A DNA stretch of 64,000 nt. It comes from Podarcis bocagei (lineage: Eukaryota). The notes beneath the pieces were generated by a model that was given only the letters and a program-made list of their open reading frames with translations, searched no databases and was not told the DNA's origin. Positions 1 through 64,000 of the stretch are shown here, one piece after another. Position numbers and translations under genes: made by a program. The number at the start of each line of letters is the position of its first letter. The first letter of the stretch is position 1. The stretch is taken from NCBI GenBank assembly GCA_964188305.1, contig OZ076885.1. The stretch is one strand, 5' to 3'.

Positions 1-328
1 TCTTGGGATCCACCACAGCTCCCTGCCCCTCATCATCCTGCCACTCCATCAATGTGCCCTCTTCATCTGCTAGAGCCCCCTCAGGGCTGGGAGGCTCATC
101 ATCTGTTGGGATCTCAGTGAGGGACATGCGGGAGCCAGAAAATTCAGGCTGATGGGGCATGGGAATGTAGGGCAACTCCTCTGGGTCATCAGAATCCGAA
201 GAGGAGGACAACACCGAGGTCTCCTTGAGGAGGCGAGGCACAGCAATAGACAAGTGGCTGGATGTGTCCTCTAGGAGCTCAGGAATTGGCCGTGGCACCA
301 TGTTGCACTTGTAGCTGATCTGGGAGCG
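1..328 (-). CDS. SPEG: Start of the large inter-kinase exon [19 protein letters not shown]...[15 protein letters not shown] (truncated by the window edge)
   Basis: ccccag| acceptor; frame stays open to position 1. Confidence 0.96.
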
Positions 329-3300
329 CTGGGGAAAGAAAGCACACACTGAGGGGAGAATGGGATGGAGCTCAAGCAAAGACCCAGAGAGCCTCTGTTC
401 CACCCACACCTCATTTCACAGGCTTGGCTGCCCACCCTCTTGATGAGGTCAGACTGTAGCTCCCATCATCCCTGACCACTGGACACGTTGGTTGACCAAC
501 AACATCTGAAGAGCACCATGGAAAACTGTCAGGGTCATTTGCCCACACAGACACTCACAATTACACACACACCACTTGTGCTCCACGGCAGCATTTTCTG
601 CACAATGATGTCCACCTTACCATCCACCTCCTCCTTAATTTTGCTGCTGGAATTCACAACCACAAATCAACCAATCAATAAATTGCCAGCACGCTGACAG
701 GTACCAATTTTACCTGCCATTTCCGGCGAGATATGAAGAGCTTGAGATGATCTGTACTGATGCTCTTGCCCTTGGCTAATGTCTGAAAGGAAGGGTGGAA
801 GCAGGCAGGGTCAGAAGAACAAGCAGAGCTCTGTAGCCGGGTCAAAACAAAGGCCTTTCTAGTCCAGCCTGTTTCCCACAGTGGCCAAAGAGATGCCTCT
901 GGCTCAGGCAGCTGGAAAGAGTTGCTTTTGCTCCCTGCATGTGTGGCAGAAGCCTTTGCTTGAAGGAACCTCTCCCACTTTGAGCTACCAAGATTTTTTC
1001 CTGCCTGGAGAAAGGCACCACCACCCAACATGGGCCCTACTTCTCTTTCTAAAGAGGCATCAGCAAATGGACTTACCTTGAACCAGGGGTGTTCCAGGGT
1101 CTGATCTGCATTGGGTCTCCTGGGAAGGAAAACAAGAATGAGTCAATATGTAGACACAGCATTTGCTAGTGTAGAGGAAAGCTGCAGCTAAAGCCCACAC
1201 ACCCCACACTTCCATACACTGCTCCTCAGCATGTCCTTTTCCTTTCCTTCTGCTTCCTCCAGCCCACCTCCAATCACTCTCCTCTCTCCCACCAAAAGCA
1301 GAATGGCTTCCTCTGATTACTTGCCTTCCAACGCTCCTTCTTCCCAGGCTTGAATCAAAGGACTGTGAGAGCATTTCCTTGCTTTCTAGAACAGCTAACA
1401 AACCTCACAGCTTAAAAAGAGTGGGATCACTCTTGCACAATCACCTTTTTTTCCCAAGAGGTAGGATTAAAATACATTACATAAATAAATAAATAACACA
1501 CTATTCTTGCTTTTTGGCGGGGTGGGGTTGTCCCCAAGCATTGTGTGTCTTTGGCCTCCTTCAGACAACTTTACTGAGCTGTCATCCTGATTTGCTTAAA
1601 CAAAGCTTACATAGACAGAGGTTATGCCATGTCTGGTCTTCATTGAGCATTCATTCCAATTTGTTTGTGGGGGAGATTATACAACAATGATCGTTCATCC
1701 TCATTAGCTAGTTTGGGGATCTTATATCTCCTTAACCATTCATTCGTCCCACACTTTCCAATGCATTTCTCTGTAATTTTCCTAAGAGCAAAAGGTGTGT
1801 TAAAGTGGATGTAGTGCGTGTTGGCCCCTTTGGGCAGTTGTGTGTGTGTGTTCTGCAATATGTTCTTGGCACAATAACAGTCCATTAGAGATTTATTTTG
1901 GTTTCCTTTGACTTCTGTAATGCTTCCTCAATGCTATCACATTATTGCCACCTGTAGGGGCTATAAGACTACAAAAGCTGAACAAAAGTATACCAGAATC
2001 CTTGTGGTATAAAAAGTCGCAGGATTTCAACAGGAAGCCACAGGATCATGTGTGGCCCCCCTGAGAGCATTCTGAGCACAAATCATCATCAATACACAAT
2101 AAAAAGGTAGGGGAGGCCTGGAACTCTCTTTGGCCCCACTCTAAGGTGGCTTTTCTTTCTGTGCCTCTGGACACATAGCTTTCCCTTTCTCAGAGGAGGA
2201 ATAATTATAGTTGTTTTTTTACTCTCTCTGCCATGGGGGCGGGGAGTTTGTGTGTGGGGAGTCCTCTTTGCATCCCACACAGGTAAATGCCTCTATCTAA
2301 TCCTCAGGGAGACCCTTAATATACCCTATTACTTACAGGCGGTCATTAACCAGTACTTTGATAACAAAGCCTTTAGCCTCTCTCGTCAGTCCTGTGAACA
2401 TACTCTCCTCAAAAGCCACGTTGTAGTTGCGGATGTTCATGAGTGTGGTCTTGTCGTTCTCACCCACAAACGGGGAGATCCCTGTGAGACTGAGAGAGGG
2501 AATAGTCAGAAAATCATTTGCTGGCAGGCTTGGGGCAAGCTTTCTGGGTTTCCTATGCCCTTGCATGCAAGGATGTAGTGATGGGGTGAGGAAATTTACC
2601 AGGGTAGCTTTTCAAGGTTCCCCAAGCCATAATTCACACCCTGGAGACAGTAGAGCATGGCTCTCTGGAGAGCTGAATGGGAACACTATGTCAAAGCATA
2701 GTGGTGGAATTATCTGCTTCCAGGACAAGCAAGAGCCCTGGTATTTCTCATTGTGCCTTCTCTTTACCATAATATGGTAGAGCTGCAAGAGAGACGGGAA
2801 GAACCTGAACAGTCCTAGCATAGTCCTCCAACCTGAGGCTTACCATAGATATGTGATTACTCCCACTGGCCTGTAAAAAAAGAACAGACAAAATTTCAGT
2901 GCTTTGACAGGACATTTCTAGGAGTTTAGTTATATGATCCAGGTGGTACCTATACTTAGTGATCTTAAGGATAGATAGATTAAATGGGATGATGGCATCA
3001 GGGTTGAGTTGGTTGAGGTTCTTTCCAACTCAATGATTCTGTGATTGTAAGGTTAGGGTCTGGACAATAGAAGGGCTATTTCAGTTGTCAGATAAGGTGT
3101 GGTGGCTTTGTTCTGCAAAATACGGTAGATGGTCAAGTAGAAGTGATCTGTTTCTACAGGAGCTAAAAGCTGGAGACCCCTCTGCCAGAAGAGAGCCTTT
3201 TGGGAAGGGGGCTTACCTTCCCTCTCCCAGTTGTGGAATGTGCTAACTCATATGCCTCAGTTTTTGCTCTCTGCAAGAATACTATGTTGCTAGTGGCCCC

Positions 3301-6300
3301 CCTAATCTGATGAGGGAGAAGCATCTGCTGGAGTGTGTTTAATGCTTTGAAACTCCACCTATGTTCAACTTGTACTGTATGCATGTGAAAATAAACCATA
3401 TGTCACAAAACAAAAGCAAGCCTTCAGAAATCAAGTTTATGACACACCCCTGGAGTTCTCACTGCTTTGAGCCTTGAGGTGCATGTAACGATAGATAGAT
3501 TAGATTAGCCCCGGCTAGCAAATGGTATGACTCCATGATCAGGGAGTCCAGAGCACCAGGCCATTCTAGGGTCTGCAGTGTTTGGATTTGTAACAGTCTT
3601 CAAGAAGTCGGGATCCAACTTAAGGTTGAAACAAATACACTACAGTAGAATGGGCAATAATGAGCCAGTGCATCATGCTCACACTCCCCAAGTAAGACTT
3701 ATACAAAAGTGTTTTGCACTGTCCTTAAGGGGAAACAGCATGGGCTGATCTGCAAGAGTCAACGCAACAAAACAAGCTGCACAGTCCATGACAGGGAGCA
3801 ACCCTGATGCCTCTCTTGTGCAGACTCTGCCCCATGCAAACCAGCAATTGCAAGCCCAGGTCCAATTGAGTTTGTTCTTCCAATAGGCATCCCACAGTCC
3901 CAGAAAAATCTTCTGGACTACAGGTTAAGCAAGGGCCTATCCCAGGAATTCCTCCTCCCTGAAATTGCCCAATACTCAAGCTCAGGAATTCCCCTTTAGC
4001 TTTTAATTGCTCCTTTCTGGTGCTCCTTTCAGAGATGTGTGTGCACAGACATACATCATATTGTGCAGGTGCATCTGTTTACCAGACATCGGTGACACCG
4101 GAGACTGGACTCTGGCTGACAATCTCGGGGCCCACAAATTCGGGGGTGCCATACTTGCAGTACTGCAGCTCATCCGGAATCAGCTCTTGGGCATTGCCAA
4201 AGTCACAGATCCGCACCTGATCGCTGCCGGGTTCAGCCAGCAGCAAGTTTTCAGGCTGTGGGAAAGGCAAGTGGAGAGGTATTAAGGAGGTGCCCCGAGA
4301 AAAAGCTGCTAAGTAAGCCAAATAATTCACAACTCTGAAATGTGACAGATACTCACCCACAATAGGCACAGATTACAGAAATCATTCCCTTCTCCAGGGG
4401 ATTCCCTACAGCCAACATTGCATTATTCACACCAGTGAGCTATGCTGTGGTCTTCAGAAAGGTGTCTAGCCCCTTTTCATGTCCACTACTTCCTCAATGT
4501 CATGCATGCTTGTAACTATTTCCAGCAATCTCCTGAATGGAGGAGCATGTGTGTTTATTGATCCCTTAGATTTGCACAAATCCAGAGAACTGTACCAGCA
4601 GGTCACATAAAAATTTTCAATGCCATCCATCTCCTCCAGGTTGTATGGATGGAGATCGGAAAAGTGAACCACAACCTACCCTCCAGAGGTGGCACAGCCA
4701 GGTATGGCAGGAACCTTTATCTGAAAAACGCACCCAGCCAGAGGTGAAATAAAAAGTGGCAGGTTCCTTTTCTCTCTCTTATAATAATTACAGGGTGGGG
4801 AGCCCAGGCCACCTCTCTGTCATCAATTCTTTTGAAGTGTGATATTGTAGGTGGGGCGGCATCATTTCTTATCGTGTCCCATAGAATGTGCATACCTCCT
4901 GCCCCCATTTTCTTTCATTGTTTTGTGATATATGTGTCCTAATGGTGAGATTGTATACAAGGTGTGTCGTCTTCCTGGTGTTATTCCCATTCTGGACAGG
5001 GGATGGAGGGGTTCGTTCTTTCCTTTTCTCCCCTGTTTGGGGTTCTCTGTATACTATTCTGTACATTTATGTACTATGCGTGCTGGTTTACATGTTGTTT
5101 TGGTTTTATTATACCGTTCTTGAAAAATCTCAAATGTGTTTCTCAGAATAAAATAACCAGACCCAATAATTTGTTTTGAGTAAGAGAACAAAACAGAGCT
5201 CACAATCCTTTCACACAAAAATCCACTCCTGGTTATCCTCCCACCCTAAAAATGTTTTTTCTTCATTTCAGCAGTATAATTAAGGGAGGGATGCGTCAGG
5301 CACCCATTATATGCACTTTCCGGAAACAACTGAAGACATTTTTGTTCAGACAGGCTTTCCCAGCTGGATAAATGGGTCTTTACCACAAGTGTCTACATTA
5401 TACGGTTTTAGTTTTGTTTTAAATGTGTTTGCTTTTTGTGTTTTTAACTGTTTTCTATTATCTTTAGTGCACATCGTCTTGAGACAGCTGTTCAGAAGGC
5501 AACTGATAAATCAATGATGGCAATAATAATTTTGTTGCTGTCATTGTTAAACAATTGGGGAGTCAGAAATCCTTGCCAATCTACATCAAGTGACCCAGAA
5601 ATCTACTAGTAGATCACATTTCCCCTTCTGCTCACCCTTACTGTAGTTTTAATAGAATTTAAACTATACACATATAGTTTTTTATTTTTAATCTGTAAGG
5701 TGCCTTGAGTCCCACCAGGGGAAAAGGCAGGGTATAAAACAACAACATACTATCGATTACAGGTACCTTGAGAACATCACTCTCTCTATTTAACAAGCAT
5801 ATATTATAAGGGGGTTCTGCCATCAACCTCAGGTTGTTTGGAATTTTTGTTCTCACAAGGCAGTGTAACACCTTTGGCTACCCAAGCTGGTTCTTACTCC
5901 ATAAGCTCCCCAGAACCTCCTTGCAGCCCATTCATTAGCCCAGTGGAGATCTGGTGGAAAGCCAAGGATGTTAGGGAATTGAAAAGCAAGGGAGACAAGC
6001 CTGGGGCCTTCCAATTGTTTCTGCAATACAGGATAGCAGTTCTCACCAACACATTTCTTGAGCAAAGTCTAATTCCACAGCATCAAAGATCATATTAGTT
6101 TAGCCATTCCCTGTCAGGGCAGGGCCTGACAGACAACAAAAGGACTGCTGCCCAGGAAGGAAGGAACACCTGCTGAGAGTCTGAGGGTCCTGCTCCTGCC
6201 TCTCTCCACCAGGCCTAGGGCGGGGCCTGAAAAAAGGACTGCTGCTGCCCAGCAGAGAATACTGTTTACATTCTTTAAAAGTGCTTTTTAATTGTGTTTT

Positions 6301-9300
6301 TTATTTTTATTTTAAAAAGTAAATTGTTTTTAACTCTTTTTATATGTTGGGGTGTGTGTTATTCAGCTGTTTCTGTTGATATTTTGATTATGTATTTTGT
6401 GTTTTTTATATTGTAATTTTATCTTGTGAACTCCCCTGAGACCTGCGGATACAGGGTGGTATATAAATTTAATAAAGAATAATAAGGAATAATAATTTTG
6501 CTGCACCACACTAGGTTCCTTGGGAAGGACTGGTAGTTAAACTACTCTAGGAATTGTAGTTCTGTGAGGGGAGCAGCCTTAGCAAACTACATTCCCCAGG
6601 ATTCTTTGCTCGGAAGGAAGCCATGACTGTTTAAAGTGGTATCGTAGTACTTTGAATGTATGACGGGACCCATGATTTCAGTCTGTACAAAGGAAGAGTT
6701 GAAGCCCAACCCGGCTGAGCCAAATGCTCAGGGAATACAGATGAGGGCCAAGGCTGACCACAGCAGGACACGCCAGGGTGCACTCACCTTAATGTCAAGG
6801 TGCAAGATGCCATGATGGTGGAGGTAGCTGACACCCTCCAGGACCTGCCGCATGTAGCAACGTATCTGCAGGGGAGTAACCCAGCAACAGTCAGAGTAAG
6901 GTACAGTCAAAAAGAGAGGCATCCAAGTAGACACACACAGAAGTTGGGATTGGAGCCCAAACCACCAACTTCTCATTGCTATGGAAATCTGCTCGTCCTT
7001 GTCCCTGGTACTTGTTTAGCTAGGTTTTGGGTTTTTTATCTATTGCTTTTCAATCATTTTCAAACTCTATGAGTTTACTTTACCTGCTGCTTCACTGCCT
7101 GTACAACTGTTTTCTTTTGCTGTGGTTTTTTTATTATTGCATGTAAACTAATAGGAAAGCCATACAGGCTGAAAAAGGGGCGTTAATACATTTTCTAAGA
7201 AATGAAGCTCTTCCAGGACAATGAAGATAAGATGGTCTTGAGGGCCTGTTCCCATGACAGAAGCCTGCTCTTACTTCAGATTCGCTCACAGAGGTCTTCC
7301 TCGCAATCCGCTCTAGCACTTCTTCTCCTGTGCAGCTGTATAGTCCGTCAAGGGAAATGTCATGTGTAGAGACCCCACCCTGCCTGCTTCTTAAAAGCAG
7401 TGTCCTCCTAGGAGTCCCTCATAACCATTACGAAAAAATAAAATATATATATTTTTAAATGGCCTACTGCCCTGGATATTGGGTCTCCCAAGCACCACCA
7501 GATCTCCCAAATAGAGGATACAACTCCATGACAATGATGATGGCATTCCTCTTCTCAAAGGCATCATGGAAGTAGACAATGCGTTCATGGTCCAGCTGAG
7601 CTATGATGCCAAGCTCACGGCGTGCTGATTTCTTAGCTTTGGCGCGGCACGGGATGAACTTGGCGGCAAAGGCCAAACCGGAACTCTTCTGGGTCACTCG
7701 CCGAACGTACGAGAAGGCTCCCCTGAGGAACAGCACAGGTCATCATGAGGCACCACCCAGACCCATTCCTTGCTCTTCCCCTTGTTTTGTTGAGTTATGG
7801 TCATCCTGTTTTGACCTTGGCCCAGCTGGTCAAGGAAAGAGGTCAGAGGGCATGGCAAAGTGACTTCTCCTGTGAGGATGGAGGAGTGATGGAAAAGCAA
7901 AGGGCGTTCTCGAGAGAACAGGCCCAGCCCCTGCTGTTTCCTAGTCCTCTCTAGAAAACTTGTTCTAAACCTGAAGGGAGAGGCCTCCAATTAATATATC
8001 AATTAAATGCTGGTAAAGCACAGGCTTTTACCAAAGCAACATGAGAAGTCTCGGTGAAAGGCTGTAATTCCAGAGCAAACTCCCAGGGTTGAGGCTGTGG
8101 CACTATCACCAGCAGAGTGTTCTGGAAGCCGGGAGGCTTTGCCACAGTTCAGGGACAAGGTGGTAGTAAGGCAGGTGTCTGCTGCGTCCTTCCACGTGCC
8201 TGGGAGCGAGAGGTAATTGCCCCCACTCCCCCAGAAGAATCGATTCAGATTAAATCCCCATATGTGAGCAAAGGTGGAAAAGCAGCAAGATGCTGCCACT
8301 GCCTTACTGTGTGAGCTTCTGACAAATGCACTGAGCCCCAGGGATCAGCAAACTGGGGGCAAACCTGGTCAGCCCATGGGTGGACCTGTGTTTGTAAGTC
8401 CAACAAAACTCCTGTGGCCAAGTAGTGCATCCATTCCTTTGCATGTCAGGGTGACTGACCTGTAGCCCTGCAGACGTTGTTTTACTATAGTTTCCATCAC
8501 TGACCATGTTGGCTGGGACTGATGGAGCCCAACAACATCTCCATGGTCACAGGTTTCCCATTCCTTTTTAAGGAGCCTTCAAGCCTGAGCCACCTCACAC
8601 CAAGAGGAAGGCCCAGTATAACCTGCCTTATCTTCCCTGAGGACTCCCTCACCTGCCAATCTCCTCGTGGACATCGTAATATTCAGCCAGGCGACGAGCT
8701 GTGTGTGCGGCTTCTTCTGCCCGTGCGGCGTCAGCATCTGGCACAGCTAGAGAGAGCAACAGTGGGAGCAGCAGTGATAGATCAGGGGTATTTAGAGTGG
8801 GGGGGGGGAGCATAAGCAGCACAAGACCATGACTCCTCCTGTCCCCCTTTGACATTCACCTGGGAAGCTTCATCATCCTCATGCAGAGCTGACTCTTATC
8901 CTATTGGCCCACACTGCTACAATATGAAGAGAGGAATAAGGCTTGTGCAAATCTTTATGGGTTGTGCAAATCTTTAGTAGGAAGTCCATTATGAGAGACT
9001 CCCTTATGGACTTGGGTTTAAATTAGTGGTTCCCAAATCTTTTCACCATGGACCATTTGAAAATTTCAGAGCATCTTGTTGGACCACCACATCATTTTTC
9101 TGCCTCGTGTAGCAATTATGATGTCTTTCTTATATATTGTTATTCCATGGAATTCAAACTTTAATACAATAAAATACAATATGAGAAATAAAAGAAGCAG
9201 TACAAATACAATTAAAAATCAATATCACTATTTAATGCAATGGGTGCGCCATTCCCCATCTTCAACCGCAAATCCACGGGCACACCTGAATGAGTGAATT

Positions 9301-12300
9301 CCTGGCTTAAACATCATTAGGGAAGGGATGAGCATCCGCATTCACACTCTGGGTGTGTTTCCAAATTCACATTTGACAACGTAAGAACATGACAAGGCTC
9401 CTGCTTAATCAGGCTAAAGGACCATCTGGGGTAGGACTCTGTTCTCACAGTGGCCAACTGGGCACTGTAGCTCAGCAGTAGAGTACGTGCTCCACATGCA
9501 AAAGGTCCAAGGTTCAGTTCCTGGCATCCCCAGATAGATCAGGGGAAGACACCTACTTAGAACTCTGTAGACAATACTGTGCTGGATTTTATAAACTGGT
9601 CTGATTGTATAAACCAGTTACCAATGTTCCATGTAGGGCTCTTAGGCTGGAACAGAGCAGAGATGGTCAATATAGCTCCTGTGATGGGCAGGCAGTCTCT
9701 GGTTTGGTCAGGACCACTCTCAGTATGAGAGGAGCGTGGCCTTCTACCCTTGCCTAGTCAAGTCAATGGAATCTTCTGCCTCTTGTACTAAAGCCTCCAA
9801 CTCCACCAACTGACCTCAGAGATACTGGGTTGGACAGCACACATGCCATCACGAGATTTGAGCATTGCCAGTTGCAATTCTAGCCTTGCCGTCACACCCA
9901 CCATGGTCCAGTAGGAGACCCACAGCCAACACTGCTTTTGCAGTCCTGGCACCCAACTAAAGCCCAGCAGCTCTTATGACTAGCACGATATCACGTACCT
10001 GCATGGACGACCAGCTCAGCCTTGCAAGACACTTCTCCAGCCAGGTTGCGGGCGATGCACGTGTAGACCCCACTGTCCTGCTCTGTAGTGTTCAGCACAA
10101 CCAGCGAGCATTCGCTCTCCTCGTACACAAAGCTCAGGTGGTTGCTTTCCGTCAGGAGCACCTCATCCTATTGGGGATGTTTCATCAAGACAAGCCACTT
10201 GCAAACATCAGGCAGGCAGAACCATTTCATGTGGCAGGCTTCCCCAACCTGTTGCCCTCCAGATGTTCTTGGACTACAATTCCCGTCTTCCCTAAGCACA
10301 GGTTGAGGAAATCTCCTTTATGGTTTTCTCTTACTGTGCTGTTACAGGCCCAGTTTTCTTCAGGAAACTGTAAAAGGATCGAGCTTCTCTTTGAGACGCC
10401 CTGTCCAAGGCCCTTTCCTCAATTGATTCTCTTTCTGAACAAACCCAAGTGTCTCTACTTAGTTGTACTACTCAAGATGCAGGGAAAGAGAATATTAGGC
10501 AGGCCTTAATTCCACACCATTGGGCCTTGGCTATTCACATGAAAGGACAGAAGGCACATGCCCCGCTTCCAAGCACCTAGTCACTGAGACTCCTGACTAT
10601 CTCATGTCGGGCCAAGAAGCCCTTGAGTTGGTTAGGATTGAGAGGAATCTGCTCCACTGAGGAGAAGGCCATGGCTGAGATATCATGGACCCTAGGAGTT
10701 AAAACTGAGAGCCACTGACAGGGTGGACACAGTAGACGCATAGACTGAAGCTTAGGAACATCCTTCAGTCACAGGCAGTCTCCCCAAGACCAAGACCCAC
10801 ACTCACCTTGTACCACATGATGTCCGGGAGGGGTTTGCCCTCCACCACTACAGAAAACTGTGGCGTCTCGCCCACCCCAATGTCAATGTCTTCCATGATC
10901 GATTCAAAGCGGGGCGCCTCTGGGGACAGAAACACACAATCTGTTGAAGCAAGGGAAGATCCCCTCCCCTCCCTAAGTGACCCCAAAATAAATAAATTTC
11001 CCAGCTTAGTTCACTAAAGAAGCTGCATATCTTACTCCCTCTCTCCCTCTGGGGAAGACCTTCTCCTCTGGCCTTGTGATATCCAGCTTATGTGAAAGCC
11101 TAGGACTGAGAGCAGACTGCTGCCCCTTGTGATACCTGGCTGTAGCTTGGGTGAGCCCTAAGTTTGCTTCCAGATTCTGGGAAGAGCTTAAAGGCAAGTT
11201 CTATCCTAATAAGTGAGGCTGTGACTCCATATATAAGGATGTGGAGCATGGTCATCAGCGGAGACACGGCTGAGAGCCAAGACTGGGGATGAAGTTGGAG
11301 CATGTCAGGGGTTCTGGGCATCCCATACCTGCCAACTCCAAGCTGATGAAGCAGTGGTCATATCCATGCTGGTTGCTCACCTCGCAGGTCATTTCCCCCA
11401 CATCCCCCCTGCCCACCCGGAAGAATCGCAAGGCGTGCTGGTCATCATCGGGCATGCTCATCTCCCAGCTGGCATCGCTGTCCTTCAACACCACACCGGA
11501 CCTGGCAGGGACAAGGCAGAAGAGCATGGGATGGGAGGCTCAGGGTTGTATTCAACATAGTGCTAAGTCAGGCGCCTGCTAGCAGCACAAGGATTACTGC
11601 TAGTACAAAAGGACTACCCCCCTGCACACTCACCCTTTATCTGTTCTAGGGGTTCTCCCAGGCTGGCACCTTCTGCATGCCAAGCAGGTGTTCTACCACT
11701 GAACTATGTCTCTTCCCCAAAGTGGTAGGACCCACAGGGTGGGATTCTACTAATAGCTCAAGAATTTCCACTTGCACAATGGGAGTTAGTAGAAGACCAC
11801 CTTATAAATCCCACTACTTTGGAGAAGAGACATAGTTCTGTGGTAGAGCATCTGCTTGGCATGAAGAAGGTCCCACGTTCATTCCCTGGTGTCTCCAGGT
11901 AGGGCTGGGAATGTTCCCTGTCAGAGATCCACAACCAGGTAGTATACACAACACTGAACCAGATGGATTGCCAGTCTGACTCGGCATAAGGGAGCCTCCT
12001 CTGTTGCACCCCTTTTGCCACTACTAGCAGTTCCTTGTCACCTTGCCTCACCAACTGCCTCTGTGGCTTCATACCAAATCCAGGTTCCTCAGCAATTAAG
12101 AGCACAGCTCTTGCTTCTGTTCAGAATCTTAACACTGAGCTCCTGATGAGAAGCACGACATATTTCATGGGGGTGACTCATAACACAGCTCTTTTGATTA
12201 ATTTGAAACATAAACATTAGCAGCATGAGGAGCTGTTGAGTCACACCTGAAACTAAAGTTATACAATATAAAAAATGTGTTATAATTCCTTTTCATGCAT

Positions 12301-15300
12301 ATTCCAATAAATTAAAAGATGGTGAGAATGAATGTTCAGCCAAACACTGTATAACCCACTCAGTGCCGTAGGTTGCTTAAATTGTGACTATTTCATCCTT
12401 GGCATCCACCTAAGATATTTCAGCCATATATCTGAAAGTGGGAACATGAGACGCACAGGTGTTTGCAGAGACCCATTAGGGTACTGTTAGGGGAGAAAGC
12501 AGGGAGCCCAAACTGTGGGTGGAGCCAGAGGCAATGACATACAGAGCTAACTAATCCCAGTTTGGTACCCATCCTTCCTGTAAAAAGACTAAGGAGGAAG
12601 AAACTGAGAGCCAGTACCATCTCCTGGACTGTTTGTAACTACAAAGACAGACAAGTAGGGGCTGGGATTGATGGCAATCTGGGATTGTGGGGCAGCATCC
12701 CATTCTCCCTTTTTTTTTTTTTAAACCATTACAAATTGTTTGGTTTTATTCCCATTTCTTGTCAGAAGAGGAGTTTTCTAAACATATGGGTTGATATACA
12801 ATGCTTCCCCTCCACTGACACAAGGCGTCTATCAGAGGAACTGAGAAGTGGGGCAATTTTGGGTAATTTGGTTGAGCCTTTGCGGTTCCCTGAACCGCCC
12901 CCTCAAAATCTTCTCCAGAGGGTTATAGAGCAGATTAGGTGGAAGGGGGGGTTCCAAAGGGGAGGAGGAATTGCCCAAAATTGCCTTCACCCCCTGTCCT
13001 ATTTACAGATGCCTTCCGTCAGCAGAGGAGCATCCCATTCTTCTAATGGACCAGCCTCCACTGCAAAGACCTGTATCAGATAGGTGGACTCACCAAAGGG
13101 GACATGATTTGCCATTGCTGATTTCAACATTTGATGGCAAACCCAGGCTTGCCCTCCAAGCTAAGGACAAAATGGCCTTTAAATTGTGAGTCCTTCAGCG
13201 ACATCAGATTTTCTGGTGAAATTATTCTACCTCACCTTGAGCCTGGAGACTAGGGTAGGCTATAAACAAGCAATGAAATAAAACACAGCAAAAGCCAAAT
13301 ACCTTCCTCTTAGAAAAAGTCCCTCCTTTGTTTATTTTTTCTTTCCCTTTCACCCTCCTCCTCCCTTTCCCAAAGATACAAGGCAGCTGTTCTCATCCCA
13401 GGTCTTAACATCGTCATGGCACATGCAGTTGACTCAACAGCCTACCAAGAAGTCTGTGAGCTGGATTCTATAGAAGTGTAACTTGGGAGCTTCCCTACCT
13501 TCTCCAGGTGACAGCAACCTCTACGTGGTTGAGGGTTACAGTGATGCTGGCCGGCTGCCCCTCCACCGCATACACCACATCCGGCTTGTCCAGGATCATG
13601 GGGGCCTCTGCTAGGTAAGGCCCTGCAAGCACAGCCACCATAGCAGACAACACAAGAAGGTCAGTTTGCTGTTCTAGATCGGGAATATGGAACCTGTGGT
13701 CCTCCAGAGGTTGCTAGACCACAGCTCCCATAATCCCTCACCATTGGAAATGCTGGCTGGGACTGCTGGGAGTGGAGGCCAACTTCTGGAGGAGACACAG
13801 GTTCCCTACCCTGGACCATCAGTATGTAGGGGAGTGGACAGATATCCAAATTCTCAGCTAGCTAGGTTAGATTCCTGTTTTGACACATCAAACAGGAACC
13901 CTTCCTTTGGGGGTTCACATTCCAGAGGCCATTCCTGAATAATTCCTGATTTATTGTACCCAGACACTGAGCCCGGAGCCGAATCTCCTCTAGCCCAGAA
14001 TAAGCATTATGCCACAAGTGCTCTAATATGGGCTCTTGGCCGCAAGGGGGAAACCCCTTCTAGCAGTTCTTTCGTGGGATTTTCAATGTGTATAGAGAAC
14101 ATGCCAAGCAAAGGATTCAGCAACTTTACTTCAACAGAGGAGCTACTACAAAGATGCTGGAGGTGGCAAGCAGTTCCCCCAAGGGAGAAAGCATTTATGG
14201 CTTTCTGCCATGGGCTCTGGAGAAACAATGACATTGATTATATCAGAATCTTTATATTTAGGATTAGAACCTGAGTAAACCCTGCGGCCTAATTATAAGA
14301 CTAGAAAGGAGCAGAAAGTTAGAAATGCAACCTTTCCTTCTGTTTTGTTATGGGCCTTTGGCTATTTGCTTCTGTCTGATTCTATCTAAATATGTTTCTT
14401 GTTTAACCACCAGAGCATCAGACTGAGACTGGGAAAATCTCATTTGCCCTCAGGCATCATCACTGCGGCTTGGGGTATGTGTGTGTGAGGAGACTACCAT
14501 AGTGTCAGCTTCTTTTCCATTTCCCTCCTCCTAGTTCCACCTGCCCCCCCCCCCCCGCCACCTGTCCTCTTCCCCTTCCCCTGCTTTGATGCTGCCTTAC
14601 CACGATCAAGGAGCTGCACAGCCTCAGTGGGTGGAGAGGGCTTGCTATTAGCCTTGGCTGTAGCTGTGAGTACACGGAACATGTAGCGGATGCCCTTCTT
14701 CAGAGCCAGGACGGTGTAGCTGGTGTCATGCACCCCCGTGGCAATCACAGTCCAGTGGCTGCTACCCAGGACTTGCTGCTGGATGGTGTAAGTCACAGCT
14801 GCAGGGTCTGAGAACAGAAGAAGAGAACTTCCAGCAGAAAGCTAGTGAGGCTATGCATCATTTGTCCAGAGTCAGGACTTTGTGCTTTGTTTGTATGCCA
14901 CCCCCCCCCCTCAATACTACGGTAGTGGGGAGGCAAGCAGCTGTCTGTGAGTAACAAGGATATGGCAGGCTGTTGGGAAAACTGGATAATACTCACCCTC
15001 TGGATAGTTTCTCGCCCTTAAAGCTAATTGATGCCCTTTAGATTCGCATGAACAACAGCTTTTGGTCAGCAACAACAGAAGTAAAACAGCAAAGTTTCTA
15101 GTCCTTATGGGCTAAGCAGGATATGCTTGGAAATGTGTGAGTAACACCACCTGAAATTTTCAGGTAGCTGTATAAGATTTGTGGTAAACTGTTTTACCGG
15201 CCTGCACATATTTTGTATACCATAAAGTATACAAAATAACAGCAATTGTGCAAATTGGCTTAATTTGCAAAATGCAGCTTTTCTGAGGCACAGCTTTGTA

Positions 15301-18300
15301 TGTGTGGGATGTGTGTGTGAGAGTGAGTGAGTGAGTGAGAGAGAGAAGCAGATACACTCCTAACAACAACCCACCAGTGCTAATGTGAATGCATTTTCCA
15401 GTCAGTGTATGCAAATGTGTAATGCCCCCTTTGCCTGCCAGCAGCACGCAGAGAGAGTGGGCTGTACAACACATCAATGGCAGCTGTCAGTGAGAGCGGG
15501 GGCCTCACTTGCAATCGCAGCACCAGATTGCGCACCCACCTGCCCAGTGACAACTGCCAGGCTGCCCAGCAGAGGAATCCAGTTATGTGGAATGGCCTGC
15601 CCTCTAAGATGCATTTGCCCTACAGCAGGAGAGACTGGGGCACCAGCTCCTGCATCTGACACCAAATTCTCCCAATTGGTACCTCAAGCAGCTATTTCTT
15701 CACAGCCCAGCTCCTTCTCTACCCGGCTGCCACTACACTGCCACTTGCCTTCCTGGCCCTGCTTACCAATAGCTGAATCCAGCCACTTGGGCTTGTTCCA
15801 TTTCAGAGTGACTGCTCGGCCAGTGACAGCAGCTATGGCTGGCGGGCCATCAGGGGGGGTGGGCACCACATCTGTAAAAGGCAAGCATGGAGGTGGGTGA
15901 GAACCCATCAAGAACACAGGGGAAGATGAGGAGACAGGGGTAAATGTACACATTATTCCTTTAAAGCACATCTGAAGCATGTTATTTCCCTCCAAGAATT
16001 CTGAGCCCTGTAGTTTGTTAAGGGTTGCTGAGAATTGTAACAAAGTGAGGGGTAAACTGTAGTACCCAGAATTCTTTGAGGAGCAGGGAAATGTGCTTCA
16101 AATGTGCTTTAAAAATATTGCGTGTACACAGACAGTATGCTCTGCTTTCTGATCAGGATCACCTTTGCCCCCTTCCCTAGGGGATTCTGAGGCTTGGGTA
16201 CTAGTCTATGTTTTTAATTAGCGGGTGCTTAAGTCACTCTTTCTAGAGTGAGTTCCAGGACTCAATGATATTATGTGGTCTCCTACATGTTAAAGGTTCA
16301 AACAGCAGAGAGCTGGAAGACATCTGAAGCCCTCTATAGATGACTTTCTTGCTCCACCAGAAGATAGCTCCATGACCAGTTAAGAATGGAATCAGGCCCT
16401 TAGACTTCACATTTGCCATCCTGGGAGAGAATGATCCAAAATATTACAGAGGGGCATTCCACACTAGCACTGAGAAGATGTGTGGGGCTGCATGCCTGCA
16501 ATGGGCATGACCAGAGGAAGAAGGAAAACAGGACCAGAGTCAAAAGTGACAGATCAACAGATGTGGCTCTTACCTTTGTCAAATAGGCTGCATTCCAGCC
16601 ATGCAAAGGTCGGAACTTTCTACGCCAACCCACTCTCACAACTCCAGGCAAGTGACGGGCATTGTTATAGTTCAAGGACTATATTCTAGTTCAAAGACAC
16701 ATTCCAGCCATGCAAAGGCACTTGAGGGTATGGAGCAGGGCAAGTGAGGGTTGGGGCCTGGGAAGTGTCCCAAGGGTTGGACAGAGAGGTCTAAAGGGTC
16801 ATAGTCAGCCCTCAGGCCCAAGGTTCGCCATCCCTGGGCCCAGGCAAAGCACCTCATGGGGTGCTGATGCTGAACAGCAGCTCCTCTCACTGTTTCCCTG
16901 TCCTTACCTGTGACATAGAGGTGAGCATAGCAGGTGGCCTTGCCCAGTTTGTTGGCAATGACACTTTTATAAACCCCGGCGTGGGCGTGACTGACAGAGA
17001 TGAAGACCAAGCGATGCACATCCTTGTCTGCAATGGGCGGCGGAAGGAAGGGAACAGAGAACACGTTACAATCTTTGTACAAAGGAACAACCAGTGAGAG
17101 CCAAAGCATACAGGTACTGACATGTTTGCTACGGAAATGATATTAGGGACATGGGGAGGGAAGGTGTAGCAATGGGGGGGGGGTAGAATCCTGCAACCCT
17201 GCCTTATTTTCACTGGGAAGGGCTCAGCAAATTGCCTCCCCAGCTCCAGCTGGTGCTTCTATATCAAGGTCAGTGTCAGAGGCTGGCACAGTCGGGCATC
17301 CGCTGTGACCTATGGCTCTGCAGAGGTCCCACTGCCAAGAGACTCAGGCCCCTTCCCCTTTGCCTCCTTGCCACAGAAACCTTCCTCTGGCCCAGAGGGG
17401 GGTGAGCTGAGCAAGGAAACAATGGTGGCAAGAAAGGAAAAAAAGAAGCTGCTCACATAGCCACCTATCCTCCAGCTCTTTACTGGGGAAGTACATCCCC
17501 CCCCCCAAAAAAAAAGTCTGGAGGGGACCTGTTTCTTGTGCAAAGCAGCTCACAGATGAGATAAATTACAATCACCGCAACAACGAGGAGGAGGAGGAAA
17601 GAGGTGATGGGAGTGCACAGAGGCTGCCTGGTCCAAGACCTCCCTGCTCTGGATCTGGCCCTGTTTCATGAGGCAGCTCCTTTGTGCGCATGGGGGAAAT
17701 GCAAGGAGAGAAGCCTACACTGCATCATCCTGCGATCATCAGTGCTCTCGATGCGCCGGCCCTTGTGGAACCAGGTGATGGCTGGGTAGGGCAGCCCAGC
17801 CACTTGGCACTCAAGCACAGCCTCCTTGGATTCCACCACGTCCAGGTCATGCAGCGGCCGCAGAAAGTCAGGCATGGTGAAGCGCTCCACTTCGCTCTCC
17901 CCTTGTTCCGGCTCCTCGGGGATAGAGGGCATCTTCTCCAGCTTGGAGCTGCAAGGCCAAAAAGGGAGAGGAAAGAGAGGTCTCAATCGAAGCAGCCAGC
18001 CCAGCCGCAGGGCTGCCCTCTACAGCCACATCTCACAAAGGATCACAGCCACAGATATGATAAGTCGGAGGTATCCTATTGGAACAGGAAAAGCCATCTC
18101 CGCAGGCAAGCCATGATCAGGTTTCACAGATGCAGGCATGGTGGAGAAAAGCCATAGGGGAGTTTCTTGCAAACATTCCCCAGGGAAAACAAGCAGCAGA
18201 TAAATGAGGATTGGGAAGTGCTTCCATTGTTACCGAAGGGAGATCAAGTGATCCCAAAGGAGCTGCAGAAGTATGAAACAAATGTGGATTATGGAGTGAT

Positions 18301-21300
18301 TGCAGGGGGAAATTACAGGTCAATATCATCCAGTGTGTGGCTGGGAAATGAGGATCCCTAACTACTTGAGTTTGATAGTGACTATACAGAGATAAGGAAC
18401 CATGCCAAGAGAAATCAACCAGGCAAAAGCAGCTGGCGAATATATTTCCTCCTGCTTCACAAACAGAAAACTGTAGGTGTATAAGGCAGGAAACGCCATA
18501 CTTTCTTGGAGCAGTTTTTGATAGCCATAGGAAAATCTGCTGGTTGTATGAAATAGGTAATATATTGGATAATAAACTGGGAAATACCATACAGTACTGA
18601 ACCCAACCCAGTTCAATCGCTTCAGGGTTTTGTCCACGCTTAAAGAGGAATGGAAAAACATTTGCCTTTAACTAAAGTTGAGATGCCTTTGCAATCAATC
18701 CAACAGCTTGGCTCTGGGGAGGGATAATGCTTTTTATTGCCCTGGAATAACCAGATAACTGCCTGTTTGCATGCAGTGCCAGGGATATCTGCTATTCTGC
18801 TACAACGGATTGACTGTCCCGGTCCTTTTTTATATTACATGTAATCGGTTCAATTGGCCTTAATATAAAATGCCTCTATTTTGTCTGGCTAATGTCCCTC
18901 GTTTTAAGCATGCTAATTATAGTTGCTGATGCATCGAAGGATTTGTGCTCTGAAAGAGCATGTGCACTTATAAGACCTGGAACAGGAATACAAGAGCGGA
19001 GTATGTTGGGAAAGACTGGTAAGGCCACAGGCAAAGCTGATTCTCACAAGAAGACGGCAAGAGCCCTCTGAGAGTGACTGTGTTTGAGGGCCACTCTGGT
19101 TTGGGCAACGAGCCAGGCTGTGACGGGGCCTGCATTCCAGGGAACTTCCTGTGAGCTTGGGTCAGTGAGAACAGAGGCCGGGTCTGGTTCTCATGAATAC
19201 AGAATTACTCCCAGGTTGAGGAGTTTCCCCCTCATATTAGGATTGCTGGGCCAGGGTGGGGAGCAGCTATCACCACTCATATACAAATGTCAGTAAGGCA
19301 ATGCATTTGAAACACAGAAGTTAATATCACAGACAAACAACTTCTAGCTGTTTATTGCCTGACATTAATATGGAACTTGGGGGTGGGGAGAAGACACACA
19401 GTGTAGTCAAAAGCCAAAGAAAACAAACAGCATTTATTCCATTGGTCAGGACGGTTTAAAAATGGCCCAGGCCTTAAATGTGCCCTCCCCACAAAAAAAG
19501 ATGCAGTGCCAGGGCACAGTGCAAGCTGAATTAGGAGGCCATGGGTACATTCACATAAGCAAATTAGCACAGGAAGATAGCTGGTGCCAGAACATTGGCT
19601 GTAAGAAATATTAAAATGCCCACAACTGACTGTGACCCAACACCTAAGGCAAGTGGTAGAGAACTTCAGACCCAGGGTCCAAATGTGGCCCTCCAGGTTC
19701 TCTACCTGGCCCTTCGGTCTCGCCCCAGACTACTACCACCCCATTCCTCAGGCCCCAAGTGCTTTCCCCCTCTGACTGGAATATGTTCCTGAACTGTAAA
19801 AATGTCCCTTGCTTGCCTGGAGAGAGGATGGAGAAAGGTGTGTGTTTGGGGGTGCAGAGAGAAAGAGAGAGAACACTCTCTGACTTTTCTGTGGCTGAAA
19901 CGAAGCCTACTATAGAAAGGTTACCTACCACCCTTGGAACCTTTCACTCCATGTGCTAATGTGGTCATTGAGCTGAAAAAAGGTTCCTTGCCCCTGATTT
20001 AATGGGATATCCTGGCATCCAGCTCTAGGCCCCATCCTCAGCCCTACCTTTCTCCTCATACTCACATCTGAGAGCTGGTTGCTGGTCTCGGCTCCTCCAC
20101 ATACAGCTCAGCGGTGCACTCGGCTCGGCCATGTTTGTTGCTGGCGCTCACTCCGTACTGGCCCTCGTCCTCGGAGCTCACGTGCAGGAGCAGCAACGAG
20201 TACAGCCCGCCGTCCCGCTGCAGGCGCATGGTTTCCCCCTCTTGCACAGGCTGGCCTGCATCAGACACATCTCAGTCAGAGAGCCCTGGTCCGAAAGCAA
20301 GAGGAACCAAGGCAGGCATTATCCTGAACGAAACCAAGCCTTCCACTGGTTTAGGGCCTGGAACGGGGAGATGGCATCCCTCTATCCCTTGGGCCACGAT
20401 AGGGAACAGAAATAAAGAGGGAGAGGCCTTGCCCAGCCCCACCCCAGAAGAGTAGCTATACTGAAATTTATGGCATGGGGTAGGTAGGCCACACTGCCCT
20501 ACACATGCTAGTCTTGCTACAAATGTGGGAGAGCTCTTTTGCCGACTCCCAGTCTGAAGAAGAGGGCGGCATCCAGCACAGCTCAGGATCCTGAATAAAA
20601 ACTTGTAGATCAACTTTGTCATCCAGAGCAGCGGCTGAGTTCATAGCTGGAAACAGAGTATGCAGAAAGGCCTGCTGTGCACTTGAGAACTGTGGACACT
20701 CCAACAAGACAGTGAAGAGAACGCTACAGAGGCATGCACATGGGTGCAACCCCAGCCAAACAGCATAGATACTGAGAGGTAGGGACTCTGTGCCCAGTCC
20801 TTAGGTAGACACATTTGACCATAATCAGATGTGCTGATTTCAATTCAAGATGCTGATTGGTGGTCTGCCCCTGCCCCCTTCTCCCAGTTGTCATGGTTTC
20901 CAAAAAGGAACGTGGAGTGGGGAGCAGCTTGACCCTGCGGCCTGATCTCTCTGCAACATCAAGGCCACCATGAATAGCTGGGCACCGATCCCACACTCTA
21001 GTGTCCTCCCAAACCCCCAAAAGCTGATTTTTGAATTCCCTGTTACCCAGAGCCTCCTGTACTGCGAGATGGAGGCTATTACCAAAACGTGTCCAGGTGA
21101 CAACTGGTGTGGGTTTGCCGCTGATCTTGCAGTCGAACCGTGCCATCCGCCCCTCTACCACAGCCACGGCCTCCAGCTTGCGGGTGAAGAGTGGCTGCTG
21201 CGAGGGCAAGACCGTCAGCTTGGCGCTGCATGTCAGCTCATCTGCAAGGCACAGCGAAGGGTCAGCTACAGTGGAGGGCCCTGGAGAAATCTTCCCTTCC

Positions 21301-21841
21301 CTTCCGAAAGCAGCCTCAGTGTCATGGATGGAAGGCACAGTAGGGGAAGCAGCTGGCAGCAGATTGTGTGACTGGACTGCTATACCCTTGGGCATGGGAC
21401 GGTTGTGAGAAGTTGTGAGCAAGGGAAACGTTGGGGGCAAAAGAGCAGGAAGGAAGTTCTTTGGGCATAGGGTTGGAGTTATTAAGGAAGAGGAGAGTTC
21501 ATAAGCTAATTGCTCCTGCTTCTTTCTGGGCACTGTCTTAAAGCTGACCCTGGCTTCCACTTCTCCTGGCTTCCAATTCTCCATTAGATCCTAATGCTTG
21601 AGGTAGGTTATTTTTATGATTCATTTACTTATTAATGCAATATAATTATTTGCTATTCTTCCTTGTGAAAATTCTTGCTAATCTTTTGATAACACCTTGA
21701 GCCAGTTTGGCTAATATCTTGTGAGAAAGCAGCGTACAAATAAGCAGGCAAATGAATGAATTATCCAACTTTTTAAATGGTTCTGCTCTTCTGCACTGAA
21801 TGCCACTCTTTCTGATGCACAGAAATGAAACAGGGAAAGGT

Positions 21842-21921
<80 letters not shown>

Positions 21922-24900
21922 ACACTGCTTTATCTCCAAACCACAAAAATCCTCAGCTGCTGAATTTCTGCATGTCAGGTTGCTGTTAAAGGCACAGGAT
22001 CCAGGCTAGGGTGCGGGTAAGAGGAGAAAGTGCCAACAACCCTCCTTAGAACATTCCTGCAAAAGCTGCCAGCCTCTGTTCAAATCACTAAGGTAACAGA
22101 ATCTAAGCCCCTTTGTATGGGTAGGCGTCAGGTTTGCCAGTTTCCCTCCCCTCCTCTGCAGCTCCCTCCAACATCTGTTCATTGGCTTTGAATCTGTCAT
22201 CTGACAGGGCTGTCAGAGGATGTACTTGAGCATGTCCGAGACTAGGAGAGATGAGAATGTAAATAAAAGTCATTTGCCTCCCTAATCAGGTTGCCACTAC
22301 TACTGTGCAGGCCTCTCTAATAGTGACAGCCACTGTAGTGTCATCATTACTAAGACACTGGGCACTACCAGAGGTGGGTTTAATTTGCAAGCAGATTGTT
22401 GGTGATAAGTACAACCCCGAAAGGTAAAATTGTATTTTTTGTTGCCAGTGATAAGCACTTCTGGGCAGTGTTGGCTGGTTCCCATTGGAATTGGTGGAGC
22501 AGACGGGAAGGAGGCCCAGCAATTGGTGGAGCCAGAGCCAGTAACAGAGTCAGCAAATCCCCCATCATCCTCCCTGCTTCGTTCTGCAAGGGAAACCCTG
22601 TTAAGACTAAGGAGGAGAAGACTAAGGAGGAGGAAGCCAACAAACCATTTTGCCCCCTGGACAAGTAAGCCAGTGAGCAGTGGGGATTGGCTGAGGACGG
22701 ACTGAGGCTGGCAGCCCAGTGCTCCATTCACCCTATTGGACCACCCTCCACTGCTTATGGGGATTTTCTCCCTCAGGTGCCAATATAACTTGTCTCGCCT
22801 TGCTAAGCCGCTTGCACTCAAACAAGGTGCTGTTTTTAAAGCCAGCCCCACCACTCCTGCCACAAAGAGGTGATTGTGGCAAGAAATGGGTAACAAGCAA
22901 TGCCATTCCAGGCCCTAACTAATCCCACACCACTTGGGGAATTCATCCAAGCCACTGAACAGATTCCAAAGGGGTCTGGGGTGTGTCTGAGGCAAATTAC
23001 GGTAAATAGGACTGCTCGGCTCCTTTCTCTCATGGAACTCCCGGTCTGGGGCTAGAACTCTGGTGCCTAGCTAAAAGCACCAGTGGAGTTCCTTATTGCA
23101 ACTGTTTGATAGCAGAGTAGCTGCGCATGGCCTTGGGTGCTAGAGGGCACGACAATGACATAGCATCTGAGTGACAAACAGGTTCAAGACTGGGTGCAAA
23201 CTCTTAGGGGTATGGTGATCCCCTTCCCTGGAAAAAGAAGAAGGAGGGATTGGATGTCTTCTGCTACATACACACCGTGTCTTCAAAGCACATTCAAAGC
23301 ACATCCCAAGGATTCAGGGAACCGTCACAGAGCTACCATTCCCAGTACCCTTAGCAAACTACAGTTCTCAGGATTCTTTGGGTGAAGGAAAGGTGCTTTA
23401 AGTATGGTTTGTACACAGCCTTCTTTTCTGAATGTGAACTGTGTGCTCATATGAGCATAGGGTGGGGGCTTTCCCTTTGCCCACTTTTGCAAGCTAGCCG
23501 CTCCGCATGTAACCTCTCCACGCACGAAATGACCTTTTCAGCCTGGCCACATAAAAGCAAGCAAGCAAGCAGGTCTGTGGAGGTTATTCTTGGCTGTATT
23601 ATTTATCCTGCCAGTTCAGAAGCTCAGTACATACCTAAGGTATAAGGCCTACTATATTAATATATTTCTTTCCTTCTCTGCTGAAGCTTCTTGTCCTTAA
23701 TACAGGTCCAGAAAGCAACTCTTAGCTAGGGGCTCAAATTCAGGATTGTAACCATGAGAGGACTGGCAACCACACAGTTGCATCCTTTACTATACCTCTT
23801 GCCCCTTTGACTCCCTGCCCCCCAACCCATAAATTGCCCAGGAATTTATCTCAGCTCATCAGTCTGGAATGTCTTTTTATCTAACACCAACTCAAGTGCA
23901 CTGTGTTTGAGAACACACTCTACAGTGAAAGCACATATAAAGCAAATGACTTCACTCTCCCACCAAGAATCCAGGGAACTGTAGTTTGTTAAAGGTGCTG
24001 GGAGTTATAGCTCTATGGGGGTAACCTACAGCTCCTAGAATTATTTGGGGGAAATACATGTGCTTGAAATGTATGGTGACTACTGAGCCCTAGATAGCTC
24101 TGCATACGAAAGGAAATGGGGAAGCTCTTCTCTACCCCACACCCTAAAAACAACCAGGTGTCTGTTTGGTCCTTGCAGGAGAATTGTAATGAACTAGTAG
24201 CATAGAAAAAAGACTGGCAAGGGAATTCCCACAACATGCCATTATATTTTTTGTGCTGTTTATTTGGTTTTCTGTCGATTGACGTTTGTTCTGATTCAGC
24301 AGGAAACAGCGGGTTTTCCCAGGGAAAGTAGGAGGACAAAATGAAACCTCTCAGACCTGTGATTAGAAATCATGGGACAAAGAAAAGTGTGGATTGGCCC
24401 TAACTTGTGCTGTATAACCCTTGGCCATTTGGACAGCAGGCTGGGCTCTGGTAGCTGCTGCTGTTCACCCCGTAGGGGAGTGGTGACATATTTCATGTTG
24501 TTAGGTGATTTCTCCACTCCCATGACCCACTTTGCATGAACACTTTTAGTATTCTTATATTTGTACTCTTTTTATTGAATTTGTTATTGTATTTTAAGTC
24601 ACTTCAGGATGTCCATAAGTAAACTAAATTTGTTCTGCAGTTGCCCCTATACAATCCAGCTGCCCTTCCCCAGCCTTGATATATATATATATTTGATTTA
24701 CTAAATCTGTGATGGATACAACACTATACACATCTATTCAGAAACAAGTCCCACTGAGTTTAATTTGTAGGACCTTCTCTCAAATGGGTACACAGACTCA
24801 GAGTTGGAAGGGACCCGGAGGGTCATTTAGTCCAACACCCTGCAATGCATGAATATGTAATTGTCTCTTACAGGAATCAAAGCTACAACCTTGGTATTAT

Positions 24901-27900
24901 CAGCACCACACTCTATAACCAACTGAGCTATCCAGCTGAACAAATCTACGCAGAAGAAAGTCCATCAAGTTCAATAGAAAGTGCTCCCAAGTAATGTGTG
25001 CCTAGGATTGCAGTCTCAATGCGTTTTCTAGGTAGCAGGGAAGCAGATAGGGTGATGTGAAGGTTCTTACATTGGTTTAATGAGGCATGCCAGCCCCCAG
25101 GGCCTAAGGCAGCAGGCTATTCATGCTTCCTGCTTTAGTATAAGGAATGAATTGTAACACTTTAAACACGTGTGCCTATTTTGAATGGTCAAATAATTAT
25201 GGAATCTTAAAACTTCAGCATCACAGAGACACCATCCCCCCTCCCAATTATATCAGTGCAGTGATGACCCTGTTGAAAATAGGGTTGCCAGCTGACCAGA
25301 AAAAAACCTGAGCCCAACCTGCTCTCGTGCCTGTTAGAGCACCTGAATATGGAGGAACAAGCAGGTTAAGGGTTTCAAGGGATGGAGATAAACATCACCT
25401 ATTTATATATGTTCATCACACTGCTATTAAAGGCACTGTTACAATGGTTGGTTGAAGGTGAGCAGCCAGTTACAAGCATCCCCTTCTTGCTCCTGGACCA
25501 CCTTGACTTCTCCCAGTGCAGCGTTTCCTCCTTCCTTACCTTTAGCTGTGCTAAGCTTGCACGTGTAGATACCACTATCATCCTCATGCACAGAGGTAAG
25601 CAGTAGCTTGCACTTGCGCCCATCGAAATGCATCTTGCACTGGAGCAGAGCAGGCTGGAGCAGGCGCCCCCGCCATAGCCAGTCCACATCCACATCAGGT
25701 GGGCCAGACACCAGGCACTCGAAGAGAGCTGCATCCCCAGCCCCCACCACCACGTCCTGCAGGGGGGCCAGCACTGCCAAGGACTGGGTCTCAGGGTGCA
25801 CTGGGGAAAAGGAGGGGAGGGGGAAGGGAGGAGGAAACGGAAAAAAAGAGAGAGAAAGAAAGATGCGTCTCTGAGCAATGGAACAAAAACAGGAAAAGAT
25901 GCAGGGCACAAGGTGGGGGAAGCATGTTGTGAGTATTCATGGCTAAGTGAGATTGCCAAGCTGGACAACATCTTGTTGATTGCCAGCAAGAGTAAAGGGT
26001 GCGATCCCTTCCCCATCCCTACTGTTAAGTGTCATGCAGTACTCCGATTCCTTTGGTTCAATATTCTCATAAGGATAATAATGCTAAGCTAGATTAAACT
26101 AGCAATGACTGACTTCTGTGTGCTGAAACTTCACTCACTACATTTCTGGCTATGTTCAATGTCTATTAGTTTCTTCAGTTGTATAAGTATAATGAACAAA
26201 AAAACCCTAGGGCTTCTGCACTCTCCCAGAGTAGCTCTGAGGCATGGCTAACTGCACAACTCACTGGGGGTAACTAATACCATCACCTTGACAAATAACT
26301 TTAAGCTGCTCGAGATGCAAAGGAGGAGGAAGCATATGTATCTTGCACTGCCTGTTCCTCCCCTACATCTCAAACACCCAAAGCCACGATAAATGCTGAA
26401 TGAAAAAACCTGACGCAATAACTCTAGTTCTAGTGCTAAACCAGGATGCAAGACTAAGAACTAAGGAGAAGGAATAAGTTGCTTCCCCCATGGCCCAGTG
26501 TCATCTTTCCTCCACACGTCAGGGAACCAACGGCCTGTAAGTTTTGCATACTTCAAACTACCAAGTTAAGACAAATCCGAGCAAATACTTCTGTGTGTAC
26601 TGTGTTTAATACTTCAACAAAATACTACTTGAGGCTGGCAACCCATTAACCACTGCAACCAGGAATGAGTAGCAGGAGAGAGGAAGGCAGCCATATTCAG
26701 AAGCAAATTAAATGTGAATGAAAGAATGATGGGGTGTGGAGAACACAAGAGCAGGATATTGGGGTAAGAAGGGGACGTGGGGAAGAGGGAGACAGGGGTC
26801 TGCGCTAGGAACAAACCACACAGCACTTTTACCAAACGAAACAGACTTTATTTCTTCTACAAAAAAGGGGTTCACTGTAGCCCAGCCCCTGTGAGACCTT
26901 CCCAGAGCGGGGTGGGCACAATGGTAGTAAGAGACTGCATCCCTGGCCTCCTTCATTAAAGATGCTCCATAGCCCAGCAGGCTCAAGTCTAGTGGGGTGC
27001 CATTATTTCCCTGAGCCCTCCTCCATCCCACACAACTCAGGGGCAAAGGTCCCTTCCCAGTGAGCTTGTGCTGTCCAGACTTCGTGCAGATAAGGACGCT
27101 GCCTTGCGTAAAGCTGAGCATGTAGTCTTCTGCCCACAGACACCTTCTTGGATTTGAGGGAAAGCAAGGCCTAGATTGGGCCTCCTCCTTCCAAAGCTGC
27201 CTCATTTTAGTGTGTGTGGTCCATGGGTGAGCAGCACAAGCCTCTAGAGAAGCTGGCCAGGGAGCAGACAAGTGAGTGCTCTGCCCCAGGCCCCTGGAAA
27301 CAGGAGTGTGCAAACGGGGGCAAGAAGACATGGACACATGGAAGAAACAGAGAGCACCACACATTGGCCACAGTTCAGGCCAGACAGAAATGGATGCCGG
27401 CACGGGGATTAAACACCATCAGCACCTAGAGGTGTAACGCCTGGGTACAGGCACAGTGCCCACCACTGAGATTATATGCCCTAGAGTGGATCACATGGAG
27501 ACTCGATTGTACAGAGAGGCTTCCTGCCCACGCACTAAGGAGATGGCACAGATTGGTTCAGCTCACGCAGCTAAGGGCAGCCCAGAACTACTCTCCCACC
27601 CACAGTGGCTCACTCCTCCAGCTGCCCTGTGGGTCCAGGTGAGTCTCGGCGCTGGCCATCCAGTGGGTGGGGGCAGGAGCCAAGCCTTGCCAGTCTGGTT
27701 TGTTCAGTCAACGCTGGGAGCAGAGGCAACTGCCCAAGTTGTCTGGCTAGAGCGGCCCAGGGGCCAAGCAGTAGCTTAGCTCACTCCCCCTGTACAGACA
27801 AAAACACAGTCAGCAAGCAAAGGGTTAGTGTAGCATGGTGGACACAGAGGCAAAGCACAGACAAATTCATACATGCCTGGTCAAAGCAAAGGGTTTGCCT

Positions 27901-30900
27901 GGCAGATACACAGATGTAGACACTGTCTGGCAAAGCAAAAGAGCAAGCACAGTGCATTTACACACAGACACACACTCCCATTTGCCTGACAGTGTCCCCT
28001 TCTTCCCAAGCCAACCAGTCCAACACTGAAGCCAGGCAGAACCCATTATAGGAAGTGTCAGACTCTTCTTCCTATCTAGGTAAAACATGCCACCTGGGAA
28101 CATTCTGCAGATCCAGTGATCCTAGGAACAGACCCTGCAAGTCCTGTTCACTTAGGACCTGAAAAAAGCTCTGCCTCCATTTCCCTAAAAGGTGATGCAA
28201 TAGGCCAATCAGAGCGATTTGCATTCAGAACAAGGAGGCAGCAAGAGAGGCTGATTAAAGTGGAAAGGGCACCTTTTAAATGGGTATAGGGGAAAGAACC
28301 AAAAGTCCCGCCAGACTGAGGTGAGCCAATACTAGCATATGCCCTCAGCTATCAATGACAGAGAAAAATACAGTGCTGGTTCCTTCCAGCCTGCTCCAGT
28401 TCCTCCCTACACAAATCCCACTCAGGCCCATATTAGGCATTATGGGGTCAGGTAACAGAGGCTGAGAAGGGAGCCTCTCCTTTTACTAGATGTAACCAGC
28501 ATGGGGATAGCATCCCATTTAGGCTCACAGGCACTGTAAAGAGATGCCCATGTGGACAGGAGCTGGTTGCTCCAGTGCCAGTCCTACCATTAAGCAAAGC
28601 GAGGCAGCTACGTCAGGCAGGAAATGCTGGGGTGGCAACAGCCCCACTACAACCATTCTGCCCGAGTCCTATCAACTAGCCTGCTCTGCACCCTGTAAAG
28701 CAACCTGCAGCCCTCAGGTACAGTGGAGGATGCTGCCCCGGCATCAGTACTGAAGAAGTAATTTTACTGTAAGTGGTCAGATTCTGTACATGGAATGGGG
28801 AGGCACATCCTGCCTTTTGTCTCAGGCAGCAAAATGCCTGGGGTTGCTCCTTCACCTGGTGGTAGTGACAATGCCTGGCACATTGCCCCATCTGCACTAT
28901 ACATTTAAAGCAGTATCATAACACTTAAGCCTTAGCTTCCCTAAATAAAATCCCGGGAAGTGTCATTTATTAAGGGTGCTCAGAGTTGTTACCTCTATTC
29001 CCTTCACAAAGCAACAGTTCCCAGAGTGGCTTAACAATTGAGCCCTCTTCCTGGCAAACTCTGGGAATAGTAGCTCTCTTGAGGAGAGTAAGAGTTTCCT
29101 AATACCTCGCAGCAACCTTGACAAACTACAGTTCCCAGGATACTCTGAGGGAAGCCATGGCTGTTTAAAGTGTTTTGAATGTATAATGCAGATGGGCCCT
29201 AGTTTCTGCTGGAAATGAACTGGAAAGGTGGCAGACCACCACTGGGACCCAGTTCTGGGTACCACAGGGTGGGGGGAAAGGCAGAACCAAGCCAAGAAGA
29301 AAAAAGCATAGTAGGATTGAGGGGTCAGGGAGGAGTATACTGAGAGCTGGCGGTAAAACTTGCTGCTGCTCATTGCCCCAATGATTAGCGTGGAAGCCAC
29401 TGGCAGAGACAGAGGCTGTCTTTATGGGAATGTGGGAGCAGTACATTGGTATACACAGCCATCAGGCCCCCTCAGTGGGCTATCTCTCTCGTCTCTTTCC
29501 TTTCTGAGCAGAGGCTCACGGTTCCTTTCTCCAAAATTCCACAGCAGCTGCCACTGTTTCAGCTCAAGGTGGGACGGGGGAGGATTGGGAGAACACAGGC
29601 AGTTGGTGCTCGGTTGCTAAGCAACAGCTGAATGCTCTTCTTCCCATCTGGAACAGACCTCCAAAGGGTCTCAAGGCAGTTGCGCTTGCCATGTTCAGAA
29701 GAAGACAGCTACCTATGGAGGGCTCCCCAGGAGAACAAGCCTAGCCTAGTGCAGGGACAGTCCAACTTTTCCTACCTACTTCAATACGGAACCTGCGGGC
29801 CGCACGCTGCCTTGTTGTACCAGGGTGGGGGAGAGCGAGAGGCCAAAATTTGACACCTCACCCCGCAACCTCATGCTGCCTGGGCTTTGGGAAGGAGGCG
29901 CAAGGCTTTGGGCAGTCTCCTAAGGCCCTTCCAGCTTCTTCTCAGAGCTGAGAAAGTGCTAACTTTCTGACCCTGTCAGAGCCCTCACACTTCCTTCCCA
30001 AAGCCCAGTGCAAGGGCTGGAAGGGTGAGAGGGTGTCAAATGTTGCTGAGGATTGCCAAAAAACGGCCTTGTGTTGGACTGCCCTAGTGGCTAGTGGCTC
30101 AGAGCATGCCCACAGAGCTGAAGAGTAGTGAAGTGGGTGGCCCACTTAGCCCTTTCCTCTTTGTTTATTCACACACACTGTCACCACCCACAGCTTTCCC
30201 ACCCATGGGTGGGTGAAATTTTGAGTGTACAAATAAATGGAATGGAGAAAAATGAAGAAGCATCCCCTTCCTGTTGCTGTTCTTACTAGGGTGCTTTCAG
30301 ATGACTGGTGCTAATTAGCATTCACCCTCATTTGTTTACAGGAAGATTAGAGGATGTTGGCTATTTAATGAACATTCATCCTGATTTGTTTGTGGGAGGT
30401 TAAATGATGTTGCATCATTTAAGCAAGTGTTACCCTATACTACCCAGTGTGTTTTCCCATCACTTTCCTTATTGGAAAGAGTCCTATCTTTGGGGGGTGT
30501 AGAGACCTCCCAACCAACTATAATTGTGCAACCTGAATTTCCCAGTATGTGACTGAATCCCACCCAAAAATAGAATGGGAGCACTCCTAATCCCAGCATC
30601 AAAGGCTGATCTCATTCCCAGCATCATATGCATCCACTATCCCAAAACGAAGCATCTCATCTAGCTTGGCCCCATTCCCTCCTTCCAGGGGTCCCCAGTT
30701 CTAAGGAGGCAAGTAAAATTCCCAGGATTCTCTAATGAAAGTCATGAATAGTGACAGTCCAAAACATTTTGGTGCCTGAGGCAGGAAATCCAAATCTATT
30801 GATTAATTAGTTGCTTTTTAACATTACTTAATAGCTGCTACCAGAGGTGGCACACCTCACCCTATCCATGCCACTTAAAATGAAAGAAAAACTAATATAA

Positions 30901-33900
30901 GCTTGTAGCATAGAATAATGGTTTAGCTTACTGTTGATTTTAATTAGTTTTAAATGTTTTCTAAGTACCTGTTTAACTGCCTTTTATTTATACTTTTAAT
31001 GTTTCTTTTTTTTTTTTGTCAAACAGCTTTGTGGTTTTATTACTATAAAGCTGTATGTAAGTTTTGCTAAATAAAATAATAAATAGCCAAGTCCCCAGTT
31101 CTAATCTGCCTTTTACTACACTGATCTGGAGGCCCTCAGCAAGCCACTATCTTCTTAACCTCAAGCCCACCTTGGCAACACGGGGATAATATAACTACCA
31201 TACAAGTCTGCTGTAAGGATTTCGGAAATGCTTTCAACATTCAAAGAGTGTTAAAGATATCCTAAGTAGTATTTATGTTCAGGAACTCATGATACCTTCT
31301 TGCTTTCAGCTGAACCTCTCTCCTCTCCTTGCCCCATTTACCATAGTAGTCCACAGAAACCTGATTGCTTGTGCCTCTTGATAATCTGCTGTTAGGCTGA
31401 AGTTCTAAACTGGAGCTCTAAATTTCTTAGACTCATGATGAAAAAAGGGCAAAATTAAGTCAAGGGCTGTCATGAATTCTAGGGGCAGGAGACAGAGTTA
31501 CAATACAACCAGAAACAAGCAGCCATGGAGCCACAGGCTACTTGTGGGCAGAGGATTCATATAGGTCACAGGATGTTTGGGGGGGGGGGTCAGAAGCATG
31601 CTTAGATGAGTGAGTAAACCAAGGAAATAGGCATGCAAGCAGGATATTCTGGGGACAGCCCATGGCAAGCAAGCATTAATCTTCATGCTCTGTGGCTTCC
31701 AAAGGTACCTTGTACATCAAGCTTGGCCTCACACTGCTTGGTGCCATACTCATTGATGGCCTTGCAGGCATAATAGCCAGCATCAGTGCACTCCACCATG
31801 CGGATATGTAGGCAGAAAGATCCATCGTCCTCCTCCACAGCAGAAATGCGCCGCCCATACTTTATTGGATGCCTGTTCTTCAACCTAGAGGACAGAGGAG
31901 AGGGTCTGAGAGCCTGCAGTGCTTGCAACTCCATCCAACTTCACAAAATGCTTCTTCTGTCATCTCATCTCACCATCCCTCCTCCAAAGCAGCATGCCTC
32001 AGGAAGAGGCTACATACTTCATTCTGCATTGGCCTTCCCCCAACCTTGTTGCTACTACAAACATAGCTTTTGGTAGAATATAGGCAAGGCAGTTCAAGCC
32101 ATAAGATCAGAGATCCCCCTTTTTTGCCATTACATCCAGGCCTATCAGTCTCAGGTCTGATTCTTGATACATTCTGGAAGGCCGAGGACCTGCTTTCTTT
32201 TTGCCATCCCACCACTTACATACAAAACAAACCATTCTCAGGTTGGATGGGTCTTGTGCCATTTGGAAAACAGCCTTGTCTGTTTAATATTTTGCCAGTC
32301 TACATATCACACAGTTGTTAGTTGTGGAGTATTGAAGGCCAGATAGGAAAAAATAAAATAAACCCAACATTCTTCTTGATGTACGCAAGTTCCCTTACTG
32401 GTTGCCTGAGAGAGATTCTTATTTTGCAAAACTGGGAAAGCTTCGCCACCCATATCATCCCAGGACAACATGGCTACTTGTGAAGTTATGCTGTATCATA
32501 AAACCCACTCACCAGTGCACAATGGGCTTTGGCTCTCCCTGTACCCGAATGCGCAGGACCACATCCTGCCCCTCCAGTACTTCCTGATCACTCAGTGTCA
32601 CCTGCAAGAGAGAGTGTCAGGATCATGCCAACTGCAAAGGGAGATGGGAAGCAAGTTCTCTTTAAGGCAGGGGGCAGGGATAAGCAGAGTGAGGGCAAGC
32701 TCTGCTAGGTGCAATACCTTCAGTAGAGTAAAAGCTGGAATTTACTTTTTGCCTCAAATGTCTGAGCATGTCAAAAGCCCAGGGCCCCCAACCCCAATCC
32801 AAGGGAGTGCCGGTTTATAACCTGAATCCTCATTCAAGTATGCAAAAGCCATAGGTTACTTTCCACTGTCATGCCCTCCTGCGCTAGTCTCACCACCTGC
32901 TCACCTCAAAGGATGGGGCTGCCTTGAAGTTGATGCCCACATGCACCGGGGGTGGGCCAATCTCAGATCGGGGTTGCACTTTCATGACAGGGTGGTGCCG
33001 CGGGGTGCCAGACTCAGGGAACTCTTCCAAGGGGCTCAGGTACTCTTCATCTGATGTGACAGGGCTGCTGAGCTCGTGATGGGGTGCCAATCGGCTGTGG
33101 GACTCTGCGGGAGCTAGACAGGCAGAAGAGGGTTAGGGCATGGCTTGTGCACAGCACATTGAAGCAGCAAAGCTCTCCAGCTCAAGGGGAAAAGCAGCAC
33201 CAGGACATAGCCGCCCACCTAGCAGCCAGGGCTCATATACAGGGATTTTAGTTGACGGTTTAGCCACAAGCACAAAGTAAATGATATAATCTAGCTTTCT
33301 ACATGATAGCCCAGTGCACCTACAGTGTATTCTAAGGGATGAGGTTTCCATTTGCTTTTGCTTTTTAAAAAAATAGCACATACAAAAAGTAATAACACAA
33401 ATTGACCATTGGAATACATTGGTTCCTTCAAAATAGTAATAGAAATCCATTGCAGCAGGAAATGTTTGGTTGCTTATGCTATCTTTAGATACTCTTACTG
33501 GGGCATTATGGCTACCAGCTTCCTAGCAGGCTCCATCCCACTCTGCTGATGTGGGATGTAACACATTGTCAACTCTTCATACATGATTTTCATCATTCAA
33601 ACATTACTAGAGCAGCCCCAGATGGAAACTTGGGGAAGTGGCAAGCATATAATGTAACAGTGGCCCTGGCCCTGAAACAAAAACACAGACCCTAAGGGTG
33701 TGCGATGGTTAGAGTGTTTTCATTCTTTGCTTTCCCCTGTTCCTTCTTATGTATGCAAGTTTCCAGTTTCCTGCCCCTACCTAAGCCAACTAACACCCCA
33801 TTAGTTCTTTCCATCCTTCCTCTTGACTGTTCCACTATGCCCTATTTTGCAATTAGGACACTGCACTTAGCCTAGCATGAACATTGTTATCTCAAACAGA

Positions 33901-36900
33901 CCTTTGCTGCTTCTGTGGAATGGAGCCTAGAGGCTGATTTAGAACAGAACCACACAATCAGAAACATCACATGGTATACAGCCCTCCTAGGCCCGTATCA
34001 TTCAAAATGCAGTTGAAGGATCACATGTTTGAATGCTACCCGTTTAATTAAATTAGCTATCTTTGTAAGTAGAAAAGTAAGAGAGACTAAGTCAGAACCC
34101 TCCTTCTTCCTGACATACTTTCCACAGACATGGAGGTTGTTTTGTTTTTTCTTTTAATGACAAACATGTGAACTTCCCTCCTCCTGCATTCTGAAGAGGC
34201 AGGACTGTACCATGTGACATTTCTGAATTATGTTTGTCTTCATAACTGAGATGGTAAAATCCTTCTGCAAGGATTTTATCAATTCAGTTTTCTATGGAGA
34301 GGCTTGTATCCAAACTCACCCCCATATGACAACTATCAGTTCAAGAAAGAATGTTAGTTTTCAGATATTCAGCAGCCATGAAGCTCACCTTGGGCAAGTC
34401 ATTATCTCTCAAGTCTTACCTACCCCAAAGGGTCATTGTGAGGACAAAACAAAATAAAATTGGGGCTGAGGGGAGACCATTATGTTTTCCTGAAATCCTT
34501 GGAGGAGGAGTGAGATTAAAGTGTATTAACAAATAAATAAACGTAGTAATGACCTACAATTCTTTGACTAATTTTCATGCATTTGTGTATAATGGGGCCC
34601 TTTCAGAGAAACAGCTATTTGTGGAAATCTGTTGTGGCAAAGTCATGAGGTGAAAAGTTTGGCACCTCAAATATGCATATATGAATCTGCACAAACAACA
34701 TCTCTATTAGTGTGTAATTTGCATAGTGCATTGTTTGGAATAAATAAATGTAAATAATTTGATCATCTGGGTTGTGAAACTCTTCTTGCAGTTAGGCTCT
34801 AGTCTATATTCAATCCTCTTACCCAGAAAGAGGCAGAGTGAAGAAACAGAAACAACAAGTCATTTTCTCAGTACTGCTTTAGAAGATATCAAATCCAACA
34901 CTGCCTGTAACCCTGCCAATTCCCACGGGCATACAGGGAAGCCCACTGCTGATATATATCTATGCCATCTCCATCTGGTAAAAAGAAAGACTTTAAACAG
35001 TCATGAATCAGGCAACTCCAATCATGGGCGCCAGTACTCTTTTTCTTGTTGGCAGCATCGTTCCTGGCTTGCTCTCCCTGAAAGGGGCCAAGGTGACATT
35101 AGTAGCTGGGACAACTACAACTTGCAGTGTATGCATTGTGAGAAGAGCAGGCCTTGTTGTGGGGCCAGTTAGTGGAAATAGTCTTGTGGCAATTTCTGTG
35201 GCAATGCTGCCCTTCAAGCTGAGTAAGAATGGGTGGGGTGTTTACAAGAAAATCTACAGAGACAGGATAGGTTTCTTAGCCCTTTGAACAAAATAGGAGA
35301 AAGAAGCAGAGGTGTGTTCGATCCAGACAAAAGGGTGAGTCTTTCAAAGCCTTTCATCATGCTCTGCTGCAGGCAGAGAAAGATTATCTTGTGTGGATGG
35401 GAATGGCCTGCCTTGTAGTTTCTTGCTTCCCCCTATCCCCAAAGACAAGGTAAAACACCTTAGTATAAGAGTCTCTCTCACCTCCAAGTTTCTGGACAAC
35501 AAGGTAAGAGGCCTAGAGAGAATTTGAGGCTGGCTTTCCCTTCTGCAGCCCCATTGCTTTGGGAGGTTATAACCCAATAAATTCTCAGCCCCCAGAGGGG
35601 CACCCAAAGCAGAATCCCATTTCTTCCTACCTATAGGGCAGATGTGGTGAAGTTGGAGGGTCCCTTCACACCATTCAGTTGTACAAACAAAGGGTTAATG
35701 GGAGCAAGAGACACTCTCCCTTCTCCGCTTCACCCATCTCTGTTCCTCTCAAAACGCCCACCTAGGAGTTGAAAAGTTGCGTTCCCTCTCCCTGCCGAGT
35801 TCCCAGTTCCAAACCCACTAAAGCTGCAATCCTATACACACTTACCTGGGTTTAAGTTCCATTGAACGCAGCGGGACTTACTTCTGAGTAAACATGCATA
35901 GGATTGCAGCGCGAGAACGCAGGGAACAAACGGCGCGCCCCTCCCGAGCCTGCAATCGGCGCGGCAAAGAGGATCCTACAGCCATTTCCCGAGGATGATC
36001 TCTCTCTCTCTCAATCCCCGATTCTTTTCAAACACAGCGTCCGACACGGAGGAGATGAGTGGGCAAACGGATCCTCAACGGAGGCGCCATAGGCCAGGCA
36101 GAATCCAGGAGCCTCTTCGGAACCGCCTTCCCTTGAGCCACAGCCGAGGAAGGCATCTGCGCTCCAGACAGACGCCGACCCCAGCCCCTCCAGGGCTCAC
36201 ATTTCAGATCAACAGACGGGCGACCTCATTTGCATCCTTTCGGATAATTCATTTGCACGTGCCCAGGAACGCTTGCAAACTGCAGGCGCCGCTGACACGG
36301 GTTTCCCTGCGGAGTTTGTGGTCCGGAACACGGATCAGGAATCGGAGTCGGTCCGCCAGCCAGCTCGACCTCCCCCGCCGCCACCTCTTGGGGTTGGTGC
36401 TGAGAGCCCAGCAGTCCAGGCCGTCTCTCCCTTCTTCCCCGCATTCAAGACTGCTGCTGGCTGTTTGTCAGCCAGGCTGGCCTAAACCAAGCCTTGTAGG
36501 GTAAAGGCAGCCTCATCTCTCTTTCAGCAGTAGCAGCGGCAGCAGCCTGAGGCACCACAAGGTTGACAGAAAAAGACCTAGCCTAGGATGCTAACTAAGC
36601 CCCAAGGCACGAAACTGCTTCTCCCCAAACTTGGCCTGGGAAGGAATATGACTCTACAACCCTCCCTTGGCCTTCAGGGATTCAGCTGGTCCTCTCTGGG
36701 CTGCCTCCACTGCGTTCATCACACACTTATAATAATATAATAATAATTTATTATTTGTACCCCACCCATCTGGCTGGCTTTCCCCGGCCACTTACCTGGC
36801 CGCACAGTCAAGATGGCACTGCAGCAGGCCTCGCCCACTTCATTGGTGGCACAAACTGTGTAGAGGCCGGCATCAGCCGCACGGGCACTCCTGACCAGCA

Positions 36901-39900
36901 GGGTGTGGCGTTCCCCCTCTGCTTTGATAGGGCGAGTGGTGCTGCTCCGAAAGGGGACGCCATCCTTTCGCCATGACACTGTGGGGAAGGGGCAAGTGGG
37001 TAGGAGATCAGAGCACGTGGGGACACTTCTGTACATACAGCACCTCCCCCCATACATGGCACTTCCCACTTTATCCACTGACTGCTGGAACGGTGTCCTT
37101 TTCAGAGAGGAGGGATGAGGAACCTTTTGCAACCTGAGAGCCACATTCCCTTCTGAGCAACCTTCCAGAGGCCACATGGCAGTGGTGGGCAGGGCCACAG
37201 CCAAACAAATGCATCTCCCCCACTTTGTACAGTAGGCTAGTTTCTACACACATTCACATTCCCCTCTCTGGCCTCCATCCAGATAAGAAGCATGATCAGA
37301 ATTCAAGGACACATTTCAGCCAGGCAAAAACACTTGAAGAGGGTATGCAGCAGGGCCACTGAGGGTAATGGCCTGGGATGGTGGTTATTTCCCCTGGGTT
37401 ATTTCCCAGCCATAATACAGTGGTGCCCCGCAAGACGAATGCCTCGCAAGACGGAAAACCCGCTAGACGAAAGGGTTTTCCGTTTTGGAGGTGCTTCGCA
37501 AAACGAATCTCCTATGGGCTTGCTTCGCAAAACGAAAATGTCTTGCGAGTTCCTGCAGGTTTTTTCCCCTCCCCCCTTTTTCTAAGCTGCTAAGCCGCTT
37601 ATCAGCTGATCCGATAAGCCGCTAAAAGCCGCTAATAGCGCTAATCCGTCAATGGGCTTGCTTTGCAAGACGAAAAAACCGCTAGACGAAGAGACTCACA
37701 GAACGGATTCTTTTCGTCTTGCGAGGCACCACTGTACAGGACTACAGTTTGGCAGCACCACAGGTGTTGCTGCTGGAAAACTGCATCACAGTAAAAGTTA
37801 TCACCTTTTGAAATAGAACATTCTGGTGCAGGGGTAAGGGTTGAATTATTTGCATGAAAGCAGAGCTAGGCGAAGGGAGGGAAAGTCTAGCAGGATTGTT
37901 GCCTGCCTATCAAAGGATTGCAGCTAAAAATAAAATAGCATTGCCCTTTGTTTTTCTTGCAACAAAAGCAAAAAACCTGGTTAGGCCATTCCCCCCCCCC
38001 CCCCATTCTAGTCAATTGCAACATTACTTGCCAGTGACATTACTTGGTACTATTGGGCAGCTGGAATTGCAACCATTTCTCTCCCCCCGCCTTGTGTTTT
38101 TCCTCCTAGTGTTGCCACCAGGACCACATGGCTCTGGACCATATTCAAAGCAGAATCCTTACTGATGTGAGCTAGCCAACATACACAAAACCAAATAAAA
38201 CCAATTATCCCTAGAGATCTGTGGAAATGAAGACACCTGTGTGATCCAAGAGACAACAGCAAAGGTAGAGTAGATGGCCCCCATCCATCTCCTGGCCCCT
38301 CTCACACTGACATGCACTGGGCACCCCACAGGTTTGCCTATGCATGCTCATCATCACTCATCCCACACTCTTCCTGGTACTCCATGCACTTGCCTTCTGG
38401 GGAAGGGTTGCCTGTGATGATGCATTTGAACAGCACTTCTGTTCCAGCTACGACTGTTACATCCTGGATAGGGATCTCAAAGATGGGGCGTTCCAGTGGG
38501 TCCTCACCCGCCGAGATGTAGGAATCATCAGAAGATTCTGTGCAGAGAGAGGGAGAAAGAGCAGCTGCAAAAGAGGTGGTGTGGAGGAGGGGAAAAGGTC
38601 CACAACTTGCATGGATATAAAACTTTGCACTGCCTTCTGGGAAGGAATGTGTTTAAATCTTAGCTCTCTTTTTCACATGCACTGGTTCTGTTATGCCCCG
38701 AGAGAGTGAGAGCCCTTTTATGTGCTGATGATTACAGTTTGCTCAAAATCCTTAATCCCCCCAAGTCTCTCTCTAGCACAGTGTGGATTCTTGATCTATT
38801 GCTACCTAGCTGAGTCCAAAGGATTAGAGCAGCCTCCTGAGTGGCACAGTTCACTCTGCCTTGACGCAGATAGCCACCTTCACAGGTCTCTAAGAATAAC
38901 TAAAGAGGATGAGCTTCATTTCACTTGTTTAGAGAGGGGGGGAATTTAGAACCCTCATAAAACTACTGTTACAGCTCAATGCATTCAAAGCTGACACTAG
39001 TCATAAATGTGTCTAAATTTATGATCACTTATTGAGTCAGGCTACCTGGGAAGGAAGTTGGAGGACTAATTTTTCTGTCAGTAATTTGGTAGACTCAGTA
39101 CAGCAGCCCCTTCGTATATACACTACTTCTGTGCATTCAAGATGTGTGCATTTCTCAGCCTCACTTCCAGTCTGTAAAATGGGGATACTAAGGCCAGCCT
39201 ACTTACCTTACAAGGCAGTAGCAAGAATGCATGAGGAATGTACCTAAATGCTAAGCAAATGAACAAAACCTGCACTAAAGAGCACGTATTTCCATTCTTG
39301 ACTCAGAAGTACTGAAAATCCTGTCACAAAACCTGTGTTAGCCATTAGGAGACTACAGTTCTCTGTAACATACACATAACCACAGTGAACTGTGAACTAA
39401 TTATCTGTTGTACATGTTGCACCATGTCTTGTATCTGCCAGCTACTTAAAGGCCCTGATGAAGTTGCCACACTCACTCGGCCGCCCCAGAAACTGGATCT
39501 CAAGTTCATGCTCCTCTTTCCAACTTCCATTGATCAGAGGCTGTCCCTTTGTTTTATGGAAAGGAACAAAAATGACAGAGGGCCAAGGATAGTGAGGAGG
39601 GGGCTTATCCACACTTAGCTTTTGCCCCACTTTTTCCAGGCACAGACCTGAGCTTTAAAGCTCCATGTCCAGCCATTTGTTTGTATTTGCTGCAGAGCTT
39701 TCCCTGCAAAAACCTGCTCTTCCCCACACCCTATGCCACGTGTGGAAACCCTTTGGTCCTCCAGATGTTTCTGTACTACAATTCCCATCTTCCCCATACT
39801 TGCCGGGGCTGATGGGAGTTGTAGTTCAGCAACATCTGGAGGTCTGAAGGATCCCCACTCCTGCCCTATGCTAAGCTTATGCACCAATGACTCTTCCAGG

Positions 39901-42900
39901 CAAGGCCTGGCTGAGATTACATCCCAGATGCTGATGACATGGGCAGAAATGTGAGAAGCAGTCAGAACAGATAAGGGCAAGCCAAGACTGAGCACTTACC
40001 AACCCTCTCGAGGAGCTCATACAATCCCAGGCATGCATGATGCTCTGGCCTGAATCCTAAGGGTCTTGCCTACAGTGGAGGAAAGGACATTACAGGCCTC
40101 TCCATTTCTGTGGGAAGTTGGGTGGAGTTCTCCCCACGACATACAGCACAGCCTAGCTTGCCAGCTTCCTCCCCAAGGAGACAGCAGCACTTGCCCTGAT
40201 TCCATACCTGATTCAGGCGACGTTCGCCGTGTCCGGCGCCCTTTGCCTCTGCTCCGAGTGCTCTTCCCTTCCTGAGGCTGCAATGCGTTGTCCTTTTTCT
40301 CTGCCACTTTCCCAGTCTTTCTTTCCAACTCTCTGTTTGCACCGTGGGTCCCTGCCCTGTTTCTATCTGCTCCTGGTTCCGTCTTGGCCCAGGGCAGGGA
40401 ATGTCCATTCTGGCCAGATTCCCGTTTCCGGGCATGCGAGGCTGCACTTGGACCCTTGGGCTCATGGCTCCCTTTCGCCGCGTTCACAGACGATCCATCC
40501 ATGCAGTCATTGCTCTCTGGATGCCCAGCCTGCAGGAGGTCTCTCCTTCCCAAGGGGGCAGCCAGAGTCAGCGGGCACTGCTCCACCTTCCTCCGCAGAT
40601 CCTGCCCATTCAGCTCGCTTTCCTTCTGACCCCTGCTGGGCTCTGCCACCTGCTCAGCTGTGGCCACGCTCCTCGCCAGAGGCTTTTGCGTCCCCTTGGT
40701 CTCGTCCCTGGGCCCCACCAGGACCACGCTGGACAACACCAGCTGCTGCACGCCGTGGGCATTCTCTGCCAGGGGCAAAGCCTTGAGGGGCTTGAGTTTC
40801 CGTGGTGGGGGGACCCTGGGAGCAGATGGCTCAGCGGAGGAACGTGGCGACGGTGACCTGAAGAGCTCTTGCGACCGCCGCAGCTGCTGCTGAGACACGG
40901 TGCGCTTGATGCGGCCCAGCTCCTCCGTGAACTTGTGCTCCATGTCGTGCACGCGGCTGGAGAAGCGGCCGCGCTCATCCAAGGAGGCCGCCTTCTGGTG
41001 GAAGGCCCGGCGCCGGAACGCCACGCCGCCCAGCTCGGAGCGGGTGTCCTCTTGCAGGTCCTCGTGGGAGACGGCCGAGAGGAAGGGGCTGGCATCATCG
41101 AAGCCGGGCTGGTCAAAAGAGCGCGTCTTGCGTAGCGGCAGCCATGTGTGCCCCGCAAAAGGGTTCTCGTTCTGCTCCAGGCTTTTGCGCCGCTCCTCAA
41201 AGAACTTCAGCTTGTCAAAGATTTTGGAGCCCGTCCGCGGCAGCTTGGGCGATGGGCGGAGGACGGAGACGCGGCTGGAGGCCTCGCTCAGCGGCGTCTG
41301 GGGCCGGGACTCTCCTGTGCAAGCCTGAGAGTAGCCAGATGACTTGGGGCGCTTCAGCTTCTCATCCTGTTCCTCGGATGCCGTATCTTGGAACTCAGGG
41401 GGCATCAGCAGCTTCCTGCGGGGAGCCACAGGTGGGGTGGGGCCACGGCCAGCCCCAGGCGGCTGGACGGGGCACTGCCCTGCTCTGGGGGACACTGGGC
41501 GCTGGAGAGGAGGCTTCTGTGCTGGTGGGTGGAGGGTATCTGTGCTGGTTTTGCTGCTGCTGTTGGCATCATCCCTCCGGTACCCACCATGGGGGAGGTT
41601 GCTGCAGTTGGAAGGCAAGACATGGCACAGTTTGCTAAGGCAGGACAGCCTGAAAAACTCAAAAGAAGGTGAGCGGCAAGGGAGCAGGTGCCTATGCTGA
41701 TGTCTTATTGATGTTTTGAATGCTGATTTACGGAACTTTTGTTGATTTTATCCTTATATTTGCTGATTTTATCCTTTTATTGATTTTATCCTCCTACTCC
41801 GTCTTGCTACGTTTTTATGAAAGTGTGGATTATACATTAATAAATAAATAAATATGGAGAACCTGTGCTCTTTTTCTAGAAAAATAGGTGCTGGTATTCA
41901 CCATGAAGTTGTTACCGTAAGTGCCTCACAACAAAAGGGGTCCCGGTACTACGTACCCTCAGAGGCGTAGCGTGGGTTGTCAGCACTCAGGGCAAGGCAA
42001 GTAATTTGCGCCCCCTAACCCGTGGATTTGCGCCCCCTAACCCTAACCCCCAGATGTTGCGCCCGGTGCGGCCAGCCCCCCCCCTGCACCCCCCACGCTA
42101 CGCAACTGCGTACCCTTGAGTACCCCCCTGGTTAAACAAGCACGTGGCCAACTCCTCCTAATGGCAGACCTGGGGTTTAAATTACCCATGGAAGAGAGAG
42201 GTGAGGCAATGAGAAGGAGCAACAGTCGTGTACTTCTGTCCTTAGATGAAGATGTGTGTGCATGTGTACAGGGGAGGGTGTGTGTGTTTGTTTTTGCCTT
42301 CTCCAGCAGTGTGTGGCTTGGCTTACTATCTGAATCTCCTCAAGCTGTTTGCCCCACCTAGACCTTTCTACAGTGCCCCTGCTCTGTGCTGTGGCATACT
42401 GTGGTCTGGATTGCATTGTGATGGGTCTTGCCTCATAAAAATGTGGGTTTTTTTAATGTTTGATGTCTTACTTGTGTTTTAATTTGTTGGAAGCTGCCCA
42501 GAGTGGCTGGGGGGCACCCAGTCAGATGGGTGGCATATATATAAATAAATCATCATCATATTTGATTCCAAGACTGGCCAGATGGGTGAACTGGGATTCT
42601 CCGCCAAAAGTCCAGGGAAAATACCCACTCTTCCTGGCAAGATCCAACTCTTGGTCTTATCTGCTGAATGAGCCATGCCAGATGCTGCACTAGGGCAAAG
42701 GAAGAGATTGGGGGGAGCTCATCGGGCTGTGCATCAGTGGTAGATGAGTATAGGCTGGCCTGGCTTGAGGAAGCAGGGGAAGACAAGGGGAGGCCCTGGT
42801 GCAGCCAGAAATGCAACAGAAGGCAGAGGATAGGGGAATAGAGAGCTGCATCCTGTACATAGACATGCTGTTTCCCACAGGTACAAACACGAATTCATGT

Positions 42901-45900
42901 GTACATATGAACAGATACATACTTGGCACACATACATTAATTCCAAGGCCAACTCAGTTCCTTACAACAAATGGGCATGCATGTCCAGCTGCATGCACAC
43001 ACGCACACAGTGAGAATTATGCAAGTGTATACTTAGTTAGGTACCATAGCCGGAGGATGATAAGAGTGAGGATAAAGTTGGGAAAGCAAACTCAGGAGGA
43101 AAGAAGAGGGAGATGAGGGAGTCTCAAGTGACCTAACGTAGCTCTGCACCCACCCTCTCAAAGATCCTTACTACACTCACTGCCTCTGCAGTAAACATGG
43201 AGTGTGCTGCCATTTTCACAGCATGACGGGTTTCAGCTTTCGCTTTTAAGAAAAACCGCTGGTATCCAGTTTCCCATTATTACAGGGGGGAAATAATAAA
43301 AATGTGTGGGCAGTGCCTGCTAATGGCTCAGAAACTGAAATGGATCTATATATGGTATGAGGAAGAGATTTGGCACTCGACACGGCTTATCATCTCTCCC
43401 TGTTTGCCTCCCTGCATCGCTACATTTCTAGAATAAAAGGGGTTCTTAACGGGGGGGTTTAAAATGTGTGTGTGTTGAATTTATCAAAAGTCGCATTAGT
43501 GTAGCCAAAAGCACCACTACCAAAGAGATAATCACATCACCATCATTACATCATTTGTTGGGTTCTTAATTACCATTCCCTTAAGCAACAGCGACCAGTC
43601 TCTCTTTCACGTCATCCTTATGGATGAGGTTACTACCTACCTCTGATTGTGCTTCTGTATTCTATATTTTCTCCAGATTTGCCTGCCTGAAGTTGTTTAA
43701 TAATCATAGAATCATAGAGTTGGAAAGGATCCTGAGGGTCATCTAGTCCAACCCCCTGCAATGAAGGAATCCTGCCCACAGCCATCCCTGGGAGGTCTTG
43801 GGCCCCCGATCTTCTGGTTAACAGTCAGATGCACTGACCTCAGGAATAGGTGAATATAAGAACATATGAAGACCCCAGCTGGGCCAGACCAATGGCCTAT
43901 CTAGTCCAGCATTCTGTCTCCACAGTAGTCAGCTAGAGAAAAAAAATATTTGTATCCACTTACTCTACACCATGCATAATTATATATTCCTGAATGATGT
44001 GCTCCCTTTACTTTACTTTTCTAAACTAAAATCCCCAAATGCGGATGGTGGCATCGAAACCCTCCTATTTCTCCCCATTAATCTAGGCCTTGGTGGGAAC
44101 AGTATAGGCCCCTGTCTATATGACAATCACAACCTCTTGTGACTGTCTCCACCTTTACCTACACCAAGCCAGCTATGGGGGTCTCTTCTCTGTGTGGGTG
44201 AAATCAAACATTCAGATAAAACGGCAATTTCCCATCCAATGGTCCTGTCTCGGTTTGGCTAATTTACATAAAGTGCAATCAAGCCTCAGTACAGCACTTT
44301 TATGTTCCACTAATCTCAAAAGGATTCGTTTTAAGCAGGTGCTTAATCTTCCCTTGAAGTAAATGGAACTCAGAAGTACTTAATATTAGCTCAGTTGCAC
44401 CCATAAGTCATAAATTTGGATTTGGGTTATCCAGGATTCGGAGGGCTTAAATGACTCGCTTGGTCATGGCAATTTCTTCGCTAGCCCATACCAGGACTGG
44501 TATTCCTTTTGAAATCAAAGGCGATATAGGCATTATTTTACTATCAATTTAAATAATATTGCCATGCGTCAGAAGAGTGAGTGCAGCTCACTGTGCTTGG
44601 GTTGTTTTTTTAAGTGCCGCAATTGATGCCCCAATTAAATGGGCATCTCTCAGAGTTTGGTGTTGGAGGGCCTATTACTGATGCCATTGGCTTTATGCGA
44701 AACAGGGTCAGCTCCAGGCCAAAGGAAGACAGCAAACCCCGGGGAGGGGAGGAGCTATGGAGACTCTGCTCTCTATGCTCATTAGGGAGTGGGAAGCCTG
44801 GGCCAGCAGCGGATACCTACCTATGCAGCCCATTGTCCTCATAGCAACATTTTAGGAGCGCGAAGGCAGGAGGCGATGGGGAGGGGGAAGATACTGCAGC
44901 AGAGGAAGCAGTAGGAGAGACAATGGCAGGATAGTGTGGGTGGCTTCAGAGGGTATAGAGAGTACAGCGGGGGCTGTGGATGGAGGGTGCCATGACATCA
45001 GGGATCGGGACAGTGATGATGGGGCTCGGGAAAGTTTCGGTGGTGCCTCGGAATCAATGACTTAAGAGGTTGAGGGTTCAGCGAGGGATTATGACTGGAG
45101 AGTAGGGGGGAAGAGATGGTCCCAGCATAATGGCCCTTGCACCCCACTCCACGGCCCCACGGCTACTTACACGTGCAAGGAGAGGGCACGGCCCCGGTAC
45201 AGGCTGAAGGCACTGCCGTAGGGGTCGCTCCCCAGAGACAGGCTGTCCTCGGACCCCGGGGCCACACCAATCAGCTCCGCCCGTGATGCCCGCACCAGCG
45301 GCTCCACCCCCAGGTGCCGGGCCTCGGCAGGTGCTTGCCTTGGAATGCTGGGGTGCAGGTAGGGTCCCCTCACCGTGGGGCCAGCCTCTGGGTCCTTCTC
45401 CAACACCGTGGTCTGGCTCCCTGACCAGTTGGAGTGCTCATCTGTCTGGGACAGGCCTGGCACTGAGGTCGGCGTGGTCTTCATGGAGGCATCCACCAGC
45501 GTGTCCGACTCCCCTGCAAGGAAAGATAGACATGGACTGATCGAGGGGGCTGGGAGGCCCTCCATCTCCCTTGCATCAGATGGGGGCCTGGTAACCCGAG
45601 ATTCTATCGATACTGTATTGTTTAATTTAGGAGGCTGTAAAGTATCAGTTTCTTGGAGCGTGCAGTGCCACTGCATATATCATGGGTTCGCGTCAGGCCG
45701 TGTTCTTTAGGGCTAAGAATAAGCATTTTTCTCTCAGCTGGAAAGGACAAAGAAGAGGGGCGAAGAAGGAAAAGAAGACAAGGCCAGGTTGGTCACTTAA
45801 TAACTCAGCCACCAAGATGAGGCGGCCAGAGTGAAGGGAAACACAATTATGCAACACACAAGGTTCAGGCATTTGCAGTGAAGGAAGGAGAGACGAACAA

Positions 45901-48054
45901 TTTCTTATTGCAATGATATAAATGAATATTCATGTAGCTCTTTTAACATGCACAGTGCATTGCAATCATTGACTTGTTTATCCTGCTTTGCAAGGTAGAT
46001 CATTGTTCCCCCAACTTTTTAGAGACTAGCTTACCCCAGACTACCTACTTAAGGAAGAGCAGCGATGGAAGGCCAGAACCGCAGTGCTCTGTGCCAGGCA
46101 CTGAAGACAAGTTCACTGGGTATAAAGTTGCCCAAACTGAAAATGGGAGCTTATGCCTTGTGTTGTTGTCCCTGGAACCACCCAAAAAGAGGCACCGGGA
46201 TGATCAAAACAATGGGAAACCTCTTTTGTGACAGAAAACGGGGACCTGTTTTTTTGTTCAGTAAAAAGAATGTGAGAGAATAGGACTGCAATTTTTTAAA
46301 AGAGACACTTCGAGAGGAAAGAACGATTTAAAACTAAAGGAGAATGTGGAAAGGCAAACAGGTGGCTAAAAGTTGCCCAATGAAAAACTGAGGTTGGAAA
46401 GCCAAAGAAGGTTGCTAACAGTGAAAAGTGCATGGGGAATAATCTCATACATTTACTCAAAAGAATGAATGGAAACTATTCACCTGCTTAGGTGGGTGCT
46501 CTCAGGGAAATAAACCTGACTCCCCACACTGCTGACTTCTGAGAATCCAGCTTGCTCCTATCTGCATAAACATGTGCACAGCTCCATCCTGAGTCCTGTT
46601 TCTTTGTCACCTGGGAGTGTGACTGGCTTTTTTATACAATATAACGTTATGCAGAACGATTACCGTATATATATATATATATATATATATGTAGGTTTTG
46701 GTGTCTTCGGGTGTCTTCCCGTGTAAGAGTTGGGGTGTCTAGGCGACGTTTCGACGAGGTCTCACTCGTCATCTTCAGGCTGGTGCTTTCGGCTTCTTGT
46801 TACTAGAACAGAGCAGGATCTCAGTGTTTGAGTTCCTATAAATACTGTTGAGGGGGTGTGGTGTATAGCCTCCAACGTTCTGGGCAGATAGGAAGTTCCT
46901 AGGTTAATGTGCCTTTTCTTCTTTTGTTCATTAATTACTTGAGGGATATCTTGAGTGATTACTTGAGTGATATTCTGAGTACCACTTAGGAGGGTCATTA
47001 GGTGTGGATTAGTTGCTAAAGCTTTCGTGTCTTGACCTCTTGACCTTGTGAAGAGTTTTTCTGAGAAGATGGCTGTACTGCACTTAGTTGTGCTCTGGCT
47101 TGGCTTTATCTGTGGAGAGGGTCTGGGTTTGGGTCTGGTGTGGTTGATTGGAGATGGCGTTCTGTGTGCCTCTGGTTCTGGTGTCGGTTTTTGTGGGGAG
47201 GGCTAATTTCCAGATGTCTGGCAGGCGGGACGTGTCGTCACGCTTGTTCATGTTGTGAGGGTGTTTCTCTATCTCGATGGCTTCCATGATTATTCTCTTG
47301 TGGTGATGTTCCATGTTAAAGAGCAATTTGGAATCTGCAAAATTAATTTCGTGTCCTGTTTCTTTCATGTGTTGGTAAAGAGAGGAAGTTTTTCATGTGT
47401 TGGTAAAGAGAGGTAAAGAGAGAAGGCACACAGAACGCCATCTCCAATCAACCACACCAGACCCAAACCCAGACCCTCTCCACAGATAAATTACAGACAC
47501 CATCCAGTAGCCAAACCATAGTGGCACCTCCGGATGCTGCACCCCCCTGCAATCCCTACACAGATCTGGCTGGCACAGGGCACAAAACCACAGCTCGCCC
47601 CTATACACGAAGCCAAGCCAGAGCACAACTAAGTGCAGTACAGCCATCTTCTCAGAAAAACTCTTCACAAGGTCAAGAGGTCAAGACACGAAAGCTTTAG
47701 CAACTAATCCACACCTAATGACCCTCCTAAGTGGTACTCAGAATATCACTCAAGTAATCACTCAAGATATCCCTCAAGTAATTAATGAACAAAAGAAGAA
47801 AAGGCACATTAACCTAGGAACTTCCTATCTGCCCAGAACGTTGGAGGCTATACACCACACCCCCTCAACAGTATTTATAGGAACTCAAACACTGAGATCC
47901 TGCTCTGTTCTAGTAACAAGAAGCCGAAAGCACCAGCCTGAAGATGACGAGTGAGACCTCGTCGAAACGTCGCCTAGACACCCCAACTCTTACACGGGAA
48001 GACACCCGAAGACACCAAAACCTACATTCCTGTACCCGTGAAAATCTACGAAAG

Positions 48055-48090
<36 letters not shown>

Positions 48091-51000
48091 CATTGACACT
48101 TAAACCCTGCTCATTAAAGATTCCAAGTGTTGCTCAATTCAGAATACAGCCCCCATTAAGCACAATTTGCTAACTGGGATGCATGATCAACCAAGGGCTC
48201 TATCTCCCCCTGCCCCATTTGCCTAGTCATTCTGTGGAAGCTGCATGAGCACCGTCTGAAGTGACCGTGTACTGAAGGAACCCAGCATGAGGAGGCTACA
48301 GTTAAAGGCTGCGATTTTTCAGTTTTATTTCTGTGGAATCTAATGACCTTTATGCTTTGCTGAGTCCTCCTCCGATATAAAGTTGCCCTCTTTATTAAAT
48401 TAATGTTCTGCGTCGGTTAATATGTGCCCTTCTTCCAGGAAAAGGTGATGTCAGGTTGGCTATGTCTCCGGGGAGCAGTAATTCTCATGCTCCAATGGTA
48501 GCTGCCTGCAAAAAGGAACCCTGAAGAGAGAGTTAAACTCTTTGGCCAATGATCCAAAAAAGCTGGACACTCAGGGACAGAAGAAGACCCTGCTCATAGG
48601 ATTCATGGTGAACAAATCACGGGGGAGTGGGGCTATTTGTACTGGCATGGTATATGTGACATACCACTCTTGCCTCAGAAAGGGCCAGGCAAGGATAGGA
48701 TAGAAAACAGAGGAAGATGGAAAGGAATTGCTGAAATAATTAATAGAAGTGGAATACAAAAAGGGAGGTGTGAGGAGGTTGTGGAAATTAGTGAAAGAAA
48801 GATAAGATATTGAAATTGGACTGTGTTTTAAATGGTTTTTGTTTTGTTTTGTTAGTTGTATGTTAGTGTTTTGCAGTTGTTTTTTGTATTGTATTGTATT
48901 GTATTATTGTATGTTTTTTCTTTTTTGTTTTTTTGTAGTGTTGTGTTCAATTTGTTGGAAAACTAATAAATATTATTATAAAAAAACAACAGAAAGGGCC
49001 AGGCAGCAGGGAGGCTACAGTCTCGGGATTATGAGGGGATTTGGGGGCAGGATTGCTGGGGCGTCAGCAGCAACATCTTTGGTTTGAAATATAGTTCCAT
49101 GCCCATTCTGCTCAGAGTGCTTGCCAAACCTCTCCATTCACCTGCCTTCTTCTCCTCACCTGTTGGGGAGCTATAGGTGGTCTCATCCTGGAGCTGGCTG
49201 CGTTGGGTCACCTGTGTGCTGCTGGCATCATCTTCTCCCGTCTCCGAGTCTGAAGCAAGAGAAAGGACAAGGTGAGGGAGGACCTTGATCAACAGGTCAG
49301 TCCACACCTTCGCCTCGGGTGCTTGTACCCATCCATCAAAACTGTATGGCAGAGTCACAAACAGATCCCGTGAGACTCAGAAGTCCCAAGTAAGATCTTG
49401 AAAATTCAGCTCTCAGTAAAGGGGTGGCTGGATTGTGACAAAATTGACTCCTTTATTGGTGTTATGAAGAGAAGGTACAATATAAAAATTGAATTGCATA
49501 AAATAATTACTCATTATTGGAAATAATTGTCTATATTTCTGGTGATTCTTTTATCATAAGTGTTTACTAACGTATGGGGGGGCACAGAGGAAAAACATAC
49601 AAAATGGTGTCAGATGTGCTGCTCCAGCACAGATGCTCTTAAACCACCGTCAATGCCCAGTTTTAGAGAATCCTGGAGCAGGGCTCTGTTATGCTCACAG
49701 TTTTATTGTTGTAGCATTGGAAAGGCATTGAACAATATTTGTTTTAGGGTTGTATTTGTGGCATTCTAGGTCATTTTATACATTAGTGTGGTTTTATTTT
49801 GGGCTAAGGCTTATCATTTTGAATGCTCTGAATGTAATGAAAGACATGATGGCTGGTCACTAAATACAATGAAATGAATCTGATTCTAAGAAGCATTCTC
49901 TTTGTAGAGTTTCCATTTTCTTTCAGGGCTCCCCTAATTTGCAATATGCCCAACAGCAATGACCTGGAGTCTACCATACTCAGGGAAAGGCATCAAATGG
50001 CAAACTGTGTTGACTCAGCCATGTGCAAGAACATATGCAGATTATCCAGGGCCTTGCAAAACCAGTGGCATCCTTGCAGTGCAGGTTTCAACTCTCAATA
50101 ATTTGCCACCCTCTCAGGATCTAGATACTCAGGGCTGCCATAGTGCCTAGAGGAAAACAAATACCAAAGCTGCAAGTAAGGAAGCCTGGAAGGCCCATTC
50201 CTTCTCCCTTGAAAAGAGCCCAAGGGAGGAGGTGATTTGTATCTCTGTGATTCTACCTCTGCGGAATTCCAGAACTTTGTCTGCTAGGTAAACAAGGGCC
50301 CTGAACATTGGAAGAGGCAAGTGGAAGGGGGGGGGTCCCCCTCCCTTTCTTTTTGCATTTTCTTAGATGCAAATTACTGCCTCAGAAGCCACACTTTGCA
50401 AGGGAAAATGGGCTTTCATGGCAAAACTTCATATTATAGACATATTTTCTCTTTTAAAAAATGAATGTCAGGCTGCAATCTGGATCAGAAGACCTGTGGG
50501 TGGGAAGGAGGTGCTTTTTCCCGGCAGCCATTTTTCTGCTTATAATTGCCTTTCCCCTCCCCCTGCTGCTTTCCTCTCCACAGGGAGAAAGATATGGGAG
50601 GGGGGCTGTAGCTTCTTCCCTGCAGGTGGAAAGAGTAGTTTAATGGGAACTAATCTGAGTGGGAAAACACGCTGGTGGGAATACCTTAAGCCTTCCCAAG
50701 CCACCATTCCTTTACGCCCAATTACAGCCTCCTGAAATCTGAAAAAGTTACATGCCACTACATATTAACATGTAGGTTATCATTCTGCCCCCCCCCCCCC
50801 GGTTCAACAGCAACCTCAGAGACATTCCATGGAAGCATGACAGATTGCTCCCAAGTACAGCCTGGATTGCACATCCCCAAAGAAGGACTGGATAAAAATA
50901 TACATAAATTAGTAAGTCGTTGGAGTCAAATACTGAGAGCCCAGGAGTCTGCCCCTCTTGGGCATGGTGGCTCCTCCATAAAGAAAAGAAAGGAAAGGAA

Positions 51001-54000
51001 AGGAAAGGGAGGGAGGGAGAGACAGAGAGACAGAGACAGAAAGAAGCTCATTTTTCTGGCAGCCTGCAGCTCTCCATAGGAGCCTTTACCCCACAGCTAA
51101 GAAAACCACAGGGAGAGTTGTGAGTGACGCTTGACAGATCAGTGTGGCAGCAAATCGACTGGCAGGTTGAAGAAAGGCCAACAACACAGCCATGCCAGGT
51201 GAACGGAAGTCAAACAAAAAAATTGGGCCTTTGAGAGCCCTGCTCCTTTTGGGGAGAGGACCTGAAGTGCTGGTGCGTGTGTGAGATTTATTTTATTTTT
51301 ATTTGAGCAGAATAATAGCTGGAAGGGAATGTGTCAAGCTGCTCCCACAACCGTACCTCCTCAAAGTCTGCTTTCGGTTAAAAAGAGAGAATGTTGGGGG
51401 CAGGAGGGGATCCATGTACAGCGTTGCATGTCCATCTCCATGGGAAATCGAGTCAGCCCATAATAGCAAGATTCGCGTGGAGAGACAGAGAGAACCTTCC
51501 GCTATGTACTAGTAGCGCAGGGAAGGGGTGGCAGCAGCGTGGGAAGGGAAGACGCTCAGGCTAGTCATACAGAGAAGCAAAAGGATGCCCACCAAATTCT
51601 GCTAGAATAGGATGAGCCCCGCAAAGGAAGAAAGCAGCAACAGCAGGATGAAGAGGAGGCATGGAGACAGCCAGGAGGGCAGGCTGGGAGGGGGTGTGGG
51701 ATGAAACGCAGCTCGGGAAGAGAAAAGCATGAGGCAGCACAATTTCCTACCGTAACTTTGCTTTCTGCAGGAGCGGAAAACTTCGCTTCCATAGGGGCAG
51801 CAAGAAAGAGAGACACACGTCAACAAAGCGTTACCGCCCAAATCAGCCCAGGCCCTCAAATATTCCAACATGTGATGGAAGAGGGGATTTATAGCCTCTG
51901 GCCCATGAAACCCATTGAAATTTGGGAGAATGCATGTGCAGGGAAAGTGGACAAGAAGGCAAGGCATACGGACATAACCTAAATGGTAGAAGGTTCCGCT
52001 CGCCATTGAAACTCATAAGGACCTGCCTGGGGAGTGAAATCTAGCAGGAAACTAAATTAAAAACTTGGGCTGGGGTGGGTGGGGTTGCAACAGCCATTTC
52101 TTGAATAATCCCCACGTGTTTCAAGACCCGGGTTCAAAACGCCCAGCCCCAGTAGTATCTTCTCCACTCCCCCTCCACTCATTCCCTTTCCCCCAAGCTG
52201 CAGCCTCCACCTATAAGTCACAGCAACTGAAGTGCCAGCTGATCAAAGGAAACCTTGCTGGGTGGCAACAAAAGCCCCCTATTATGTGACTATATAGAGC
52301 TTAACTTGCAGGATCAGATCAAGATCCACCTACTCCAGCATTTACGGTTTCCAAATGGTAGCTAACCACAAATCCCCCCCTCCTTCCACCACCCACCCCC
52401 AGCAAACTCACAATCAGGACATTAACCTGAGGGCCAACCTCTGTATTTTGTCCCTAGCATCTGGTAATAAAAGATACACTGCCTCTGAACAAGCACGTTT
52501 TATATTTAGTTATTATAGTTAATGGCAACAGATAGGCCTACCCTCTCTGAATTTACTGAATGCATCTTAAAGCCACCTAAGTTACGGACCAGCACTATGT
52601 ACCATCCTAGGGAATTCTATATGGACATCATCTTGCCTGTCCTAAATATATTACCAATGGGTGGCATCAAGTTTCTAGCTTCAGAACAATGCAGGTGATT
52701 AAACCAACTTCAAACTATGGTTTAATATCCTGACTTGTTCCAAAGCTGGTAATCATTGTTTCCTGGTTTGGACAAAATAGGAAACAATGCTTTAAGTAGC
52801 GAGCTTGTTTGCTCAAACATAAAGGGAGGAGTCAAGAGGCTGCGTGTGTGAGCAAGAGATAGGATTCAGCTGAGACAGGGTAATCCAAATGTCATAAATG
52901 TCATAAATGTGATTCTGTACAAAGCAATTCAAACTGTCTGAAATATCTGTCTTTTGGTCCTTCTTTATATAAAACACACACAACATGCCACCGTATCACA
53001 GTGTACAGCTTCCCTTTGGATCCCCCCCTTTTGGCAATGTTGCCTCCTTATTCTGAAAAGGGCAGGGCTTCTATCCCTTGTATAGATCTGAGACAGGTCA
53101 ACTTTGCGAAGGTGTAGTTTCTCCCATCATTGCAACCTTGTAGGAGAAACTATACATGTAAAATGTCACTTGTTAACGGAACAGGAACCTTTGCCTTTGT
53201 AGAATATGTACGGCTCCCAAGGTCTACAAACTGAGCTCTAACTTCTATCAGCTAAGCTCCTCGCACCCCAGCAATCTACCTCCCAAAGTGGGTGCAGGAA
53301 GAGATTGCTATGGACAGGTGTAGGGAATCTTTGGCCCGCCAGATGCAGCTGAATTCAACTCCCATCAGCCCTAAGCCATTGATAACAGGAGCTGTACTTC
53401 AGCACGTCTGTAGGGCCAAAGGTTCCCCACACCTGGGATAGGCTAGTCATACCCCCCTCAACCCCAGCTAGAGCCTTTTTCTATTTGCCTGTTGTGTTCC
53501 CTCCTCCCCCACCAGCCCTCAACATATCAGGAAAGCCTCAGGCAGGAAGGGGCAGAAGTAATACAACGCACCATGCGTGAAGCGCCCAAAACGCCGCGAG
53601 TGGCCACCTTTCTGCAAAGGAAAAAGAAAAGGAAAAAGCATTACCTCCGATTGAGATGGAGAGAGGGAGATAGTGGAAATATGGTGATGGGGCAGTGCTC
53701 ACGGGATATAGTCATCAGTCACCACAGAGACCAGAACCCCAGCAGGAGACCAGGGGAAAGGCTTCAGGGGAAAGGCCTTCCGCCTACTTCTGAACTTGCT
53801 ACCAGGGCAAAAAGTGTATCAGCCCCCTACTGTACCATCTACACCAAGCCTTGCAAGGCATGGGATCCACCAGAACCAAGCACAATGGTCACATCCACAT
53901 CATACAATTAGTGTGCATGGCTCCTGGGAACTGTAATTTGATCAGGGTACTGGGAACTGTAGCACTTGAGAGGTAGACTGCAGATTTCAGGAGTCTCTGG

Positions 54001-56892
54001 AGGAAGCAATATACATTAAACATATGACGTGGGTGCGACCCAAGGTCATGTGCTGCCGGCTCCACCAAAATTCGGGAAAAGTCAGAAGCACAGGAGCCTG
54101 AGTGCTTGTGGTGATCCAGGCAGATCAGAAGAAAGAAGAGGCTGGGAGGAAATCCTCAGAGAGATTGCCCCCAACCCAAAGATAAGCGTTCCACTGTTTA
54201 AATTCTCATCTTGCTGCCCTCTGGTGAGCCCTGAGCAGCTGGGAGTCTGCAGCATTTGGTGAGTCCCCTCAGAAGAGGCACATCTTGTGCATTTCATCAC
54301 AGATGAAGATCCAGTCCAGTTGCCCCAAATGCGCAGGCACACGCAGGCATAGCAACCTAACAGTAACAGGCTGAAGTGCTGCCACTGGCAATGGCTTTCC
54401 CCTCTGCTCACTCTCTCGTCTCCATCATGCTCTTCTATGTGTTTCCGAGCAGCAATCAAGACTTACGGGATCCACGTGGGAAATCATTCCTGGCACATGC
54501 ATCCAGCTACAACTGGATTCCTAGGTGACAGGTTGCCCAAGAACAGGCCAATCATACCGTCCATCAGGGAAGGACGGCTCTCTGAATTCAGGACCAGTGA
54601 AACAGATGCACATGTGTATGTGTGTAAGCTGATACGTGTGCACACACACAGAGAGAGCATCTGATGCACAATGTCGCCCACTCCTCACTCCCAGATTTCC
54701 TGCTGTCCCATCTCCCAGAAAATTTGCTCTTCCAGCTAGATTTCCACAATGCTAATAGTGAGGTGAAACACCTTGTGCAGCAATAAATGGAGGTGACAGG
54801 ATCATTCTGTGATAAGTAAGAGATGTGGTGATGCAGGGTGCTGGCACAAGAGAGAGGGCAGTGGCGTAGCGTGGGTTGTCAGCACCCGGGGCAAGGCAAG
54901 TAATTTGCGCCCCCTAACCCGTGGATTTGCGCCCCCTAACCCGTGGATTTGCCCTAACCCCAGATGTTGCGCCCGATGCGGCCGGCCCCCCCTGCACCCC
55001 CCACGCTACGCCACTGAGAGAGGGTGATGTACACACCCACCCCACCCAGTTTGGCCTTTTCTCTTTTGTACTGGACATCATTGAGGTGGGAGGTATCAGA
55101 GGCATAAACTCCAGCCAGAAGAAACAAATGCTCCCAACAACTGATCCAGGTGGATTTGTATTCCAGCCAAGCCAGCTTGCCCAAACAAGACTGGCGCTGG
55201 CGGGCAGCCCATGTGCCAGGCCAGAAAGATGTATGAATAGATTAGCTATGCTGTTGGTGGATAATTCCCCCATTAAGAAAACGGAAATGCAATAAAACAG
55301 CAGTAATGGATACCTGGCTGGCATCCCCCCTGTCGGGCACATGGCAATGGGCAAGCCCTGGCTCCAGGATCACATACCCAGCAGCTTCCTACTGTGGCAC
55401 GTTGGGCAAAGAGGCATCTAGGCAGGCAAAGTGCATCCCTGCTCCATGGCCAATAGCACAAGAAGCCCAAAATTTAAGGTGGCCACCTTGCTGGACATCC
55501 TGCTCAATATGAGTTGCACTAGGATGGTAGGAAAAAGGGGAAATGGCATTTGGACAAAGAGGTAAGTACCAAGTAAGAAAGGTGTTGCAGCTGGAGGCTG
55601 GCAGGAGGCAAATCCCTTCTTAGCAATGGGGATTTGTTGCCTTGGCAATGAATGGGGATACAATAGCCCTGACTATGGTGTACGGCCTAACCGGACTCCA
55701 GCCTTCTTTACCAGGCAGGGTCCTTCTTTCTCTGCCGCTCTCCATTCTTAACTGCATATAGGAGGAGAGGGAGAGATGTTTTGGATGGCTGTATGCTCCC
55801 CACTCCACCATGTGTGTCAGTCTGTTTCCTGCCTGCCTGGCTTGGGATGCAACAGCTCTCTGCTCTGCAGAAGTGAGAGACTGGCATCCCTGTCCTCAGG
55901 TCTAGAAAGCTCATCTCCCCTCAGGCTGCCAAGACCGCAGGCCTCTGTAGAAACAGAGGAGGAGAGCCTTGAGCCATCTGATCAAAGATCAAGCATCCTG
56001 TTTCCAAGGATGCCCAGACAGATGCTTCTGGACAGATACCAAGCAGGAACGATGACAACCCCCGCCCCCGCCCCCCCCTTATTTCATCTGGTGCCCTTGC
56101 TTCCCAGTCCCTCCCCTGCAGAGAGGGAAGCTGGTGGGACATCCTGGCTGGAAGATCAGCGCTGGAGGGGTAGGGTGGGATGGGGTGGGAAAGTGGTGGG
56201 GTACGTTATTACTGGAGCAGGCAGTGGTGGGGTGATGACATGCCCTAGCTATGCCTGCTGTGAATGATTCCCTTCCCCCTATTAGTTGAACCGGGGAGCC
56301 TCCCCCCCCCTTTCTATCATCCCTGCTTGGAGGCCCCCGAGTGACGTCCAGGCCACGAGGAGCTGCGCTCCTGCCAGGTGCTGACGCGCAGTGCCAGATC
56401 ATGACGCAGAGGCGCTCAGCCTCCGTGGCCACCGGGCTTGGGGATGGAGAGTAAAAAGAGCCACGACCCCCCAGGATCCATCGCCTCAGGCATCTTAGGG
56501 GAAGAAGAGGCACGGCTCTTCTAATCGCCCCCCATCCCATCCCGGGCATTTCTTAAAAGCCCCAGACAGCACCTTGCTCATCATCACCTCGAGCCCAGGG
56601 GCTTGGAAGGTGAGCGCAGAGGACCACCGATCTACAACCACCACCCTGGCGTGGCCAACCCCACCCCGGCAACAAGGTGGCACACATCCCGAGACCAGCG
56701 GCGGGGAATCCTACTCCGGGAAAGCCGGGTGGGGCTCCGCGAGGGGTGCGCGTCCTCAGTTTCCCCTCCGGCGCCCACAACGCCCTGATGATGCTGCTGG
56801 GCACCCCGCCTGGGCACCCCGCCCCTCCCCTCCCCCCGTCCCACGCCCGGACCCGTTACCTGGAGACGCTTCTTCACCCAGATCTTCTTCAT
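1..56892 (-). CDS. SPEG: SPEG, spliced multi-exon gene, 3'-partial (31 coding exons in window, listed individually below)
   Basis: Exons translate to SPEG-specific peptides ([73 protein letters not shown], kinase HLDIKPEN/DFG) in the expected order; every junction has splice signals and compatible phases. Confidence 0.98.
714..782 (-). CDS. SPEG: Exon [23 protein letters not shown] (regulatory-tail-like)
   Basis: 69 nt, AG/GTAAAA boundaries. Confidence 0.96.
1077..1119 (-). CDS. SPEG: Kinase-1 end exon [14 protein letters not shown]
   Basis: 43 nt, AG/GTAAGT boundaries. Confidence 0.96.
2337..2489 (-). CDS. SPEG: Kinase-1 exon [13 protein letters not shown]...VLVNDR
   Basis: 153 nt, AG/GTAAGT boundaries. 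Confidence 0.97.
2844..2870 (-). CDS. SPEG: 27-nt kinase micro-exon PVGVITYL
   Basis: ttttttacag| and |GTAAGC; required to join TDVW to CLTGISPF (human PVGVVAFL, recalled). Confidence 0.95.
4083..4255 (-). CDS. SPEG: Kinase-1 exon PENLL...DFG...GTPEFVGPE...TDVW
   Basis: 173 nt, AG/GTAAAC boundaries. Confidence 0.97.
6788..6865 (-). CDS. SPEG: Kinase-1 catalytic-loop exon IRCYMRQV...LHLDIK
   Basis: 78 nt, AG/GTGAGT boundaries. Confidence 0.97.
7275..7335 (-). CDS. SPEG: Kinase-1 exon [21 protein letters not shown]
   Basis: 61 nt, AG/GTAAGA boundaries. Confidence 0.95.
7336..7521 (-). other. U12-type (minor spliceosome) GT-AG intron
   Basis: 5' splice site GTATCCTC; branch TTCCCTTGAC (7356-7347) ~12 nt from the 3' AG; no polypyrimidine tract. 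Confidence 0.85.
7522..7722 (-). CDS. SPEG: Kinase-1 exon RGAFSYV...FAAKF...IIIVME (Gly loop, catalytic Lys, alphaC)
   Basis: 201 nt, ends at a U12-type donor GTATCCTCT. Confidence 0.97.
8653..8746 (-). CDS. SPEG: Linker and kinase-1 start exon AVPDAD...YYDVHEEIG
   Basis: 94 nt, AG/GTGAGG boundaries. Confidence 0.95.
9999..10167 (-). CDS. SPEG: Ig exon [10 protein letters not shown]...AELVVHA
   Basis: 169 nt, DSGVYTC motif, AG/GTACGT boundaries. Confidence 0.97.
10807..10919 (-). CDS. SPEG: Ig exon [11 protein letters not shown]...DIMWYK
   Basis: 113 nt, AG/GTGAGT boundaries. Confidence 0.97.
11329..11501 (-). CDS. SPEG: Ig exon SGVVLKDS...ISLELA
   Basis: 173 nt, AG/GTATGG boundaries. Confidence 0.95.
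11826..12005 (+). mobile_element. tRNA-derived SINE (Squam3-like); further copies 9460-9630 (+), 11660-11715 (-), 59120-59292 (-)
   Basis: Head TAGTTCTGTGGTAGAGCATCTGCTTGGCATG..GTTCATTCCC with A/B-box-like motifs, followed by a shared body GTCTGACTCGGCATAAGGGAGC. Confidence 0.75.
13499..13622 (-). CDS. SPEG: Ig exon [15 protein letters not shown]...AVTWR
   Basis: 124 nt, translated by hand (absent from the ORF track), AG/GTAGGG boundaries. Confidence 0.95.
14601..14807 (-). CDS. SPEG: Fn3 exon [12 protein letters not shown]...VQLLDR
   Basis: 207 nt, AG/GTAAGG boundaries. Confidence 0.96.
15767..15871 (-). CDS. SPEG: Fn3 exon [11 protein letters not shown]...WLDSAI
   Basis: 105 nt, AG/GTAAGC boundaries. 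Confidence 0.96.
15945..16128. mobile_element. Palindromic MITE of a related family (other copies ~6500-6665, 23265-23415, 23920-24075, 53905-54025, 59320-59490)
   Basis: Self-complementary arms TTTAAAGCACATCTGAAGCA...TGCTTCAAATGTGCTTTAAA around the ctgtagtttgttaaggg...gtaaactgtag core. Confidence 0.7.
16908..17027 (-). CDS. SPEG: Ig exon YKDVHRLVF...YAHLYVT
   Basis: 120 nt, AG/GTAAGG boundaries. Confidence 0.97.
17719..17948 (-). CDS. SPEG: Exon [15 protein letters not shown]...DDRRMMQ
   Basis: 230 nt, AG/GTAGGC boundaries. Confidence 0.97.
20066..20255 (-). CDS. SPEG: Ig exon GQPVQEGE...[10 protein letters not shown]
   Basis: 190 nt, AG/GTGAGT boundaries. Confidence 0.96.
21083..21241 (-). 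CDS. SPEG: Ig exon DELTCSAKL...VVTWTRF
   Basis: 159 nt, AG/GTAATA boundaries. Confidence 0.97.
21843..21925. repeat. Compound microsatellite (CT)n(CA)n
   Basis: Directly visible. Confidence 0.98.
24798..24936 (-). mobile_element. tRNA-derived SINE with CR1-like tail (Squam2/POMSINE-like)
   Basis: Minus-strand head GCTGGATAGCTCAGTTGGTTATAGAGTGTGGTGCTGATAA; tail ending CCCTTCCAACTC. Confidence 0.7.
25540..25800 (-). CDS. SPEG: Ig exon [11 protein letters not shown]...CKLSTAK
   Basis: 261 nt, close to the human Ig exon, AG/GTAAGG boundaries. Confidence 0.98.
26825..27789 (-). other. SPEG: Putative alternative terminal exon for short isoforms (coding G-G-V-S-stop at 27789-27776, ~0.95 kb 3'UTR)
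   Basis: Acceptor gtgtttttgtctgtacag|GGGGAGTGAGCTAA; AATAAA at 26852-26847 followed by a GU-rich tract; lies where APEG-1/BPEG terminate (...RGE*, recalled). Confidence 0.65.
28885..29198. mobile_element. Palindromic MITE (PIF/Harbinger-like termini)
   Basis: Ends GCCCCATCTGCACTATACATTT...AATGTATAATGCAGATGGGC; internal AAACTACAGTTCCCAG motif. Confidence 0.7.
31709..31884 (-). CDS. SPEG: Ig exon LKNRHPIKY...CEAKLDVQ (C-terminal half of the APEG-1 Ig domain)
   Basis: 176 nt, [14 protein letters not shown] motif; donor G|GTACCT. Confidence 0.96.
32513..32601 (-). CDS. SPEG: Ig exon [30 protein letters not shown]
   Basis: 89 nt, AG/GTGAGT boundaries. Confidence 0.96.
32905..33113 (-). CDS. SPEG: Exon APAESH...SDEEYLSP...MKVQ...APSFE, containing the putative APEG-1/SPEG-alpha start Met (ATG 32985-32983)
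   Basis: 209 nt, AG/GTGAGC; the Met lies at the same place as the human MKPSPSQ start (recalled). Confidence 0.94.
35905..36450 (-). promoter_or_regulatory. Small intragenic CpG-rich region, candidate internal promoter for SPEG-alpha/APEG-1-type transcripts
   Basis: Non-coding and CpG-rich, in the intron just upstream of the exon holding the internal Met; contains ATTTGCAT and CACGTG motifs. Confidence 0.5.
36796..36978 (-). CDS. SPEG: Ig exon VSWRKDG...AILTVRP
   Basis: 183 nt, I-set W and DAGLYTV motifs, AG/GTAAGT boundaries. Confidence 0.97.
37418..37734. mobile_element. Tc1/mariner (Tigger-like) MITE
   Basis: 22-bp TIRs CAGTGGTGCC(C/T)CGCAAGACGAA with one mismatch, TA TSD at both ends, CpG-rich (young). 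Confidence 0.9.
38394..38537 (-). CDS. SPEG: Exon [20 protein letters not shown]...GNPSPE (Ig domain start; GC donor)
   Basis: 144 nt; frame is preserved only with the AG|GCAAGT donor. Confidence 0.93.
40208..41601 (-). CDS. SPEG: Large low-complexity N-terminal exon (NLPHGG...RRTSPES)
   Basis: 1394 nt within the 533-aa ORF; [35 protein letters not shown] motifs; ctgcag| acceptor and |GTATGG donor. Confidence 0.96.
41862..42147. mobile_element. Older hAT-like MITE interrupted by the 41960-42108 insertion
   Basis: Degenerate termini CTGTGCTCTTTTTTCTAG...AAACAAGCACG; internal GGTGCTGGTA/GGTCCCGGTA motifs. Confidence 0.55.
41960..42108. mobile_element. Non-autonomous hAT MITE with CCCTAA-containing tandem units
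   Basis: TIRs CAGAGGCGTAGCGTGGG...CCCACGCTACGCAACTG; perfect 8-bp TSD CGTACCCT (41952-41959 and 42109-42116). Confidence 0.9.
43704..43935 (-). mobile_element. CR1-tail SINE remnant plus an adjacent CR1 3' fragment
   Basis: CATAGAATCATAGAGTTGGAA..GTCATCTAGTCCAACCCCCTGC and TAAGAACAT..CTAGTCCAGCATTCTGTCTC, typical CR1 3' ends. Confidence 0.7.
45171..45513 (-). CDS. SPEG: Exon GESDTLV...[10 protein letters not shown]
   Basis: 343 nt, AG/GTAAGT boundaries, conserved [13 protein letters not shown] and [14 protein letters not shown] motifs. Confidence 0.97.
46666..46690. repeat. (TA)n, left flank of the Penelope insertion
   Basis: Directly visible. Confidence 0.97.
46741..46784 (-). ncRNA. Minimal type I hammerhead ribozyme (PLE-associated), sense to the SPEG pre-mRNA
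   Basis: CUGAAGA-U-[GACGAG ugagac CUCGUC]-GAAAC-GUC; predicted cleavage between 46745 and 46744. Confidence 0.75.
47932..47975 (+). ncRNA. Minimal type I hammerhead ribozyme (identical inverted copy)
   Basis: CTGAAGA 47938-47944, 6-bp stem II, GAAAC 47964-47968, GTC 47969-47971. Confidence 0.75.
48058..48087. repeat. (TA)n, right flank of the Penelope insertion
   Basis: Directly visible. Confidence 0.97.
49160..49249 (-). CDS. SPEG: Exon DSETGEDD...SSPT
   Basis: cttcag| acceptor, G|GTGAGG donor, 90 nt; similar to human DSETAEDD...FSTPT. Confidence 0.93.
53315..53435. mobile_element. Short hAT-type MITE common in squamates (other copies ~13680-13813, 39740-39865, 8455-8562, 445-520)
   Basis: TIR CAGGTGTAGGGAA...TTCCCCACACCTG; CCAGATG..AACTCCCATCA core. 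Confidence 0.7.
53572..53611 (-). CDS. SPEG: 40-nt micro-exon [13 protein letters not shown]
   Basis: Long polypyrimidine tract ending ttgcag|, donor G|GTGCGT; phase 0 in and phase 1 out links exon 56860 to exon 49249; resembles mammalian KTGHSRRAFGRLTH (recalled). Confidence 0.88.
54859..55016. mobile_element. Second copy of the same hAT MITE
   Basis: Perfect TIRs CAGTGGCGTAGCGTGGG...CCCACGCTACGCCACTG; 8-bp TSD AGAGAGGG (54851-54858 and 55017-55024). Confidence 0.92.
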
Positions 56893-57570
56893 CTCCGCCC
56901 CTCCGTCGCCTCCTAGGCGCCCTCCACCCCACCCCACCCCCCGGCGGTCAGCGCGATGCGGCGGGGCCGGGCTCGGAGCGCAGGGGCGGCCGGGGCAGAA
57001 GGAGCATCCCTCCGCGGGAAGCGGGCGCCGGCCTCTCTTCGCTCGTTGCCTCGCCTGCGCTGGCAGAGCTGCCAGCCAGCCCGGAGCCTCGCCCGCCGCC
57101 CGCCCGCCCGAGACAATGACAGCGCAGGCGGGGAGGTGGGGGGGGGCGGGAGGAAGGAGGGGCCGGAGGGAGGGAGGGGTTGGAGGGAGGAGCTGGGGGG
57201 GAATGAGAGGGGGTGGCCCCCCACCCCGCAGAGGAGCTGCCTCCCCTCTAAGCCTGGCGGGGTGGAGAGCTTACCCCTCCCAGAGCCACCCTCGACAGCG
57301 CCCATCAATCCACGGTTGCCATGGAGGGCTTGGAGGTAGGCGAGGGTTTCTGCCCATCTTGGAAGATGGCGAGGTGGCCTCGTGGGAAGGATCGAGGCAG
57401 GGACGGGCGAAAGGACGCCGCGGTGCAAAGCCAAGGCTCGGCATCGGGACGTGGGTCCCGTCTAGTGGGCATCGGCACTGCCCCGGTGCTTCCCGGCTGC
57501 ATCCCAAGAGCGCCCTGAGGAAAGCCCCTTGCAGAGGGAGGCGTCTCTCGACAGGAGTTTCCCACGGTAC
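56300..57570 (-). promoter_or_regulatory. CpG-island promoter of the alternative first exon, with GC boxes and a G-run cluster
   Basis: High GC and CpG density, several GGGCGG boxes, G-tracts at 57130-57215, contains the ATG exon. Confidence 0.8.
56860..56892 (-). CDS. SPEG: Alternative first coding exon [11 protein letters not shown] (BPEG/neural-type N-terminus)
   Basis: ATG at 56892-56890 with G at -3, 33 nt, donor CAG|GTAACG, inside a CpG island; resembles the mammalian alternative N-terminus MKKLWVKKRFQ (recalled). Confidence 0.88.
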
Positions 57571-59663
57571 CTAAAGAGAACCTCCACGTTCAAAGGCAGC
57601 ATACCCCCAGTGAGGAAGTGGGGGGCGGGCGGGCGAGGGACAGGTAACAAGGAAAGGCTGTTGCCTTGTTCCTGCCCTGCTTGAGAGCTTCCCACAGACA
57701 TCCAGATAACCAGTGTTAAAAGCAGGATGCTGGACCAGATGCAGTTTTCCTCGGTTCTACAAGGCAGTCCTTGTTTCCTCCTGTCTGAAGTTGTGAGGCT
57801 CAACATCCCCTCTCTCCCTTCCCCATCCATGGATAAAATCTGCCAGTACACAGCGTGACATTCACATGCAAACACACTGCACTTCCCACTACCCTGAGCA
57901 GGACTACGCTTCCCCATTTTGTGGGTGGGTGTAGTAAGAGTTTTGCTCTAGGTGCAGCACAGAACAACACAGAAGAAGCAAAACTCCTGCTCAATTTAGG
58001 TTAAGTGGGAAAGACCAGGAAGGTGTGTTTGTGTGCAATGCGCGTGCGCACACACACACAATACTTATGGGTAGAAGGGCTAAAGCAGGTTGCGGGCAAG
58101 GGCTGCATTCCCTTGGTGGAGGGGTCATCAGTTGGAGCCCTCATGAGCCAGAGACAAAGGTGTTTGGGATTATCTACTCCAGAATCAAGAAAACACCCTT
58201 TTCAATTTTCACAATGGCTACCTCAAATTAAAATGCCCAATCCTGTGCAGGTTTGTGCAGAAGTAAACCCCACAAGGTTTGATACATAGAACAGAAGACT
58301 ACAAATTTGTTCTTTGACATCTGGAAGGGGTAAGAGAAACCTTCTTTCCTCCAAGGTATGCAACAAGGGGAGAAAGCAAGTACATTTATCAAATAAAATA
58401 CTGACCCTTTAACAATCCAGGAAAGATAAGAAGGAAACGAATAGGAAGATTGCATCTGTGATGGAGTGGAAGAGTGACAGTTTCAGGAGACATGGGGTGG
58501 GGAGCACATAAAATGGGGCTGGGGGCTGTACACAGCCCCTTGCCTTTAGTTTGCCATTGTGTGGGTTAGAGGCTAACTATCAGATGGCAGCTAATATAAG
58601 GCTACCAGCTTCACAAACAATGCCTCCTCTCACTGCCTCTTGCCCAAAATTTCCACACCTTGAATCTCCACTTTCAGTCAATTGTACTCCTCATATCTAC
58701 CAAACCATTCATTCCTAGCAATCCCTCCAAACAGAAATGGTAAACCAAACATAGCTGACCAAGATTCCACCATAGAGGGTACTTCGTGCAACCTCTTTGG
58801 GGGCCCAGCAGAACCACACAGAACTCTGACGACACTCCTGGCCCTCTTTCCAGCGATAGGCTTTACCAACACAGCCGCTCAGCTCAAGCAGTGCAAAGAA
58901 GGTCAAATCAGGACACTCTAACTCCAGCATAAGATGCATAAACTTAGGGAGAAATGGGAGCACTTCAGGATTGTTACAGAAGGATCACCATGCTGACTCA
59001 GACTACTTCATGCTGGTTCACCTTGGTCAGCATTTTGCCTTGTGCAATGACAGACTCCAGATGAGAAGTTTATAAGCTTACAAGCAGTACAGAATGGCAA
59101 TACCCAACCTGTGAGCTCCCCTGAATGAGGAGATTGAATCTCTGGTTGTCATGCCTTGTGCTGAATCAGACCATTCGTCAATTGCTTGCATGGGCTAACA
59201 GTCGCTCTCCAAGGTTTCTTTCCTAGCTCTCCCTGGAGATGCTGAACCTGTGATCTGTCTGTGCAAGGCATGGATCACTGAGCTATGGCTCATCCCAAAG
59301 TGGTTAGACAATCAATCCTTCTTCCCATGGAAATCTGGGGATTGTGGGAGTGTGTGTGTATGGGGGGTGTCCCTTAACACTCAGCACTCTTAAAAGATTA
59401 CAGTTCATAGGATTCTTTGGGGGGGGGGGAAACCATAGATGTTTGCAGTGTTATATTAGTGCTTTTAAATGAATGGTGTGAATGTGGCCAGTGTGTCCAC
59501 TCTAGCTTATCTAACAACTATTAACTCTCTTATAAGTACTGTATACTCAAGTGTCACCTTCATCTCATTCTCCCTCGGTTGTCCCTCTAGCCTACCAACC
59601 AACTTACTTTTCCCTCAAATGACTCTCTCTCTTTGTCTCAACATTTCAAAAACAGCAAAGATT

Positions 59664-59752
59664 CCTGCATCTGACGAAGTGGACAATAGTCTACAAGAAG
59701 CCTACAAAAGTTACCGTAGTCTTTAAGATGCCTCAAGACTCTTTGTTGTTTG
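59664..59752 (+). mobile_element. Old Penelope/Neptune-like 3' remnant with a decayed hammerhead
   Basis: GCATCTGACGAAGTGGACaataGTCTAC..., then TAGTCTTTAAGATGCCTCAAGACTC; related remnant at 63885-63940. Confidence 0.55.
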
Positions 59753-62700
59753 CACTATTGAAGGCAAGGCAATGTGGATAGACCACTTCCACCCTCAAAT
59801 GTATTCTTTACACACATCTAATGTGTGCCCTCAGTTACATATTTAGCATGTTGCAAGTGTGTGAAAGGCTGCTTCCAAAAATGGATCCGCTTAGATGTAT
59901 CTGCTTTAAAGAGAGGCGGTGGTGATGTGCATATTCTTCCTCCTCCCCATTTTATCTTCATGACAACCCTGTGAATTAGGCTTCATGGCTGAGTGGGAAT
60001 TTGAACCCTGGTCTCCGTGGTCCTTGTCCAGCACTCTAATCACTATACCACACTGGGTCTCATAAGCCCGACGGCAGAGGATGGCCTTACTAAGAAATTC
60101 TGGGAGCTTCATATAAATAAATATTCTTGTAGATTTGCAGGACCAAAGCAGGCCATAATTAGATGTGGGGGTTTGAAATTGCATGGAGCGAGTGGCAGTC
60201 TGCATGAAACAATATGCCTGCTGCACATGGTTCCTATCATCAGTAAAAAAAATAAAAATAGTGTGAATTGGATACTAGCAGATAAAGAAAAGGAACATTA
60301 GTTTGAAATGGATCAAACGGTGCACACTTAAGGTGGAAATTCTACTTGAAAATATAAACAAGGCCTTACTCTGTGGGATATGAGAATCTGAGGGCTGACT
60401 GCGTCATTTCACACAGGGGGGTAAACATATCTTCCTCGTTTCAGATACTTTTGTGCAGACAGACAGCGACAGCTTCAAGCTTTTGATAAGCTGATTGTGC
60501 AGTCCTCACAGGGAATGAAAAGAAATTTGTACTTTCCAAAAGAAAAGAAGGAATAGTTATTTCACATCAGTCCAGAGCCTGGACACATGGGATCCCTATC
60601 TGAAGGTGTCATGTTGGCAAGATATAAGCTAGGCCAAGATCTAGCTAAAAACATACTTTCTGAGCCTTTCTAGCACCAGAAAAAGAGAGGACAGAACTCC
60701 TGCACCTTTAATAGTTGCACTGAAGAGGGAATTTCAGCTCTGCAAACACCAAAAGAGCGGAACTACATCACAAAAAATAGAGAAAGGAGGGGCAGATTTG
60801 AATACATTTTGCATATGTTCATTTATATAGAGAGATGCAAAGCTAGGAAAAAATACCATAATTTAAATGGATATGCATTTCTTTAAAAATATTTCATGGA
60901 AGAATGCAGGAGGCATTTCGTATAAAACGTGCATTTCTGAAGCTAGAAATGGGAATAAGCAGAGGTGGGGGAAACCAATGGCTGCATAGGCTCCCCAGGG
61001 TCCAATTCATAACTGGTCCATTAACATTGGATCCACTCCGAGGTCTGAAAGTGACCCTTTTTAAAAGAGGTCATTTATGAGCTGACGAAGCCTCTAAATC
61101 CAAGTGCATTCCCAGTGGTGTCTGCTCTATTAGGGCAGATGGGGCACTGCCCCACCGACCTCAGTCTGCTCTCAGCCAGCCCCCACCTGCTTGCCTCCTT
61201 ACCTACAGCCAGACCAGGGGGTGGGGGCACTGCCTGCCAGCTTCCTTCTCATTAGGCTCAAGGCATATACAAATTAGCAGCTTAAAACACAGCAGTTGGT
61301 TCCCCCTTCCCACCCTTTGCGTTCAAAGTAGCATTTTTAAATTGCTGTACACATCATGACCTGGTTTATTTCTCCATCTGCCCCCACCACTACCATGCAC
61401 CCAAATTATTATTCAATGAAGCTGTCATCTGCACAATGACAGCAGATGCCTGGGCCAATTTTGGTTTATTAAAAATAAAAAGAACTGCAAAAAAGGGGGC
61501 ACACACTCACACAAATCTAGCAAGTGGATTGATACCCAACTCAAGTTCATCCCAAACTAAAGGAAACCAGGAAGCGCCAGGGGCAGTAATGCTCACTGAT
61601 CTTCTAGTTAGGCAAGGTTGTGGGTGATTTTTCTTTTCTGGGAAGCTAAATTTGCAGTTGCTGCTGCCTTTTAAAGATAACAGTAAATGTCTCAGAAATC
61701 TCCATGTTGGGTTGCTTTGGGCCAGAGTCTTGATGCTAGAAGCATTCTTAAGGAGCAATAGGGGTGGAAGGAGATAGCATAACATACAGTGGAATCCCTA
61801 CGGACTTGTTAAAAAGAAAACATCCGCAAAACTAATCCTTTTCCCACTCATTGTTTTTTCCCAACTGTGGGCGGTTAGTATACTGGAGAAGGCGAAAGCA
61901 ACGGTGCAGGCTGAAAAGCTTTTAGGGGGCCATTTGCATAAGACATTTTTATATGTTCACAAGAGAAATGTGGGCTGGATGAAACTACCGTCAAGAGAAT
62001 GCTCAGTGGGGCTGAAGACGCAACACTTTCAGACTAATTGGAAAGGGGATAAAGCCAAATGATCAATGTTTGTCTAGACCCCATTAGTTCCTCTCTGTGC
62101 TACTCCTTGCTCACTTCAATTCCACACAGACGTCAATATGGGCGCAGTCTCAGATCCAAGCAGCCCTCATTTGCCCTGTTATGTACTACCTAGTCTTTCA
62201 CAGAGGAAGGCAGGAGCACCTACTAACACTTCTCTTCTCACAGCCCCCCCCCCCCCGCCGTGCTCCCCCCATTACACATTGACTTGCTGGACCCATTTAC
62301 CCTGAAAACACCTTCCTGGTACTGGTTTTTGAAGCAGAGCATGAGCTTCAGAAACTGAACATAACAGTTTCCCAAATGTAAGAGTTTACTGACTATAAAT
62401 AGTTCCTCATTTTATTTTCATTTGATCGCTTTTCTTCTTGCAGGTTATGCAACATCACAAATTCGACAAAAGAACCCCTCCCACAATAATAACCACGATG
62501 CAGCACCAAAGGGAGCAACACCAAAGAAGAAAGAAAGATTCCAGGTTATCCAGTAAAGAGAAGCCACAGAAAATCAGAAACTAAACCAGCCAGAAGATTT
62601 TATATGCTGTAGTACGTAACCAGAAATAGTTTTGAAAACTGAAAGAGGTTGGAATGAAATATTAAGTTTCAGAATAAGTCTGGTTGAATTTATAGAATAG

Positions 62701-63029
62701 CAGCAGCACATCCGGACACATTTGCTACCCGGTTGCGGAGGCTGGGTGAGCAAAGAAATAAGCGCACTGGCATTTTGCGGGTTAACAAGTACAACAAAAT
62801 GGTGCAGCCTGGAGATTTTCTTGTTTGGCATTCCAGCCATTCCATTTCTCATCTCCCCAGTTTTGTTCCTCCCTCAATGCTCAGTCAGCATTCCAGCACC
62901 ATTCCAGCATTCCTGGATTAGAATAGCTCAGCAACAGTTACCTGTGCTCTGGTAACCTCATATTTAGATGGCTGCAACACATTCCATGCACGACTACCTG
63001 CAGCTAGCGGGGAAGGTGGCTGCCACTTT

Positions 63030-63280
63030 TGTGAGTGGTCCTGTGCAAACTGCACTGGTTTGCCAATATGCTATTGGGATCAGTTCAAGGTTTTTGTCAC
63101 TCACTTACAAATCCCTGAATGACTTTGTTCCCAAACACTTAAAACTCTCCTTTATTAGCTGCAGCCTGCAGAGGAAGCCCTCTTCATGATCCCATCACCA
63201 AGCATAGTGCATGGGGTAGTGATGTGGGGAAGGGCCTTATCTGTGGTGGCACCCCATCAATGGCACTCCTTCCCCCTAGA
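63030..63280 (+). mobile_element. L2 LINE 3' fragment (degenerate)
   Basis: Frameshifted LHW-LPI..QFKVFVTHLQ / LTYKSLN-type L2 ORF2 C-terminal remnants; GCCTTATCTGTGGTGGCACCC motif. Confidence 0.6.
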
Positions 63281-64000
63281 GTAGGGGTGGGCAGATGCCA
63301 GACTTTCTGGAACCACTTTGGGTTTTTTAATCAAACCCCAGGATCTATGGGTGCAAAAGCTGTAACAGTTAATATCAGATTATTTGGAGCCTGAGTCATT
63401 TAGGGCTTTCAGCACCAACATTAGCACCTTGAAGCGGGCCTGGAAATGAACCGGCAACCAATGCAGCTGTTTTAAAACACAGCATCTGGAAGGAACCCCA
63501 GCCAGCATCTGGCTGCTGCACTGTGGACCAACTCAAGTTTCTGAGTCGTCTTCAAGGGCAGCCCCAAGTATATGGGCAGGATTCTTTGGAGAAAGTCATG
63601 TGCTTTAAATGTAGAGTGTGTATGTAGCCAGAGCTTAACCTTCAGTGACCTGAGAAGAGCTGAACCCTACAGAATGGAAAGTAGGCCAACGTACATGGAC
63701 TACATTTTTATTCTTCAGCTATGATGATGGAATTATCACCAGTCATGGCTGTTGTGAATGTGGTCATTTTGCATAATTTAAGCTTTACATATATTGTACT
63801 TTTTGTATTTTATTACCCCGCTGTTGTGCTGTTCACAAGACACCTCCCCCACCCCCTGTCTATACCCGTAGATATTTTATACAGCTGTCAAACGTGGGCT
63901 CCGATCCATGAAGGCTGGTGCCATAATAAACCTGTTAGTCACAAACCCCTTTATTCAATTCTTAAGGGGGGGGGACATCCCTCAGTCTCCCGAAACAGTC

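What the first reader, a model, noticed from the sequence alone, without database searches (positions are those of the whole stretch)
46689..48058. Intronic Penelope inverted repeat: a hammerhead ribozyme in the SPEG pre-mRNA paired with its own antisense copy
Seen: arms 46689-47106 and 47610-48027 are collinear reverse complements (418 bp, no indels, no mismatch in the stretches checked by eye, identical 78-aa ORFs on opposite strands), and each holds a hammerhead core. SPEG is transcribed from high to low coordinates, so the pre-mRNA first makes the antisense copy (47975-47932) and ~1.2 kb later the catalytic-sense copy (46784-46741). Known: Penelope-like pseudo-LTRs carry minimal hammerheads and can insert with inverted pLTRs. 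Inference: the nascent intron folds into a ~420-bp duplex that sequesters the ribozyme and protects the host transcript from cleavage. The duplex would also be an ADAR/Dicer substrate and could affect splicing between exons 49160 and 45513.
Basis: partly seen in the sequence, partly recalled or inferred. Interest (0 to 1): 0.8.

Follow-up and report, generated by a model that had tools for sequence, protein, structure and literature searches.

The report
Head-to-head Penelope insertion in SPEG intron
A young jumping gene of the Penelope class landed in a (TA)n tract inside an intron of a lizard SPEG gene as two mirror-image partial copies, each with the element's own minimal hammerhead motif; this is how such elements usually insert, and nothing shows that it protects or affects SPEG.

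Summary
Arms 46689-47106 and 47610-48027 are 418 nt and 100% complementary, and a second perfect 67-nt pair extends them. Each arm carries a minimal hammerhead, expected about 0.005 times per window by chance. The host gene is SPEG on the minus strand, and the insert lies in a 3,646-nt intron.

It is two 5'-truncated copies of a Poseidon/Penelope-clade retroelement, joined head to head between two halves of a (TA)n microsatellite. Each copy holds element sequence the other lacks:
- left copy: 221 nt more of the endonuclease ORF;
- right copy: an ancestral 119-nt stretch and the 30-nt PLE "tail".

So the copies were reverse-transcribed independently. This excludes snap-back synthesis and an assembly fold-back. 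Their outer ends lie 84 and 114 nt into the element's ORF, matching the two RT start sites published for the anole element PAc.

The SPEG pre-mRNA is predicted to fold into a roughly 485-bp hairpin that buries the sense hammerhead. "Protection" is unsupported: the motif has a 2-bp helix I and cannot close helix III as a monomer, and published PLE hammerheads are inactive alone.

The scan noted similar palindromic insertions elsewhere in this genome. Verdict: ordinary.

The parts
46666..46690 (.). (TA)12.5, the left half of the target microsatellite
   Evidence: TRF; sequence
46689..47392 (-). Left PLE copy in SPEG-sense orientation. It is 5'-truncated, has no tail, and carries a 119-nt deletion at 47105/47106 relative to the right copy.
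46689..46772 (-). First 84 nt of the PLE ORF (ATG at 46772-46770). The copy ends at the inner, no-tail RT start site and abuts (TA)n.
   Evidence: (ORF 46647-46772); PMC11167929
46745..46778 (-). Minimal hammerhead core, catalytic sense in the SPEG pre-mRNA. The predicted cut lies between 46745 and 46744.
46762..46998 (-). 78-aa ORF, a remnant of the C-terminal extension of the PLE ORF. It ends at the TGA in hammerhead loop II.
47084..47392 (-). Coding remnant of the C-terminal half of the GIY-YIG endonuclease domain. The stretch 47172-47392 is absent from the right copy.
47393..47423 (.). Head-to-head junction filler. It is a templated duplication of 47365-47385 followed by 47377-47385.
   Evidence: sequence; TRF row 47402-47422
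47424..48057 (+). Right PLE copy, antisense to SPEG. It is 5'-truncated and carries the tail.
47491..47609 (+). 119 nt present only in the right copy. It is in frame and collinear with the related PLE protein P0047, so it is ancestral and was deleted from the left copy at a 2-nt microhomology.
47938..47971 (+). Minimal hammerhead core on the + strand: C3-A9 at 47938-47944, bulged U at 47945, helix II 47946-47951/47958-47963, GAA 47964-47966, A-CG-U 47967-47970, C17 at 47971. The PLE ATG (47944-47946) is A9-U-G10.1.
   Evidence: layout as in PAc
48028..48057 (+). 30-nt PLE 'tail'. This copy ends 114 nt into the ORF, at the outer RT start site.
   Evidence: PMC11167929, PMC8557442
48058..48087 (.). 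(AT)15, the right half of the target microsatellite
49160..49249 (-). Upstream SPEG exon (90 nt), with GTGAGG donor after 49160
45326..45513 (-). Start of the downstream SPEG exon, with acceptor AG at 45515-45514.

Best explanation
This is one recent integration of a Poseidon/Penelope-clade Penelope-like element (PLE) into a (TA)n microsatellite in a SPEG intron of a lacertid lizard. The inferred mechanism is that the element's GIY-YIG endonuclease cut both strands of the AT-rich target. Each 3' end then primed reverse transcription at one of the element's two internal start sites, 84 or 114 nt into the next ORF of the tandem RNA. The two cDNAs grew towards each other, each stopped early, and they were joined through a short templated filler. 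The product is two mirror-image copies. Each carries the end of the endonuclease ORF, the pLTR, and the element's own minimal hammerhead, which overlaps the ORF start codon. The hammerheads belong to the element, not to the host. In the SPEG pre-mRNA the insert should fold into a roughly 485-bp hairpin with a 119-nt bulge and a 252-nt loop. That fold is a passive by-product of the insertion. Shown here: the anatomy, the homology and the predicted fold. Inferred: the two-strand priming mechanism, the young age, and neutrality for SPEG.
For: Perfect arms of 418 + 67 nt.

Each arm has element sequence the other lacks: 47172-47392 is left only, and 47491-47609 plus the tail 48028-48057 are right only. 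The 119 nt are collinear with a related PLE protein. Neither arm can therefore be a copy of the other.

The endonuclease fragment has 203 homologs at E<=1e-3. The long ones carry RVT_1 followed by GIY-YIG, with the match at their C-terminus. By eye, about 40% of positions are identical to the PAc C-terminus printed.

The hammerhead shows every conserved PLE min-HHR feature: CUGANGA, an unpaired U between positions 9 and 10.1, G10.1-C11.1, a 6-bp helix II, GAAA, palindromic ACGU and C17 (criteria from PMC4209133). The ATG sits at A9-U-G10.1 and the cut site is 25 nt after the start codon. In PAc the ORF begins at stem II and the cut is 26 bp downstream.

The outer ends at +84 and +114 with a 30-nt tail match PAc RT initiation at 111-118 and a 30-40 bp tail. 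PAc cleaves and extends both DNA strands and prefers AT-rich sites.

(TA)n lies on both sides.

The same core is identical in a relative whose aligned flanks are about 81% identical (L001). It shows compensatory changes in helices II and I in a more distant relative (L003).

An older fold-back of the same lineage lies between (TA)n tracts in another assembly, with both hammerheads decayed (L002).

The literature describes an inverted 5'-truncated copy as frequent in PLEs, and notes dual min-HHRs 100-700 bp apart on opposite strands.
Against: There is no read-level evidence. Whether the insertion is fixed or polymorphic is unknown. Two-strand priming has been shown only in vitro, for the anole element, and is an inference for this locus. 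The two copies are identical over 485 nt yet differ by a 119-nt deletion, which requires either a template jump during reverse transcription or a later deletion. Neutrality for SPEG is assumed, not measured.
Confidence: 0.87

Rival explanations
1. One reading: the antisense arm exists, or is retained, because it sequesters a host-sense hammerhead that would otherwise cut the SPEG pre-mRNA. On this view the fold-back form is a protective, selected or filtered configuration.
For: The predicted MFE pairs all 44 hammerhead positions with the antisense copy. The antisense copy is transcribed first, so zippering from the loop would reach the ribozyme as it emerges (orientation). A 2026 preprint reports depletion of hammerhead-bearing retrozymes from Xenopus introns, so some cost of genic hammerhead repeats is conceivable.
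Against: The monomer cannot close helix III because of its 2-nt loop, and helix I is 2 bp. Only one sense copy exists per transcript. Single PLE min-HHRs show no detectable cleavage. The PAc hammerhead needs PLE protein, and no RNA ends are seen at its cut site in vivo. The inverted form arises from the insertion mechanism, and it also occurs in L002, whose gene context I did not determine. The arms are 100% identical, so there has been no time for selection. In the older L002 fold-back both hammerheads decayed, which is what neutrality predicts.
Confidence: 0.04
2. The hairpin is biologically active as double-stranded RNA. It would be ADAR-edited and/or diced into small RNAs that act on the PLE family or on SPEG splicing or expression.
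For: A perfect intramolecular duplex of about 485 bp is predicted. In Drosophila strains transformed with Penelope, siRNAs map precisely to inverted regions of rearranged Penelope copies (PMC3681739). That long intronic inverted repeats are typical ADAR substrates in vertebrates is my own knowledge, not tested here.
Against: No RNA data could be laid. Of the listed runs that hold the stretch, none is on record as RNA. Vertebrate somatic cells process long dsRNA into siRNA poorly (my own knowledge). The review itself says such siRNAs do not silence Penelope efficiently.
Confidence: 0.12
3. The palindrome is an artefact or a secondary product: an assembly fold-back from a chimeric long read, or snap-back self-priming of a single cDNA that copied one arm from the other.
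For: The arms are 100% identical, which copying one arm from the other would give automatically. PLE tandem and inverted structures are known to trouble assemblies (PMC8557442).
Against: Each arm contains element-derived sequence missing from the other: 221 nt of the endonuclease ORF on the left, and the ancestral 119 nt plus the 30-nt tail on the right. Neither arm can be templated by the other. The flanks are not inverted copies of each other, and both ends fall on known RT start sites next to (TA)n. The junction has its own templated filler.
Confidence: 0.03

Closest known systems
PAc, the Poseidon-type Penelope-like element of Anolis carolinensis (Frangieh et al. 2024, PMC11167929)
   Same: The start codon sits at the beginning of hammerhead stem II, with C3 and G8 upstream of it. 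The cut site is about 26 nt after the ATG (25 here). The GAAACGUC helix III segment is the same. Copy ends lie about 111-118 nt into the ORF, or about 30 nt earlier, which is the 'tail'. The target is AT-rich, and both DNA strands are cut and extended. The C-terminal endonuclease motif ...EAIEI.KH..N.N... is shared.
   Different: It is a different family in a lacertid. Helix II has a different sequence (GACGAG/CUCGUC), and the family ORF runs on through the pLTR to a stop in the next hammerhead. The nucleotide correspondence to PAc was judged by eye from the 240 nt printed, not computed.
Minimal hammerheads of metazoan PLEs (Cervera and de la Pena 2014, PMC4209133), especially the D. virilis Penelope variant
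   Same: [quoted passage not shown] That paper also reports pairs of motifs 100-700 bp apart on opposite strands.
   Different: Here the two motifs are 1,160 nt apart. No cleavage assay exists for this sequence, and Rfam models do not detect it.
Canonical PLE insertion anatomy: a 5'-truncated inverted copy next to the element, a tail at one end, and microsatellite targets (Craig et al. 2021, PMC8557442; Evgen'ev 2013, PMC3681739)
   Same: Inverted 5'-truncated copies, a 30-nt tail at one end only, insertion into (TA)n with no discernible target-site duplication, and terminal repeats in inverse orientation.
   Different: There is no full-length ORF between the arms. Both copies are short stumps (about 0.7 and 0.63 kb), so the unit is dead on arrival.
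[quoted passage not shown]
   Same: A hammerhead motif in the sense orientation inside a host intron.
   Different: Those are canonical, monomer-active and ultraconserved. This one is a days-old (in evolutionary terms) transposon motif that lacks a monomeric helix III, and there is no evidence of conservation at this locus.
Twin priming of L1 (my own knowledge)
   Same: Both nicked target strands prime reverse transcription, and the two cDNAs are joined head to head by microhomology.
   Different: In L1 twin priming the two segments are different parts of one RNA and do not overlap. Here both arms copy the same 3' region, so a long perfect inverted repeat results.

Membership tests
Penelope-like element, EN+ Penelope/Poseidon clade | [quoted passage not shown] | tested here: met
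   Only the C-terminal endonuclease remnant survives (47392-47084, minus strand). It has 203 homologs at E<=1e-3. The long homologs carry RVT_1, and P0104 and P0044 carry GIY-YIG immediately before the matched stretch. The RT part is absent because both copies are 5'-truncated.
Penelope-like element, EN+ Penelope/Poseidon clade | A hammerhead motif in the pLTR | tested here: met
Penelope-like element, EN+ Penelope/Poseidon clade | A 30-40 bp tail present at only one end, with copy ends at internal RT start sites | tested here: met
   The right arm ends at +114 of the ORF and the left at +84, giving a 30-nt tail at 48028-48057. Both L002 arms end at the homologous no-tail site.
Penelope-like element, EN+ Penelope/Poseidon clade | 5' truncation with an adjacent inverted copy, and an AT-rich or microsatellite target | tested here: met
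   literature
Hammerhead ribozyme (PLE min-HHR type) | Catalytic core of CUGANGA, GAAA and UH, in type I order | tested here: met
   CUGAAGA ... GAAA-CG-UC at 47938-47971 and on the opposite strand at 46778-46745
Hammerhead ribozyme (PLE min-HHR type) | Helix II closed by G10.1-C11.1, an unpaired nucleotide between 9 and 10.1, and support from covariation | tested here: met
   A 6-bp helix II with a bulged U. In L003 two pairs are changed on both sides (A-U to G-C, and G-C to A-U) and one goes to G-U (read by eye). There are only three distinct intact sequences, so no statistics were possible.
Hammerhead ribozyme (PLE min-HHR type) | Helix III, or a palindromic segment that allows a dimer | tested here: met
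   A15.1-CG-U16.1 reads ACGU, which is a palindrome. The 2-nt loop cannot close in a monomer, so a dimer is needed (sequence).
Hammerhead ribozyme (PLE min-HHR type) | Helix I flanking the core | tested here: inconclusive
   Only 2 contiguous pairs (GC/GC) here and 3 in L003, with one compensatory change. No helix I appears in the local MFE. The D. virilis variant also has 2 bp.
Hammerhead ribozyme (PLE min-HHR type) | A match to the curated Rfam hammerhead models | tested here: not met
   No hammerhead family was reported at E<=1 on 7 kb or at E<=10 on 172 nt.
Hammerhead ribozyme (PLE min-HHR type) | Self-cleavage at the predicted site | not testable with these tools
   This needs an in vitro assay or mapping of RNA ends. 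Published relatives are inactive as single motifs without PLE protein.
Retrozyme / circRNA-producing hammerhead repeat | Two or more hammerheads in direct orientation flanking a unit | tested here: not met
   The two motifs are on opposite strands, so each transcript has one sense copy.
Host-conserved intronic ribozyme | Conservation of the motif at the orthologous intron position across species | not tested

The most novel reading that the evidence does not exclude
Fold-back PLE insertions in transcribed introns, this one included, could be more than passive. Their long perfect hairpins might be edited or diced and feed back on the PLE family or on host splicing. Alternatively, intronic host-sense hammerheads might survive preferentially when masked by an inverted partner, giving a genome-wide filter detectable as an orientation or configuration bias.
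Probability: 0.08. Interest if true: 0.5.

Novelty: new member of a known kind. Interest (0 to 1): 0.14.

Why it matters
There is little consequence for SPEG biology. The locus does have value as an unusually clean natural record of PLE integration. Both arms end exactly at the two reverse-transcription start sites that were defined in vitro for the anole element. The two copies are demonstrably independent, and the head-to-head junction carries a templated filler. Together these features support, in a genome, the idea that both target strands prime cDNA synthesis. If RNA data later showed editing or small RNAs from such hairpins, the many intronic fold-backs of this genome would become a useful system for studying how vertebrates handle transposon-derived dsRNA.

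Tried and rejected
- **Rfam.** Searches on 44000-51000 (E<=1) and on 46689-46860 (E<=10) gave no hammerhead hit. They returned only (AT)n look-alikes of mir-297 and mir-1277 and a chance Giardia U4 hit.
- **Reads.** Editing, RNA ends, small RNAs, splice joints and presence or absence in organisms A-F could therefore not be examined. 
- **Exact-product look-ups.** The 94-aa and 78-aa element ORFs and a flanking 72-aa ORF are not on record. ORFs with GTG or TTG starts, including the junction-spanning 91-aa ORF, were not tried, because a reference translation would not reproduce the called product.
- **Metagenome scan.** An exact-pattern scan of metagenome contigs with the 34-nt core gave 0 matches.
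- **Pfam on the endonuclease remnant alone.** No significant family. The ESM Atlas gave only a weak GIY-YIG lead at 0.89.
- **Other copies in the window.** None.
- **Intron hypothesis for the 119 nt.** Rejected, because there is no GT..AG on either strand.
- **Retrozyme or circRNA reading.** Rejected on orientation.
- **Spliced model.** The SPEG exons were compared with P0001 and P0004 exon by exon, by reference.
- **PAc nucleotide comparison.** Done by eye rather than by typing the sequence into a tool.
Full report
**Observation**

The inverted repeat is real and exact. Arms 46689-47106 and 47610-48027 are 418 nt and 100% complementary. A second perfect pair, 47105-47171 / 47424-47490 (67 nt), continues them (blastn). 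The right arm has 119 extra nt (47491-47609) between the two blocks. A 252-nt unique centre (47172-47423) separates the copies. (TA)12.5 at 46666-46690 and (AT)15 at 48058-48087 flank the insert. No other copy of the element is in the window.

**The hammerhead**

The 34-nt string that holds the core occurs once on each strand, at 46778-46745 (-) and 47938-47971 (+). Read as RNA, it runs as follows:
- CUGAAGA (C3-A9)
- one unpaired U
- helix II, GACGAG / CUCGUC, 6 bp, closed by G10.1-C11.1
- GAA
- A15.1-CG-U16.1
- C17, the cleavage site

A descriptor of these features finds only these two sites in 64 kb. Simulated sequences gave a mean of 0.005 hits. [quoted passage not shown] The D. virilis variant also has a 2-nt palindromic insert and a 2-bp helix I (PMC4209133).

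Rfam's hammerhead models do not detect the motif. Helix I next to the core is only 2 bp, and no helix I appears in the local fold.

The core is identical in a relative whose aligned flanks are about 81% identical (L001). In a more distant relative (L003) two helix II pairs and one helix I pair are changed on both sides (read by eye). The motif is therefore conserved as an RNA structure within the element family.

**What the arms are**

The minus strand of 47392-47084 encodes the C-terminal half of a GIY-YIG endonuclease domain. An exhaustive HMMER search finds 203 relatives. The long ones have RVT_1 followed by GIY-YIG, with the match at their C-terminal end.

The ATG of the element's ORF is A9-U-G10.1 of the hammerhead, at 47944-47946 and 46772-46770. 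The cut site lies 25 nt after the start codon. [quoted passage not shown]

They match the end of the related PLE protein P0047 (...HQPEDDE), whose ORF runs through the whole pLTR and stops at the TGA in hammerhead loop II. In the window that extension is interrupted by a stop at 47698-47700 and a frame change.

Each arm therefore consists of the ORF end, the pLTR, the hammerhead, and the first 84 nt (left) or 114 nt (right) of the next ORF. This is the 3' part of a tandem PLE transcript.

**How it arose**

The right copy ends 114 nt into the ORF and the left copy 84 nt into it. The difference is the 30-nt stretch 48028-48057. For PAc, reverse transcription starts at two adjacent internal sites, the outer one 111-118 nt into the ORF. 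The 30-40 bp "tail" seen in a fraction of genomic copies is the sequence between the two sites. The PAc protein prefers AT-rich DNA and, unlike R2 or L1, cuts and extends both strands. By eye, short motifs in the first 120 nt of the PAc ORF are collinear with this element to within about 3 nt.

Each copy also holds element sequence the other lacks:
- The left copy reaches 221 nt further into the endonuclease ORF (47172-47392).
- The right copy has the tail and the 119 nt. The 119 nt are in frame and collinear with P0047, so they are ancestral.

Neither arm can have been copied from the other. This rules out snap-back synthesis and an assembly fold-back, and it means two independent reverse transcriptions met head to head. 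The junction (47393-47423) is a templated filler that repeats 47365-47385 and then 47377-47385. The left copy lost the 119 nt at a 2-nt microhomology, either by a template jump or later.

Zero differences in 485 nt put the insertion, under a squamate neutral rate of roughly 8e-10 per site per year (my own knowledge), below about 4 million years at 95%, barring gene conversion.

**Independent example**

A second case of the same anatomy exists. In L002 (assembly GCA_029282475.1) a related copy and an inverted partner lie between two (TA)n tracts. Both arms end at the homologous no-tail site. The two hammerheads have decayed in different ways, which is what neutral ageing predicts.

The literature describes an adjacent inverted 5'-truncated copy, a one-sided tail and microsatellite targets as typical of PLEs (PMC8557442). 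It also notes pairs of min-hammerheads on opposite strands.

Unchecked notes of this scan list similar palindromic insertions in other introns of this genome (IGF2BP3, KMT2C, VXN, SPAG1, SLC4A7, CCT6A, TET2). One of these was followed up and judged ordinary.

**Host context**

The 533-aa minus-strand exon at 41618-40020 matches proteins named striated muscle preferentially expressed protein kinase. The best match is Podarcis muralis at 89% identity, followed by unnamed contig proteins at 82-83% and Anolis at 82%. Exon 49249-49160 is 100% identical to residues 36-64 of the Anolis protein P0004. There it is followed directly by G-ESDTLV..., the start of the exon at 45513. GTGAGG and a polypyrimidine-AG site are in place.

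The element therefore lies in a 3,646-nt SPEG intron.

The fold is predicted. The minus-strand RNA 48120-46600 has an MFE of -1108 kcal/mol, with 481 arm-to-arm pairs and all 44 hammerhead positions paired to the antisense copy. Because the pairing nucleates next to the loop and the complement is made first, sequestration is also kinetically easy. That step is an inference.

There is little to protect against, however:
- A15.1-CG-U16.1 cannot close as a hairpin. The motif needs a second sense copy to build helix III from the ACGU palindrome, and the transcript has only one.
- Helix I is 2 bp.
- A single S. mansoni PLE motif showed no detectable cleavage, and dimers cleaved poorly.
- The PAc hammerhead cleaves only with PLE protein, and no RNA-seq reads start or end at its site.

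The inverted form is explained by the integration mechanism, and the insertion is too young to have been shaped by selection. The protective function therefore gets about 4%.

Processing of the hairpin by ADAR or Dicer is plausible. siRNAs map to inverted Penelope rearrangements in transformed flies (PMC3681739). It was not tested here.

**Limits**

I worked beside that place afterwards and sent none of its letters to any search tool.

Polymorphism, age by species distribution, editing, small RNAs and cleavage ends all remain open.

**Verdict**

The anatomy is the known, routine product of PLE integration, and the proposed host-protective role is unsupported. The locus is a tidy genomic illustration of two-site, two-strand priming by a PLE. 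It is of low general interest.

Noticed in passing
L001:59-730 (P0047); window 47718-47954 and 46998-46762: In this lacertid PLE family the ORF appears to run through the whole pLTR and stop at the TGA in loop II of the next hammerhead (...QPEDDE*). The ATG is A9-U-G10.1 of the same motif, in another frame. Start and stop therefore both lie inside the ribozyme. In the window the extension is broken by a stop at 47698-47700 and a frame change.
   Followed up: partly
window 47393-47423: The head-to-head junction is a templated filler. It repeats 47365-47385 and then 47377-47385, as polymerase slippage or templated end joining between two cDNAs would produce.
   Followed up: partly
L002:4399-5790 (GCA_029282475.1, JAPFRF010000016.1): An older fold-back of the same PLE lineage lies between two long (TA)n tracts. 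The arms are 99% complementary over 162 nt, and both end at the no-tail site. The left hammerhead has lost G12 and one helix II pair, and the right one has deletions in helix II. A Ras-family gene lies about 2.5 kb away.
   Followed up: partly
L003:892-953: A more distant PLE (endonuclease C-terminal fragment 56% identical) has the same hammerhead layout, with helix II GGCAAG/UUUGCC. Relative to the window's motif there are two compensatory pair changes in helix II and one in helix I.
   Followed up: partly
window 48039-48105: Weak Rfam matches to mir-297 and mir-1277 are only the (AT)15 tract folding on itself. They lie far below the gathering scores.
   Followed up: yes
window 46934-46980 and 47736-47782: Inside the pLTR there is a 12/24-nt tandem repeat (CTTGAGTGATAT-like, 2-3 copies) of unknown role. 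It is the same in both arms.
   Followed up: no
P0001 residues 1-25 versus window 49161-49247: The Podarcis muralis SPEG fragment in UniProt begins with 25 residues that do not match the window's upstream exon. The Anolis model matches that exon perfectly. This is probably an annotation or alternative first-exon difference.
   Followed up: no
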